Shown piece by piece: positions 1 through 64,000 of a stretch of 64,000 bases of DNA. Within the stretch, counting starts at the first letter, position 1. Each line of letters opens with the position of its first letter. Source of the DNA: Eukaryota sp. TZLM1-RC (Eukaryota > Protista > Metamonada: BaSk clade); assembly GCA_040285825.1 (NCBI GenBank), contig JAUPSS010000001.1, positions 2,542,001-2,606,000 of the forward strand. Reading direction: 5' to 3'. The translations under genes and the position numbers were made by a program. A model generated the notes under the pieces. The model saw only the letters and a list, made by a program, of their open reading frames with translations. It did not search any database and was not told where the DNA came from.

Positions 1-432
1 ATGACCAATGAGAATAACAAAGACTCCATAGCTCTTCAGTCGTTGTACCAAGTAGAAAAAGTCTGAATCTCCGCTGACTAAGACCACTGTGGTCGATATC
101 AGATTTTGGTCTTTTTGGAGTAAATGTATGTTATGCATTACGTCTACCGCAATGGCAATATCTGTTGAATTTTTAAAGCTGGAAGATGGAGATAGTTGGT
201 GAATTTGCACCCCTTTGTTGTGACAAGCTCTAATCCATCTGGTTTGACTGTCCTTGCGTTTATTATTGTGGATATGAGTGTTGATTTTGTCAGGTTTTCT
301 GTTGCTAAAGTTTCTAAAGCAAGATAGATATACTGTGATCTGAGCCATGATGCCAAACTTGGATTTTAAAGTAGAAAGAAGTTCTTCAGCTTGATGTGAG
401 TCGAAGTTATCAGCATCAATGTAGATGAACAT
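1..432 (-). CDS. NYN-domain (LabA/DUF88, PIN-like) putative ribonuclease, partial; runs off the window start and is absent from the ORF track
   Basis: Manual translation from ATG at 432 is open to position 1: MFIYIDADNF...KNSTDIAIAVDVMH...VVLVSGDSDFFYLVQRLKSYGVFVILIGH. These are the acidic NYN motifs (IDxxN, KxxD, SGDxDF). Confidence 0.85.
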   Translation of the reverse strand, partial: MFIYIDADNFDSHQAEELLSTLKSKFGIMAQITVYLSCFRNFSNRKPDKINTHIHNNKRKDSQTRWIRACHNKGVQIHQLSPSSSFKNSTDIAIAVDVMHNIHLLQKDQNLISTTVVLVSGDSDFFYLVQRLKSYGVFVILIGH

Positions 433-598
433 TGAAATCAGAAACAGTATAATTAGCAAGAGCAGTTGCGCAAGAAGATATATTCAAGGTTCCGTTGCGT
501 TTATGACCTAGTTTTTGAAGTGAGGGAAAAGTGAAAACCACCAAATCCAAGGGTTGGCAAGTGTAATATTTCATAGATGAGCTCTTAATTTTCAAAAC

Positions 599-2236
599 AT
601 CACAGACACCCGGCTGTGTCACATCTATTCACTCGGTCATTTGCTCTTAACTCACTACTGACCCCTTTTGCAGTGCAACAAATTCGGGCTGACCTTCCTT
701 TGGTCACCGAGATTTGTCATGAAGCTTCTTTATTGCTTCTTTTCTTTTGAATTTTCCGTTGGCATTTAGAGCTTTAGTAGAACAAGATGTATGGTATCTT
801 TTTATGACCGTCATCACCACTGTTTTTTCCCAAACCTATCCACCTCCAAGAAGACAACGCCAATTACAACTTATCTTTTACTTTTTTAGTGGATTTTTCC
901 CTAAATCCCCACAAGACAGGTTCCTTATTTCGACAGAGGAAAATTCTCTGATTCCCTATAGAAATTCATTCATTATTTTCCTCAATGATTGGCTGCAGGC
1001 ACAGAGATGCAATTTTATCAATAAAGAAGGACTTTCTTCTTGCCTTGCTTGTCGGGCTCATCAATTTGCATTGAATATTAAGACAAGTTTTTCCAAAATT
1101 GGTCAATCCTGGACAGAGAACTTCGTTCCTGCTCATTGTAGAGCTCTGGATAAAACGAATGTCTTTGCCAATTATCTTCTCTCTCTTATACCAGCTAAAC
1201 CCTTAGCACCTCTAGAAGCTGGTGAACCAACAAAAGGTGAGCAACTCGAAGAAGTAGTTATTCATTCTAATCTTGAGCCATACATCAATTTTCATCTTAA
1301 TAATCCTGGAAAAAGATTCTTTTTATTAAATGCATGTAATTTTATCTTGAATCTCTTTCACAAATTTCCTACCAATGCATCTTTACTATTTTACAATGGC
1401 GAAATCACCTTTTCATCAAAGGAAATCGGTGAGTTTTTTCGCTTTGATCTGAAAATTTCGCAATACTTTCTCACTTCCTTCTCTCATTTACATTGTAGGA
1501 ACAAATTTAGAAAAATATCATTGGCTTCTCACAAAAGTTCTCAATTTTTTAAAATACCCTCACAAATTTTGTAAAGCTTGAAGAAATTCCCATTTGTTGA
1601 AGAAACATATTCAAAAACAAAGCTTATCAAAAATTTAATACAAATAAATCAGGTTTAAAAAATAGATTTAAAAAACTATATTCAAAACTAACAATAATGT
1701 GCTGCTTTTGAATTTCGAAGGTTAAAATAATGATTCAGAAAACACAGATGAGTGGACGAACCACTGAAAAAGAAAAGAAGATCAAAAAAAGAAATAAAAG
1801 TTGACCCTGATGCCAACAAAACCAGAGAAGTAGAGTTGAAGGGTACTAAAAAATTTCCTGTCGAAGACGCAAAGAACTACTCGAAATAATTGATAAAAAT
1901 CCCCTCATTGGCGTTGCTCTGGGCCAATCTAGATTATGTGGTTATTTCTTAAGTGATAACCAATGTGGAGTTATCCGTTGTCCAACTGGCAGGAGGTACA
2001 TGACAAAACATTCACCCAGTAAACACTTGCTCAACCAATATTCCGTTCAAAGTTTCGACCAATTTTTGACCCATTGGAATTTGGTCAGAAGGAAAATGTA
2101 CTTGGAAAACAATTGGCAGAAAGGAAATAATTAAATTTGATAACCGCAGACCAAAAGAGAGACGGTTCCGAGAGAGTTTCAACAAATTTCAAAGGCTGGC
2201 TGGACATCCTAAAAACTCTACCTTGCTGTGGGATCT
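599..2236 (+). pseudogene. Degenerate Fanzor copy, same family as 22679-24633, 3'-truncated
   Basis: Collinear similarity to 22679-24330 (e.g. RALVEQDVWYLFMTVITT, RAHCRALDKTNVFAN). Start codon is ATC instead of ATG, there are several stops and frameshifts, and RuvC-I reads IGVALG (D to A). It ends where a CRE-like fragment begins. Confidence 0.85.
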
Positions 2237-3030
2237 TTTGCAAATCTTTTACAAAATATGTGTGATAGTACATCTTCTGCTTTAGTAACTACCATTCCTC
2301 AAGTTTATGGTACTCTCTTAACTGATTCTGCTTGCACTTTGATTACGAGACTTCGTTCCTTAATCTGGCCTGATAACTTGCCTGATAATTTAATTTGCAA
2401 ATGTTCTCGAAAAATTACAATTGCTCATTTGTTATATGTAAACATCTTATTATTTTAAAAGCAAAGGTCATGATGTTGTCAGAAACCAATTATATTGTAT
2501 GTGTAAGTCTAATAGAATTGAATTCTTTTGGGAACCTCTGTGGTCAAATCTGTTTGATGCTGAAGATGATTTTCATAAGAATAATAGAGGTGACGTCATA
2601 TTACTTGGATTAGATGGAACCTTCATTTTAGTAGATGTCATGTCTGTTGGTCCTTGTAATGTCTCAAATGAAAGGCTTGCTTATTCTGAAATTCATTATG
2701 CTCTTTCAAATATTGAAAATTTCAAAATTAAAATATACGGTGAACGTTTGTCCAAATTGTCCACCCAACAACAAGCAAAATACAATTTGTATCCATTTGT
2801 ATTTGCTCTATTTGGTTCACTTGCTCACACTTCTTTACGTTTTGTAGCAGATTTTGAAATGATTGTAAAACAAGGGATCACTAGGAATTTTAACAGTTTT
2901 TTTTGGCAAAATAGAATGGTGTTTTCTATTTTTAAGGGAATGTTGAACTTGTTTCTGATGCTTGGCTTTCTCTGGATCTCACTATGAGAAAGTTGCATCT
3001 AGTTGTTTTGTTTTGGAAAATGTTGAAAAG
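2236..3030 (+). mobile_element. CRE-like (RLE-type) non-LTR retrotransposon, 3' fragment
   Basis: CxC...HL zinc finger remnant, RGD, VDV, YPFVFALFG and FWQNR motifs shared with the other RLE fragments in the window; frameshifted. Confidence 0.8.
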
Positions 3031-3404
3031 AGGAAAAGTAAAAAGTGTGAGAATTTAAGTTATGTCTGATTTTATAAATTCTAAATATCAACGAAAGATA
3101 TTCTAACAACAAAATTTGCAAACTTCAATCATCAACTATGCCTGTTTTTTTGAGAAAACTGGTGATGAAGTTGATGTGATCAAAAGTTAAACCAATAATC
3201 AGTGTTGTCGAAAAGATTTTATCACTCCACCTCAACAGTTTTCATCACCTATCTGGTTCACGAATAGGGTGAAATGATTTAACCCTTTTTAATAAATTGG
3301 TACATTGAAAATTAACATTTATGTATAAATAATTGTTAGCAAATCTTCAAACCTCCAGTGTCAGGGACACCCATCTCATTGCTATAAACAACACACCTCC
3401 ATCA

Positions 3405-6400
3405 ATGAATGAAGACAGCATCAACATCTCATCACCTGTTCCTCGACCTTATGACAAATACAATATACTTCCATCTTTCTTACAAACAAAAGGCGTTGCT
3501 CGTCATCACATAGATTCCTTTGACTTCTTCGTCAACCACGACATCCATAAGATAGTATCTGCCAATTCTCGTGTTACATGCGACTCAGACCCCTATTGGT
3601 TTCTAGATCTTCTTCAAATTAGAATAGGTACTCCTTCTGTAGAGGAAAACATGCTTAGTCAGTCTATTACCCCTCAAAAATGTCGTCTTCGTGAACTCAC
3701 TTATTCAGCTCCATTGTATGTAGACGTTAGATACTGCTTGGGGAAGAAGATTGTATCCAAAAGTAATGTCTTCATTGGTAAAATCCCAGTCATGCTTCGT
3801 TCCTCTCTTTGCGTTCTTCGCAACAAAACCGAAGCTGAACTTGCTCAATTAGGAGAGTGTCCTCTAGATCCTGGTGGTTATTTCATTGTCAAGGGCACCG
3901 AAAAGGTTGTTCTGATTCAGGAACAATTGAGCAAGAACAGAATTATTATAGAGGAAGGAACCAAAAATGTTGATCTTCAAGCTACAATTACTTCTTCTAC
4001 TCATGAAAGAAAAACTCGTACCAATGTTGTTTTGGCAAAGTCTAGTGTCTATTTAAAACATAACTCATTAACAGAAGATATTCCATTGTTTATTGTGTTC
4101 AAAGCTATGGGGGTCGAGACTGATATGGAGATAGTGCAACTAGTTGCCGGTAAAGATCAATCACTGAGAGGTTTGTTGGCAAGTTCACTGCAGGAAACCG
4201 TTTCATTAGGCATTATTTCTTCTGATCAAGCCTTATTGTATATTGGGAGTAGAATCAAGCAAACCACAAGAGTAGGGGCTGCCAGAGAGAACAAAGTTGA
4301 AGAAGGAAGGGAAATATTACTAAATGTGGTATTTTCTCATATTCCAGTTGAGAATTTTAATTTACGGCCAAAATGTATGTTTCTGGCAATTACTACAAGA
4401 AGGCTCTTATTAGCTTCAAAAGATTCTTCTTATATAGATGACAAGGATTACTATGGTAACAAAAGAATTGAACTTGCGGGTGATCTGATATCGTTATTAT
4501 TTGAAGATTGTTTTAAAAAGTTTCTATTTGACTTGAAAAAGCAAGCTGATAATGCTTTCAGCAAAACCTCAAGGGCTGCAGAGTTTGACATTCTTGCACA
4601 TTTTAAGACAGATACCATAACATATGCGTTTACTCATACGATTGCTTCGGGTAATTGGGTGTTGAAAAGATTCAAAATGGACAGAGCAGGGGTCACTGCG
4701 GTAGTTTCAAGGCTTTCTTACATGGGAGCTTTAGGCCATATGACCAGAATCTCTTCACAGTTTGAGAAGTCAAGAAAAGTGTCTGGTCCAAGGGCTCTTC
4801 AACTTAGTCAATGGGGTGTAGTCTGTCCTACTGATACTCCTGAAGGAGAAAGCTGTGGATTGGTCAAAAACCTTGCGTTGTTATGCCACGTTACCAATGA
4901 CACTTCTGTCGAGTCTACAGTTGCTACGTGTTTCTCGTTGGGGGTGTCCGATGCTGATTTGGTTTCAGGAGAGGAAATTCATTCAAGTTATCTAGTTTTT
5001 ATTGATGGCCAAATAATTGGGATCCACGATGATCCTTTGTTTTTGGCTACTTCTCTGCGGAAGTTTAGGAGAAGGGGTTTGTTGAGTCCCTTTATGTCTG
5101 TCTATGTTCATTCGAAGCATAAAAGTGTGTACGTTGCCTGTGATGGAGGGAGGCTGTGTCGTCCCTTGTTGGTGGTGTCAAAAGGAAAGCTCTTAATGAC
5201 CAATCAAATGATTGATGATTTGGGTAGAGGTACAAAAACCTTTGATTCATTAATTCAAGAAGGTATTGTTGAATATATCGATGTAAATGAGCATAATGAT
5301 TGCTTCATAGCCCTCAATGAAGATGAATTAACAATTAATACCACCCACTGTGAAATTCATCCAATGACGATTCTTGGAGTCGTTGCTGGTCTGATTCCCT
5401 TTCCTGACCACAACCAATCTCCTCGAAACACTTATCAATGTGCAATGGGGAAGCAAGCAATTGGAGCAGTTGCTTATAACCAGTTTAATAGAGTTGATAC
5501 AGTGTTGTATTTGCTTGTGTATCCCCAGAAACCAATGGTTAGGACCAAACAAATTCGATTATTGGATTATGAAAAACTTCCAGCAGGGCAAAATGCCATG
5601 GTCGCTGTGATGTCTTACTCTGGCTACGATATTGAAGATGCACTTATTCTCAATAAGGCCTCTATAGATAGAGGTTATGGTAGATGTTTTGTTTACAAAA
5701 AGGAAGTGGTTTCCTTAAGAAAATACGCTAATGGTACAGCTGATTCCATTGTTGGACCCCCTCCTGATACATGTAAATCTGATGTAAAAACTAAGCGTTT
5801 TGCAGCTCTTGATCTAGATGGCATTGCTTCCCCTGGACAAACACTTTCCAATGGGGATGTTTATCTCAACAAAGTAATACCAACTTCAACTGACATTGTC
5901 TCCAGGGCTGAGAGTAATCAAGTGCAGGTAAAATCTGCTCCAATGAGTTTTAGAGGACCTGCTGACGTGATTGTTGACCGGTCAATATTATCAATCAACG
6001 ACCATGATGAGCTAGTGGTGAAGTTTTCATTTAGGGAGACCAGAATTCCAGAAATTGGTGACAAGTTTAGTTCTAGACATGGTCAAAAAGGAGTTACTGG
6101 TCTTATTGTGTCCCAAGACGATATGCCCTTTACTCAAGATGGAGTTTGTCCTGATATGATTATGAACCCCCACGGTTTCCCATCACGTATGACAGTCGGT
6201 AAAATGATTGAATTAATTGGTGGAAAAGCAGGAATTTGTGAAGGAAAGCATGCTGATGCAACTGTTTTTGATGGAGATTCAGTAGAAGACATTGGTGCCA
6301 CCCTTGTTAAGCACGGGTATTCGTTTTCAGGAAAAGACTTACTTACTTGTGGAATCACTGGGCAAACATTATCTGCTTATATCTTTTTTGGTCCCATTTA

Positions 6401-6779
6401 TTACCAAAAGTTGAAACACATGGTTCTTGACAAAATGCATGCTAGGGCGAGGGGACCTAAGGCAATGCTAACAAGGCAACCAACTGAGGGACGGAGTAGA
6501 GATGGAGGGTTGCGACTAGGGGAGATGGAACGAGATGTTCTTATAGCCTATGGAACCTCAATGCTAATGCAGGAAAGACTAATGATTTCCTCTGATGAGT
6601 TTGTTGCAAATGTATGTGGGCAGTGTGGTATTGTGGGTTATTCAGGTTGGTGTCAGCACTGCAGGACAGGCCAACATGTTACTGAAATGAAAATTCCATA
6701 TGCATCAAAACTTTTGTTACAAGAATTGCAAGCAATGAATATTGCTGCCAGGTTAGAAGTTACTCCAGTTACGAGGTAA
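3405..6779 (+). CDS. POLR3B: DNA-directed RNA polymerase III second-largest subunit (RPC2/RET1)
   Basis: GDKFSSRHGQKG, YYQKLKHMVLDKMHARARG, TRQPTEGRSRDGGLRLGEMERD. Pol III-type FEKSRKVSGPRAL and IQEQLSKNRII. First ATG at 3405; intronless. Confidence 0.96.
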   Translation: MNEDSINISSPVPRPYDKYNILPSFLQTKGVARHHIDSFDFFVNHDIHKIVSANSRVTCDSDPYWFLDLLQIRIGTPSVEENMLSQSITPQKCRLRELTYSAPLYVDVRYCLGKKIVSKSNVFIGKIPVMLRSSLCVLRNKTEAELAQLGECPLDPGGYFIVKGTEKVVLIQEQLSKNRIIIEEGTKNVDLQATITSSTHERKTRTNVVLAKSSVYLKHNSLTEDIPLFIVFKAMGVETDMEIVQLVAGKDQSLRGLLASSLQETVSLGIISSDQALLYIGSRIKQTTRVGAARENKVEEGREILLNVVFSHIPVENFNLRPKCMFLAITTRRLLLASKDSSYIDDKDYYGNKRIELAGDLISLLFEDCFKKFLFDLKKQADNAFSKTSRAAEFDILAHFKTDTITYAFTHTIASGNWVLKRFKMDRAGVTAVVSRLSYMGALGHMTRISSQFEKSRKVSGPRALQLSQWGVVCPTDTPEGESCGLVKNLALLCHVTNDTSVESTVATCFSLGVSDADLVSGEEIHSSYLVFIDGQIIGIHDDPLFLATSLRKFRRRGLLSPFMSVYVHSKHKSVYVACDGGRLCRPLLVVSKGKLLMTNQMIDDLGRGTKTFDSLIQEGIVEYIDVNEHNDCFIALNEDELTINTTHCEIHPMTILGVVAGLIPFPDHNQSPRNTYQCAMGKQAIGAVAYNQFNRVDTVLYLLVYPQKPMVRTKQIRLLDYEKLPAGQNAMVAVMSYSGYDIEDALILNKASIDRGYGRCFVYKKEVVSLRKYANGTADSIVGPPPDTCKSDVKTKRFAALDLDGIASPGQTLSNGDVYLNKVIPTSTDIVSRAESNQVQVKSAPMSFRGPADVIVDRSILSINDHDELVVKFSFRETRIPEIGDKFSSRHGQKGVTGLIVSQDDMPFTQDGVCPDMIMNPHGFPSRMTVGKMIELIGGKAGICEGKHADATVFDGDSVEDIGATLVKHGYSFSGKDLLTCGITGQTLSAYIFFGPIYYQKLKHMVLDKMHARARGPKAMLTRQPTEGRSRDGGLRLGEMERDVLIAYGTSMLMQERLMISSDEFVANVCGQCGIVGYSGWCQHCRTGQHVTEMKIPYASKLLLQELQAMNIAARLEVTPVTR

Positions 6780-6872
6780 GTGTTGTATTAAAAAACATTA
6801 TTTTAGTTTTAATTTGAATTAATTTATTGAGAAAATGATAAATTCTAGTTTTAATTTAATCTTTGAACTGAC

Positions 6873-7578
6873 CTAAATCCAAATAATTATCAGAGAGACA
6901 AAAGTAAATAGTGAGACAACTAAATAATACAGTTTTGATAAATGAATCTTGATTGTTGGCTGTCTTCCATAAAATTCATTTTGAATTCGAGTTATGGTGA
7001 ATTCGTTTGAATATTGTTTTGCAACTGCACACTCTTGATTGTGTGCTTCAAGCTGTTTGATTTTGTCATGAGCAGAGTTGAGTTTTTTGCTTTCATTGAA
7101 GAGTTGTTCTTCATACTGTGTGGTAAGTCTGTTTCTCTCAGCAACAATGTCATCTAGTTGCTTTTGGAGACGTTGTTCACGGACACGGGATGCCTGTATG
7201 GTTGTGTGAGACGTTGCTGTCGTAAGAATAAGAGTGGTGCATGACACATACTTATTATGGCTTGCTGTTCCTTCAACTTGTTACGTAACTGTTGAGTTTC
7301 TTCTTTTAACTGTACTTCAAGAGCTACGATTTCTTTCCTAAAATGGTTGTTGTCTATAGAGGATGTGACCTTTTGTGGTTCATCTTCCAGTCTTTGTTTC
7401 AGGTGTCGATTCTCTTCTTCGAGAGCTGAGTTGAGAATTCAAATGCAAAAGTACCTCTGACGAGCTCGGCTGCCTTTTCGAGTTGGAACCTGTTGACCAA
7501 GATTTTTTCATTGTTGTCCACAGATTCTTCTTGTGAAATACAGTTATTGACAAGAGGAGAAGAAGTCAAAGATGTCAT
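6873..7578 (-). CDS. Hypothetical coiled-coil, tail-anchored membrane protein; 3 exons (7578-7455, 7425-7252, 7216-6873)
   Basis: Removing GT-AG introns 7426-7454 (29 nt) and 7217-7251 (35 nt) gives a continuous, phase-consistent frame from ATG 7578 with a C-terminal hydrophobic helix. Confidence 0.65.
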
Positions 7579-7804
7579 GTAACGCCAGACTTCAATATAG
7601 TATTAAAGGCCTAAATGAAGGAACTACTGGATGCAGGTAAAAATAAGTTGAAATTCAATTTTTTTATCTTACTCTCATAAGTAATCCAAGAATCTGGTAT
7701 TGTTTTAACTTGATCCCTGATACTAGCCAACTGGCCTAAAATGTAATAAATTGAAATAGTAAAAAATTGAGACTTAAAATTTGGTAAGGATAAAACAAAA
7801 AAAG

Positions 7805-8593
7805 CTATTCATCAAGTCCATCAGCACTGGAAACATCAACAGCAGCCAGTTCAACTACCTCAACTGATCCCCGCCCTTTACTGAGCTGGGAAACCAGGTC
7901 TTGTAATTGATGCAAGTCACCAGGAGGAAGAGACATTGTCAGGGAAACAGTAAAACCAAAAACTTGGTTCTCAACAGTCCAAGTATCAAAAACTTTACTT
8001 TTAAGCTGTTTAGCAGCTGATTCTGGGATAGAAACCAGTACTCTCATTTTCGCTCTAGACACTGGAATATTGTTCTGTTGAAATAACCTAAATACTTCAA
8101 GGGCCTGCTTCTTTGCTGATTGAGATGGATTAACTGAGAAATGAACATCCTTCATAAGTTGTTCTATGGTTCCAATACTAACTGGAAGCTTTGTTTCGTC
8201 AGAAACACTCCTGCGAGCGACCAAGGCAGCAATTTGATTCAATAGGTTTGAATGATGAATTTGACGCTCTCTTTCTGATACTTGCAACTCTCCCTTTTCT
8301 AAAATCTAAAATGAGTGCAGAAGAACAAAGCAAACCTTTCTGCAAATTGTAAGTTTGTCAGTAGTGCTGAAAGCTTTTTGTAGATCCTTCTCAGAAGCTA
8401 GGATTCCCTTTGAAACATTCAAGAAGACAGAATCAGTTTGGAGCACTTCATCAATATCTGATTCAACACCATTGCGCCAACTTTGCACCTTGTTGCGGTA
8501 ACATGCTATTTCAAAGCGCTTCCCTGATTTTTTTAGCCGCACGACTGCAACATTGGTTAGTTTGATTTGGTTTGATGGTGTAAAGATAGACAT
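7805..8593 (-). CDS. SBDS: Ribosome maturation factor SBDS/Sdo1; 2 exons, 30-nt intron at 8306-8335
   Basis: [32 protein letters not shown]. Splicing GTTTGC...TTTTAG restores ICRK|[10 protein letters not shown]; SAKKQALEV also present. Confidence 0.96.
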
Positions 8594-10141
8594 AAGCTAC
8601 TTATCCAGAAAGGGTTGTTTAGAAGCAATAAAAACTAAGGTGTTGAGTGCCAAAGATTTCTTAATTACTTTATTACTTTAACTGCAGTGGGCAGTGTATT
8701 TCTCAATCAAAATCGATTTCATACTACTGGATTTCCATTTTAATTAAGCCTTGTATTGAACGACCATAGGCTCCTTTGATCAGCATTACGAGGAGCAGAG
8801 TTATCCACAGTACCATACATTGAGACAAACAAAAATGATTGAGATCAAAATTATCACTATCAAATATCAATAATATACACCATCAAATTGATTATTTTTC
8901 CGTGGCTGTTGGTGAATGAACATTACTTTAAGAATGTGATGAGACTTTTTACGTCAAGTGACTGTGCTATCTGATTTTTTTAAATCTATGGAGACAAGAA
9001 CATAATAAATTATTCAATATATGGCGAAAAAGACAATTACCTTTCTGGTTCCCATTACTAGTCCTAGATTCCGAAGAACTAGATCAGATTTCTTCAAGCC
9101 GATCGATCGGATCTGTCGTTCATTTACCCTTGCCAAAAACGGTACAAGCTTGTTTGAAAGCACAAAATCAGGTAATGTCACAAGAAATCAAAGAATAGAG
9201 GGTTAGATTTTTCATAATGAAAATGCCATCCATTTTTTCCAATGCTCTGCCTCCCGATTCGATACCTTCTTTTATGGTTTTTTATCATTTCCCACTTTTC
9301 GTTTAGGAGCTCTCTACACTCCCTACCCACCACCCCCACTACATTATCCACCTCACCCTGTTTCTCAATTGTCTCCTCTACCAACCAACCCCTACCCACC
9401 ACCACACTGTGACTTGCTCATTGAGTGATCATATTATCTTAAATTATTCTTTTTGCATTTAACTGAATTTGACTAAGATTTTGTTGTTATAACTCGCAAA
9501 GAAATAAAACAAGTTCAAATGTTGCTCAGTAAATTTTGTGCAACTGAACACATTATTCAACTCAATGAGGGGGTAGACCTGCTTCAATTTATGAGGACTT
9601 GAAAAATTTGTTGAAAATAATTATAAGCAGTTAAAGGAAAATAATAGTGGTATTCCTCTTTATCCCATAGATCATTGTACCATCTGGAAGGCCACCATCA
9701 CAGAAAAATTTACAACGAATTTACTATTACTATTATTATGATTACTATTGGAATGAGGTATGCTCAATTTATTGAAAAATATATTAATCTATATTTTGAG
9801 AAAATGGAAGTTAAAAAAGAGATGACCCAAAAAGAAAAGTCTGTTTTTCGTTGTACGTTACATTAAGTCAAAAATCCATTTCGTCAAGTGAATCGTAATA
9901 ATTGTCCGACTACTGTGGTGCTAGGCCGCACTCATTGTCATAATTTATACCTTTTTACTTCAGTGAATCAATCAGTATTTTTGGGTTTTTCCGTACTATT
10001 GTTTCTAAGGACTAAAACTATAATGCTCTACTTTCAATAGAACACCATTTATTTCAGTTTCACTTACATATTTTTTGCTTTCCTGTTTGTTACTTATATA
10101 AATTTTCACTACCATGCTGTTATAATCTAAGATTTTTTCAG

Positions 10142-10254
10142 AACATAGCTTCAGATTTCAGCATTATCCATTTGAGAATTCCTGGAATTCTCAAAATTAC
10201 CATTCCTTTGAAAATCTTGAAAATAATGAAAATTCCGGAATCTAAAGCTATGTT
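10142..10254. repeat. Small MITE-like element: 16-bp terminal inverted repeats plus an internal palindrome
   Basis: AACATAGCTTCAGATT (10142-10157) vs AATCTAAAGCTATGTT (10239-10254) match 15/16. Perfect 12-bp arms TTTGAGAATTCC-T-GGAATTCTCAAA at 10171-10195. No clear TSD. Confidence 0.5.
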
Positions 10255-10847
10255 TTCAATTGATCTTGTGTATATTTGACCTCTCTACAGAGCACAAATA
10301 TCGTCGTTAATGCTTTCATGCTATTTTTTCGTGTTACCCACCAAAATATTTAGATTAGGTGTATTTAAGACAATGCTTTTGTTGCCTTTACGAGCATTTT
10401 AACGCCATCCTATGCACGTTTGAACCCATTTTGAAATTCATTAGGTTAGTTGAATGGTTTTCACCAGAATCAAGTTCTTTTGGTCACTTTTTGTTGAAAC
10501 TTTCACTTTTATGCAGGTAGTTTTTTGTTCAATGTCCAAATCTATGTGTTTCATTTTTATGTTTCAATAAATTGTTCACGAATTTTCAGTTCTATTTTTG
10601 AATTAAAAGCAGCATGGACTATTGATCAATTTACATGTAATTCTGAGATTATTGATCTGGCTACAGACAAATACTGTAAATCAAGTTTGTGTTTAACAAA
10701 TTTCTACAGTGGATTCCTTACTGGATTCACAATCAAAAATTGTACTGACAATTTGTTTATTTTGTTTACTCTCTCCTCAAATACGGTCCAAATGCTTTCC
10801 TACTGATAGTCAAAATATTTCAACCAGAAGTTTGGATGCCTTAAGAT

Positions 10848-11760
10848 TTGCAAACGCCAATTTGTGAAAGGATATTAAAAGTTTTTGAAAATTTGGATTT
10901 TACTGCTCGGCTTAACTTGGCTAAGAAAAAGAAGCCCCATTTTGCCAACTTTTTAATTGATCTCAAGGAAAGTAGCTCCAGTTGTCTCATTTCCCAAATT
11001 CCAAATGTTTATGGTTTATTGTTAAATCGCCATCACTGGACGACTGCTGTAAAATTGAAGTGTTTGTTTTGGCGGTGTAGTGTGCCAAACGATTGGATTT
11101 GTCGTTGTGATCAGCTCATCAATCTGAATCATTTATTTAATTGCAAATTTGATGTTACATACCGCTGAGTTGTTCAGGATGCTGTTAGAGACCAGATTTA
11201 TGCCATGTGCAAAAGCGATCACATTGAAGTTTTTGTAGAACCACTTGTGCGTAAGTTGTAACCTAAAACTGAACATGATCATATTTTGGGAAACCTCAAG
11301 CTGATTTAATTACCTGGTGTAATTGAAGTAGTTGATGTTGTTACTGTTGATGATTGTAGAATATCAGCAGTAGATTTAGCTTATATAGAGGAAACCCCCT
11401 CTGTTTTGCAGAGAAGAGCAAAATGAAAAGGTACAGTGAGCCTTTATATCAACTTTGTCGTGTTGAGCTTGTAAAATACCAGCTGGTTCCTTTAACAGTT
11501 GGTAACGTTGGCATTTCTAATATGAAATTTCTCGAAGGCTTCAGATGCTTTATGTGATAAGGAGTGGGAAAAGAATTAAACTCTAATTTTTGGCACAATA
11601 GAATTGTTATTTGTATCCTCAAAGCCAATTCAAAATTGTTGAGCAAAGCACTGTTACAATTAGGAATAGAGTATGGAAATCAAACATTTCACAGATTTGA
11701 TGATGTTGATGCGTGTATTGAGGAAATCGAGTTCTGGTTTTATGTATATTGTTTTGTACA
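10848..11760 (+). mobile_element. CRE-like non-LTR retrotransposon, degenerate 3' fragment
   Basis: ICRCDQLINLNHLFNC zinc finger, QDAVRDQIYAMCK, EPLVRK, FWHNRIV, EEIEF; multiple stops and frameshifts. Confidence 0.8.
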
Positions 11761-11830
11761 AATTTTCTCAAATCTGTCAGGAATTTGTAATGAAATCCAT
11801 TATAGTGTATAAATATATATAATATAGTGT

Positions 11831-13707
11831 TAAGTATTTTACAAGAACTTGAACTACATTATTATCCCACTTTTGCCGTATTTTAAAATGATGTATGGAT
11901 CACCCTCTAACTTAATTTTTCATTCTGAGAATATTGTTTTGTCGAGAGGCGTCAAACAAGGGGATCCATTGGGTCCATTTTTCTTTTGCTTAGCACAGCA
12001 ATCAGTTTTAGTAAAATTTAAGTCGGATTTTCCTGACATTCATATATGTGCTTATACAGATGATTTGTCACTTATCGGCCCTTTGTCTCTTTTGCAGCAC
12101 GGGTTACAACATTTGGTTATTCTGTCCAAACAAATAGGGTTAGATATTAAATTGCACAAGTGTTTCATTGTTGGTAATCAGAATGCGGAGGTAGCATTTA
12201 ATGAAACTTTTATCAAATAAGTTGATTATGATGAAGATGCGATTCGTTTTCTTGGCCCTTATTTTGGAAATTGTGAAAAAGTTAAATCGATTTTGTCAGG
12301 TATTTTGGGAAAAATCGAAGAGCAACTTTTGGCTATTCAAGATCTAGAAATTGACAAACATTTAGCGTTTTCGGTCCTAAATGTGTGTTTTGGATCAAAA
12401 ATTAATCACCTTCTTCGTTCTTTATCCCCTACAATTTCTCATGATTTTGCACGTCAATTTAATACTTTGAGAACAAATTTCTTAAGAGATTTAGTAGAAG
12501 TTTGCCCATCAAAAATTCCTTATCATGCATTTTTTAGTCCTAAATTTGATGGAGTTGGTTTTTCAAAAGCAGAGTATTTATGCAAAAGTGCCTTTATTGG
12601 AGGTATGAAAAATTTTCTTTTTGAGTGGAAACGTCGTTTTGATCATATTCCTTTGAATGAATCACATCCTTTATTAATTTCTCTTGAAAACATGGTGCAG
12701 GAACTACCTGTTGATGTGGGATAAGTGTTTTCCTTCAAGTTTGCCTTCTGTACCTTCGAGATCTTTTACCAATCTTCATCTTGCTGTTGTGAAATTACAA
12801 AAGTCTGTTTTAATTGGTTTTGAAGACCTGGATTTTTCTAAAGGACTTAGTGTGACTAAGATTAATAATCCCGTCTTTGCTGCCTTTTTATCATACATCC
12901 AGAACTGCACTAGTTTAATATCTCAGCAACCAAGGCCATTTGGTCTTCACTTAACAAATGAAGCTTGGAAACAAAACATGCGGTTGAGATTGGGGCTGTA
13001 TCCAAGTGGTCTTTTGGATAATTCTGTTTGTATTTGTAACGAAAAACCTACTGCCAATTTCCGTCATATGGTTAGTTGTAAGAAATTCCTTCAATATCGG
13101 TCAGTTCTTCATAATGTCGTTCGTGATGTGACATATGAAATGTTCAAGTGTTACAATTTTAGTTGCAAAGTAGAACCGTTGTTGAAGCATTATAGCGATA
13201 ATAATCTGTTGAATTCACGTCGAGGTGATTTAATTGCTCCTTTTGTGGATTCCTCTCAAGTTGTTGTTGATTTTACTACAGTTGATCCCTTTGCTTTTAT
13301 TTATCGTGATGATGTTTTACTTAGTGCTAATGGTCATTTAAACAAGGCTGAAGATCGTGAAATAGATAAATATACTGAGATATTAAATGATTTAAATAAG
13401 AATCTTTACTCGAAGTTTTCGTTTGTTCCTTTTGCCCTTTTGATTTTTGGCAACATTGGACAGTCCGCCTTGAATTTTATCAATGATTTTGGTAATTTAT
13501 GTCGTTCAAGTGGTAAGAATTTTGCAGGGAATTTATGGAAGAATCGTATCATTTTCGCCTTGTACAGAAGTGTTCCCAAATACTTGAGTTTAATGATGTC
13601 CAAGTTGTATAAGGATTCATCAAGAGTTGGCGTGGAGAATTTTGTTTCTTATGTGTTTTAGTTTGTTTTGTTATGTTTTGTTACTTTTTTTTAAATAATA
13701 AAATTTT
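11831..13707 (+). mobile_element. CRE-like non-LTR retrotransposon, longest copy in the window (5'-truncated; part of RT plus CCHC and RLE endonuclease)
   Basis: RT motifs RGVKQGDPLGP and AYTDD; CICNEKPTANFRHMVSC; HNVVRD; RRGDL...VVVDFT...AEDREIDKY; FVPFA. In-frame TAA at 12218 and a frameshift near 12700. Possible TSD TATAGTGT at 11823-11830 and 13708-13715. Confidence 0.88.
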
Positions 13708-14393
13708 TATAGTGTATATATATTTTTAATATTAATGAGGGCTCAACTCACCTCATTTCCTAGAGTTTGTGTCAATTGTACAAGCTTCCACATGTGATGT
13801 TACAACATCCTTGTCATTGATGTGATCCTCTCTCAGTGAAACCTGCGAACTAAGTCTTTAATCGCTCTTGTATATTTTTAGTGACAACAATGCCAAACCC
13901 CAGTAAACCCACTCAACCAACAGGCTCAACATTCACTCATAGCAAGGGTTCACCACGATCCTCTGAGAAGGTCCCAACTGAGTTCTCTGAAGAAGATTTC
14001 AAGAAGGAACCTCCTTCCCTACACCACACAGTTAGTGATAAAACCCATCATGATAAGGTTAGATCCACAGATAAGAGAAGTAGATATCGTTCAGGGCATC
14101 AACAGTCAAAGGGACAAGGTGCCCCAGGAAAATAGTCTCTAAATAAGCTGAATACAGCACTTTACGTACATTTGGTTTTAATATTCATAACTGAAGAAAC
14201 TATTGAGATGAACACAACATCCATATATCAACAAACAACAGTTTAAGATTGGGCAATGATAAGGTGATAGCTTTTTTGTATATCACATGGTTTCTACCTC
14301 TAGTTAACACTAATTTGCTGCAGTGATTCTATTTATTTGAATAATATTTTTGAAAAGTTACAAGTTTTTATTCTGTACAATAATATTTTACAA

Positions 14394-16610
14394 TTAATTT
14401 ATAACAATAAACTTTGGAGATTCTGAAATTAATTTAGCAAACTGTGGTTCATCCAGTCTGGATTTTTTGAATGAAAAATTGAATAAGTCAGTATCCAAAG
14501 TCACTTGCTTCTTTAATTTGAACTGTTCATTCCCTTTAAATCCAAGCAATTGATATCTTCTGCTTGGAAGTAATCTAAATCGAACTCTATTATTGGAAAA
14601 AGAAATGAACCCTGCAAGAGAAATCCTTCCATTGCTTGGTGGGTTTTTAATTATAGACCTTTTAGCATTGACATTGTTGAGGTTCAAAAATCTATAATTG
14701 ATAGACCTTGTTTGACTAATAGAACCAAGAAAACTGGGAAGAAGTGACTCAAACTGAGAAATAGAATCATCTATAGATGATTTGAGTGATTTAAGTTCAA
14801 CTTCATCATTACTAAAAGAATTTTTAGAATTTTTAGAACTTTTAGATGACTTGGCTTTGGATTTTTTGTTCCTTTTCTTCTGCTTTTTACTCTTGCGTTT
14901 TCTTTTCCTCTGCTTAAAAGGTAATAGACACTTCAGGAAAAAGAAGATAACTTTAAAAGAAGTCTTCATCATCCAGAAAAATAGTTTGAAAACCCCCAAT
15001 TTGGACAGCATCATTATAGCAACTACTCCAACAATGTAGTCACCCAAAGAGAAAAATTCCCCAAGGAACCTGAAACAGGAAGGATTAAATACTAAACACA
15101 AAACTTCAGTCAACGAAACGCAAGGGCAAGACTGTGAATCTTGCAAATTTTGATTGACTACATCGGACCCTGAAACCTTTGTCCAGTCAGAAACTTCCGA
15201 GTGCGCACCTTCAACAACGTCAAATTCCCGATAATCAAGAACTTTGCCAGAGAAACTTTCCAAAATTGTAAACTCACAGACATAATGCTCATCTACAAAG
15301 GACAAAGCAACTACAACTTCTAATTCTAAATCAAAGACACTCTCAGCATCTACTGTTACTGTTGGCGGTGGGGTTTCAATGGTTTGCTGGAACCCATGCT
15401 GGTAATCAACGCATTTAAGAGTAGGTACAACACTTCCTCTATATTTTGATTGATTCTCCAGTGTTCCATCAATTTTGATTGGAAGTCTACCTCCTGAAGT
15501 TTCTTCCGATCGAACAGCAATCGACTTTATCACGATGTCAACAGCTTGGTGTGATACTAATAGTGAATCAGCAACGAATTCAAGTCTCAACATAACTCCA
15601 AAATATGAATCTAAATCAAATTCTAAAAAGCTATTTGAAACCCTCCAATTACCAAACCTTGACGCCAAATACCGAGGCATTCTGTTATCTCCGACTCTTT
15701 TCCTATCCTCCTTAACCAAGTTCTCTATTGAATTAATAGCACCAGGATTAGCAGCTTCAAAGCAAGCAGTGGAGGGAGTTGAAGCAAATGAACGGTGGAC
15801 ATTGTAGGAGTTGAGAGAATGAGCTCTGTCAGAGGAGAGAATGAGAGATTCATTGGCAGAAACATTGAAGAAAAGTTCACTTCTAATTGGAGGAAAATGA
15901 TTATTAAAACCATCTAATGTTCCCTCAATTGACCCTAGCAGCAAATCCTTTTCAGATAATGCCCTTCTGGTGTTAGGCGTTAAGTGGATTGAGGTAGTGA
16001 AATCTCTTGTGGAGAGAGTACATTCTATATCAAAATCAACATTACCTCTTCCGATATTAAGGCTCCTGATGGACCCAGCATTTGTCGGTCTGAGACAATG
16101 GACTGATCGGAAAGAGTTCCCAGTTAGTTGGCAAGCGAGGGAGTTCCTGTTCAATATCGTAGAACCTAGATCGCAAGTGCAACAGAACCCAGATGAGTGG
16201 TCAATTGGTTTTCCTTCAGAATCTAGCATAAAGGAACAAGAAGGAGTTCTTCCATCAGGTCTGGTGGGAGCATGGCACCCTCGGAGAACAGAAAACCCTT
16301 CTACATGCTCCCGATAAGCATAGGGTAATGATTCCTGATAATGCAGACCGTATACAACTTTAGGAGTGGATCGAGTACACGAAATGTTGGCAGCTGTATC
16401 AAGAGATTTATCCCCTAAAGAAGAAAGATGGGTTTCAATTGTGGAAGATTGACTGCCTTCCATATTGAGTAGAACTACAGCTTTTGTATCACAGATGCGT
16501 CCAAATTCATCACTGTTTGTACATGATTCAAGCGTTGAACTTGAAAGAATAGAAGCCCTGGCTGATGAAAGTAGTACGAAGGCAAGGAAGAGAATCATTA
16601 TTACAGACAT
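14394..16610 (-). CDS. HAP2: HAP2/GCS1 gamete fusogen (class II fusion protein)
   Basis: Signal peptide; ILSSSTLESC...CDTKAVVLL N-terminus; SSGFCCTC and SVHCLR motifs; TM segment followed by a K/R-rich cytoplasmic tail. Start codon uncertain. Confidence 0.88.
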   Translation of the reverse strand: MSVIMILFLAFVLLSSARASILSSSTLESCTNSDEFGRICDTKAVVLLNMEGSQSSTIETHLSSLGDKSLDTAANISCTRSTPKVVYGLHYQESLPYAYREHVEGFSVLRGCHAPTRPDGRTPSCSFMLDSEGKPIDHSSGFCCTCDLGSTILNRNSLACQLTGNSFRSVHCLRPTNAGSIRSLNIGRGNVDFDIECTLSTRDFTTSIHLTPNTRRALSEKDLLLGSIEGTLDGFNNHFPPIRSELFFNVSANESLILSSDRAHSLNSYNVHRSFASTPSTACFEAANPGAINSIENLVKEDRKRVGDNRMPRYLASRFGNWRVSNSFLEFDLDSYFGVMLRLEFVADSLLVSHQAVDIVIKSIAVRSEETSGGRLPIKIDGTLENQSKYRGSVVPTLKCVDYQHGFQQTIETPPPTVTVDAESVFDLELEVVVALSFVDEHYVCEFTILESFSGKVLDYREFDVVEGAHSEVSDWTKVSGSDVVNQNLQDSQSCPCVSLTEVLCLVFNPSCFRFLGEFFSLGDYIVGVVAIMMLSKLGVFKLFFWMMKTSFKVIFFFLKCLLPFKQRKRKRKSKKQKKRNKKSKAKSSKSSKNSKNSFSNDEVELKSLKSSIDDSISQFESLLPSFLGSISQTRSINYRFLNLNNVNAKRSIIKNPPSNGRISLAGFISFSNNRVRFRLLPSRRYQLLGFKGNEQFKLKKQVTLDTDLFNFSFKKSRLDEPQFAKLISESPKFIVIN

Positions 16611-16736
16611 TGTCCATAACAATAAAATAAGTGTCCTTTTTTACACTGATGTGGAGAGACTGAGTTTTTGAGAAGTGGAAGGTTTTCACCTAAATTCCAT
16701 CATTTAAACCTTCAACAACCTTGGCTCTCTGCAGGT

Positions 16737-17470
16737 CTATGTCCACCGAAGATTTCTGTACCATCGGACTGTTTCAATTGTTTTCTCCGGTTTCTGACAG
16801 TTGATACAACAGCAACTGGTTCGAAACACATCAATTAAAAAGACTTTATAACCATCCTTTTTAAATAAAATTGTCAAATCTTTTCCTTTGGTAGGTTCTT
16901 TGAATTTCATGTGTTTTCGTTGTTCCCAGTCTCCGATTATGTGAATCATTGTTACTCAAATTTAATGAGTAATCAATTTCGTGGGCAATATTGATTTCTT
17001 GAGGTACTTCACCTCTTAATAAACTAATTGTTCTTTCAGTCATTTGGTCAATTATACTGCTGTTTAAATCCATCCTTTGTTGTTCCTTTTCAGATGGTTC
17101 AAAGTTGGATGGACCAATCAGCCTACCAGTAGAGTTACTTATGAGTGTCATTCCGTATACTGTCTCTTATTCTTTTGAATTTGGATCTTTTTGACTCAAA
17201 TCTTCGTTGATTTTGAGTGTACCTGAAATGAACATATTTATCTCTCTCAAGTTTTTTTTGAATGAGTCATTTTAGTAGCTAAATTGGTTGAAAAATAGAG
17301 TAGATCAGATTTCCCTGTATCAGCAGCAACAAGGGTCATATCTTGGAATTGAGAAGGATTGATGCTGGGGTCATCAATATACTTTATCTTTCATTGTTAA
17401 CAAATATTAAACAATTTCATGGTTAGATCAGCATCCCTCAGAAAATAAACTGCAACTGCAGTTGTTCTTT
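16737..17470 (-). pseudogene. Fanzor1-type relic, third family
   Basis: KYIDD...LVAADTGKSDLLY (RuvC-I region, ~17300-17390). IIGDWEQRKHMKFKEPTKGK...KKDGYKVFLIDVFRTSCCCINC (RuvC-II position degenerate, E to V; zinc finger). Interrupted and 3'-truncated. Confidence 0.75.
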
Positions 17471-18222
17471 GGGATAAGGAAAAATCTGAGAAGGGATCAT
17501 CTTCATGAACCGTCCAATACTTTGCAATAAACTGAGGATTAAGGTATTAATAAAATTTTAGCAATTGTATTTCATTTATGTGGTTCATAATAATTTGTGT
17601 AAATACTGAAATTACCACTTATTATATGAGGATTATAAGCTTCTAGTATTTTTTGAAATGAATTTAGCATTTCATTTTCAGAGAAATGATGATATAAAGT
17701 GATATTTTTGTCATACACTTTACAATAGTGTTCATGTCTGCTTGTTGAGTTTACTACAAGATCGCAAAATCAAAGATTTAATTTGAGCTATCCTCGATCA
17801 AAAATATGAGAAACAGAGTTTGCAACAATTTTTCTTGTAGATTGACAGTAAGAGGTGGAAAGTTCTCTTGCAGAAAACACAATTATTTCATCCTCATCAC
17901 TGAGCTTTTGACACAACACCAAAGTTTCAATATCAAAATTTAAAATTTATAATTCAGAGGGTAAATCGTTGTTTGACATTAAAGGGTATTTGTATCGAGT
18001 CAGCGGATTCTCATTGAAAAGTGTTTTCACACGTTTCAAAGGTGTGCACAATATATCAGGTCGCCTCATTCTGATTGTCTTTTGTTCAGAAGAGGATTGT
18101 TTTGTCTCAAACCATTTTATTTTATTGTCCACAAACTACAAAATCATGTTCTTGATTAAGAATCATCTTTAATTTCGTGTAAATTTTGCAAATTCGCAGA
18201 GATTGACACACAAATCACACAA

Positions 18223-20997
18223 ATGGATCTCTCTCCAAAGCTTATCTCAACTATACAGCACCTACAAGATGCCCCTCGTATTACATTTGCATCTTTTCGT
18301 GTTTTCGAATCTTCCCACAACTACCACAACAATGAGAATTCTCCTGGCGAATGTACAATCAATGGAGCACACAAACTCATAATTACTTTCGACTCTCGTT
18401 GCTCTACTGAAAGCGGTTGTGATGAACTCACCTTTTACTCCTCTCCTTCCCACAATGATTCTTCTAGCATTCGTGAGTGCTCAGGACCAAGGACCAACTC
18501 ATGCTGGAACCCTATCACCATCGAGGGGAACTCCATATATTGGAGATTCAGAAGTGATTCTTCCGTCACAGATTGGGGGTTTAAGTTCACCATTAAGCCC
18601 GTGTTCAATAAGGCAATTAAGCCATCTGTGGGACAATACTCATTGTTCGCCCTTACGTGTCTCTTAAACTCAGATTCTAATTCCATTTCTGATCCTGGCT
18701 TGTTCAAAGCAATCTGCTCTTTAGTAAAGGAAAACTGTTTCAAGGGAGATAATAATTATATTGCCAAAATTGGGGTCAACTATCTGAAAAAGTTAATATA
18801 TTTAGAGAATATCAATCCTATTAAGGATGTTTGTGCTGAATCTTTTGAATTTTTAATGTCAGCTCTAGGTAAAAATAGTAATTTTTTAAAAAATAATTTT
18901 AAAGATTTGACAAAATGTACCATCATTCTAGAATTTCTGGCCTTTCTAAGATTACTTATGGTAAAATTGAAATTAAAAATTCCTGAAACTACCCTCACTA
19001 GTGAAAATCTAAAATTTGTCCATTACAGCTTAATAACTAATCTCGGCCACTTACTTGAGTTACAGAATTCACTGGTCAACAATCATTCTCCATCTGTTCT
19101 ATTTGATTTAGCTTATAATTTCAAGAATTACCCCTCAGTTGTCATTGAAAGTCCTCACCCTTATGAAAATTCCTCTAAATACGATTGGAATTTTCAGCTG
19201 AAAAAGGAAAATGTTTCAAAGTTGATTATTCTGGTAGACCCCAATACTCACACAGAAAGCGGATGCGATGTGGTTAAAGTTTCGACTGAAAAAGGTAAAT
19301 TCGCGAGCTGGTCAGGAAGAGAGTTTCCTTCTTATTTTGAAGTTGATGGTGACTCATTGCAAGTAAGTCTTCACACGGATAGTTCTGGGACTTCCTATGG
19401 CTTTAAATTCGTTGTCATTCCCGTTTTTATGGAAAATCAAAAGGAAAAGGAAAAGGAAAAGGAAAAGGAAAAGGAAAATTTTGATTTAAGTTTTATTAAT
19501 TTTAAATTATTAAAACAGGGAACTGATTATTTGTCCTCAATTATCGACAATTTTCCCGCTTTCACCACCTGTTATGATCTGGTTTATGTCTACAGTCGCA
19601 ATCAATATGAACAGCACCAACCTTCTGTTGAGGAGGTTAAAAACTTTGTCGACAAGACTTTGCCAGACTTTCCTCTTCTTTCTGGACTGTCTTGGCATCA
19701 AATAGACATTTTACTGTCGTTAATTCAATTCATCAATCACAAATTGGCTTTGCTTTTACCTTTTGTAGATTTCTCAAGTAATTTTGATGATTGTGTTACC
19801 GGTGATTTACTTTCTAGTCTGCGCTTTATGTTTTTAAAGCAAACCAAATATTCTATATTTTTGTCTGAGTTATCGAAGAGCTCCTCTGATTCAAAACCTT
19901 CCTTCAGATTTCACAGAACAATTGATGGTGAATCTTTATGGTCGCAACTGTCCCGACAACTTAAATCAATTGATGGTTCATCCCTTAGGCACTCTTCCCA
20001 CTCCTTCCATGTGGATTTGGAACAAGAACATGCTCAAGATGGCGGAGGAGTGTTTAGGGAGGTTGTGTGCCATGCAGTTGATGATTTAGTCAAGTTACAC
20101 AAGGAACTAGGGTTTATGGTCAGAACGCCCAACTCTGTCAATGAAATTGGGGTTATACAGGATGGGCTTGTTTTTAATTCAGGAAACCTTAGTAATCAAT
20201 CAATCAATCACTCAGAATCGTTGGGAAAGTTGATGGGAATTGCAATCAGAACGAGTAATCATTTGGCTTTCACTTTGCCTCCTTTGATTTGGAAGTTATT
20301 AGTGAATGATGAGGTTACTCTGAATGATTATTTTTTGATTGATCAACATCAGACGTCCTTTTTACAGTCTTTGAGTAGTTGTTCCATAGAAGAATTTGAT
20401 GAATTAAGTCATTTTTGTAAATTTTTCGTGACACTTGCCAATGGGGATCAAGAACCGCTCAAAGATTTCCATAATACCACTACTTTGAAATATTCAGACC
20501 GTCATCTTTATGTGGAAAATGCCACAACTATTTTAATCAATCAATTTGCCACCCATTTGGATGCTCTCAAAAGGGGTCTTTTCAGTGTTGTTCCTGGTTA
20601 TCTTATTCCTTTGCTAACATGGAAAGATTTGTCAATTTTTGTTTGTGGAAGTTCAAGCTTTGATCTCAAGCAGCTCAAGGACATTGTTTCATATTCAAAG
20701 GGAGATTTTGATCCAACTTCTGCTTACGTGTCAATGTTCTGGGAGGTATTAAACAGTTTCTCGGACCGCCAACGAGAACTTTTCCTTCGATTTACTTGGG
20801 GTAGAACCAGGTTGCCAGCAAGGGGAACTGGGACAAGGTTTCAATTGGTTGGGATTAGTGGAGGTGACGAAACATTGCCGGCAAGCCATACTTGTTTTTT
20901 TCAGTTCGATTTACCAAAAGATTATTCAAGTTTTGAAGTAATGAGGTCTAGAATATTATATGCTATTGAAGCTTGTGCATCAATTGATACTGATTAG
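18223..20997 (+). CDS. HECT-domain E3 ubiquitin ligase (HERC-type C-terminus) with two N-terminal CUB-like repeats
   Basis: FLRFTWGRTRLP; LPASHTCFFQFDLP (catalytic Cys); ends IDTD. Duplicated ESxHxY...TESGCD...DSS...GFKF module. Confidence 0.9.
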   Translation: MDLSPKLISTIQHLQDAPRITFASFRVFESSHNYHNNENSPGECTINGAHKLIITFDSRCSTESGCDELTFYSSPSHNDSSSIRECSGPRTNSCWNPITIEGNSIYWRFRSDSSVTDWGFKFTIKPVFNKAIKPSVGQYSLFALTCLLNSDSNSISDPGLFKAICSLVKENCFKGDNNYIAKIGVNYLKKLIYLENINPIKDVCAESFEFLMSALGKNSNFLKNNFKDLTKCTIILEFLAFLRLLMVKLKLKIPETTLTSENLKFVHYSLITNLGHLLELQNSLVNNHSPSVLFDLAYNFKNYPSVVIESPHPYENSSKYDWNFQLKKENVSKLIILVDPNTHTESGCDVVKVSTEKGKFASWSGREFPSYFEVDGDSLQVSLHTDSSGTSYGFKFVVIPVFMENQKEKEKEKEKEKENFDLSFINFKLLKQGTDYLSSIIDNFPAFTTCYDLVYVYSRNQYEQHQPSVEEVKNFVDKTLPDFPLLSGLSWHQIDILLSLIQFINHKLALLLPFVDFSSNFDDCVTGDLLSSLRFMFLKQTKYSIFLSELSKSSSDSKPSFRFHRTIDGESLWSQLSRQLKSIDGSSLRHSSHSFHVDLEQEHAQDGGGVFREVVCHAVDDLVKLHKELGFMVRTPNSVNEIGVIQDGLVFNSGNLSNQSINHSESLGKLMGIAIRTSNHLAFTLPPLIWKLLVNDEVTLNDYFLIDQHQTSFLQSLSSCSIEEFDELSHFCKFFVTLANGDQEPLKDFHNTTTLKYSDRHLYVENATTILINQFATHLDALKRGLFSVVPGYLIPLLTWKDLSIFVCGSSSFDLKQLKDIVSYSKGDFDPTSAYVSMFWEVLNSFSDRQRELFLRFTWGRTRLPARGTGTRFQLVGISGGDETLPASHTCFFQFDLPKDYSSFEVMRSRILYAIEACASIDTD
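19441..19478 (+). repeat. (GAAAAG)n hexanucleotide repeat encoding poly-KE
   Basis: Directly visible; in frame within the HECT gene. Confidence 0.9.
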
Positions 20998-21339
20998 AGT
21001 TTTTCTTTTTTGTTGTGTAAATATCCTTTCCTTTTTTTGTTTTCATTAAGCAACTGATATTTATATTGAATTGGCAATAATAACCTTTCGTAACAATCGA
21101 CCAAGAAAACACTATATTGAGAATAAATTTCTTCAAATCTTCAAGAGATGAAAATATTTATTCTTGGAACAGCCACATTGTAAAACACAACCAACAACCT
21201 GAACTAATGCTTTTACCTCTATTTCGACCAAGAGAATTCAAAGTATGGTCATCAACCAAACCAAAGAGTAATGGTTCTATATAGGAAACAATTTTTTGTG
21301 ACTTTGACTTGCAACAGAGTTGATGCCTAACTGCATCAT

Positions 21340-21851
21340 GAAGGTGATTTAATGCTTGCAGGTCTTGAAGAAACGACTAGCATTACTGATGTAGGATCCT
21401 CTGATGTGTGTAACAATTCTTTTATAGTTTTAGCTCAGTCAAAACACAAGAATCCGCTGTCTGTTGCCGAAAACATCAAAATTGGTAAATATAAAGCAAA
21501 GTTGGTTTCCTTGAATGCTGATTCGCATACTCATTATGTCCTTTGTCCATTTGCTTTTTCCCTACATGGCACGCTTGGACCACTTGCTTTATCTTTCTTG
21601 GATGATTTTGTTGAAGTTGTGAAACAACGTAGAGGAAGAATTTTTGACAAAATGTTTTGGCAGAACAGAATTTGATTTTCAATTTTTAAAGGAGTAGTCC
21701 CCTTATTATCTTCGGCTTCATTATTTCTTGGTCGTTTTTATGAAGGAAAGACTTCCAGTCAATTCTTTTGGCCTAATTAGGATATGCAGATTGGGAATTT
21801 CAGTTTGTTGTTTAGTTACTCGTTGGAATAAATTAACATTTTGAAAAAAAA
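21340..21851 (+). mobile_element. CRE-like non-LTR retrotransposon 3' fragment
   Basis: TDV...AENIKIGKY...LCPFAFSLHG...FWQNRI; ends in AATAAA and an A-run. Closely similar to 37443-37790. Confidence 0.8.
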
Positions 21852-22019
21852 TACTTTTACCTAATAAAGATTTCATCAATTGAATCACTGAAAATAATCT
21901 ATTCAGCTTCCAGTAAATTTGAAATTCTTGGTTTCAGAATATAATAAATAATATTAATATGGTTGAATTTTAGGTTGAATACAAATCCCTTTTTTTCCCT
22001 TCCCGGTTTGAAAACGGTT

Positions 22020-22472
22020 TGAAAGTGCTGCTTTGGGGGTAGTTGTTGCCTAATTGGTAGATTTGTTCAGACCAAATCCATAGCAATTACCACAAGCAGT
22101 GAGTGCCAATGTATGATGAACACCTACACTACAAGAAACAATGTTAGAGAAGAAGGGTAACTGGAAATTCTTTCTACCAGTAGCATGAGGAGGAAAATAT
22201 CGGGAGAGAACACCAGGTGTTGGATATGAGAATAAAGAAACAGAAGGTGCAACAGAACCAATAAGGTTGATTCGTTTTGTGCGAGACCAGAGAATTGAGT
22301 TTCCTTTAGATATGTAGCGAATTCTGTGAGATGGTACAGATAAGGCAAGAAAATCGTGAAGAGGGAGGAAGAATACACCGCCAAATCTATCCTCAAAACC
22401 AACAAAGAAACGTTCTTTAGACAAAGAAGTATCATGGACTAATCTGTTGATGATGCTGAGAGCGTCTTTCAT
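22020..22472 (-). CDS. MJ1316/DUF504-like RNA cyclic-end recognition domain fused to an RCC1-like repeat; frameshifted or truncated
   Basis: IINRLVHD...FFVGFEDRFGG...VPSHRIRY...LWSR (MJ1316 pattern), then SVGVHHTLALTACGNCYGFGLN. Adding one base near 22060 restores YQLG of the RCC1 repeat. Confidence 0.7.
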
Positions 22473-22678
22473 GAGTTACATAGAGTTGAAATTCCAGAAA
22501 CTATTACAAAGGATACCTAGTTTATGAACCTAGTTGATGAAGTGAGGGGAAAGTGTGGGAATAGTGAAAACCTCCCAAAACCAAGTTGAGGGTTAAAAAC
22601 CTCCCAGAATAGGCAACCAGAAGTCGAAAATGGGTGACAAGTGTAAAATTTGATAGATGAGCTCTTTATTCTCACTAC

Positions 22679-24633
22679 ATGTCAGACACCCCCTCTGTAT
22701 CACGTGTATTCACTCGGTCTTGTGCACTTAACTCGCTGCTGACCCCTGCAGCGGTGCAACAAATTCGGACTGACCTTCCTGTGGTCACCGAGATTTGTCA
22801 TGAAGCTTCTTTATTACTTCAATCTTTTCTTCTAAATTTTCCGTTGGCATCTAGAGCTTTAGTGGAACAGGATGTATGGTATCTGTTTATGACCGTCATC
22901 ACCACTGGTTCTTTTCCTAAGCCTTCCACATATAGAGGCCAACGCCAATTACTCCATATCTTTTACAATGGATTTCTTCCTGAATGCCCACAAGACAGGT
23001 CTCTTGTTTCTGTGTGGGAAAATTCTTTAGTGCCTTACAGAAATTCATTAAATCTTTTTCTCAATGCTTGGCTGCAATCTCAGAATTGCAATTTTATCAA
23101 TAGAAAAGGGCTTTTTCCTTACCTTGCTTGTCGGGCTCGTCAATTGGCGTCTAACGTGAAGACAAGTTTACCTAAAATTTGTCAATCCTGGACAAAAAAC
23201 TTTATTCGTGCTCATTGTAGAGCCCTGGATAAAACAAATGTCTTTGCAAATAATATTCTTTCACTTTTGCCAGATGAACCACTAGCCCAACCCGAGGAAG
23301 TAGTAGTTGATTCTGTTCTTGAATACCACATCAATTTCAATTTGAATAATTCAAGAGAAAGATTTTTTTATTGAATGCATGTAAGTTTATCTCGAATCTC
23401 TTTCAAAGATTTCCTACCACTGCCTCCCTACTGTCCTCACATGATAAAATCACTTTTTCATCAAAGGAAATTAGTGAGCTTTTTCTCATCAATCTTAAAA
23501 TTTCACAATACTTACTCACTTTCTTTTCTCATATGCATTACTGGAAGAAATTCAGAATAATACCTTTAGCTTCTCATAAAGGTTCTAAATTTCATGAGGT
23601 ACCTTCACAAATTTTTCACTCTGTGAAAAAATTTCCAATTATTGAAGGATCATCTTCCAAAACAAAGTTTATCAAAAATACAAGTCTGAAACGAATATTC
23701 AAACAATGTCCTTACCAAAAATTCAATATCAACAGAAAAAGTTTGAAAAATAGATTTAACAAAATTTTATTGAAAACTAATGGTAATGAACTGCTTTTGA
23801 CCTTTGAAGGTAAAAATAATGTCTCAGAAAACACAGATGAGCTGGATGAACCACCGAAAAAGAAAAGAAGATCAAAAAATGAAATGAAAAGTGACCCTAA
23901 TGCCAACAAAACCAGAGAAACACAGTTGAAGGGCACTAAAAAAATGCCCCGTCGAAGACGTAGACATCCAGTCGAAATTTTACCTGAAAGCCCCCTTATC
24001 GGCGTTGATCTTGGCCAATCAAGATTATGTGGTTACTTCTTAAATGATAATCAATGTGGAGTTATTCCTTGTCCAACTGGCAGAAGATACATGACAAAAC
24101 CTTCACCCAGTAAACACTCTCCCAACCAATATTCCGTTCAAAATTTCAACCAATATTTGAACCATTGGAATTTGGTCAGGAGGAAAGTGTATTTGGAAAG
24201 TAATCGCCAGAAATGGAAAATAATTAAATTTGATAACCGCACACGAAAAGAGAGACGGTTCAGAGAGAGTCTCAACAAATTTCAAAGGCTGGCTGGACAT
24301 CCTGAAAAACTCTATCTTGCTGTTGATTCTGCTAATTTCCCTTCTCATTGCTGAAAAGTCAATCGATATGGATCAGCAAGGGCTTTCAGAAAATGGTTGT
24401 GTTATCAAAAGGACGTGAAGCACTTGTCAACCAGTGAATTTAATACAAGCAAAATGTCAAGTTGTTGCATGGCCGAGAATATTCAAGCAGGCTCATGGCA
24501 GATGCGTATTTGTACTGAGTGTCAAATAGTATATGACAGAGATATTTCCGCTGCAAAAAATATTCAAATTAAGAAGAAAGCGGAATTGTGGCCGGAAAGA
24601 TACATTTCCCCAGATGCTCTGTTGAGGAGATGA
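22679..24633 (+). CDS. Fanzor (eukaryotic TnpB/Cas12-like RNA-guided nuclease), Fanzor1-type, ~651 aa once two lesions are repaired
   Basis: RuvC-I LIGVDLG; RuvC-II SEFNTSK; zinc finger SSCC...CTEC; RuvC-III DRDISAAKNI; TDG-like KTNG; NLS-like PKKKRR. Lesions are a T7 run at 23363-23369 (the paralogue at ~1315 has one more base) and an in-frame TGA at 24352. Confidence 0.9.
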
Positions 24634-24845
24634 ATGGGGAACCTGAGCATACAGAAACAAAAACTTTTGAGACCGATCTACAAATACCTTAGTAGCATTT
24701 GGTAGATCCACTTAGATACATCAAGTCGCGAGGCTTTGTTCTGTGAAAGCAGTAGGTGTATTTAAGTGAGGTAGCCCATTGATGAAGATCATGATTGTCT
24801 TTGTCAAATGATGCTACATGTCTCTTACAACCTGTGAGTAGACAT
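24633..24845 (+). ncRNA. Candidate Fanzor omegaRNA scaffold
   Basis: Starts at the Fanzor stop codon. Nested flush helices with G-U pairs on the + strand, GCGA and GAAA tetraloops, and a candidate pseudoknot (see findings). Ends approximate. Confidence 0.75.
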
Positions 24846-24913
24846 TGAGAAAGTTGAAAACAGGAGTGAATTTCACAGGGGAATGCATGATAAGTGAAAT
24901 TCACAGTAATATG

Positions 24914-24949
24914 GAATTGTGTCAAGAATTGTGTCAAGAATTGTGTCAA
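24914..24949 (+). repeat. Three exact tandem copies of GAATTGTGTCAA
   Basis: Directly visible at 24914, 24926 and 24938. Confidence 0.9.
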
Positions 24950-25032
24950 CTTTTTGAACTTACATAATCCAAGACTTACTGCTCCTACTGCTGGTCACAA
25001 CAACCCTTTCACAACTTATTACATCTTCAACA

Positions 25033-27810
25033 ATGAGTCGGTCCAACTCTCGTCTTAATCAAGCTATTGTATCAGATGCTGCTTCAGATATCCTTACCCC
25101 ATATAAAAGAAAAGTTCCTTCACGACCCATTGATCATGGTCAAAACAAAGATCAACGGGAACTATCTGCCACTCTCCATGAATTCCACTGTACTGATTTC
25201 CAACCCCAAGCCCTTGACCCTGATGATTGCCCATTTGTCAATGTCGGAGCCAACTTTTGGAGGCTTTTAGCTGACTCTACCCCTACTGATTTCAATGATT
25301 GGATGGAGATTCGGCTCGCTGGCCAACCTGTCAACGTCATTGTTCCTGACACCATTGTACTTGGGGATTCTGATAAACTAGCTTGGTTTGCCTCTTCCGA
25401 AACTGGAACTCTCTTTAAACGAGTCAATTTTGAACCAAATGATGTGATTTCTGAACTTTTCAAATCTTCAACTGCTGCATTTTGCCTTCAAAAGAGGGTA
25501 TCACATTTCAGAGATTGGTCAACTGAAACTAGCATTGTTGATTTGAAAGAAGTTACTTCTCTTTTGTCAAAGCCAAATGAACCTGTAATCCTCCAACAGT
25601 TTGTTAAACCCAGAGGAATAAAGCCAACTGTGTATAGAATCTATTTAGAAAGGGAAAAGGCCCCAAAAATCATATCGGTTACTTCTGAAATTAAGTTTGA
25701 TGATTTAAACGTGCGGGATGTGAATTTAAGGTTTCTGGTCAACTCCCATGATGCACCAACTTCAGTATTCACTGTCAATAATGCTGCTTTAAGAAGTGTA
25801 ATCGATTCTGCTATTAATATGAAGGAAGCTGCTCAGAAAATTAATTTGGCTTGGAATATTACGCATTTTGTTGCAGATTTTATTATTAATGATTCTAACA
25901 ATTCTTTTTTTGTTCAATGTAAAGTCATCCAATCAGAATCAAGATTAGTACAGCAGCTAAGTTCAACTAATTTGTTAGGAACTGATCAACCAATTGAGGA
26001 TGAGGTTGTCAAATCTGGTTCTTTTGTTAAAAAATGTCAAAAATATGCAAAATGTCGAATGTGTTATCTGGGGTTTCCTTCCAAGGAATTTAAACACCAG
26101 TTAACAATCAATATGATTAAACAGACAATTAATCATCTGATTGATAGGGGAGTTTTTTTGAACTACTTTGGCAGAGTCGAACTAATTTCAAATCGTAATG
26201 ATTCTTCCAAATACGAAACCTGTCGTGTGTGTAGCTCTTGTTATAACTTGTTTTTAATTGAAAATGAATTACGCAGCATTGAATCAAATTTTGCAATACA
26301 TACAGGAATTCGTTTGACTTCAAATTCATATTCAGGAGGTTCTTATGCTTCTCTGGATTCTTTGCCGGTAAAGTCGAATGCACTGACAGGGGAAAGATTA
26401 ATGTCTTCAAGTGTGATGGAACACACAGATCTTGACGATTTGAATATCAACATCTCCCCTTCGAAAACTGAATTCAAATGCTATCGAGCCCTAATCTTTA
26501 TTCATGATGTAGTTGGTCTTACTTTTTCCTCAAATATTGACCTTGACTCTTGTGAACTGCAGTCTTCACTATTTGATGAAAATTTCACTTTTCCCATATG
26601 TGTCACCCAAGAAACCTCTGAAATTGCAATTATGAATACCCCAAGAGCTAAGCGGAGTTCTGAATCTAATTCTGAGGAAAATGATACCGTCTATAGAGGC
26701 TTTATTAATAAGCTGGTTACCAAATACTTGTTTTGTAAAGAAGATGATTTAAAGAATTTTTTGGCTTATTTAGAATCATTCTATTTCTTCTTATTTACTG
26801 GGAAAAAATCATTATTTGGCTCTTTTCTTATAGATATCAAATCTCTTAGTAAAAACCCTTTCCACAAGCAAGAATGCTCTGCAATACTAAACTCAGCGTC
26901 TGAAATGCCATGTAGGCTTCGAATAACCCTATTGTGCCAGGAAATCGAACAATTTAACTTCAAAAAAGCAGTGTTGTTCCCAAAAAGTGAATTTAAGCAT
27001 GTTTATTACCCTTTGGATTCTCAATTTTTCACAGTGGATCCTATTCCTCAGGAATTTTTGAATATTTTACCTTACAAATCACGAACTGAAAGGGATTTTG
27101 CCAAAAAATTCAAAGTTTCGAAACGAGAATTGTCTCAACCAAACGACCATCAAATTGACAATCAAATTGATTGTTCTTCAATGTTCTCTCCTTCAGAAGA
27201 CCAGCCCAGACTTGAAGATCTTGATTTTGATGATCTGGAGCTTGAACCAGCTCAAGAAATTTCTGTTTTTCTTTCACTGGAACTCCACTCTATTTACAAC
27301 TTGGTAGATTCTGCCATTGCTCTAGGTGTCCTTGATGGTCACCCTTCAGAAATGGAGTTGTTCATTTCTTTTATTGAAGATTTTTCATTCACCATATCAC
27401 TTTCTCCTTCTTTAAATTTTCAAGTCAACAAATCAATTGATGTTTTGTTTAAGACTTATTCCCTTTCGAAATTTTTGTCAGAATTACCAAATCTTAACTC
27501 AGTCCCAATCACATTCAAAGCTAATGACCAAGTTATTGGAAAAACTGCAATTAATCTATCCAAGTTTTTAAACAACACGCAATGCCCTTTACCCTTCAAC
27601 AAGCCAGAAGCTTTTGATATTGATTTATTTAAAGATGGAGTTGTAGTTGAACAGTATATGGGAGAGGAAATGCCTTGGATTTCAACTGAACTGGTCATTC
27701 ACGAAGAGGAAAACGAATCAGAAGAGTTGACGAGTGAATATTTTGGATTTGCTTGTAATGTAACATTAAATAATATAGGTGATGGTACTTTTTTAACAAC
27801 ATTAAGTTGA
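25033..27810 (+). CDS. Hypothetical protein, 925 aa, with paired CxxC motifs
   Basis: Long ATG-started ORF containing KCRMC and CRVCSSC; family not recognised. Confidence 0.75.
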   Translation: MSRSNSRLNQAIVSDAASDILTPYKRKVPSRPIDHGQNKDQRELSATLHEFHCTDFQPQALDPDDCPFVNVGANFWRLLADSTPTDFNDWMEIRLAGQPVNVIVPDTIVLGDSDKLAWFASSETGTLFKRVNFEPNDVISELFKSSTAAFCLQKRVSHFRDWSTETSIVDLKEVTSLLSKPNEPVILQQFVKPRGIKPTVYRIYLEREKAPKIISVTSEIKFDDLNVRDVNLRFLVNSHDAPTSVFTVNNAALRSVIDSAINMKEAAQKINLAWNITHFVADFIINDSNNSFFVQCKVIQSESRLVQQLSSTNLLGTDQPIEDEVVKSGSFVKKCQKYAKCRMCYLGFPSKEFKHQLTINMIKQTINHLIDRGVFLNYFGRVELISNRNDSSKYETCRVCSSCYNLFLIENELRSIESNFAIHTGIRLTSNSYSGGSYASLDSLPVKSNALTGERLMSSSVMEHTDLDDLNINISPSKTEFKCYRALIFIHDVVGLTFSSNIDLDSCELQSSLFDENFTFPICVTQETSEIAIMNTPRAKRSSESNSEENDTVYRGFINKLVTKYLFCKEDDLKNFLAYLESFYFFLFTGKKSLFGSFLIDIKSLSKNPFHKQECSAILNSASEMPCRLRITLLCQEIEQFNFKKAVLFPKSEFKHVYYPLDSQFFTVDPIPQEFLNILPYKSRTERDFAKKFKVSKRELSQPNDHQIDNQIDCSSMFSPSEDQPRLEDLDFDDLELEPAQEISVFLSLELHSIYNLVDSAIALGVLDGHPSEMELFISFIEDFSFTISLSPSLNFQVNKSIDVLFKTYSLSKFLSELPNLNSVPITFKANDQVIGKTAINLSKFLNNTQCPLPFNKPEAFDIDLFKDGVVVEQYMGEEMPWISTELVIHEEENESEELTSEYFGFACNVTLNNIGDGTFLTTLS

Positions 27811-28081
27811 TGTTTTCTGTTTCTTATATTATCTTCAATCAAGCTAAACAACTTGTAATTTAGGGTTGCACATCTTGTATTTTCAACAATGAAATGATCT
27901 AACCCTAACTAACCCTAAGTTGAGAATGTGGGAAAAGTTGAAGCTATTTGTCAAGAATTGAGTTTATTTTAAGTTTTCATTAATAAAGAGTAAATGCAAT
28001 AATTTACAATAATTGTTAGTAATAAATAACCAACAAAATAAATAACCAATCAAATAACTTTCCCAAAAAAAAGACACGTCA

Positions 28082-28762
28082 TCAACTGCTGTCAACCAAA
28101 CTTACCACACTTTTCACAAACATTGGTAAATCTGATCTTAATTCAGACCTCCACAATACAAGAATCTTATTATCACTAAGAGCCAAAGTTATTGCCCTGA
28201 GGCATTGTGATTCGCTATCAAAATGATTCTTGAGTTTATAAAGAAAGGTAATTAAATCAACCCGCTCACTGACTGAATAGCAATGTGAGCAGTAATCAGC
28301 TTGGTTAATCCCTCCCAAATCTAATTCATATTCAGGATTAATTTTTGGTTCATTTAATAAAACAAGTGATGTAGACTGATGCTTAGGGTTAGGGTTAGGA
28401 CTCATTATACGAGATTTAGGAGAAGTAAGAGCAGGTGCAGAGGAAGGAGTCGAAGGAAGGGAGGGCTTGGGATGGTCATTACGTGGATAAGTCTCATCCT
28501 TTCCCACATCATTATTAGTCACAGTTTTCGGTAATGGTTGATTGTTCTTTGGAAGTGGAGATTTCACAGATGGTGGTTTGGGTGAAGGGGTTTTCGATTT
28601 CCTACGTTGTGAGTAAGCAGAAGTCGTTGAAGAAGGCAGTATTGGTGTAGAGGATGATGACCGATAATTTCGAAGAAAAGCTTCACTTCGCTTCTTACTT
28701 TGTGATGTTAGAGAATCTAAAGAGGAAAGTTGGGAAGTCAGGCTAGCAAGAAGGTCAGACAT
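28082..28762 (-). CDS. Hypothetical Ser/Pro-rich protein
   Basis: 226-aa ATG ORF with an AT-rich 3' flank. Confidence 0.6.
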   Translation of the reverse strand: MSDLLASLTSQLSSLDSLTSQSKKRSEAFLRNYRSSSSTPILPSSTTSAYSQRRKSKTPSPKPPSVKSPLPKNNQPLPKTVTNNDVGKDETYPRNDHPKPSLPSTPSSAPALTSPKSRIMSPNPNPKHQSTSLVLLNEPKINPEYELDLGGINQADYCSHCYSVSERVDLITFLYKLKNHFDSESQCLRAITLALSDNKILVLWRSELRSDLPMFVKSVVSLVDSS

Positions 28763-29180
28763 CAGCTAATTGCACAAAGATGTCCAATAGTAGTAACCCG
28801 GAGATTGTACTTGGAGGATGTAGATGAAATGAATCAGGATGACCTTTTCAAATCTTGAGGTCTTTCATTTCCTTCAATATGCTTACCTACGACATGAATC
28901 ATATCAATATTCCCCTCTCTTCTTTGTCCCTGTAAAGTTAATGTAGAAGCATTTGCACTCATTTTTTGTGTGGTTTGAAATGAAATGATTCAGTTTTATT
29001 TCTCAAAACATATTTTGTCTCTTTGTCATCAATGGTGAAATTGAGAACCCTGACCGTTTTCCAGATTCTATCATTTTTTTGTGGGCAGTGTATTCATATT
29101 CCTTCTGGATTCGTTTCACTGACAACAATTCAATGGCTTCTAAATTTCTTCTAACACACAAATAACATTATTATTATTTT

Positions 29181-29491
29181 ATTGTTCATGACTCAGTTCG
29201 TGATCAATTATATGCCATGTGCAAAAGTTTCAATATAGAGGCATTTATTGAGCCACTAGTACGTAAGCTGTCTTCAGATCAAACTGATGATTGCTTTGGT
29301 AAAAGAAGGGCAGATTTAGTAGCTCCAGGGATCGATGGTGTTCTCAATGTTGTAGATGTTGTCTCAGTTGATGTTTGCAAAAATTCTGCTGCTCGTTTAG
29401 TGTATTCCGCTGATTCGCCGTTATCTAACGCCGAAAAAAAGAAGATAAAAAAATATGAAGAACCTTTGGCACAGTTAGGTAGCGTGGAACA
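29181..29491 (+). mobile_element. CRE-like non-LTR fragment, 5' half (split by the LTR element; continues at 36396)
   Basis: HDSVRDQLYAMCK...RRADL...VVDVVSVD...AEKKKIKKY...GSVEH, rejoining VKYQFVPF in frame. Confidence 0.88.
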
Positions 29492-29627
29492 TGATGCTCT
29501 ATCCATATATGATAACAAAGAATAAGGAATAATTTATTAGAATTTCACCGGCCCTTATAAAGGCCATCACTAGTGAACTATGTTATATAAATATAAATGT
29601 ACTAGACTAATTGTCCACAGTACAACA
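29492..29627 (-). repeat. 3' LTR (136 bp)
   Basis: 135/136 identical to 36256-36391 (T29608 vs C36372). Confidence 0.95.
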
Positions 29628-32600
29628 CTACCTTTTCCCTCTCTTAGATCTCGAACGAGAGCTACGAGTACTGACTGCAGGGGAATTAGTCTTAGATTTG
29701 GAATTAGAAGATACCTTCCGTTTCCTGGTAGTGTGAGGACTAATAGAGCGCAAATATGTTTGATATGCCTCAGTGCTTTTGACGTCAGCAACTGGGACAG
29801 ACGAAGTCTCGCCGCCATACCAAACTGCGGTACAATAAGGAACTTTATTATTGTTCGAATCTACGTAATCAAAGTGATCTATAATTTTAACGATTACAGA
29901 TTCTTCCATATCGCCAGCAGCAATATTCTTATGCCAATCAAGATCTTCTTTAGGGAAGTCTGAAAGGTATAGTTTACAATGATTTATACATGCCGTAGAC
30001 ATCGAACCAGTGACAAGATTCTTGAGTAATAAACTTTTATTGGATTTAACTTCTTCAACGAGAAAAGGGCCAGCGAAGCAACCATGGAGTTTACCATTAG
30101 TCTTTAATCGCAAAACTAAGTCACCTTTATTAAAAGGGTTCCTATGTTTGTTAACTTCAGGCAGTTGTTGAGCTTGCCTGAGCTCTGCCTCTTCTCTCTT
30201 CTTTGAAATCCTTTCAAGTTTTGCTTCAAGATCTTTAACAAAGGGAATATTAACATTAGCTGATTTTATTAATTCAAACATATTACTAGGATCAGCTCTA
30301 GGGCTGTGGTCGCTACCAAACATTAAATTGTAGGGCGAATGACCAGTAACTCTACTAATAGTTGAATTGATTTGAAGTTGTACAATTGGGATATATTCAC
30401 TCCAATTGCTATAATCGCCAGAGTCCACCAAAATCTTTCTTAGACTTTGTAAGATGTCTCTGTGTCGTCTTTCTACTAAACCATTGCTTTGTGAAAAGCT
30501 AGTTAGTGAACGACTTACTTCAATGTTTAATAAATCGCATAACCCTTTGAATATGGCATTTGCAAATTCAATACCATTGTCACTATGAATCAACAGTGGG
30601 ATACCAAAAATTGATACTACACTCCATAGGAGGTGATTGGTTGCCTCCACTGCATTCAATTCCTTTACAGGGCAAATGATCGTATACCTAGTGAACGAAT
30701 CTACGAAAACTATTAAATATTTGAATCCATTATCATCTTGTTGTAATGGTCCAATAGTATCTGCGTTTAATCGTGCAAAAGGTCGATCAGCCCAAAGAGA
30801 GCCAGATGATTCAATGACTTTTTTAGGCACATGTGCCGTCTTTTGACATGCTGGGCATCTCTTAATATGATTAATCATGTCTTTGCGCATGTCGGGCCAA
30901 AAGTAATCACTATTGAGTAATTTCTTTACGCTAGTCGTCACACTAGGATGGCCAACATTTGCATGTCCATGAATGATAGTTAAAGTCTGCTTCTTTAAAC
31001 TATCTGGGATAACAATCTTCCCACGATTGTTGGTATACAATTGAATATCTGAATTATAATTGTAATCTTTATAATAATCAGGATTTGAATCAACATCTAT
31101 AAGTTGTTCTTGCCTAATCTTTGAGATCCAAGTGTCAAATAAATCAAATTTAGTATCCTCAACTGCTTCTTTCAATGCAGATAAGCTATTGATCGTGGGT
31201 AGCTCAATTGTGGACGGTTGAGTAATATCATCCCTTAACAAATTAACTCTAGTTAATAAATTTAAATAGGGTAATTGTTCTTCAACTCTGTGAGGTGCCA
31301 AGTTTCTCACTTGTTGGACTCGAGGGGTTTTGGGTTTGGTATCAACCAATTTAGACAACATGTCTGCCCAATAATTCTCCTCGCCTGCCGTGTGGACTAC
31401 ATCAAAATTGAATTCTGACAATATTGGTAGCCACCTCTTCACAATTCTGTTCTTTTCAGGAGCTGATATAAGGTATGCTAAATTTCTATGATCAGTGAAA
31501 ATAGTTAATTTCCTCGAAATCAAATAATTTTCTAAACTACTGTCAGTGAGAATTAGTAAAATTGCATACAACTCTTTCTGAAGTACAGACCAATTCTTTT
31601 GTGAAGTTGATAATAATCTGCTAAAGAAGGCAATAGGTACAACCTTTCTCTTAATTAGCGGTGTCGTAGGATCTTTAGGTGGGTTAGCTTCTTGCCATAT
31701 TACTCCACCTACAGCCACATCAGACGCATCCGCACTTATTAAAATGTGCTTGTCTTCTGAGGGCAATTCAAGAGGGATATTTGCTTTAATAAGGTTTATA
31801 ATCTTACCAAAAGCCTCGTCATGATCAGAAGTCCACTTGATCTTTGACGGTTTGTTTCTGGTTAATTTGTTGATTGGTTCTATCAAGTCAGACAAATTTG
31901 GCAACCAGTCACGTATATAATTGATCGAGCCTATAAAACTCCTAACTTCAGGTAATGTCCTGGGTTTGGGTAGGTTGATCAGTCCCTCGATCCTAGATTC
32001 ATCTATATGTCGGGTTTTGTTTACAAAAATACTACCTAGAATTTTTATTTCATGTTTGCAAGTGGTAAAGCTACACTTGGGTAGGCCAAGGTTAACTCTA
32101 AAACGTTTGGCGCGTTCTAGGACCGTACCTACTCTAGATAGAAATTCATCCAGGGTTGAAGCTACTATTATTATATCATCGATATAAATAAATACACCCT
32201 CAGAATCAAATATTTCCATCATCATGTTTTAGAAGACTGCAGGAACGTTCTTCAAACCAAAACAAGCCCTTTTAAAACTGATCGACATTCCGGGAATTGA
32301 TATGGTAGTTTTATCAATATCCTCTTCTGCAATTTTGAGCTGCCAAAATGCCTTAGGTAAATCTAGAGTTGCTATATAATTAGCTTTACTTAGAAACTCT
32401 AAAATGTCGCTAATCCTGGGCAAATTTGCCTCTACAGGTTTAGTTAAATCGTTTACTCCACCAATACCACTAAAATCGCCAGTTAATCGTGGCTTCCTGT
32501 GATCAGGGTAAATCACAAGACAGATGGGACTACTGAATTGAGACTTTGCGGGCACAGCAAATCCATTACGGATCAATTCGTTAAAAATTTCCTCAGCTAC

Positions 32601-32681
32601 CCGTTGTTTTTCTGGGTTTAATTTTCGAGGTTTCCTTTTGACGACCTTACTTTCGTCATAAAATGGGTCATCGGCTGACAA
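29628..32681 (-). pseudogene. pol: Gypsy pol: RT, RNase H, integrase, GPY/F and chromodomain-like tail; in-frame TAA at 32229-32231
   Basis: LDLPKAFWQ, FGLKNVPAVF*NMM, YIDD, ADASD, HHCC (H...H...CPAC), DTIG/SDNG/NGLVER, FAGPF, IIDH...AVW. Confidence 0.93.
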
Positions 32682-34705
32682 TCAATTCCATCCGGGTGAG
32701 GTAGCCCACTAAATACATTTCTATATTTTTCGAGTAGCACGACTAGGCGTTCCTCGTCCCTAATGTCATCCAGGCATATTCTACAGCCCAACTCATCTAA
32801 CTCATGTCTAAATGTGGAATGCCCAAAATCATTACCTAAGTCTGATTTATTACTCAATTGTTCAATGAATCTAATTGGTTGACAAATTCTATTATCAAAC
32901 TCACATTCAGCATTTAAGATGGTGCGATGTTCGCGATCCAAATTAATATTAAAACCGTGCTCCGTGCGTAGCCCCAAGGTTTGTAATAAGTCTCTTCCGA
33001 TCAAAAAATTATTGGTACCAGGAATGATCTGGAATTCGATCCTTAAAAACACTTGAGTGGCCAAGCTACCCACATTTAGAGCAACAACACCACTTGCACA
33101 TCCCAGGGTCGTGGAGCGAATACCTTTTGCCGATAAGTATTCGACAGTCTTATTGTCATTAACTGTCATATTACATTTAGAGGCTAAATCCATTGATAAT
33201 GCTGAAAATGCAGCTCCATTATCAATTTCGCCTTGTACTTCCACGTTATTTATGGTGCAGGTTAACCAAAGTTCCCCGTTAAAACTTTCTTGGTCCTCTG
33301 CTACCCAGGATAGTCTAACACTGTGGATAGAACCCACAGGATTGGATGACTCTCTAAATCTTTTTAATGGATTTAGGTGATTATAATTCGAATCTGTTTT
33401 GCTCATTTTATAAATGGATTTGATTGAATTATTTGTAAGGTTATTGTTAAAAGATGTATAATCATCTGGTTTATTACTACTACTTTTACGTTTTCTATCA
33501 CGTCTTCCACCTCCATGACGCTTTTTTGAACCAGGTCTTCCCACTAATTTAAAACATTTCTCTTCAGGATGTTTATTGGTATTACATAAGTTACACCATT
33601 GCTCTGAAGGAATGGGTCGACTACTTACTCTAGGGTTCTTAAAAGGACCTTTTGACTGGCTTCGTCCTTTTTGCGCAGGAGCGTGAGCACCAAAAGCTGT
33701 TCTAATCAAATTCATGTCTTTGATCGAGGATTCAAGGTTGACCTTGTTAACAAATGCGTTACCTAAATCGTAAATCGCATCGCCCAGTTTCTCGTTACTC
33801 GAATCAAACTTATCAATCCAAATGATATATGTGTCCATCAATTGATTGTTTGTTTTGTCGTTAATAGTTTCGAGAAATCTCTTTGCTGGGTAGACGACAG
33901 ACGGATTACCATCCGTTCCAGGCATAATTGTAGAGCGTCGAATTATATATATGATCTGCTCTATGAAGGCTGTCCACGAAGATTCAGCAGTCATTCTGCG
34001 ACTGATCTCAGGTGGTCTTACAGACCTTAAAGCCTTTTCATCATCGGTAGGGTATTTGTACTGGGTGCTGAGTAGCAAATATTCCCAGATTTCGGCGTCA
34101 GATGGGTTGTTGCCTAACACGTTTGTACGGCCTCCATAAAAACTCTGCCATTCTGCGATGACCTTACCCTCGATCATAAATCTCAAATACAAAGGGTCAA
34201 CTTCGAAGAACATAGATCTAACGAAGTCGTACTGATGAACAGGTTGACCGTATTTGGTGATCGGCGTAAATGCTCTGGTGGGTCCATCGCGATCCCTAAC
34301 TGTTTTAGCCCAATTGCCAAAGTTAAGAACGAAGTCGAAGATCTTCTTGGCGTCAAACGCTTCATTTAACTTAACTAGGCATCTAAGTTTGTCGTCTATT
34401 CTTTTCCTCAATTTCTCCTCGTCTGTTACAGGAGTTCTATAAAGACCGAGGGTGTCGACGAGAGAATCTCTAGGAGCATTCGTTCCTAGGGGTTGCGTGG
34501 GTATAGATGATTTTATAACAGATGCTTGTGTAGGAGTTGCTTCACAAGAAGCTCTCCTAGATGCCAGAGGCCCTATAGAAGGTGTACCAAATAGGTTCAT
34601 ATTCCTCTCTTCTGAAGGCAATGTTTCGCCCAACTTAATGATAAATCTTGTCTTAGGAGGTTCCTCCTGCACAGGTACAGTCTGGGCTGGTGGTCTTAAA
34701 TCCAC
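32618..34705 (-). CDS. gag: Gypsy gag-protease
   Basis: CCHC knuckle CNLCNTNKHPEEKC; aspartic protease-like IDNGA...LIGRDLL. Out of frame with RT near 32670. Confidence 0.85.
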   Translation of the reverse strand: MDLRPPAQTVPVQEEPPKTRFIIKLGETLPSEERNMNLFGTPSIGPLASRRASCEATPTQASVIKSSIPTQPLGTNAPRDSLVDTLGLYRTPVTDEEKLRKRIDDKLRCLVKLNEAFDAKKIFDFVLNFGNWAKTVRDRDGPTRAFTPITKYGQPVHQYDFVRSMFFEVDPLYLRFMIEGKVIAEWQSFYGGRTNVLGNNPSDAEIWEYLLLSTQYKYPTDDEKALRSVRPPEISRRMTAESSWTAFIEQIIYIIRRSTIMPGTDGNPSVVYPAKRFLETINDKTNNQLMDTYIIWIDKFDSSNEKLGDAIYDLGNAFVNKVNLESSIKDMNLIRTAFGAHAPAQKGRSQSKGPFKNPRVSSRPIPSEQWCNLCNTNKHPEEKCFKLVGRPGSKKRHGGGRRDRKRKSSSNKPDDYTSFNNNLTNNSIKSIYKMSKTDSNYNHLNPLKRFRESSNPVGSIHSVRLSWVAEDQESFNGELWLTCTINNVEVQGEIDNGAAFSALSMDLASKCNMTVNDNKTVEYLSAKGIRSTTLGCASGVVALNVGSLATQVFLRIEFQIIPGTNNFLIGRDLLQTLGLRTEHGFNINLDREHRTILNAECEFDNRICQPIRFIEQLSNKSDLGNDFGHSTFRHELDELGCRICLDDIRDEERLVVLLEKYRNVFSGLPHPDGIDCQPMTHFMTKVRSSKGNLEN

Positions 34706-34743
34706 CCAATCTGGTGCATTTTTAGATCCTCTAGGGACCCCTG

Positions 34744-36270
34744 CTAGTTATGATCATATGGAAGGCAACTGCTCTTTATTAAGACATTCTCAAAAACATT
34801 TTGGTCGGGCCAGCTATCAACCCATGCCTTAAGTTTAGCCATCCATGCATCAGGGTATACTAGTTTTAACTTGTTGGGGCCAACACGTTGCTCTTTCAAT
34901 TCAATTACCCTTGTGCCTATTTCTCTAATATAGGACTCTTTGGTATGAAATTGAAGGGTGTCACCTCGAGATTCATCGAATCTGCCCCCAAGCATAATAA
35001 AAATGTCCGCAATGGAATCTTTTGGGTGTACATTCTCCACTAGGAAATGCCTTACGACGCCTCTAAGGTTTCTACCTTGTTGATTATGAGGATACATTTT
35101 AGCTATCCAAAATAGTCTGTCGTAAGCTTCTTGATTTCCACTGAAATATATTTTGTGGTCATCAATTGCATCCCTATGCCATTTGGCAGGCCTGGGAGTA
35201 GCAGCTTGATACTTTGAACGAGGTGCGCTAAAATAGCAATCCTCGACTGCACTCATTCCACACGAGACTGCCGAATCGGTAAGATCATCCAATCTCTTTA
35301 AAAGATTTGGACTTTGATCATAACTCTCGTAGACGACGTCGTCAAGTGTTTTGCCGTGGGCTTCCCCAAAGAGGAAGGGCCAACGTTTCGCTAAATAGTC
35401 ACGTCGCACCTTCTCACATTCGGCTGGGTCTACGTCTCCCGCAAGACGCTCTGACTCATTCTCAGCCATTTTTAATAATTCGTCATCACTCCAATCCTTT
35501 ACATCATCAGGAGGATTGGCGATGAGGTCCAATAAGAAATCTCTAGTTACAGCCTCAACTGCTTTAGCTAGTTTCCTTCGGTAAAGACCCTGAGAAGTCC
35601 TTTCCGTAGATGGAAAACTAGGAGTTGGATTAGAAGAATTGGGTGTATGAGGTGGTTCATCATCGTTCTCATCCCCTCTCCTACTGTAGTTCTGATCAAG
35701 AGATCCTCTGGAATCACTTTGAGGTTCCTCACTTGAGCTGGTGTCAGAAGTAGGTGAGGAGGGAGTTTTACGTGAGGAGCCAGTCGTAGACTGTTGCTCG
35801 CCTTCACCTCCTTCACCTTCTGTACAAGCGTCAGATTTGGTACTTACAACAAACGCTTTGAATCTCCGTTGCTCGCTCGGAGTGAGAAAACTCTTCCTAC
35901 AAGGAAGGAGCTCCGAGGAGTTGTCGGGGTATGTGTATAGTTCTGACACATCAACAACGTGGTTACCTCTCTCCGTATTAGGGAGGTGACTTCCTTTCTG
36001 GGAGGTAGGGCTCTCCTCAGTGCGAAGTTCACTCTCCTTATTGGGGAGGTGGCTTTCTTTCTGAGAGGCAATGCTCTTCTCAGCGGAAAGCTCACTCTCC
36101 TTTGGAGGATTACTCTTCCCGAAGGAAGGATTACTCTCCGTAAGTGGAGGATTACTCACCGAGGGCGGTGGATTGTTCTCCTTCAAAGAAGGGACATTAC
36201 TCTTCCTCATAGAGGAAGGAGGGTTATCATTGTGGCTATTCAAGCCATTAATTAATGATGCTCTATCCAT
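34744..36270 (-). CDS. Extra ORF upstream of gag inside the LTR element (unknown function, low-complexity N-terminus)
   Basis: About 508 codons from the ATG (MDRAS) lying inside the 5' LTR. Contains a 21-aa tandem duplication (KESEL...SQK.SHLPN). Confidence 0.7.
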   Translation of the reverse strand: MDRASLINGLNSHNDNPPSSMRKSNVPSLKENNPPPSVSNPPLTESNPSFGKSNPPKESELSAEKSIASQKESHLPNKESELRTEESPTSQKGSHLPNTERGNHVVDVSELYTYPDNSSELLPCRKSFLTPSEQRRFKAFVVSTKSDACTEGEGGEGEQQSTTGSSRKTPSSPTSDTSSSEEPQSDSRGSLDQNYSRRGDENDDEPPHTPNSSNPTPSFPSTERTSQGLYRRKLAKAVEAVTRDFLLDLIANPPDDVKDWSDDELLKMAENESERLAGDVDPAECEKVRRDYLAKRWPFLFGEAHGKTLDDVVYESYDQSPNLLKRLDDLTDSAVSCGMSAVEDCYFSAPRSKYQAATPRPAKWHRDAIDDHKIYFSGNQEAYDRLFWIAKMYPHNQQGRNLRGVVRHFLVENVHPKDSIADIFIMLGGRFDESRGDTLQFHTKESYIREIGTRVIELKEQRVGPNKLKLVYPDAWMAKLKAWVDSWPDQNVFENVLIKSSCLPYDHN

Positions 36271-36391
36271 ATATGATAACAAAGAATAAGGAATAATTTA
36301 TTAGAATTTCACCGGCCCTTATAAAGGCCATCACTAGTGAACTATGTTATATAAATATAAATGTACTAGACCAATTGTCCACAGTACAACA
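36256..36391 (-). repeat. 5' LTR (136 bp)
   Basis: Direct repeat of 29492-29627. Confidence 0.95.
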
Positions 36392-36395
36392 AACA

Positions 36396-36710
36396 TGTGA
36401 AATATCAGTTTGTGCCGTTTGCAGTTTCTCTTTTTGGCAATATTGGACCTTCAGGGTTGCACTTTTTGGAAAATTTTAAAAAAGTGTTACTGAATAGGTC
36501 TGGTAAAACAATGAACTCCACTTTCTGGTTAAATAGAATTGTTTTTTGCATTTTCAAGTCTATTCCTACAATGATTTCAAAGGCACTTTTAGCTGTCGGT
36601 GTAGAATATGAACGTAATGCTGTGAGTAGGTTCAGTAATAGTGACGCTTGTTTGGAGGATATTGATTTCTAGATGGTTATTTTTATCTCAATAAATATTT
36701 CTTAAAAAAA
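36396..36710 (+). mobile_element. CRE-like non-LTR fragment, 3' half
   Basis: KYQFVPFAVSLFG...FWLNRIV...LEDIDF*, then AATAAA and an A-run. Near-identical inverted copy at 59810-60111. Confidence 0.88.
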
Positions 36711-37442
36711 ATTATTTTATTTTATTTTATTTATTTTTATTTTCGCCAGCTAATCGCTTCAGCAATTGGATTATTTTTTGTACAACAGTTCAATTTTGAC
36801 ACTCATTGACGCAAGTCTTTGCTGTTTTAATCTGAGAAGATCGGGCATGAACAATCGAAAAACAGCAACTAACTGTTCTTAACCGCGCACAAAGATGGCA
36901 GTAATTATTTCCAGGTTACAGAAATAATTGATATATTTTGCTATTTAATATTGGTTTCAATTTTGCTGTTTGAATAATTTAAAAGTGGTTTCCTTGCAGT
37001 CAAAGTGAGCAGTTCTTTTCACCTATCGTAATAGCCTTGAACTGATTAAAATAGTCTGTGGTAATTGATGTAATTCGTTTAAAAATGTTAATACTTCCAA
37101 GGTTCATAAATCAGAGCAACTTTCACCTCCAACTTAAGTCAGTCAAAAAAGACGAATTTCACATATAAGATTTTACGTTCAAAATAAATTTTAAATAAAT
37201 CTAAAACAATTATTGAAAATGTGTGTTTCTTGGTGGAATGAACAGCAAACGGCTTATACTACCAAAAGTGCTCAAAACCATAATTATCACGAAAACTTTC
37301 AATATATGGTGATGATGCTTAATTTAAGGAGGGAAGGTGAAATACATGACTATTGAGGCAGCAATTCATAGAATGGAGTGTTGTGTTTTTACAAAGAAGT
37401 TGTTTGAAATCCAGTTCAATGTTCTCTAATTAATGTCAATAG

Positions 37443-37790
37443 TTTTTTTATATATTTTTATTTATTCCAACAAAAACATATTACACGACAAGGTTAAAAT
37501 TCTATGTCTTCATAACCCAAATCAGCCAAGAAGAATTGACTGGAAGTTTTTCTTTCATAAAAGCGTCCAAGAGCTAACAAAGCTGGAGATAGTAAGGGAA
37601 CAACACCTTTGAAAATTGAAAGTACAATTCTGTTTTGCCAAAAACTCTTGTCCAAAACTCTTCCAGTACGTTGTTTCACAATTTCAACAAAATCATCCAG
37701 AAAAGATAAAGCAAGAGGTCTAAGCGTTCCATGAAGGGAAACTGCAAATGGACAGAGGACATAATGAGTATGTGATACTGCATTCAAGGA
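37443..37790 (-). mobile_element. CRE-like non-LTR 3' fragment
   Basis: HTHYVLCPFAVSLHG...FWQNRIV...YEDIEF*, AATAAA; same subfamily as 21340-21851. Confidence 0.82.
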
Positions 37791-37913
37791 CAAAATAAAA
37801 TGTCTGTTTTTCTGAACAAACTAAACTTTGGTTGATCTTTGCTAATTAGCTACCAAAATATTTCAGAAAATATTCATCCACCCTGGCATTGACGTTGGCC
37901 AACCACCTAGCCA

Positions 37914-40900
37914 ATGTCCATTCAGCTTCCTATCAAGTTTGTACATGCCCTTCGTGAGTGTACCACTAACTCCTTCCTTTCTTCTACTTCCTTTTTCGAT
38001 TTAATAGATTCTACTCTCTCACAGGCTGATTCAGCAGAGGATGATATCTCTCTAGATCTTACAGCTTTCCTTCCTTCATCGTTCTACGTCTCTCCATTTC
38101 TTCAAGTTATTCATGGGACACAATTCGGAACACGTGACCTACCACCACTCTCAATCCCCTTATCTGAGGTTCCTTCCCTCTCCACCACCACCACGACTTC
38201 GTCCTACCACTGCTACTTTCTTCGTAATACTGAGTACAAACCAAAGCTAATCGTTTTGCGACCTAGTTGTATTCATTTCTCATCGAGCTTGAACAGGAAA
38301 TCCAGGGGCACCAGTTATAATAATCTCAGAGTACTTTCCTTTGATGAGCGCTCTTTGGAGTTTGTTCTGCCAATCCCTAATCAATCAGTTCCATTTACCT
38401 TTAAATCAGACCAAAATCAATCAAAATTGATTAAATCTGTTTTGGTTTCCGCTCATAATCGGTATTGTTACTTTAGTCAAAGACTTTGTGAAGCTTTCCC
38501 TAAACTTGAATTACTTTTTGAGTCTGGTTTTAAAATTACAAAGAAAACTAAATTCGTTTACATTAGTTTCTTGCAAATTCTTGCAAATTCTTCAATAGTC
38601 TCACTTAAACTCATTGCTTTGGCTAGGTTATTCGAGTATTATCCTTGTTCAATTTTAAAAAACTTTAATTTTCAAGAACAGTTTGAAGAATTTTCTTCTT
38701 TATTGAGCTCAATTCCCTGCAAGGGTTATTCCCAACTTTCTGAACAGTTGCTTGGTCTAGTCAATAAAAAGATGGACGAAAAGGTAAAGTTTAAATTTGA
38801 TGATGTTCAAGGTGCCAATTTTGGGAAATTGCAATCACTTTCCAAGTCTTCAGTGAATAGAGCTCTTTCACAGATCATTAATGAAATTTTCGATTCGGGA
38901 AGTTCTAATTCTAGGGTTTTGTCTTTGAGATCATTTAATTTTGGTTCTCTCAGCAAGTTTTTGGGCTATTTTGCCAATAATTATAATCTGGAATTAATTT
39001 CAAGATTAAGTTTGGTTAATTGTGGATTCAAGGATAATTTTTCATTAAGTTTGGTGAGGAATTCTTTTTCCAATATTCAAATTTTGGAACTAGACCACAA
39101 TGAGCTCAGAAAATTGTCAGGTCAGCCCCCTGACACTTTGTTCAAAATTTCGGTACTCGGTAATCAATTTTCTGATGTTAATTCAATACTTGAACCATTC
39201 AAAAATGGAAATTCCAATCTTAAGGAACTTTTTGTGGTTGGTAACCCTTTTGTTAACTCACAATCTTCCTTAACTTGGTTTTTTTCAGCAGTGGTTCCTA
39301 TCATGTCATTTAAACTATCAATCAATGTGATTGATGGGTTTCCGGTCAACAATATTCTAGAGTCTTTGTCCTTTCTTCGTTTATCTGATCACGTCAACTT
39401 TTTGACCTTTATTTCTCAACTTATCCTTCCAGACCCAGTAGTTGCTTCAAAACCTTTGGAATATGGTGTTTTTGCTCTTAACAATTCTATTATATCTCCA
39501 ATTAGTTTTGTTTTGTCTGGAATTATTGATTTACTGGTAATCTTGGTAATTGATTTCAAATCCCCGTTGTTTGTTAGTTCTAAGGCGATGTTGACATTGG
39601 TTTCGATCGCACGTGATGAGATGACATTATCCCACGTCATCAGCTCAATATTAGTCACTTTAGGTCAAAAGTCGTCGTTTTTGACGTCAGATTTAGGAAT
39701 TCTATTGACTATTTTTGACTCAGTTTTTGCTTTAACTTGCCGGTTAACTGATGAAGGTAGAGTTTTGGTTTCTAATTACATTAATTTAGAGTTGACTTCT
39801 TTGGAATTCAATAGCTTTCAATTAATTTTAGATTTATTTATCACCAATAATGTTCATCAACTATATTCGTTCTTTGGAATTTGTAAATTTTTAAATACAT
39901 CCCTGAATATTTCTAAAATTCCAAAATTTTTCTACGCCAAAGTTGAAGCAAATGATAATTTGGTTGAGCATGTGTATGCATTCTTTCTATTTCTCTCATC
40001 AACCCAACCCTCTTTTTCTGAAGAAGAGTTAGTAATTATTCTTGACCTTTGTCTCAAAGTTTCTGGTTTTAACACTTTTTTACCCCCCTCACTGTCTCTG
40101 GACTGTGATCGACCGGAGACTTTAATCATGATGATGTTGGCTTCTATTTTGCTCGAAAACATTTCCATCTCAAATGGCAAAGTTCAACAACTACTCGAGC
40201 AAATCTTGCCTCTCTCGTTACATTTACTGACAAACGATTGCCACGTCTGCTATGAATCTTGCATTTCTTTGTTCTCTGCCCTGACCAAGTTTCATGGTCA
40301 ATTTGGTGTGGACCTCTGTTGTGGGTTGTTTTCAGATGTACAATTAGGAGACATTTCTATTCTGATTTCTATTTTAAACAACCATGATTTAATTGAACCA
40401 TCAGTTATAGGGGTTTGTCTTTCTTCAGTCAATTCTCTGGTCCAAAAGCTTAATTTTTCCATTGAGTTTAGTAATAGCCTTGCTAACCAAAACCTATTGG
40501 AAGCGCTTTTGTCAATTATTTCCCACGCTAAGGACTCGCTTGCATCATCTGCGCTTGAATGTTTGATGACTTTACTTTCAAATACCCCTGCAATTCAAAT
40601 AGAAACTTCTGAGTCGGGCGATTTAAAAGTGTTTTTGGATAATTTAATTGTAATTATTAAAGAATCAATGTTTAAGAATTGTTTATTTGACGGATGTTGT
40701 AAAATTTTGTCATCTTTATCCAAAATTTTTGATCCTGAGCTCCTTTTTGAGCCCTTTTCTGCCCCAGATTTTGTAGATTGCCTTACACCTTTAATCAGTA
40801 ATTCTTCAGATCACGTTATCAGTCAGTTACTTTCATTTTATGTAATTATTTACGGGTCAAGAGAAGATCAACCTGTTCCAATCAGCTTGTTGAAATCATT

Positions 40901-43900
40901 TCTCAATCATTTCCACAATCATTTTTTGATTGAAAATTTAATCAACATTGTAAACATTGCCTTGTTCCAGCCTAATCAAGATTTCATCCTTTACTGTGAA
41001 ACTTTAATCAATATGTTTTCTGATTTTATAGCTTCAAAATGCTCAAATCATCTCTTTAAACAATCACACGAAAGGTTGCTGTCTTGTCTGTTGGTGACCT
41101 TAACAAAGCTTGTCGTTTGCTATTTTAACCATCATTCCAGATTTCCTAAAAACATTTCCAGTTATCGTGAATTAATTCAGTCTCTGTATTCACTATCAAC
41201 TTCATCCCCAGTTTCACCTTCCGTTTGTGGAATTGATGACGTCATGAGAGTCAGTGGGGTGTTGTTATTGATTTTCTGTTGTGCTGGCAATTTTTGTTGT
41301 GTTTTTCCCCCAGATTCTGAAGAATTTGTTTCTTTTTTCAGTAAAATTTTGAATGAAATTCAAATATTGGTATTTTCAAATTTTGAAGAAGATCTCGCTA
41401 ATGATCCGCTGTTTTTAAAAGAGATTTCTCTCAATGTTTTCAACCAATTAATTTCTCAAGATTTTGTCTTATCGAAGATATCTTCTATAGGCATTGAGAT
41501 AATTTTTTCACTATGTATTACTCTCTCTAGAAAAAAATTAGATCCACTCAATACTTACTCCGTTTTCGCGGTCACTCTTCTTGCGAAATTTGGCGAATCT
41601 TACGTTAAATCTGATGGAATTGAACTTGATGGGAGTGATTTGACTGATTTCTTTACAACACTTGTTTGTGGTTTATCAATGGACAATTATAATCTTCCAC
41701 TTGAAACAATTTTGGAACCAATTGCCCAATTAAGTAGGTTGGTTTTTGCAGTAAAGTTTTTAGCAAACGAATCTACAATTAATCATTTAGTAAGTTTGTT
41801 GATTTCATTATTAAATGATTGGTTTTACTGTACCAGTCAAAGTCTTTATAGTTGTATACAGTCTGTTTTGATGGAAATGATTTCCAATATTGACTGTCAT
41901 GACGTAGCAACGGGTAAAAAAGAAGTTGATTTCAGAAATGTTGCCTTCATAATTGAAATTTTGAGCAATATTTTATCATCAGCTCCCACACATGTCTGTG
42001 ATCTCATTTTGAGCCTTCCAGATTTTCGAAAGTTCTTGTTAAACTTGGACCATTTTTCACCAAATTTTCCCTATTTATCTGAAATAATCTCTTTTTTGAA
42101 TTCTTTATTCACATTAAAAGTTAATTCCAAATTTCCGCTATTCCCTTATGTCGCTTCCCTTCTTGGATTAATCAATCAAGCCTTTTTGGGTGAAACTTCT
42201 CAATCAAAAACTAAATCACTTTTAGATTGTATATGTCTATTAGCTCAAAAACATCCTATACACGTCATCAACTCTACATTTTTGATTGAAAAATTGATTG
42301 ATTTTGTAGAGAATCCTATTGATGATCAAATTTTGGTGTCAACTTGCGATATTTTTGCATCTCTTGCCAAGTGTGTAATTCCCTTCGTCAATAACAAATT
42401 ACAATCACTACCTTTCAAAGCTCTGCTTTTGCAGTTGATTAGTAGTTTTGAAAGTGTTGAAGTTTTGGAATCCTTATTGAGTTTATCTCACTCATTAGTC
42501 AAGAACGTGAAACTCTTCGCAAATGAATTAATTGCAGAAAAATACCACAGCTCTGTTTTTAACCTTCTGAGAGGCAATCAACTTCCTGATGGCGTCGTTT
42601 CAATCATTTTTGATCTTTGTTCTGAATTATTGATTAGCGATGCTCAGTTGGCTAGTTTTTTCAATAATTCTGATAATTTGCTATTATTAATTCAATTTTC
42701 CCAATCTAGTAGGTTGTTATTACTTTTGTTTCACCAGCAACATTCCCTGGGATTATCAAATGAATTGTTTAAAATCTTTAGAAATTGTTTAGAACATTTG
42801 AATTTTCAAGTGATAATGTTCTTCCTCCAAGTTTATCTTCGGTTTCTCAAATCTTCACCTTTAAATCACAATCCTAATTCTTTTATACCAATCATAATTG
42901 ATTGTTCACGTCATCATGATTTGCTTTTAATTTGTTTGGAAGTAATGGTCCAATTTTTTGACCTCTCAGATGTTAAGTTGGATGTTTCGCAAATAGTCTC
43001 TGTTGCTACTAAATTTTCCAGTGAAATATCAACACTGAGCTCTTCCTGCCAATCAAATTTGATTCTTTTGAATTCAAAGTTGATTTCTCTAAATACTTCT
43101 TGTTTTTCTGAAAATTTTGTCACAACGTTTTCAAAAAATCTATTGGCGTTAAGTCCTGAGGAAAATCTCGTTTTACATACCTTTAATTGGTTATCTTCAG
43201 TATCACGTTTGTTTCCAAAGTCTGTGTTAAAGTTAGTTTTCAACTATTTTAGTTCATTGTTTAATTTAGACGAGTCATCAGCTACAAGAAGGGAATTTCA
43301 TTTTGGTTCAATTTTGAGCTGTTTGATATCAATTTTGAGCTCATCAGTTGTCGAAGATGATCTTATTTCAAAGTATTCAAAAAAATTTGTTGAACATCCT
43401 CAATCTGCTGAAATTTTGATTCTTGAAGCAAGAAATTCAGTCATTGCTCTGAAACTTATAAATTTTTCTTATCTACTATCAAAGTACACCGACCTAGCCC
43501 CCATTTTGCCACAGCTGGTTCACGTTTGCAACTTTTTGTTGTCCAATTCCCGCTCCAATATTAACTATTCTTTCCAGGCAGCAAAATTTTTAAATGATGT
43601 TGTTATTGGTAAAAATGAAAATATGGCTGAATTAACTTTGACATCTTCAATTTTAGTTACTGTCATTTGCGAATTAATTGAAATAGTAAAGTCAATATTT
43701 CAATCAGATCCCACCAAGTTGTCACCTGGCTTGTCACGATCTCTTCTTTTATTTTCCCAAATTTTGGGCAACTTATCCTCCAGCCATTCTGCTTCCTGCA
43801 GTCTCATGATTGATTCTTTACTTGTGCACTTGAATCATCTTGACCAATCATTTGTGATTCCGATTTTGATTGCACTGTTCAAAATTTCCGAATCTTGTCA

Positions 43901-46262
43901 ATCCTGTCGTGAATTACTGGCTATTAAAATAAATATTCTGATGACAACTTTGAGCCAAATATTGGATGATCTTCCCATTGAGGTGTTATTGAGCTCTATT
44001 CGAGTTTTGTCTCATATGATTTCTCACGGAAACGGCTTGCGTTCCTTTGTTGTTTCTGATGTAGATATGCTTGTCGACATTTTTGACCGTCTCAATTCTC
44101 ATTTGACAAGTGATAGGGATCAAATAGTCGACCTTTTTGATTGCTTTATTTCTATCTTTTGTCATTTGTATTCAGCTTACCCAACAAAAATGAAAACCAC
44201 AAAGTTTATTTCATTTGTCTTTTCCTGCTTTTTCCAGAATTGTTCCTTTGAACTGTATTCGGATAACTCTAATGTAATTACCTTGGCAGGTTCGTACTTC
44301 AATATTTTGAACAAATTTTTAGATTCAGATCCTGGTCTCGGTCTGATCTTTTCTCAAATATTACACGAAAATTCAGAGCTGTTAGCTTGTTTGTTACCCA
44401 TTTTCTCAATTGATACTCTAACTATTCCTTTTTCAAAGTTTGTCAGTAGTGTCTTGGCCTCAAATTTTGGGCTTAAAACGTTGATGATCTCTTTATTAAA
44501 TGAATTTTTAAGGAAAGAAGAAACAAATGTGGACTTGATAATTCATAATGCTCTTCAATTTTTAAATATTTCAAATATTCTCGATAATAGCCTTTTGTGT
44601 AAGGAAATGATACTCATCTTGTCAACGAGTTGTCACCAAATGTCGAGGGATCAAATTTTGATCTTTTCTCAAATAATTGACAATTGCAATTGCTTGGACG
44701 TTTTTTCTTCAGGTCTACCTGTACAATTCTCCAATGTTTTTGAATCTTCGTTGAGTGATCTTTTGGCTACTGTAGATCTTGAGGGACAAAATATTGAAAT
44801 TTTGGTGGAATTCTCCTGTCTCTTCAAAATTATTGCATATGCATTTTCAAAAAACTCAGTGACTAAGTCTAAATTTTTCAACAATAACGTTAATGTTTTG
44901 GAATCTACTTTGAAAAACTTGGTTATTAAACTTGAAGCTAATTCCCAATTTTCCAATATGTTCTTTGATTCTTTATTAATATTTATTCATTTATTTCCAG
45001 ACAATGAACTAATTTTCCAACCAGAATATAGACTAAAGATGGTCAACTGTGGTGAAAATTTCCATCTTTTGGATGATTTATTTGTTTCAGTTCTGAATTC
45101 ATTTAACCCAAATTTTAATGATTTACTGGACTTCTTGCTTCAAAATGCTTGTTTTTTGTCAAACCTGAGGGTCAAATCATTTGTTGGAATTATTGAAGTT
45201 TTTTCCCAAAATTTTGCAATGCTTGACTGGACTCAATTTTCTTGTCAATTATTAAAGCAGTTTTTCGTTAAATTTTTGGTTAAATTTGAAATATTTGATG
45301 CTAAAACACAACAGCTTGCATTTGAGTTTTTGTTCAAGATATTTGACCAAATTTCTGCATTGATGAGTGGAATTTTTGATTTTTCTATCATTCATTTGAT
45401 TGTGTCGAAATTTTCAAACATTCATCACTATGTTCAATTTATTGAACTTTGCCTGAGGCATGAATTCTTTGACCCTCTTAAAATTGATCTCCTTTGGACC
45501 CAGTTCAGTTGTCAGCTGTCGTCAGCTGAAAATTTGGACACCATCCAGTCTTTACTTGAAAGTCTATATGAGGTACGTCATAATTTGTTGTTATTACCTT
45601 TTATTCGTGTGGTTCTTTCTGTTTTCGATCAATCAAAAGATTGGAGTTTCCCAATCACAGTCATTGCCAGTAGTCTTGAAGAAGAAGATTTTAAATTAGA
45701 TGATTTGGTAAACACTGATCATCTTTATGAATTCATTAATTATTGTTTCAAGGATCCTTTAAAATCCACTTCTTCTTCCTTTGTTTTGAAAGATATGTGC
45801 TCTATTTTATCAAACTGCCAGTCTGCCTTTTGTATTTGTAATTGTTTTGAATCTTATCTTTTGACATCATTTTTTGATCTCTGCAATGGTGAATCAATCT
45901 GTTTCGCAATTGAATTTACCTTTTACCTGTCTAATTTCACTGATCTAAGTCAACAAAGTTCTCTTAATTTAGTTTCTGTCAACCGGTTGATCACATCATT
46001 TTTAGAAAATGTCTTGATAAAGCCAGAAAATTTCTTTAATTTTGTTCATTGTGTCCAATTTTCCTTGAAGATTCTGTTTAATCTATCTGACTTTGTCCCT
46101 GTTCTACCATCTTCTACAATTCAAAATGGATTAATTAGTTTTATTGAAAAAAATTATAACAAATTGAACATTGACTTTGTTTCTGATGTTTGTAATTTTG
46201 CTAAAATTGATTCTCGGTTTACGGTGAATCTAACCAATACTTTGATGAATTTAATTGATTAA
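37914..46262 (+). CDS. Giant intronless hypothetical protein (2782 aa); short LRR-like segment then helical (ARM/HEAT-like) repeats
   Basis: 8.3-kb ORF. LRR-like segments (LSLVNCG, LELDHNEL, LFVVGNPF) near aa 340-450, followed by Leu/Ser/Phe-rich helical sequence. Confidence 0.8.
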   Translation: MSIQLPIKFVHALRECTTNSFLSSTSFFDLIDSTLSQADSAEDDISLDLTAFLPSSFYVSPFLQVIHGTQFGTRDLPPLSIPLSEVPSLSTTTTTSSYHCYFLRNTEYKPKLIVLRPSCIHFSSSLNRKSRGTSYNNLRVLSFDERSLEFVLPIPNQSVPFTFKSDQNQSKLIKSVLVSAHNRYCYFSQRLCEAFPKLELLFESGFKITKKTKFVYISFLQILANSSIVSLKLIALARLFEYYPCSILKNFNFQEQFEEFSSLLSSIPCKGYSQLSEQLLGLVNKKMDEKVKFKFDDVQGANFGKLQSLSKSSVNRALSQIINEIFDSGSSNSRVLSLRSFNFGSLSKFLGYFANNYNLELISRLSLVNCGFKDNFSLSLVRNSFSNIQILELDHNELRKLSGQPPDTLFKISVLGNQFSDVNSILEPFKNGNSNLKELFVVGNPFVNSQSSLTWFFSAVVPIMSFKLSINVIDGFPVNNILESLSFLRLSDHVNFLTFISQLILPDPVVASKPLEYGVFALNNSIISPISFVLSGIIDLLVILVIDFKSPLFVSSKAMLTLVSIARDEMTLSHVISSILVTLGQKSSFLTSDLGILLTIFDSVFALTCRLTDEGRVLVSNYINLELTSLEFNSFQLILDLFITNNVHQLYSFFGICKFLNTSLNISKIPKFFYAKVEANDNLVEHVYAFFLFLSSTQPSFSEEELVIILDLCLKVSGFNTFLPPSLSLDCDRPETLIMMMLASILLENISISNGKVQQLLEQILPLSLHLLTNDCHVCYESCISLFSALTKFHGQFGVDLCCGLFSDVQLGDISILISILNNHDLIEPSVIGVCLSSVNSLVQKLNFSIEFSNSLANQNLLEALLSIISHAKDSLASSALECLMTLLSNTPAIQIETSESGDLKVFLDNLIVIIKESMFKNCLFDGCCKILSSLSKIFDPELLFEPFSAPDFVDCLTPLISNSSDHVISQLLSFYVIIYGSREDQPVPISLLKSFLNHFHNHFLIENLINIVNIALFQPNQDFILYCETLINMFSDFIASKCSNHLFKQSHERLLSCLLVTLTKLVVCYFNHHSRFPKNISSYRELIQSLYSLSTSSPVSPSVCGIDDVMRVSGVLLLIFCCAGNFCCVFPPDSEEFVSFFSKILNEIQILVFSNFEEDLANDPLFLKEISLNVFNQLISQDFVLSKISSIGIEIIFSLCITLSRKKLDPLNTYSVFAVTLLAKFGESYVKSDGIELDGSDLTDFFTTLVCGLSMDNYNLPLETILEPIAQLSRLVFAVKFLANESTINHLVSLLISLLNDWFYCTSQSLYSCIQSVLMEMISNIDCHDVATGKKEVDFRNVAFIIEILSNILSSAPTHVCDLILSLPDFRKFLLNLDHFSPNFPYLSEIISFLNSLFTLKVNSKFPLFPYVASLLGLINQAFLGETSQSKTKSLLDCICLLAQKHPIHVINSTFLIEKLIDFVENPIDDQILVSTCDIFASLAKCVIPFVNNKLQSLPFKALLLQLISSFESVEVLESLLSLSHSLVKNVKLFANELIAEKYHSSVFNLLRGNQLPDGVVSIIFDLCSELLISDAQLASFFNNSDNLLLLIQFSQSSRLLLLLFHQQHSLGLSNELFKIFRNCLEHLNFQVIMFFLQVYLRFLKSSPLNHNPNSFIPIIIDCSRHHDLLLICLEVMVQFFDLSDVKLDVSQIVSVATKFSSEISTLSSSCQSNLILLNSKLISLNTSCFSENFVTTFSKNLLALSPEENLVLHTFNWLSSVSRLFPKSVLKLVFNYFSSLFNLDESSATRREFHFGSILSCLISILSSSVVEDDLISKYSKKFVEHPQSAEILILEARNSVIALKLINFSYLLSKYTDLAPILPQLVHVCNFLLSNSRSNINYSFQAAKFLNDVVIGKNENMAELTLTSSILVTVICELIEIVKSIFQSDPTKLSPGLSRSLLLFSQILGNLSSSHSASCSLMIDSLLVHLNHLDQSFVIPILIALFKISESCQSCRELLAIKINILMTTLSQILDDLPIEVLLSSIRVLSHMISHGNGLRSFVVSDVDMLVDIFDRLNSHLTSDRDQIVDLFDCFISIFCHLYSAYPTKMKTTKFISFVFSCFFQNCSFELYSDNSNVITLAGSYFNILNKFLDSDPGLGLIFSQILHENSELLACLLPIFSIDTLTIPFSKFVSSVLASNFGLKTLMISLLNEFLRKEETNVDLIIHNALQFLNISNILDNSLLCKEMILILSTSCHQMSRDQILIFSQIIDNCNCLDVFSSGLPVQFSNVFESSLSDLLATVDLEGQNIEILVEFSCLFKIIAYAFSKNSVTKSKFFNNNVNVLESTLKNLVIKLEANSQFSNMFFDSLLIFIHLFPDNELIFQPEYRLKMVNCGENFHLLDDLFVSVLNSFNPNFNDLLDFLLQNACFLSNLRVKSFVGIIEVFSQNFAMLDWTQFSCQLLKQFFVKFLVKFEIFDAKTQQLAFEFLFKIFDQISALMSGIFDFSIIHLIVSKFSNIHHYVQFIELCLRHEFFDPLKIDLLWTQFSCQLSSAENLDTIQSLLESLYEVRHNLLLLPFIRVVLSVFDQSKDWSFPITVIASSLEEEDFKLDDLVNTDHLYEFINYCFKDPLKSTSSSFVLKDMCSILSNCQSAFCICNCFESYLLTSFFDLCNGESICFAIEFTFYLSNFTDLSQQSSLNLVSVNRLITSFLENVLIKPENFFNFVHCVQFSLKILFNLSDFVPVLPSSTIQNGLISFIEKNYNKLNIDFVSDVCNFAKIDSRFTVNLTNTLMNLID

Positions 46263-46325
46263 TTTTTGAAAAAAAAAAACTTTTTTAATAACAAATATGT
46301 GTAAATAAACAGTGTTTTAAAAAAA

Positions 46326-46898
46326 TTATTTTCGTTTTCTTTTTAAATGAATTTGGTTCTCTGTTTTAACATCCTTGGCTTCTCTCCGTGTTGTGTTTCT
46401 CTTCTGCCAGTCAGATCTTTTTAAAATTATTGGCTTTAATCCTAAGTATGTTCCCTTTAACTCCTTCATTGCTCGTAAATAGTCATCAACATTCAATAGA
46501 GAAACAAAGCCATATCCCTTACCCTTGACAACTCTTGCTTTGTGAAAACTGTCAAATCTAGAAAACAGACCAGACAACATGTTATCAGTGACGTCGGGGG
46601 ATAGATTTCCAACGAATATTCTGAAATCATTCTCTGGCCAAGTTGCTAGTTCCCTGTCTTCCCAGGTTTCTCCCGCAATGGTTCGATAAAATCTTTTTCG
46701 AGATGTCTGGAGGAGAGGTTCAACTGAGTACTCATGGGTTTTTCTTGCTGATTGTTCTTTCGTGGATTTTTTAGAAGTTGTAGGTTGAGACTGTGAGGGT
46801 TCAGCTTTCTGTGGAGGTTCACTCTTTTTCATAGGAACGGCAGGAAACTCTGAAGACAACTCCTTTTGGAAGAGGTCAAACTCGTCCTCCGAAGCCAT
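46326..46898 (-). CDS. RBM42: RBM42-like RRM splicing factor
   Basis: AGETWEDRELATWPENDFRIFVGNL...KGYGFVS...DYLRAMKE...KPIILKRSDW. Confidence 0.85.
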   Translation of the reverse strand: MASEDEFDLFQKELSSEFPAVPMKKSEPPQKAEPSQSQPTTSKKSTKEQSARKTHEYSVEPLLQTSRKRFYRTIAGETWEDRELATWPENDFRIFVGNLSPDVTDNMLSGLFSRFDSFHKARVVKGKGYGFVSLLNVDDYLRAMKELKGTYLGLKPIILKRSDWQKRNTTRREAKDVKTENQIHLKRKRK

Positions 46899-46976
46899 TA
46901 TACTTATGTTTGGGTTTTGTGACAAGGCCCAGTTTTCAATAAAGATATCTAATGAGGTGAGTGAATATGGTTTTCA

Positions 46977-47131
46977 TTTGAAATGCATACTTTCGTCAAG
47001 CATCATTCAAACTTATTCCAAGAAATTTCATTCTTGGTGAGATCGTCCACAGACGTTTTAGAATCCTCGAATAATTGGCCACCAATTTCAGTGAGCCCAT
47101 TTCTCCTCTAAAACAATACGTAGCTTTGAAG
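46977..47131 (-). ncRNA. Candidate omegaRNA of the second Fanzor family
   Basis: Follows the Fanzor stop codon. Stems GTTTTAGA/TCTAAAAC, AATTGG/CCAATT, CGTC/GACG, CCAAGAA/TTCTTGG and a terminal hairpin; motifs shared with 54903-55021. Confidence 0.6.
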
Positions 47132-47650
47132 CTAGTTTCTTTGTGGTCTCTGGAACGCTTCTGGTCTTGTTCCATAGTAGTGCTCACTAATTGCAATTTC
47201 TAACTGATTTAGTGATGTAGAAATGTCTCTAGACCAAACTTGATTACATTCCGGACAACTGAAATAGGCGTTGTGAACTTTAACTTCACCATCAACTTCT
47301 CGATAGATCTTTTGGTGTAGCATCTTGCAGCAGTTCACCTTTTGAGATGTCATATATTCATCTCCGATCTTCACATAAGCAAATGAACATTGTAACAACT
47401 TGAGAAACGCCTTACGTTCAGTTTTCACTTTTTGACGTGATGTACCACCACCTCCATTGCCAAACCACACCTTTACTTCTCGACCGTTTGCAAATTTTTT
47501 CACTTTGTTGATAATGGAGCTAATTCTTTTCTGTTTTCTTATAAAGAAGTCAAATGTATTTCTCCTCAATGCTTTTCGAGCACTCAGATTTAATTGCTGC
47601 TTTAGCAATGATCGTCTTACGTTATTATCTTCATGGTCCTTATGGTCACC
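47132..47650 (-). pseudogene. Fanzor1-type C-terminal fragment (second family), lacking RuvC-I
   Basis: VWFGNG, GDEYMTSQ (RuvC-II), NCC...CPEC zinc finger, WSRDIST (RuvC-III), RPEAFQR tail. Confidence 0.85.
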
Positions 47651-47722
47651 GATAGTTGTTATTTTCGAAACCAAAATTCTAAAGCTTGTCAATAGTTCGA
47701 AAATTTTAGTAAAGGGGATCAT

Positions 47723-48432
47723 TTAAATGGAACACTTGAATAATTCCTCAAAAGAATGCTTGCTCAACTCATCCAAAAAATTCATAATACGGCAGTAAAA
47801 ATTCATAATACGGCAGTAAAAAATCGATGTCACATCTCCACATTTTGACCTACTGTTTAACTTGGCTTGACTCACTTTACTTTTCACGACTGTCCATCTA
47901 CGGTCCTTAATTAGTTCAATCAACGAGGAATCATATTTATTGGAAGTTGATAAATAAATAACTTTATTAATTAAATCAACTGTATTAAGAACCACTAACA
48001 CAATTTCATCTTTTTCTTTTGTTTCACAAACCCGAAATAAAGAACATAAACCTGACAAAAAATGAAGAAGAAAGCTGACCGTTTGAGAGAAAGAACTACT
48101 AGGCGAAAGGTTCGCCAAAAAGGAATTAACCCAAGAATCAAAGAGAAAAAGTGAAGACAGAGAAGATGTGGCGAAGGAACAGAAGGGGGAGTTGAGAGCG
48201 TAGAGAGGACGGCATGGGATAAGGTTAATAATGTTGATGTTTGGTGATCATAGAGTGTTTTATAGCGTTTAGCAATGTCTTCCTGGAGGAGTAGTGATTG
48301 TTGCATTATTGAAAGTAGAGTGGCATGTGAGGAGGTCTGTTGAAGTTCTTTGAGAAGGTGAGAGATTATGTTGTGGTATTTTTGGAGGGTTGGTCCCTCT
48401 CCTTTGGACTTCTTGTTCGTGCACCAATTCAA
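47723..48432 (-). pseudogene. Possible frameshifted or spliced hypothetical gene
   Basis: Two overlapping ORFs (47995-48432, 47723-48118) and a 21-bp tandem duplication near 47776-47820; no recognisable family. Confidence 0.3.
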
Positions 48433-48503
48433 TATTTAACCCTTCAACACTCAGTATTAAATTAACAGATTCTTAATCCCTTGCTATTTACCACATCTAT
48501 AGC

Positions 48504-49172
48504 ATGGCTCCTAATGATGAACTTGTTTCTCATATGTTGAATCTCTGTGTCAATAATCCTGATGATAACAAGCAGCTCATCAACTCTCTCAATCGTACCC
48601 TTTCTCTCTACCTATTGAGCACAAATTCTCTGCCGTCTCTGAGCCCTCACATTCTGTCCTTCATACCACCTCTGTTATCTGCAGAAGATACCTCGCTGTT
48701 GACATGTACCATTGTACTTGCTAAATTTCCTTCTTTTCAACAGGAATTGTTACCTCATTTAAAAACTGCACCCCCAGATTTTTTCTCTACACTAATCAGA
48801 GCCATTCTTTCACCTCCAAAGGGCTTTACCACATACTTCTACTTTCCATTCCTTAACTTATTCTTAGTAAATGGAAATGACTCCGTTCATTGCACTGACC
48901 TTCTCATTGTGCTTGAGCACTGTACAAATCTTATCGTCAACCTGGCTGAGTCTAGTGCTCTCGGTGCGGTTGAGAGAAGCAATCTTGTAGTTACCCTGGA
49001 TTGTGCTGCTTTAATTCTTAGTATCTCAGGTTTCTCTGGTGATTCGTTAGTAGATTTGTTCAACAGGACCCATTCTAGTCTTTGTTCATTAATTGAATTC
49101 TATAGTTGTGACAAGGTTGTAGTTGGTCTAATAGAGACACTTTTATCTGAATTCAATAAAAATTACAATTAA
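48504..49172 (+). CDS. Hypothetical protein, 222 aa
   Basis: ATG ORF with host-like composition. Confidence 0.6.
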   Translation: MAPNDELVSHMLNLCVNNPDDNKQLINSLNRTLSLYLLSTNSLPSLSPHILSFIPPLLSAEDTSLLTCTIVLAKFPSFQQELLPHLKTAPPDFFSTLIRAILSPPKGFTTYFYFPFLNLFLVNGNDSVHCTDLLIVLEHCTNLIVNLAESSALGAVERSNLVVTLDCAALILSISGFSGDSLVDLFNRTHSSLCSLIEFYSCDKVVVGLIETLLSEFNKNYN

Positions 49173-50755
49173 GAAAAGAAAATATATATATATATATAAA
49201 AATTATAATAAAGTGAAGAATATCATATAATCAACATAGTGGTTGAATGAGTTCACTGCACCGTTTACCGTTCACTGGTTGATCTTAATATTCCGTAGCA
49301 TTGGCCATTGTTGAGTTGCCCAAATGATCGTATTACTCGATTAAAGTTCTTTTAAAAGGTACTGTTCTCAATGCAGGGGTGCTGTGGATAGTCTTGGCAA
49401 CACTTGATTGAGTGAAGGTGACCATCTATTCCTGTTTCTCTGAATGTTCTGTGTAATTGGTCACAATGAAGGTCAAAATAGTTTTTGAGCGTGTCGTTAA
49501 TGAGCCACAAAGGTTTGTGTAACTCCCATAGGTTATCTCTTCTCAACCTAAACTTCTCATATTCTTCCATGATCAACTGTCTATTTTTGGTTAAAATTAT
49601 CGACAGAAAACTTCAAAATCTCGATAACTTGTGTCATGAGTTTTCTTTATCCTGCTATTTCTCTCGTAGATGGTCATTCTGCCCAAGTTGGGTGGTATGT
49701 TGATTTCTCACAGGTGACTTAACTCTAGGGATAACAAAAAGATGTCCTTTGTTGCTTTCCTAAAGGCTGGTGAGGTTACCAAGTCTTTGGTCGAATGTGA
49801 TGTTCTCTCGATCGAACAACTTGTAGAAGAAACCAAGAAGGCAATGTCGATTCCTACTGAGACCGTCACTAAGCTTCAATCTGAGTTTGAGCAGGCCTAT
49901 TATGTTTTCTAGGACTTTCTACTGTGTATATTTGTGTAAATACAAACTTTGACATTAACAAGAGTTCGTTGTTTTAGTTTACATTTAAATGTAACAACAT
50001 ATGGGACAACACTATGAAAGTTGTGAACACTGTTTAATATTTTCATTATCAATGCTACAGAACCTTGTCAATGAACACATGAACTCTGAGCTAACGAGGA
50101 GGTAATTTAGAAATATGAGTGGTCATTGGGGTGAAATGAGCTAACAGTTTTGGAGAAAAAGAGAAACAGTGTTCCGCATCAGGAACAACCGATATATCTA
50201 TTTTTTGCAAATAAAATTCATCTAGGAAAAGTTGAATACCCAATCAAAAGTAATAACAGCAGAACTCAAACTAGAACCAATCTAAACATGTTACCCAGAC
50301 AAACAGACTTCAAAACCAGCTCCACAACCAAAATGTAGCATTGAAACGTCACTTTAACTTAGAAAATATATCCTTTGGATGTTCCCCTAAATGATCATCT
50401 ATTATTTGGTCTATTATTAATTGTAGAAAGGACAATACAAGATGTCCTTAAAGATTTTGTTCTATGATTTCTTTTGCAGGAGTATTCAAAATTTCACAGT
50501 AATACTTCCTAAACCAATAATGTAACCTCAATCATCCTCACAAAAAGAAAAAAAATATTTATGAGAAAATGACTGAAAAAGAAACTACAAGGCTAACAAA
50601 AAGTCAAAGAGAGTCATATAGAAGAAAGATCACTACAGGAAGCATCATAGTAGTTAATGTCAATGATTATTAAACTGATAATATATAAAAAAATATTTAC
50701 ATAATGAAATTAATAAAGTTTTTTCAACAATAAACATCAAGAAAAAGACAAAAAA

Positions 50756-53700
50756 TCATTTACCATGAACCTGACGTAGAATTTTTGACACACTTTTTCT
50801 AATTTCTAGGTGATTAGTTTCGATTAAATCAATTATTTCACTTGAAACTGCTTCAAACACAGGGAAAAATTCATCCTTCTCCATTTCCAAAATACCCTGA
50901 AGCATGAGAAGCACAGTGTGAGAGAGTTCACGCTGCAAAGGAAGCTGGCCGGCTCTCAAGGAATCATTATAAAAAGCAGAAAAAAGTCTTCTTGAGCAAG
51001 AAATAATAGTTTTTGAATGATTCCCAGAAAAGAGACAATTAATTGCAGATTTAACAACTTCAAAGGAACAAAAATGGTCCAATTTGTGAGAAAAACCTTT
51101 AACATTTAAAATAGACTCTTGCATTAGTGACAAAAGGTGCACTTGAATATTGGGTGGCGCCTTGAAGTACAGATCAGTCAGAATGAACTGAGGAAGTTTA
51201 ACCAAGTCTGCAGGAATTGACTGATTTGGTTTGGATTGAAATAATAAATCCTGAACTATATCACAAATGGTACGCCAAACTTCAATGTTATCGACATCAT
51301 CAATCAAAACTTGATTGATTACATTGAAAAAGGCATTAACTAAGGGTCCACTTAAAGTTGAATTACTTTTGAAAATGTTCAAATTAGACCGTATTTTTGA
51401 AAACAGGGCAATGAATTTTTCCATTTTGCTTTCACTTAAGGCAAAGTTCCAATTTGCAGAAAGAACTTTCAGGAACTCTTCAATAACATTATCACTTAAA
51501 ATAGAATTTTCACCACCGGATTGTGAAAAAAGATCAAAAAATTTTATAAATTCATTAAATAAATTATCAAAATTAAGTTGAGATTCTTTAAAAATTAGCA
51601 CACAATGATAAAGTTTTTGAAAGTAACCTAAAATTCCCTGTCTGATGGATAAAATAGGCATATCTGGCGAATTAAACCTCAAAACCTGAAGAATCACACT
51701 GAAAGAAAGGGAAAGTAACAGGTCAGGTGAATTCTCTTGACTCTCATCATCTTTTTGAGCTGACAAGAAGGAATCATTTTGACAAGCCGCAGTTAATACT
51801 GAAGAACATTCCACAAGCGAACTTAATCTTAGGGAATGAGAAGAAGATCTGAAATTACTCCATGAGGTCATAACAGGTTCAAAATTCAAAAGAATTCCAG
51901 AGACTTTGCAGGAAAAACTACCTTTTAGTGATCCATATTGGATAATGTCAAAAACATTCTTAATTAGACATCGGAAAACATTATCAGAACAGTTTGAAAG
52001 CTGATATGAGAAAAACTTTACAACCAACTCTGAAAAAGTGTCGACAATGATCCTTTCTTCTGACAGGTAAAAATCTTCCCAAATATTGCCAAAATTTTGG
52101 AAAACAGACACCAGACTGGTGGCTAATGACTTCACTATTGATTCATAAACTTGATCAGAATGAATCTCGGGAGATTCACTCGAAAATAATGTCAAAACAT
52201 TGACTAAAATTGGAAATAAAGTGTTTTTCCAGTGATTAAATCCAATAAGGTCAGAATTAGAAGTAATTAAAATGAAAAAAACTGAAAGTGCTGAAGACGA
52301 AACCTCAGAATTTAAATCATACACCGCAATTTTAGATACAATTGTCATTAAAAGGTCAAAAACCTTTGGAAAATCCTGCAATTCATCAGCTTTTTCATGA
52401 ATCAGCTCTCCAAAAGCCATTGACAGACCAACAGTTTTTAACCCTATCGACACTAGATTGGGGGTCGTGATTGAATAAGTGGATGTTGATTGGAGAATTA
52501 AAAGGTAATTTTCTAAATGGCACTGACTAAATAGAATAGTTTTTGATAAGTTTGACGAAATACACTCTAATAATTTACAAAAACAATCTAATGATTCAAA
52601 GGAGGGATTTGAATCAATGAAATTGTGAGATAGATAAAACAAGGTATTTAACAATGGTGAGACTGAGAAAGACAAATCATTAATAAAATCAATTAAAAGA
52701 GGAGAAAGAAATTTAAAACTTGAACAAAACAAATCACTCAAAATCAAGAAAACTGAGCCACTAATGATCTGTTCTTCAGGAATATTGGAATATTTGGAAA
52801 AGAGATCACCCAAATTTTGGTGATTACTTGACTGTGAAAGCAAACCAAGCCAATTGGAACAGCTTTCCCGATCGATCGGATCAATCTTATCACCATTGTT
52901 AGCAGGAGATAGGGGAAACACACAAACTAATGGTAAAAGGTCAGAAACTTCGGGTAATAAAGAATTGAAATCAGAAAATGCAAGTTGATGTGATTGACAG
53001 TCAAAATCGCGTGACTTTGTTAGAAATGTTTTCAATAATCTCAATACCAAATCAACTGCATCTGTCTTCATCTCCGAGTCTAAAAGTTCTTTGATGAAGG
53101 GCGAAAAGGTTAACCAAAACAAGTAAAATTTGTCATGATCCTTAATGATCTCTTCTGATATTTTATTCAAAAATTTCAGACTTGAATTTTTGGGTAATTC
53201 GACTGTAAGCCCAGCCAGACAACAAGAAAGAACGTCATTGGGAAGTTTAGGAATTAACTCAATTAAAGATATTGCATTTTCCATAATTCTTGTATTAGAA
53301 ATTAAATTTGAATGATATCGTAATTCATAAATTCCAATCACCATTCTGAGCACTAATCTCCATTCAAATAAAGAATTGCCCATTAAATTATATAGAGCAA
53401 ACACAGAATGAAAAACTGCAGAGCAAGCAACTACATTACCTTTTTCAGAACATTGGATAAGGCAATTTAGAGTTTTTTTGCCTAATTCACCAAGACTTAA
53501 CACTTTGGAACAATGAAAAAGAGCCTTGACAGCAGCAATTATTTGGGTTGATAAAGAAGGAATCGAGGCACAGGTGATTAAACCATCAAAAATGATTGAA
53601 CCCAAATTGTTGACAAACTGAATGTCATACAATGATTGATTACTTATCAAAACACACAAACTCTCGACAACCCCAATCAGAAACCTTAAAGAAACAATCA

Positions 53701-54877
53701 ACATTGTGCCAGCTCTTATTGTGGAAGGATCAAGTGAATTATCTAAAATATTTGGTAAAATTTCAGGAATTGACATGGACTGAGTCAAAGAAAACACCAC
53801 CGTATCAGAAACTAGTCCACATAGGTCAAGAGTCAAAGCTTTTCCTTCACTAAATTGACCTAGGACCAAAGAAAGAAGTTTAGGCGTAGAGAATACGACT
53901 CCCAAACAATGAATGACCACACTGGTCTGAGCAAAGGAGTGTCTGCTGTTGAGTAATCCTTTAGTGATAGAAAGAAGAAACAAACACTCAGTTGGGACTA
54001 GATAGAGGTAATCACTCAAAGTAACTGCAACTACTCTCAAAAGGGAAACTACTGTCGAATGTTTAGTTTTGTTTCGGAAGGTGTGGATAGCTAAGGGACA
54101 AAGAGAAGATTTGAGTAAATCTAAAAGGCAATCATTTGATTGAAAGGTTTTGGGGTTTGTCAAACAAGCTTCGTACATTGTGAAACCTATCAAACTGGGA
54201 AAGGAACTGGGAAGGAATGACGTCATGGCAGTCAGTTTGGGGGAATCTGATTGAATTTCCTGATTAATGAGCCAATCAAGAGGCTGATTTTGACACAAAC
54301 TGATTATATCCTTAAATAAATCGGGTAAATAACTGCCGTGACCCCCAAACACGTAGTGGATAACGTCAACAAGACCAGAAACAGCAAGACTACCCACCAA
54401 AGATGATTTTGAAACAGAATACCTCAAAAAAATGCATAAAGCCAGACCAATATGGTAAGGGTCAACGGTCTTCCTCACAAGACACGTGACCAGCTTTACT
54501 ATTCTTGACGGAATCGCATCATCAGAGGTTGTATCTGCTGAGAAATGAACAAGTGTAACTACTTTGTTAAGTAGAGTGGAAAACAAAGGTGGTGGTTCTG
54601 GATGTGAAAACTGAGGTAAAAGTTGGGTGAGCGCAGAGAGAGAACGTAGAGATACATGGTGGTTGGATTTATCAATTGATAGCAGAAGAGGTCTGGTTAC
54701 ATCTGGGGAAAGAAGACATTGTGTGGAAAACTGTGCCGGGTCTACATGTTCATTGGAAATGAGACGAGTGTGCATGATGGCAAGTTCAGCAGATTCCTTA
54801 TGAACTTGAGACCTACCATCAGCTGCAAGTTCTTGTAATGTGTGTTGTAGTAAAAGGGGTAAAGACTGTGGAGCCAT
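50756..54877 (-). CDS. MON2: MON2-like (Sec7-related HEAT) trafficking protein
   Basis: N-terminal DCB-like LQELAADGR...KESAELAI...PLLLSI; C-terminal LIETNHLEIRKSVSKIL; no Sec7 catalytic motif seen. Divergent. Confidence 0.65.
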   Translation of the reverse strand: MAPQSLPLLLQHTLQELAADGRSQVHKESAELAIMHTRLISNEHVDPAQFSTQCLLSPDVTRPLLLSIDKSNHHVSLRSLSALTQLLPQFSHPEPPPLFSTLLNKVVTLVHFSADTTSDDAIPSRIVKLVTCLVRKTVDPYHIGLALCIFLRYSVSKSSLVGSLAVSGLVDVIHYVFGGHGSYLPDLFKDIISLCQNQPLDWLINQEIQSDSPKLTAMTSFLPSSFPSLIGFTMYEACLTNPKTFQSNDCLLDLLKSSLCPLAIHTFRNKTKHSTVVSLLRVVAVTLSDYLYLVPTECLFLLSITKGLLNSRHSFAQTSVVIHCLGVVFSTPKLLSLVLGQFSEGKALTLDLCGLVSDTVVFSLTQSMSIPEILPNILDNSLDPSTIRAGTMLIVSLRFLIGVVESLCVLISNQSLYDIQFVNNLGSIIFDGLITCASIPSLSTQIIAAVKALFHCSKVLSLGELGKKTLNCLIQCSEKGNVVACSAVFHSVFALYNLMGNSLFEWRLVLRMVIGIYELRYHSNLISNTRIMENAISLIELIPKLPNDVLSCCLAGLTVELPKNSSLKFLNKISEEIIKDHDKFYLFWLTFSPFIKELLDSEMKTDAVDLVLRLLKTFLTKSRDFDCQSHQLAFSDFNSLLPEVSDLLPLVCVFPLSPANNGDKIDPIDRESCSNWLGLLSQSSNHQNLGDLFSKYSNIPEEQIISGSVFLILSDLFCSSFKFLSPLLIDFINDLSFSVSPLLNTLFYLSHNFIDSNPSFESLDCFCKLLECISSNLSKTILFSQCHLENYLLILQSTSTYSITTPNLVSIGLKTVGLSMAFGELIHEKADELQDFPKVFDLLMTIVSKIAVYDLNSEVSSSALSVFFILITSNSDLIGFNHWKNTLFPILVNVLTLFSSESPEIHSDQVYESIVKSLATSLVSVFQNFGNIWEDFYLSEERIIVDTFSELVVKFFSYQLSNCSDNVFRCLIKNVFDIIQYGSLKGSFSCKVSGILLNFEPVMTSWSNFRSSSHSLRLSSLVECSSVLTAACQNDSFLSAQKDDESQENSPDLLLSLSFSVILQVLRFNSPDMPILSIRQGILGYFQKLYHCVLIFKESQLNFDNLFNEFIKFFDLFSQSGGENSILSDNVIEEFLKVLSANWNFALSESKMEKFIALFSKIRSNLNIFKSNSTLSGPLVNAFFNVINQVLIDDVDNIEVWRTICDIVQDLLFQSKPNQSIPADLVKLPQFILTDLYFKAPPNIQVHLLSLMQESILNVKGFSHKLDHFCSFEVVKSAINCLFSGNHSKTIISCSRRLFSAFYNDSLRAGQLPLQRELSHTVLLMLQGILEMEKDEFFPVFEAVSSEIIDLIETNHLEIRKSVSKILRQVHGK

Positions 54878-54902
54878 TGGATTGACGATTTATACTGCCT
54901 GC

Positions 54903-55021
54903 TGGAAATGCATTCTCTATCTGAAATGTCAATTTCCAATACTTCAACCACATCCACTTGTTTAAACTTAACCATTCGGAGATGATTGGCTTAGGTCAAA
55001 ATACGTTGGATTTGAAGACTC
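54903..55021 (-). ncRNA. Candidate omegaRNA of the second Fanzor family (second copy)
   Basis: Same layout as 46977-47131: CTTCAAA..ACGTATT, an imperfect long stem, TTGAA, then a terminal hairpin TGGAAAT/ATTTCCA containing ATGCATTTC. Confidence 0.55.
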
Positions 55022-55535
55022 TTATTGAGGTCTTCTCAAAGCTAGGGGTCTAGTGTTCAAAAAGTATTCGCGTACTGCAATCTCCCACTGGTTTCTCGAT
55101 GCAGAGATATCTCTTGACCAAACCATCCCACATTCTGGACATGCAAAATAGGCTTTAGACTTTTTCATTTCTCCATTCTCTATGAAGTAAAGGTCTTCAC
55201 GCAAAACTTTGCAACAGTTCATTTTGGATGATGTTTAATCTTCATCGCCATCCTTTACGGTTGGAAATCGAGCCTTGAGATACTTCAGAAAACGCTTTCT
55301 TGGTGTTTTCACTCTTTGACGGGATGTTCCATCACCTCCTTTCCCAAACCAAATAATCACTTCACGATTTTCAGCCATGTTTTTGATTTTCTGGACAAAA
55401 TGGCTGAATTTCTTTTGGCGATGGATAAAAAAGTCGAAGCGATTACGGCGAACAGCTTTTCTTTTTCCTTGACGTAGATAGTGGTCCAATACACTTTGTC
55501 TTTCAGTGTTGTCTCTTTGAGGATTCATATTAAGC
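55022..55535 (-). pseudogene. Fanzor1-type C-terminal fragment, paralogue of 47132-47650, with in-frame TAA at 55235
   Basis: IWFGKGGDGTSRQRVKT, GDED*TSSKMNCC, CPECGMVWSRDISAS, RPLALRRPQ. Confidence 0.85.
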
Positions 55536-55719
55536 CACACACAAATTTCCAAAAACATAAAACATCAGCAAAATGATAAATAAACACTATACTACGTGAT
55601 ACTCAATTCTACCTCAATTATTTTCTTTCTTGAAAAGGTTACAGTTGCAGAAGTTGTCTTAGCATATGGTAGTAAACTAAGAAATCCACCTCGAGATTGA
55701 TTCTTATTTTTTTTGTATA

Positions 55720-55995
55720 ATATTTATTGAACTTGCACCCTCAATAAAATTAATTCATAACTAATGGGATGAAATTTATTGAACCAAGATTTCCTCTACA
55801 TAATCTTGATCTGCTTGCTGTCTAGCTAAAGCTTCTCTAATTCGATTGAAAAACCGAGGTAATCTATTAAAAATTGGCAAATTGAATTTGAGAGCGCCAT
55901 GAAAAAATATCAAATTTTTTCATTGTTTTTTCTTGAACATTTTTTTGAAAATCATTAAAAAAATTTCTGCTTCTACTGATAGTCTTCCGTTTACC
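55720..55995 (-). mobile_element. CRE-like 3' fragment, inverted relative to 56608-56880
   Basis: Reverse complement matches 56608-56880, including the block CCTCGGTTTTTCAATCGAATTAGAGAAGCTTTAGCTAGACAGCAAGCAGAT. Confidence 0.85.
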
Positions 55996-56023
55996 GGCTG
56001 TTTTAAATCAAGATCTTCACTCA

Positions 56024-56880
56024 TTGTTATTGGAAAAGGGTGTTAGTGAAAACAAGTCATCAGATTCTTCACTTTTTGTAACCATTGTACCACGAAGATT
56101 TGGATTGTGTGCCACTAATGAAGCATTTGTAACAAAAATGAGATTATATTTGAATATCCCCATTAATCAATTATTATCAAAAGAAAAATGTATTTGTTCG
56201 AATTCACCTCAACTCACTTTGCGCCATGCTCTGAATTGCTCTAAATTGATAACTTATCGTTCTTCATTACATGATGCTGTTAGAGACACTGTTTTTAATA
56301 TGGCACGAACTGCAAGAATTTTGTGTATCAAAGAGCCTCTGCTGAAAGAAACATTGTCATTGAAGAACTTTGGTTTTGATGATAGAGGTGATGTATACTG
56401 TGATTGGATTGATAAATCTGAAGCTGTTGTTAACTCTGTCTCCTGTAATGTTGCAAATGGCACTTTGGTTCACAGAAGAAAACTTAACCCCGTAAGTGCT
56501 CTTGAATTTAAAGCTATAGAAAAACATAGAAATTATGACAAAGATATCGAAGAAGCTACTACTGATAGAAATACACAGCTAGTTTTTATTACTTTTCCAT
56601 TTTCGATAAACGGATGACTATCAGTAGAAGCAGGAACTTGTTTGAATGATTTCCAAAAAATGGTTCAAGAAAAAACAATGAAAAAATTAAATATCTTGTC
56701 ATGGCGCTCTCGAATTCAATTTGCCATTATTAATAAATTACCTCGGTTTTTCAATCGAATTAGAGAAGCTTTAGCTAGACAGCAAGCAGATTAAAATTTT
56801 GTAGAGGAAATCTTGGTTCAATGAATTTCGTCCCAATAGTTATGAGTCCATTTTATCAAGTGGGTAGGTTTAATAAAAGT
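56024..56880 (+). mobile_element. CRE-like non-LTR 3' fragment
   Basis: CICSNSPQLTLRHALNC, HDAVRD, EPLL, RGD, FPFSING*; in-frame TGA at 56615. Confidence 0.85.
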
Positions 56881-56938
56881 ATTTATTACTATCTCTTGCA
56901 ACTGTTTTTCACTACCTACACTCATCCCGCATCCCACA

Positions 56939-58429
56939 ATGACCGAGAATGAACAGGTCTTTATTCAGTTTGTTTCAGAAGACAATGTTCCGACAGGTAC
57001 ACCCTTACAGATACCTCTTTCAATCGAAACTGGCAATCTCTGTGAAATACTTAATAGTCTACTTGAGTCCCAGGACCCTGCCACATATCAGTTCCTTGTA
57101 AACGATGTACCTGTTGTCAATCGTCTGTCCTCCCATCCAGCTGTATCTTCGTTATCTACTCAGGAAACAACTCTTCATATCAAATATCGTCCTGAGGCTT
57201 CCTTTTATGTGAGGCCCGTCACTCGATGTGCTGCGTCACTTCCCGGTCACTCGGAAGCCGTTCTTGATGTCGCCTTCTCTCCATGCGGTTCGTACCTTGC
57301 TTCTGGTTCTGGTGATACCTCTGTTAGACTATGGGACCTTCACACCAATACGCCAATTGTTACTCTAACTGGACATACGCATTGGGTATTTGTGGTTTCT
57401 TTTAGTCCTGATTCAAGGTTCATAGCGTCTGCTGGGATGGATAAATCTGTTAGAATATGGGAACTCAAAAACATCACGTCATCAGCTCAAAAGTCCACAT
57501 CATCAATCATTTCCAGACCGCTTCGGGGTCACACCAAGCCAATTACCTCTTTAACTTGGCAACCCTTTCACTTGACAACTAATGGGACCAGCCTACTGGC
57601 TTCTGCTTCAAAAGATACAACTATAAAAATCTGGAATATTGCCACTATGGCTTGCGTCAACACTTTGTGTGGTCATTCTTCTACCATTACTCAAGTTCGC
57701 TGGTCCGGGTCTAATTTAATAATTTCAGCTTCTCAAGATAGAACTATCAAAATTTGGAATCCAATCAAGGGGATGCTGATTAGATCGCTTTCTGGCCATG
57801 GCCATTGGGTTAATAGAATGGCCCTGAGTACTGATTTTGCTTTGAAAACTTCTTACTTTAACCATTTGGGTGCTGGTGCTTTTGTTGATAAATCACTAGA
57901 AGAATTAATACAGCAAGCAAAAGATAAATACACTGAATCACTAAAATCTTCAAACGGAAAAGAATTGCTGGTTACTGGTTCTGATGACTTTACTCTCTGT
58001 TTATGGGACTTTGAATCTTCCAAGCAAATGATCACCCGAATGACTGGACATCAACAGCTGGTAAATGATGTTGCTTTCTCTCCAGACGGCAGGTTCATTG
58101 TTTCTGCCAGTTTTGATAAGAGTTTAAGATTGTGGAGTAACCAAGGTAACTTTATCTCTACTCTCAGAGGTCATGTAGGTGCTGTCTATAGAGTGGCTTG
58201 GTCCTGTGATTCCAGAATGTTTATCTCAGCCTCCAAGGATTCTACACTTAAAGTCTGGGATGTTTCCAAGGCTCATAATATAGTTGGGAAAGGAGGAAGG
58301 CCTGTGAAAGATTCAATGAAGGGTGATTTACCAGGACATGCTGATGAGGTGTACGCTCTTGATTGGGGGCTTCAAGGGTTTGTTGCAAGTGGTAGTAAAG
58401 ATAGATTAGTAAAGATTTGGAGGCATTGA
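56939..58429 (+). CDS. NLE1: Notchless / Rsa4 ribosome assembly WD40 protein
   Basis: N-terminal NLE ubiquitin-like domain; RPVTRCAASLPGHSEAVL, RMTGHQQLVN, DLPGHADEVYALDW. Confidence 0.96.
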   Translation: MTENEQVFIQFVSEDNVPTGTPLQIPLSIETGNLCEILNSLLESQDPATYQFLVNDVPVVNRLSSHPAVSSLSTQETTLHIKYRPEASFYVRPVTRCAASLPGHSEAVLDVAFSPCGSYLASGSGDTSVRLWDLHTNTPIVTLTGHTHWVFVVSFSPDSRFIASAGMDKSVRIWELKNITSSAQKSTSSIISRPLRGHTKPITSLTWQPFHLTTNGTSLLASASKDTTIKIWNIATMACVNTLCGHSSTITQVRWSGSNLIISASQDRTIKIWNPIKGMLIRSLSGHGHWVNRMALSTDFALKTSYFNHLGAGAFVDKSLEELIQQAKDKYTESLKSSNGKELLVTGSDDFTLCLWDFESSKQMITRMTGHQQLVNDVAFSPDGRFIVSASFDKSLRLWSNQGNFISTLRGHVGAVYRVAWSCDSRMFISASKDSTLKVWDVSKAHNIVGKGGRPVKDSMKGDLPGHADEVYALDWGLQGFVASGSKDRLVKIWRH

Positions 58430-58510
58430 GTTAGTTTTTAGTTTTATTAGTTTTATGAAAATTTATTTAATGGGTTTATATACAATATAAAAAGCAATCT
58501 TGAACTAAAA

Positions 58511-59596
58511 CTACTTGAGTTGAACACAGCGAACACCTTCTCCCTGGAAAATTGGTTTAAAGCACTGAGAACAATTCTTACAAAAGGCAAGCTGCTCAGG
58601 ATCTTCCTTCCAAATCTTGACCAGATGTGGTTCAGGAATAAGAGCTCTACCTACAGACACCATATCAACTCCTGCTTCAAGGCAACGTTCTGCTCCCTTG
58701 CCAGATCTAATGCCACCAACTACAGCAACAATAGTATCTAGATTGGCTTGTTTAAGTGCGTTCTTAATAGCAAGGGCATCATCCAGGTGATATCCTTCAC
58801 TATCACCTTCAAACTTTCCTCTCCTGATGGGGGTTTCTGTTGATTTACTGATGCCAGTGCCACCAGAAACTTCAATGAAATCACATCCATTCTGGACCAA
58901 AGCCTTTGAGATTTCGATTCCTTCCTCAATAGTATTACCACCTTCTAATCTATCTACAGGAGAAAGCTTTACACCAACAGGGATGGAAACAGCTTGTTTG
59001 ATAGCCTGAAGGACCTTGATCGGATACCTGAGTCGATTCTCCAATGAACCGCCAAACTCATCAGTACGGTGGTTAAGCGCAGGAGAGAGGAATTGGTTAA
59101 GCAAATATCCATGGGCGAAATGAAGTTGAATAAAATCTACTCCAGCATCTGCAGCTCTCTTTGCGGCAGAGACAAAATCATCTAGAATAGAGTCCATGTC
59201 TTCCTTCGTAGCGGCACGACAAGCAGGAGCTTTGGGGAAGTCATGGTCGGATGGCCCGATGGGATCACAATTGTACGTGTGGCGACCTGCATGAGCAAGT
59301 TGGATAGCACATTTAGAATTATATTTGTGGATGACATCGACTATTTGACGAATACCTTCAGTATGATCATCAGAGAATAGTGAGATCTGTCGGGGACCAA
59401 GAGCCCCACTTGCACTTACAGAGGTGGCAGAGATGATTATGAGTCCAACATCGCCCTTGGCAAGTTCCTCATACAAATTGATGAGTTCAGGAGTGACTTT
59501 CAAGGTATCAGGATCACTCATGCCCTCCCAAAGTGCCGATTTCATCACCCTATTGGGTACATTGACGCCTGAGATGTTGATAGGATTGAACAACAT
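58511..59596 (-). CDS. NADH:flavin oxidoreductase / Old Yellow Enzyme-like FMN protein with C-terminal CxxCxxC..C motif
   Basis: NRVMKSA, QLAHAGR, QLHFAHGYLLNQFLSP, RTDEFGGSLENRLR, VGGIR, CKNCSQC...C. Confidence 0.93.
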   Translation of the reverse strand: MLFNPINISGVNVPNRVMKSALWEGMSDPDTLKVTPELINLYEELAKGDVGLIIISATSVSASGALGPRQISLFSDDHTEGIRQIVDVIHKYNSKCAIQLAHAGRHTYNCDPIGPSDHDFPKAPACRAATKEDMDSILDDFVSAAKRAADAGVDFIQLHFAHGYLLNQFLSPALNHRTDEFGGSLENRLRYPIKVLQAIKQAVSIPVGVKLSPVDRLEGGNTIEEGIEISKALVQNGCDFIEVSGGTGISKSTETPIRRGKFEGDSEGYHLDDALAIKNALKQANLDTIVAVVGGIRSGKGAERCLEAGVDMVSVGRALIPEPHLVKIWKEDPEQLAFCKNCSQCFKPIFQGEGVRCVQLK

Positions 59597-59809
59597 GAGG
59601 GATTTGTGGAATTACAGGTTACATTTTGTTGTATCGTAATTGATACATGTAATTACGTCATTCCACATGTTTTATGAAACATGATTTGGCATCGTATAAT
59701 TCAATTAAGAATCATCATTCACTTTGCTTATGGATATTGTTGTGTGTGCTGTCATTCATTCAAACCACAGTTTTTGAAAACACTTTGACAAAAACACAGT
59801 AATCACTTT

Positions 59810-60111
59810 TTTTTCAATTTATTTATTTTTAAAATTGGAATAATTATTGAGATAAAAAAACCCATCTAGAATTCAATATCCTCCAAACAAGCGTCACTAT
59901 TACAGAACCTACTCACAGCATTACGTTCATATTCTACACCAATAGCTAAAAGTGCCTTTGAAATCATTGTTGGAATAGACTTGAAAATGCAAAAAACAAT
60001 TCCATTTAACCAGAAAGTGGAGTTCATTGTTTTACTAGACCTAACACTTCAGTAACACTTTTTTGAAATTTTCAAAAAGCGCAACCCTGAAGGTCCAATA
60101 TTGCCAAAAGA
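59810..60111 (-). mobile_element. CRE-like 3' fragment, near-identical to 36428-36710
   Basis: Reverse complement aligns over ~280 bp. Confidence 0.85.
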
Positions 60112-60129
60112 TAAATTGCAAACGGCACA

Positions 60130-60775
60130 GTAATCACTTGAATTTTTGTTATGTCGGATTGGAATTTTAGCTGTTTGAATAAAAATGAAACTTGTTTGTT
60201 CCACAATGAAATGTGACTGTATACATTTTGAGATCAATAAATGATCAAACTCTTGAGAACACTATTTGATAGAGTTGCACGCAACGTCATTTCCACAACG
60301 GCATCGCCTGGTAAATCACGCACCTCACCTTTTTCACCTTATTTTGATAGTTTCACAACAATGTTAAAATAAACTATCTGTCAATAAGTTCTATTTAAAC
60401 TGAAATACTATACTAAAATAAATATAACACCTAAGAAAATTCATTCCAGTCTGACCAATATTAACAAAATTCGAAAAGGTAAAAGGAACGACAGAACACT
60501 TAAAGTCAAGATTCTTAATTAAATCATTCAATAACTAAGCATCTTTGTTTCGTTAAGGAACCTCAGCTTTGTCCAAGTGGCCATTGAAAGCAACGAAGAC
60601 ATCATCACGATAAATTAAAACAAAAAGGTTAACAGTAGTAAAATCAAATCACTTATCTTATCTTATGGTGGAAAATCCATCTTGAATTTTACAAAAACCG
60701 ATTGAAGAGCTAAACCAAAGTACAATGGGCCCAAAGTATCTCCCTGCATGACACCTCTAGATGAAGAAATGTGTT
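60130..60775 (-). mobile_element. Degenerate non-LTR RT fragment
   Basis: ISSSRGVMQGDTLGPLYFGLALQSV and RDDVF on the minus strand. Confidence 0.65.
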
Positions 60776-60779
60776 AGCC

Positions 60780-63060
60780 TTGAATAACATTTACACCTTA
60801 TTGTTATATTAGTTTAGAATAGTTTATGTAGTTTTAGTTTATTTTAGTTTAATGTGCAATTGCGCTTTAGCGCTTAAGTCGAAGAAAACCCTTTTGCCTT
60901 TGTAATAAGTTACTTTGCTTTTAGCTATACTATGTTTAACCTTCGTGGATCATCAATAGCTATTGAACTCACTTCGTTGGGTTCGAAGAACACTTACGAG
61001 CCTGGTAGGACTGATCTTCGTCCAGTTCAAAATATAAGTTCCTCCTCTCGAACTCCTCAGTCGGGAAGGCAATACCCCTCTTCAACTGGGACCGAGCGAA
61101 GTTATGCATCCCCTCCTGCTACGTTGACGCGTCTTTCCGGAGATACCTTCACACAATTCAGTTCTACGAGTTCTTCCTCCCAAACTCCTCAATTGAGAAC
61201 AGAACCTCCCTCTGCTGTTGAAAAAAGTATTACTTCTTCTCACCAACGGAGTCAGGACACTACGCCATCTTTGGATGTGCCTGTAGTTCCTATTAATCTC
61301 CATCTTCTCCTTGACAAGGAACTTGTTTTTTTGCCCCTTTCTTTTCTTCCCCCGGGATCCGAGGAAAAAAGATGAGGATCCCATGAAAGGGTTCCAAGAT
61401 TTTGATACTTTAGATAAATATCTGAAGTACATTATAGAGGGGACCGACCCTGACTCAGCCAGCTATTAGATTTCTGACTTGCTGAAGGGTGAGCTTGTAA
61501 AACCATCCTTTTCTTGCATAGTTTGCGCTCCGGTTGTGTTTTTCACTCCTTCTTTGGAATTTTCTCAGGAAGAAATATAACCTCCTCCTTCTTCGGAAGT
61601 TTTTGGAAAAACTCAGCAACCGCCTTCTATTCCTTTTTGGGAAGTCCCTGCAGAATATTCGCAACAAACCACTTAGCCAATGGTAGAGACTCCTTCTTCT
61701 TTTGAAATTGCTGCTATGGAGGTTTTTTCTTTAGGAAACCACCCCAGTCCAAGCGTATCTGCTTCTTCTTCGGAAGTTTCTGTCAGGGTACTTTTTCTAG
61801 TCTTTGGTCAGACTCCTCAGTAACGCCAACAGACTCCCTTCATTTCTCTTTTTGAGCAGATAGTTTGCGCCTCCAGCCAAATACCTATCAATAGCCCAGA
61901 AAACAGCAGGATTCGGACACTTTTTTTGCAAGAAATCAACCTATGTCTGATATTCAATGACAATATATCAATATGGGAATTGAAATCTGGTAAAGACGCT
62001 TCTATTCCAGTGAATGAATTGATTGCTGAACTTCAAAGCTTTTGGGAACCCGAAGTTACCAATGCTTATGGAAAAAAGAATAGAAGAAGGTTTTGACCAT
62101 ATATTCCCACTGAAGAAGTAGATAACCACACTGTGAGATTCGATCCACAACTATCCATCGTTGGCAGAATGCTGACTTCTGCAAACTCGTTCTCATTCAA
62201 TGAATCACTCATAGTACATGTTTTGAGAAAAATTATATTCAAATGAAGGGTGAAGTCGATAACGCATTCAGGTTGCACCCCTTTTTGAATATTGCACCTT
62301 GCTGACAAAATTTGAAATATCAAGATAACTGATTCATATACACATACATTTTTATTGAGGTATTAACTCACTAGGATTAAACAGCATTAAAGAATCGAAC
62401 CTATTGATAATCAAAATCAATGTGATTTCTCATTTTTCTTGAAGTGAGGAAATGGCAAACATTGTTTCAAAAGTTTGGAATCAATTTCGGGTGGTTCTGA
62501 AGATGAGAAGCAGCATGCATTGATGATTGAGAGTGTTCACCAAAGGTATCTTCAGAGTCATAAAAAGGGGAGTTACGACGTGATGTCTCAGAAAAGGTTT
62601 CCTGACTAGGCTTAGGAAGAGTGTGAAAAGCTTCTCAGGGTGAAGAGGCAATTAGCGTGTCAGACATTTATCAGTGAGATTTTATTGACACTTCACATTC
62701 TTAACAACACAAAACAACAAAAGATAAAGGATAACGAGGTAACGGACTCAGTTCCCACCTCCTCATCCAGCCTGTTCTTCACAAAAAAGCAAAGTTCTGC
62801 ATGCTGAACTCTTCAATCGGGAACGGTCGTCCTGAATTGTAGAAATCAACAGAAGGTAAGAGCCTCAGTTTCCAAACGGAATCGTCATTCTGCCTTCCGT
62901 GGGGGGTAGAGTATTGCACTTCTTTGTGTCATGATGTGAGGGCTGTGGGTGCTGTGGAATCAGCCATGTTTTATAGTCAATTTAGATAGGTGCTGTGTTA
63001 TTGTTTGTCGTGTGTTTTGAGTTGTTATTTTGATGTTGTTGAGTTTGTTGATTATGTTTA
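60780..63060 (+). mobile_element. Possible heavily decayed gag-like or LTR retroelement relic
   Basis: Ser/Thr/Pro-rich broken ORFs, a PPT-like GGGGGGTAGAG near 62900, and T/G-rich flanks. No diagnostic motif. Confidence 0.25.
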
Positions 63061-64000
63061 TAATTTATGTTTTAAATTCAGTAGCTTAAACATCAACATT
63101 CCAAAGCTAGATAAAATTAAAATTAAAATAAATAAAATTCAAACATCATAGACAATTTTCGAGTGGAGGCAATTTTTCAGTATTTTTTAGTTTTCGCATC
63201 AATAAATGAAGGAGACAAGAAAGAATGTTCTGCAACTGTATAAAGGCTAAAAAAGCACAAGTTTCGCAAAAACTGTTAATTTTTTTATTTTTCCAACCCT
63301 AAAATTTGTCATAAACTATCCATTTCTTTGTAGTACAATATTTCAAAAACTTGTTGCTTGGACGATTCACTTTATTTAAGTGTTTAAATCAAGAGGAGAT
63401 TGATTGACTTGAGTAACAGATCAAATATCAAACTTGTAGATGCTCAAAGTACTGTAACTATTGGCTTTATGGACTGGGATGTAAAAACTAATCGGTACCA
63501 CATATAGGGCTGACAAGTCTTCTCAGAATAGTTGGTATCAAAATCTACTTGGTAGACCGAGTTGTCTGTAAGAGTTGTGTTACATATTAAAAGAAGATCA
63601 AGGATCAATACCAAATGGGATGTAAAGGAAAATGAGCCCAACATATACAAAAGGTTCAAACGAAAACGAAAAGGACTCGAAAATGTTTTACAGCTACAAG
63701 AAAGCAGAAATAAGATGATGGTGTTCAACTTTTGAAAACAAAATTTCACGAAATTCATGTAAGGAAATAATGATATATCAAATGGTGCCTTGTACATCCT
63801 GGATTAACATATTCATGACAATCCCTTTTTTCTGGAAAATGCACGCCAATATTAACAAAGATTTAAGTGTGTGGGAAAGAAGGTCGATGATGGACGGTTA
63901 TAATTTATTAGCACAAATAGAAACTTTTAGACAGTAGATTCTTTAAAACATTCTTCGTCTTTCTGATCCCCCTCATGTCGCCTAAACCACAAGAAATAAA

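Follow-up and report, generated by a model that had tools for sequence, protein, structure and literature searches.

The interrupted gene in the window, by which we mean the whole analyzed stretch of 64,000 nucleotides, is best read from its sequence as a dead pseudogene and an ordinary member of a divergent Fanzor1 family of Skoliomonas, and the junctions of this family carry scars that suggest how the nuclease acts. On the pattern of these junctions, we consider it rather probable that the Fanzor cuts the empty site and that aborted gap repair leaves the scars, the window copy being a dead member of the family.

The host, Eukaryota sp. TZLM1-RC, is the soda-lake protist Skoliomonas litria, and the neighboring genes RPB2 and HECT indicate a eukaryotic genome. 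When compared with predicted proteins, the middle piece of the gene matches those of S. litria at 92-97% and that of Skoliomonas sp. GEM-RC1 at 58%. The three open reading frame pieces (22679-23374, 23350-24351 and 24355-24633), which were searched separately, give one protein of 651 amino acids by scripted read-through, with X at both breaks, in agreement with the original prediction. The RuvC triad (D444 in GVDLG at 24007, E587 in SEFNTSK at 24436 and D622 in DRDISAA at 24541), the CC..CxxC zinc finger, which is atypical (SSCC..CxxC), and the NLS-like PPKKKRR at 23851-23871, within the basic insert before RuvC-I, were also found as it had described them. The coordinates of the features are given in Table 1.

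Table 1. Features of the Fanzor1 element and of its paralogue, in positions of the window.
Feature	Position	Strand	Remark
Older, more decayed paralogue	549..2236	+	78% identical; 3' end cut off by a non-LTR retrotransposon fragment
ATTA, predicted TAM	21953..21956	+	Contains the left TA of the TA duplication
Left copy of the 8-bp target duplication, TAATATGG	21955..21962	+	Joined via TGG microhomology; left end lacks its first 3 nt
Element left-end remnant, TGGTTGAATTT...	21960..22004	+	Identified by blastn to the 3,753-bp copy L010
Cargo ORF, 140 aa	22050..22472	-	MJ1316 RNA cyclic-end recognition domain and RCC1-repeat fragment; head-to-head with the Fanzor
Fanzor1 pseudogene, 651 codons	22679..24633	+	WED/REC half, basic insert, RuvC, finger
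Candidate omegaRNA scaffold, ~240 nt	24669..24908	+	Multi-stem fold closed by a GAGAC/GTCTC helix; 5' limit provisional; ends CACAG-TA
Element right end, GTGAAATTCACAG	24894..24906	+	Short imperfect TIR with the left end; TA next
Right copy of the 8-bp duplication	24907..24914	+	TA and the first 6 nt of the flank
Predicted guide	24909..24925	+	Right flank, which varies; length set by analogy with characterised Fanzor1s (PMC10432273, PMC13565253)
Triple 12-mer in the flank	24914..24949	+	First unit is guide positions 6-17 and ends in the Fanzor1 cut zone

The unit to which the gene belongs was defined from eight other S. litria loci and three GEM-RC1 loci, and reaches 3,753 bp in copy L010. Its order is the left end C(T/A)GTGGTTGAATTT, approximately 1.5 kb of captured pieces, the Fanzor, approximately 270 nt of non-coding DNA, the right end GTGAAATTCACAG and TA. 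The short ends of the ~3.75-kb element read CTGTG and CACAG with TA flanks; the TIR is very short in S. litria, and the ends of the GEM-RC1 copy L005 form a perfect 11-bp inverted repeat. The gene had been called stand-alone, which holds in that the element encodes no transposase, as had also been stated, but not in that the gene is part of an element of ~2.95 kb (~21960-24906) that carries a divergent cargo ORF. An internal deletion of ~825 bp follows the left-end remnant in the window copy, and a templated 11-bp duplication, in tandem at 22000, lies at its joint. The boundary of 24845 given originally was too early, because the element runs to 24906 and then TA; the terminal hairpin (24866-24904) and the guide were left out. 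Metagenome contigs leave the element at 24905-24908, their flanks differing.

The cargo ORF matches Pfam PF04457 at 45.3 bits and is open in four copies, and homologues of this size were found only in S. litria. It is absent from the GEM-RC1 elements, where the left part of L005 is unrelated to the S. litria element and lacks MJ1316, and it is deleted in two S. litria copies including the one with an intact Fanzor ORF. Another captured host-gene piece is the C-terminus of CCT (E 5.6e-17). The right end lies 66-127 nt upstream of the start of a same-strand host gene in six of the 11 copies (24906-25033 in the window; also L003, L006, L010, L014 and L015).

An apparent TA duplication and terminal inverted repeats are present in the complete copies L005 and L010, and the element is predicted from its ends to be a non-autonomous one of the IS630/Tc1/mariner type. 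The left part holds no serine recombinase ORF, which together with the TIR-like ends and TA flanks marks the carrier as a non-IS607 element. The right end reads CAG-TTA instead of CAG-TA at L004:10304 and L015:11905. The right flanks at L011:12221-12231 and L003:12325-12333 start after TA with the left-end-like CTGTG and CAGTG, and no matching inverted end was found downstream of either; they are possibly excision footprints or insertions beside related ends.

At each of the six S. litria junctions that could be resolved, the left TA follows AT (background 0.11), and in two GEM-RC1 copies it follows GA. Because these bases are constant while the right flanks vary, ATTA and GATA are predicted as the TAMs of the two species. 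In the set of 11 left/right junction pairs, six copies, including that of the window, combine an exact or near-exact right end with a damaged left end and a target duplication of 7-13 bp (8 in the window, 11 in L011, 13 in L014 and L015, 7 in L003 and L006). These duplications consist of TA and 5-11 flank bases placed at the left joint, mostly via 3-5 nt of microhomology. The chance of an 8-nt match as in the window is 0.009, and the chance per copy ranges from 0.0004 to 0.011; 110 mismatched pairs taken as a control gave a median of 3 and a maximum of 8, reached once. The complete left ends of L010 and L005 show TA only, and a clear duplication is absent in L001, L002 and L004. The pattern was stated beforehand, and both 13-bp cases then fitted it; L014 and L015 are 5'-truncated copies with the duplication after ATTA, the former joined flush and the latter through ~32 nt of filler.

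Since copies that lack the left TIR still have a target duplication, neither cut-and-paste insertion nor gap repair after excision alone fits. A transposase needs both ends, and repair of an excision leaves no right-flank bases at the left, which places the break downstream of ATTA, within the flank of a site that was empty. In the mechanism proposed here, complete elements would be inserted at ATTA, with duplication of TA, by a trans-acting transposase of the IS630/Tc1/mariner type, as their ends suggest. Transcription of the 3' region is predicted to continue beyond the right end and TA and to enter the flank, so that a scaffold of ~240 nt would carry a locus-specific guide. The Fanzor would then read ATTA and the guide match, which occur together only on an empty allele or excised chromatid, and would cut ~14-21 nt downstream, a distance taken from SpuFz1 and GtFz1. 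The right broken end would invade the occupied allele, from which the element would be copied from its right end leftwards. If this copying is aborted or the ends are rejoined by microhomology, the product would keep its right end exact, have its left part truncated or deleted, and carry a duplication of TA and a few flank bases. Template switching in the same repair could account for the captured CCT, RCC1 and MJ1316 fragments. The window copy was probably laid down by such repair and decayed afterwards. SpuFz1 cuts at 16/17 and 20/21 nt (PMC10432273), and all the scar duplications are shorter than this distance. The triple 12-mer in the window flank is possibly an end-joining scar; tandem duplications of this kind over the predicted cut zone (12x3 in the window, 16x2 in L001) occur in 2 of the 11 right flanks relative to a background of 0.7%, an enrichment of about tenfold or more (p=0.003, post hoc).

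An intact 3' end, variable 5' ends, a 3' hairpin and the capture of gene fragments are traits of Helitrons (PMC3627910), and one-ended copying in rolling-circle mode, started at the 3' hairpin by a Helitron2-like replicase, in which the Fanzor would not be the cause of the scars, is the alternative that survives best, although we regard it as unlikely. Such a replicase is how Bao and Jurka read CRe-1 (PMC3627910), one of the Fanzor-bearing CRe-1/2/3 elements of Chlamydomonas reinhardtii that share with the present family truncation at the 5' but not the 3' end, deletions inside the element, filler DNA where the left end is joined, and variable 7-19-bp duplications straight after a fixed 4-nt target. 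However, the CRe elements have Helitron2 ends, a TTTT target, introns and full-length copies without a duplication, whereas the Skoliomonas elements have TIR-like ends and TA flanks. Assignment to the Helitron2/HLE2 class was rejected because the repeat is terminal and symmetric (the perfect 11 bp of L005) rather than asymmetric and subterminal, and because TA stands on both sides of the complete copies. In addition, only 1 in 200 of the Fanzor-free Helitron2 elements has a duplication (PMC3627910). In Chlamydomonas, Bao and Jurka found the 7-19-bp duplications in elements that bear a Fanzor but not in those without one, and did not settle on a cause (PMC3627910); our literature search found no paper that explains them by Fanzor cutting.

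Slightly less likely still is that the truncated copies were retroposed in trans by the non-LTR retrotransposons of the genome, which also give duplications of ~12 bp in S. litria. Target-primed reverse transcription leaves 5' truncation, microhomology and 7-20-bp duplications. The junction geometry is the same, and L003 carries a 12-bp duplication made by an active non-LTR family. Against this, the right joint has neither poly(A) nor a donor guide, and the copies include 1.1-1.5 kb of DNA ahead of the Fanzor start codon, spanning the divergent gene. Their site is also that of the complete copies (ATTA, and GATA in the sister species), whereas the single retrotransposon insertion looked at lies at a site other than AT^TA. 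The reading that we retain is that the Fanzor cuts the empty site.

The 3' region from which the guide RNA would be produced is a candidate omegaRNA scaffold judged by sequence and predicted folding. As had been proposed, the gene has its own candidate 3' of the coding region, although the boundary had been set about 60-80 nt too early. The region is structured and keeps its base pairs between species. The folding z value is -3.8 in the window and -5.0 in GEM-RC1. Between the two species, 82% of aligned bases are identical in the 3' region, compared with 71% in the RuvC coding DNA and 55% in the upstream DNA. All 15 stem changes between the species keep pairing, five of them through changes on both sides, and the indels fall mostly in loops or stem tips; this test covers two lineages only, and the structure was derived from those same sequences. 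A search of the region against Rfam gave no match. By analogy with characterised systems (PMC13565253), TA is predicted to join the scaffold and the flank from 24909 to be the guide; the right flank differs in every copy.

The protein belongs to Fanzor1 with near certainty, as a divergent clade rather than a new architecture. The best PDB match of the family profile is SpuFz1 (E 1.6e-9, profile positions 258-606), the last ORF piece passes the Pfam Cas12f1-like_TNB threshold (PF07282), and the classification as a divergent Fanzor made originally was upheld by this search and by the RuvC fold in the predicted structure. The AF2 model of the intact S. litria protein P0026 is mediocre (pLDDT 56, pTM 0.34), and its RuvC part matches Cas12f, TnpB and Fanzor with Z of 12-13.6. 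Among the top structural matches, only SpuFz1 and PpFz1 align over ~350 residues, from 8 to 651, with a high rmsd. The length of 651 aa falls within the 600-800 aa that characterise Fanzor1 proteins with their enlarged REC half. When the N-terminal 300 residues were folded alone, GtFz1 ranked first of 48,161 chains (Z 7.0, 192 residues, rmsd 4.3); Foldseek of the same model placed SpuFz1 first, not significantly, and hhalign of the N-terminal half with the Fanzor1 REC gave E 0.0019 at a probability of only 14%. The N-terminal half is thus most likely, according to these models, a divergent Fanzor1 WED/REC half, where the WED motif TNG aligns with TDG of SpuFz1. The REC matches, weak but consistent, led us to reject an unknown N-terminal domain that would define a new family. 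Of the suggestion that the family may be undescribed, the part that stands is that no published description of it was found; the N-terminal half is not a new domain. Fanzor2 of IS607 (~500 aa, with a serine-recombinase TnpA and GG ends) was rejected because ApmFz2 matches the RuvC part only and TnpA is missing.

The Fanzor criteria used are those of PMC10711439, where DPG at RuvC-I is near-exclusive. S. litria and GEM-RC1 have DLG, the nearest relatives in Skoliomonas sp. RCL have DPG, and SpuFz1 has DPN; with DPG kept in the RCL relatives, DLG is probably a local change rather than a disqualifier. The rearranged RuvC-II glutamate is kept, as E587 aligns with EYKTS of SpuFz1, about six residues before the zinc finger. 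The invariant glycine before RuvC-II is also kept in the family and lost only in the window copy. That the family Fanzor has lost cutting, to become an RNA-guided binder or to handle RNA ends with the MJ1316 cargo, is improbable: DLG in place of DPG, the atypical zinc knuckle, the long basic insert and the cargo ORF open in four copies would be consistent with it, but neither species has lost any of the three catalytic acids, and the cargo is dispensed with in the copies named above and sits among other captured fragments.

The window copy itself appears to be dead. The two breaks that had been noted were confirmed: the T7 run at 23363-23369 is 1 nt short, as judged from the paralogue, which reads RFFLLNAC across this site, and from seven other copies with an 8-base run, which is T8 in three of them and contains a C in the other four. 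The second break, TGA at 24352, probably comes from CGA, with CG at that codon in 7/7 other copies. The extra base and the C are also present in contigs of an independent metagenome study. A programmed frameshift or an alternative code was rejected, because the sister copies carry both the additional base and CG, and because the host genes follow the standard code. Contrary to what had been claimed, the breaks are not the only lesions; relative to the family majority there are 18 further missense differences, including G550D (24325-24327), where every relative including distant Fanzor1s has Gly, and S146F at a nearly invariant serine. The private changes are 14 missense and one stop relative to two silent, which makes the decay look neutral. 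Since a conserved RuvC glycine is lost as well, two fixes are unlikely to suffice, and the copy is not readily repairable; with an intact natural paralogue (P9112_002841) at hand, repair is unnecessary. The S. litria assembly is nanopore-based (10.1101/2023.05.03.539051), and the T7 run could be a nanopore slip, although three other copies of the same assembly have T8. A nearly live window copy, whose breaks are sequencing errors or sole defects, is most improbable, because the homopolymer position of one break and the intact triad, scaffold and cargo ORF are outweighed by T8 in those copies, a stop that is a CpG transition, the excess of private missense changes, and the loss of conserved residues at G550 and S146.

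Intact copies, for which a genome search had been proposed, do exist. The S. litria protein P0026 (P9112_002841) is an uninterrupted 651 aa, of which 624 residues are the same as in the window copy, and GEM-RC1 has the natural uninterrupted P0050 and P0054 (648 and 646 aa); the intact natural GEM-RC1 proteins include GEMRC1_005786. A 2.1-kb non-LTR piece with a 12-bp duplication (L003:10227-12321) lies inside the right end of the P0026 copy and parts the scaffold from CAG-TA and the guide. Because this is the only intact-ORF copy seen in S. litria, a fully live copy was not seen. The family reads as a young, multicopy one, with dozens of copies and 82 members in a single 90% cluster. The divergence between the two species at the three codon positions is 0.35, 0.22 and 0.57, and its concentration at third positions indicates purifying selection between species.

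A HMMER scan of 1.84 billion representatives returned Skoliomonas proteins only, followed by weak unnamed environmental proteins with TDG and DPG, and a small unrooted tree without named references set the Skoliomonas sequences apart from two environmental proteins. No close relatives were found in IMG/VR or GTDB, and a viral or bacterial origin was rejected on this ground. Look-alikes in the ESM Atlas are giant-virus Fanzor-like clusters, which we take as a lead only. A DNA pattern scan of JGI metagenomes gave three matches, one of which when read was unrelated, and none had homology to the element beyond the pattern. In metagenome samples X1-X3, the element of window positions 22010-24908 is present at ~98% identity, and no contig covers the downstream host gene at 85%, which reflects either a different strain or species sharing the element, or low coverage or filtering.

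The nearest relative in Skoliomonas sp. RCL, P0095 (RCL1_008468), is a natural fusion of 1,323 aa that comprises a leader with a 2A-like DVEPNPG, an Exo1/XPG-family nuclease (XPG_N, XPG_I) and, after an acidic linker, a complete Fanzor1; at L013:7923-11980 a small deletion splits the fusion. Joined to a Fanzor, a nuclease that resects 5'-3' would favor homing, and no paper on an Exo1/XPG-Fanzor fusion was found. On the minus strand at L010:2219-5245, a protein of 1,008 aa combines a DEDDh-type 3'-5' exonuclease domain with DUF8286, which is also seen in Fanzor-like ESM Atlas clusters. RuvC halves of a second Fanzor family lie on the minus strand of the window at 47135-47719 and 55025-55513, 44-50% identical to P0082 and P0118 of RCL, where at least seven copies of the 592-aa P0082 suggest, from sequence, that this family is young and active.

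Among known systems, Spu-1 with SpuFz1 of Spizellomyces punctatus (PDB 8GKH, PMC10432273) is alike in having a single nuclease ORF between inverted repeats without a transposase, a conserved sequence just outside the left end on its 5' side, from which an xxTA TAM is predicted, and a 3' omegaRNA with a guide from the flank. It differs in protein sequence (~12% identity with the Skoliomonas protein in the structural alignment), in TAM (CATA, compared with the predicted ATTA/GATA), in its repeats (30 bp compared with 5-11 bp) and in its conserved 3' region (~90 nt compared with ~240 nt), whereas, of the two, Skoliomonas alone has the captured cargo, the basic insert before RuvC-I and the SSCC knuckle. 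GtFz1 of Guillardia theta (PDB 9CER) gave the top match to the N-terminal model, at a modest Z, and has a multi-stem omegaRNA, but its RuvC-III residue is N, and inverted repeats are missing from its loci. PUl-4, a Mariner-type Fanzor1 element (PMC3627910), is likewise Fanzor-only with TIRs and a TA duplication; its TIRs match confirmed Mariner elements, whereas for Skoliomonas the transposase type is predicted from the ends. In the restorative homing of TnpB in IS200/IS605 and IS607 (PMC13565253), the empty site is cut and the element is copied back by recombination, as proposed here; the experiments covered by that review concern prokaryotic TnpB/IscB only, whereas the Skoliomonas case is eukaryotic and read from junction scars.

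Fanzor-only elements with TA ends and a 3' omegaRNA are already known from Spu-1 and PUl-4. The Skoliomonas family adds a new host lineage and a divergent clade, together with its long scaffold, its cargo and the evidence from the scars. The range of Fanzor1 is extended to Metamonada; no paper mentioning both Fanzor and Metamonada was found. What Fanzors do biologically is still given either as unknown or by analogy with bacteria (PMC10432273; PMC13565253), and homing has been proposed, with no demonstration found in the papers searched. It is a real possibility, which stops short of being probable, that the scars are a natural in vivo record of homing, in which ATTA-adjacent empty alleles were cut, elements copied back without a transposase and host pieces captured, that the CRe duplications open since 2013 have the same cause, and that the clade repeatedly recruited end-processing partners (the Exo1/XPG fusion in sp. 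RCL and the MJ1316 cargo). The homing idea is testable, since the family provides intact natural proteins, predicted TAMs that differ between species and a scaffold that is defined, and since an organism in culture carries dozens of its junctions. As an editing tool, it would be one more Fanzor1 of ~650 aa with a long RNA.

A sigma-70 scan was empty and is irrelevant here. The window also contains a Ty3/gypsy element at 29491-36391, with 137-bp LTRs that are 99% identical and an extra ORF of ~510 aa without a Pfam match. Outside the Fanzor element, the host gene at 25033-27810 encodes a protein of 925 aa that belongs to no Pfam family, where the Atlas look-alikes are mostly ciliate proteins and the structure gives a weak ATP-grasp-like hint.
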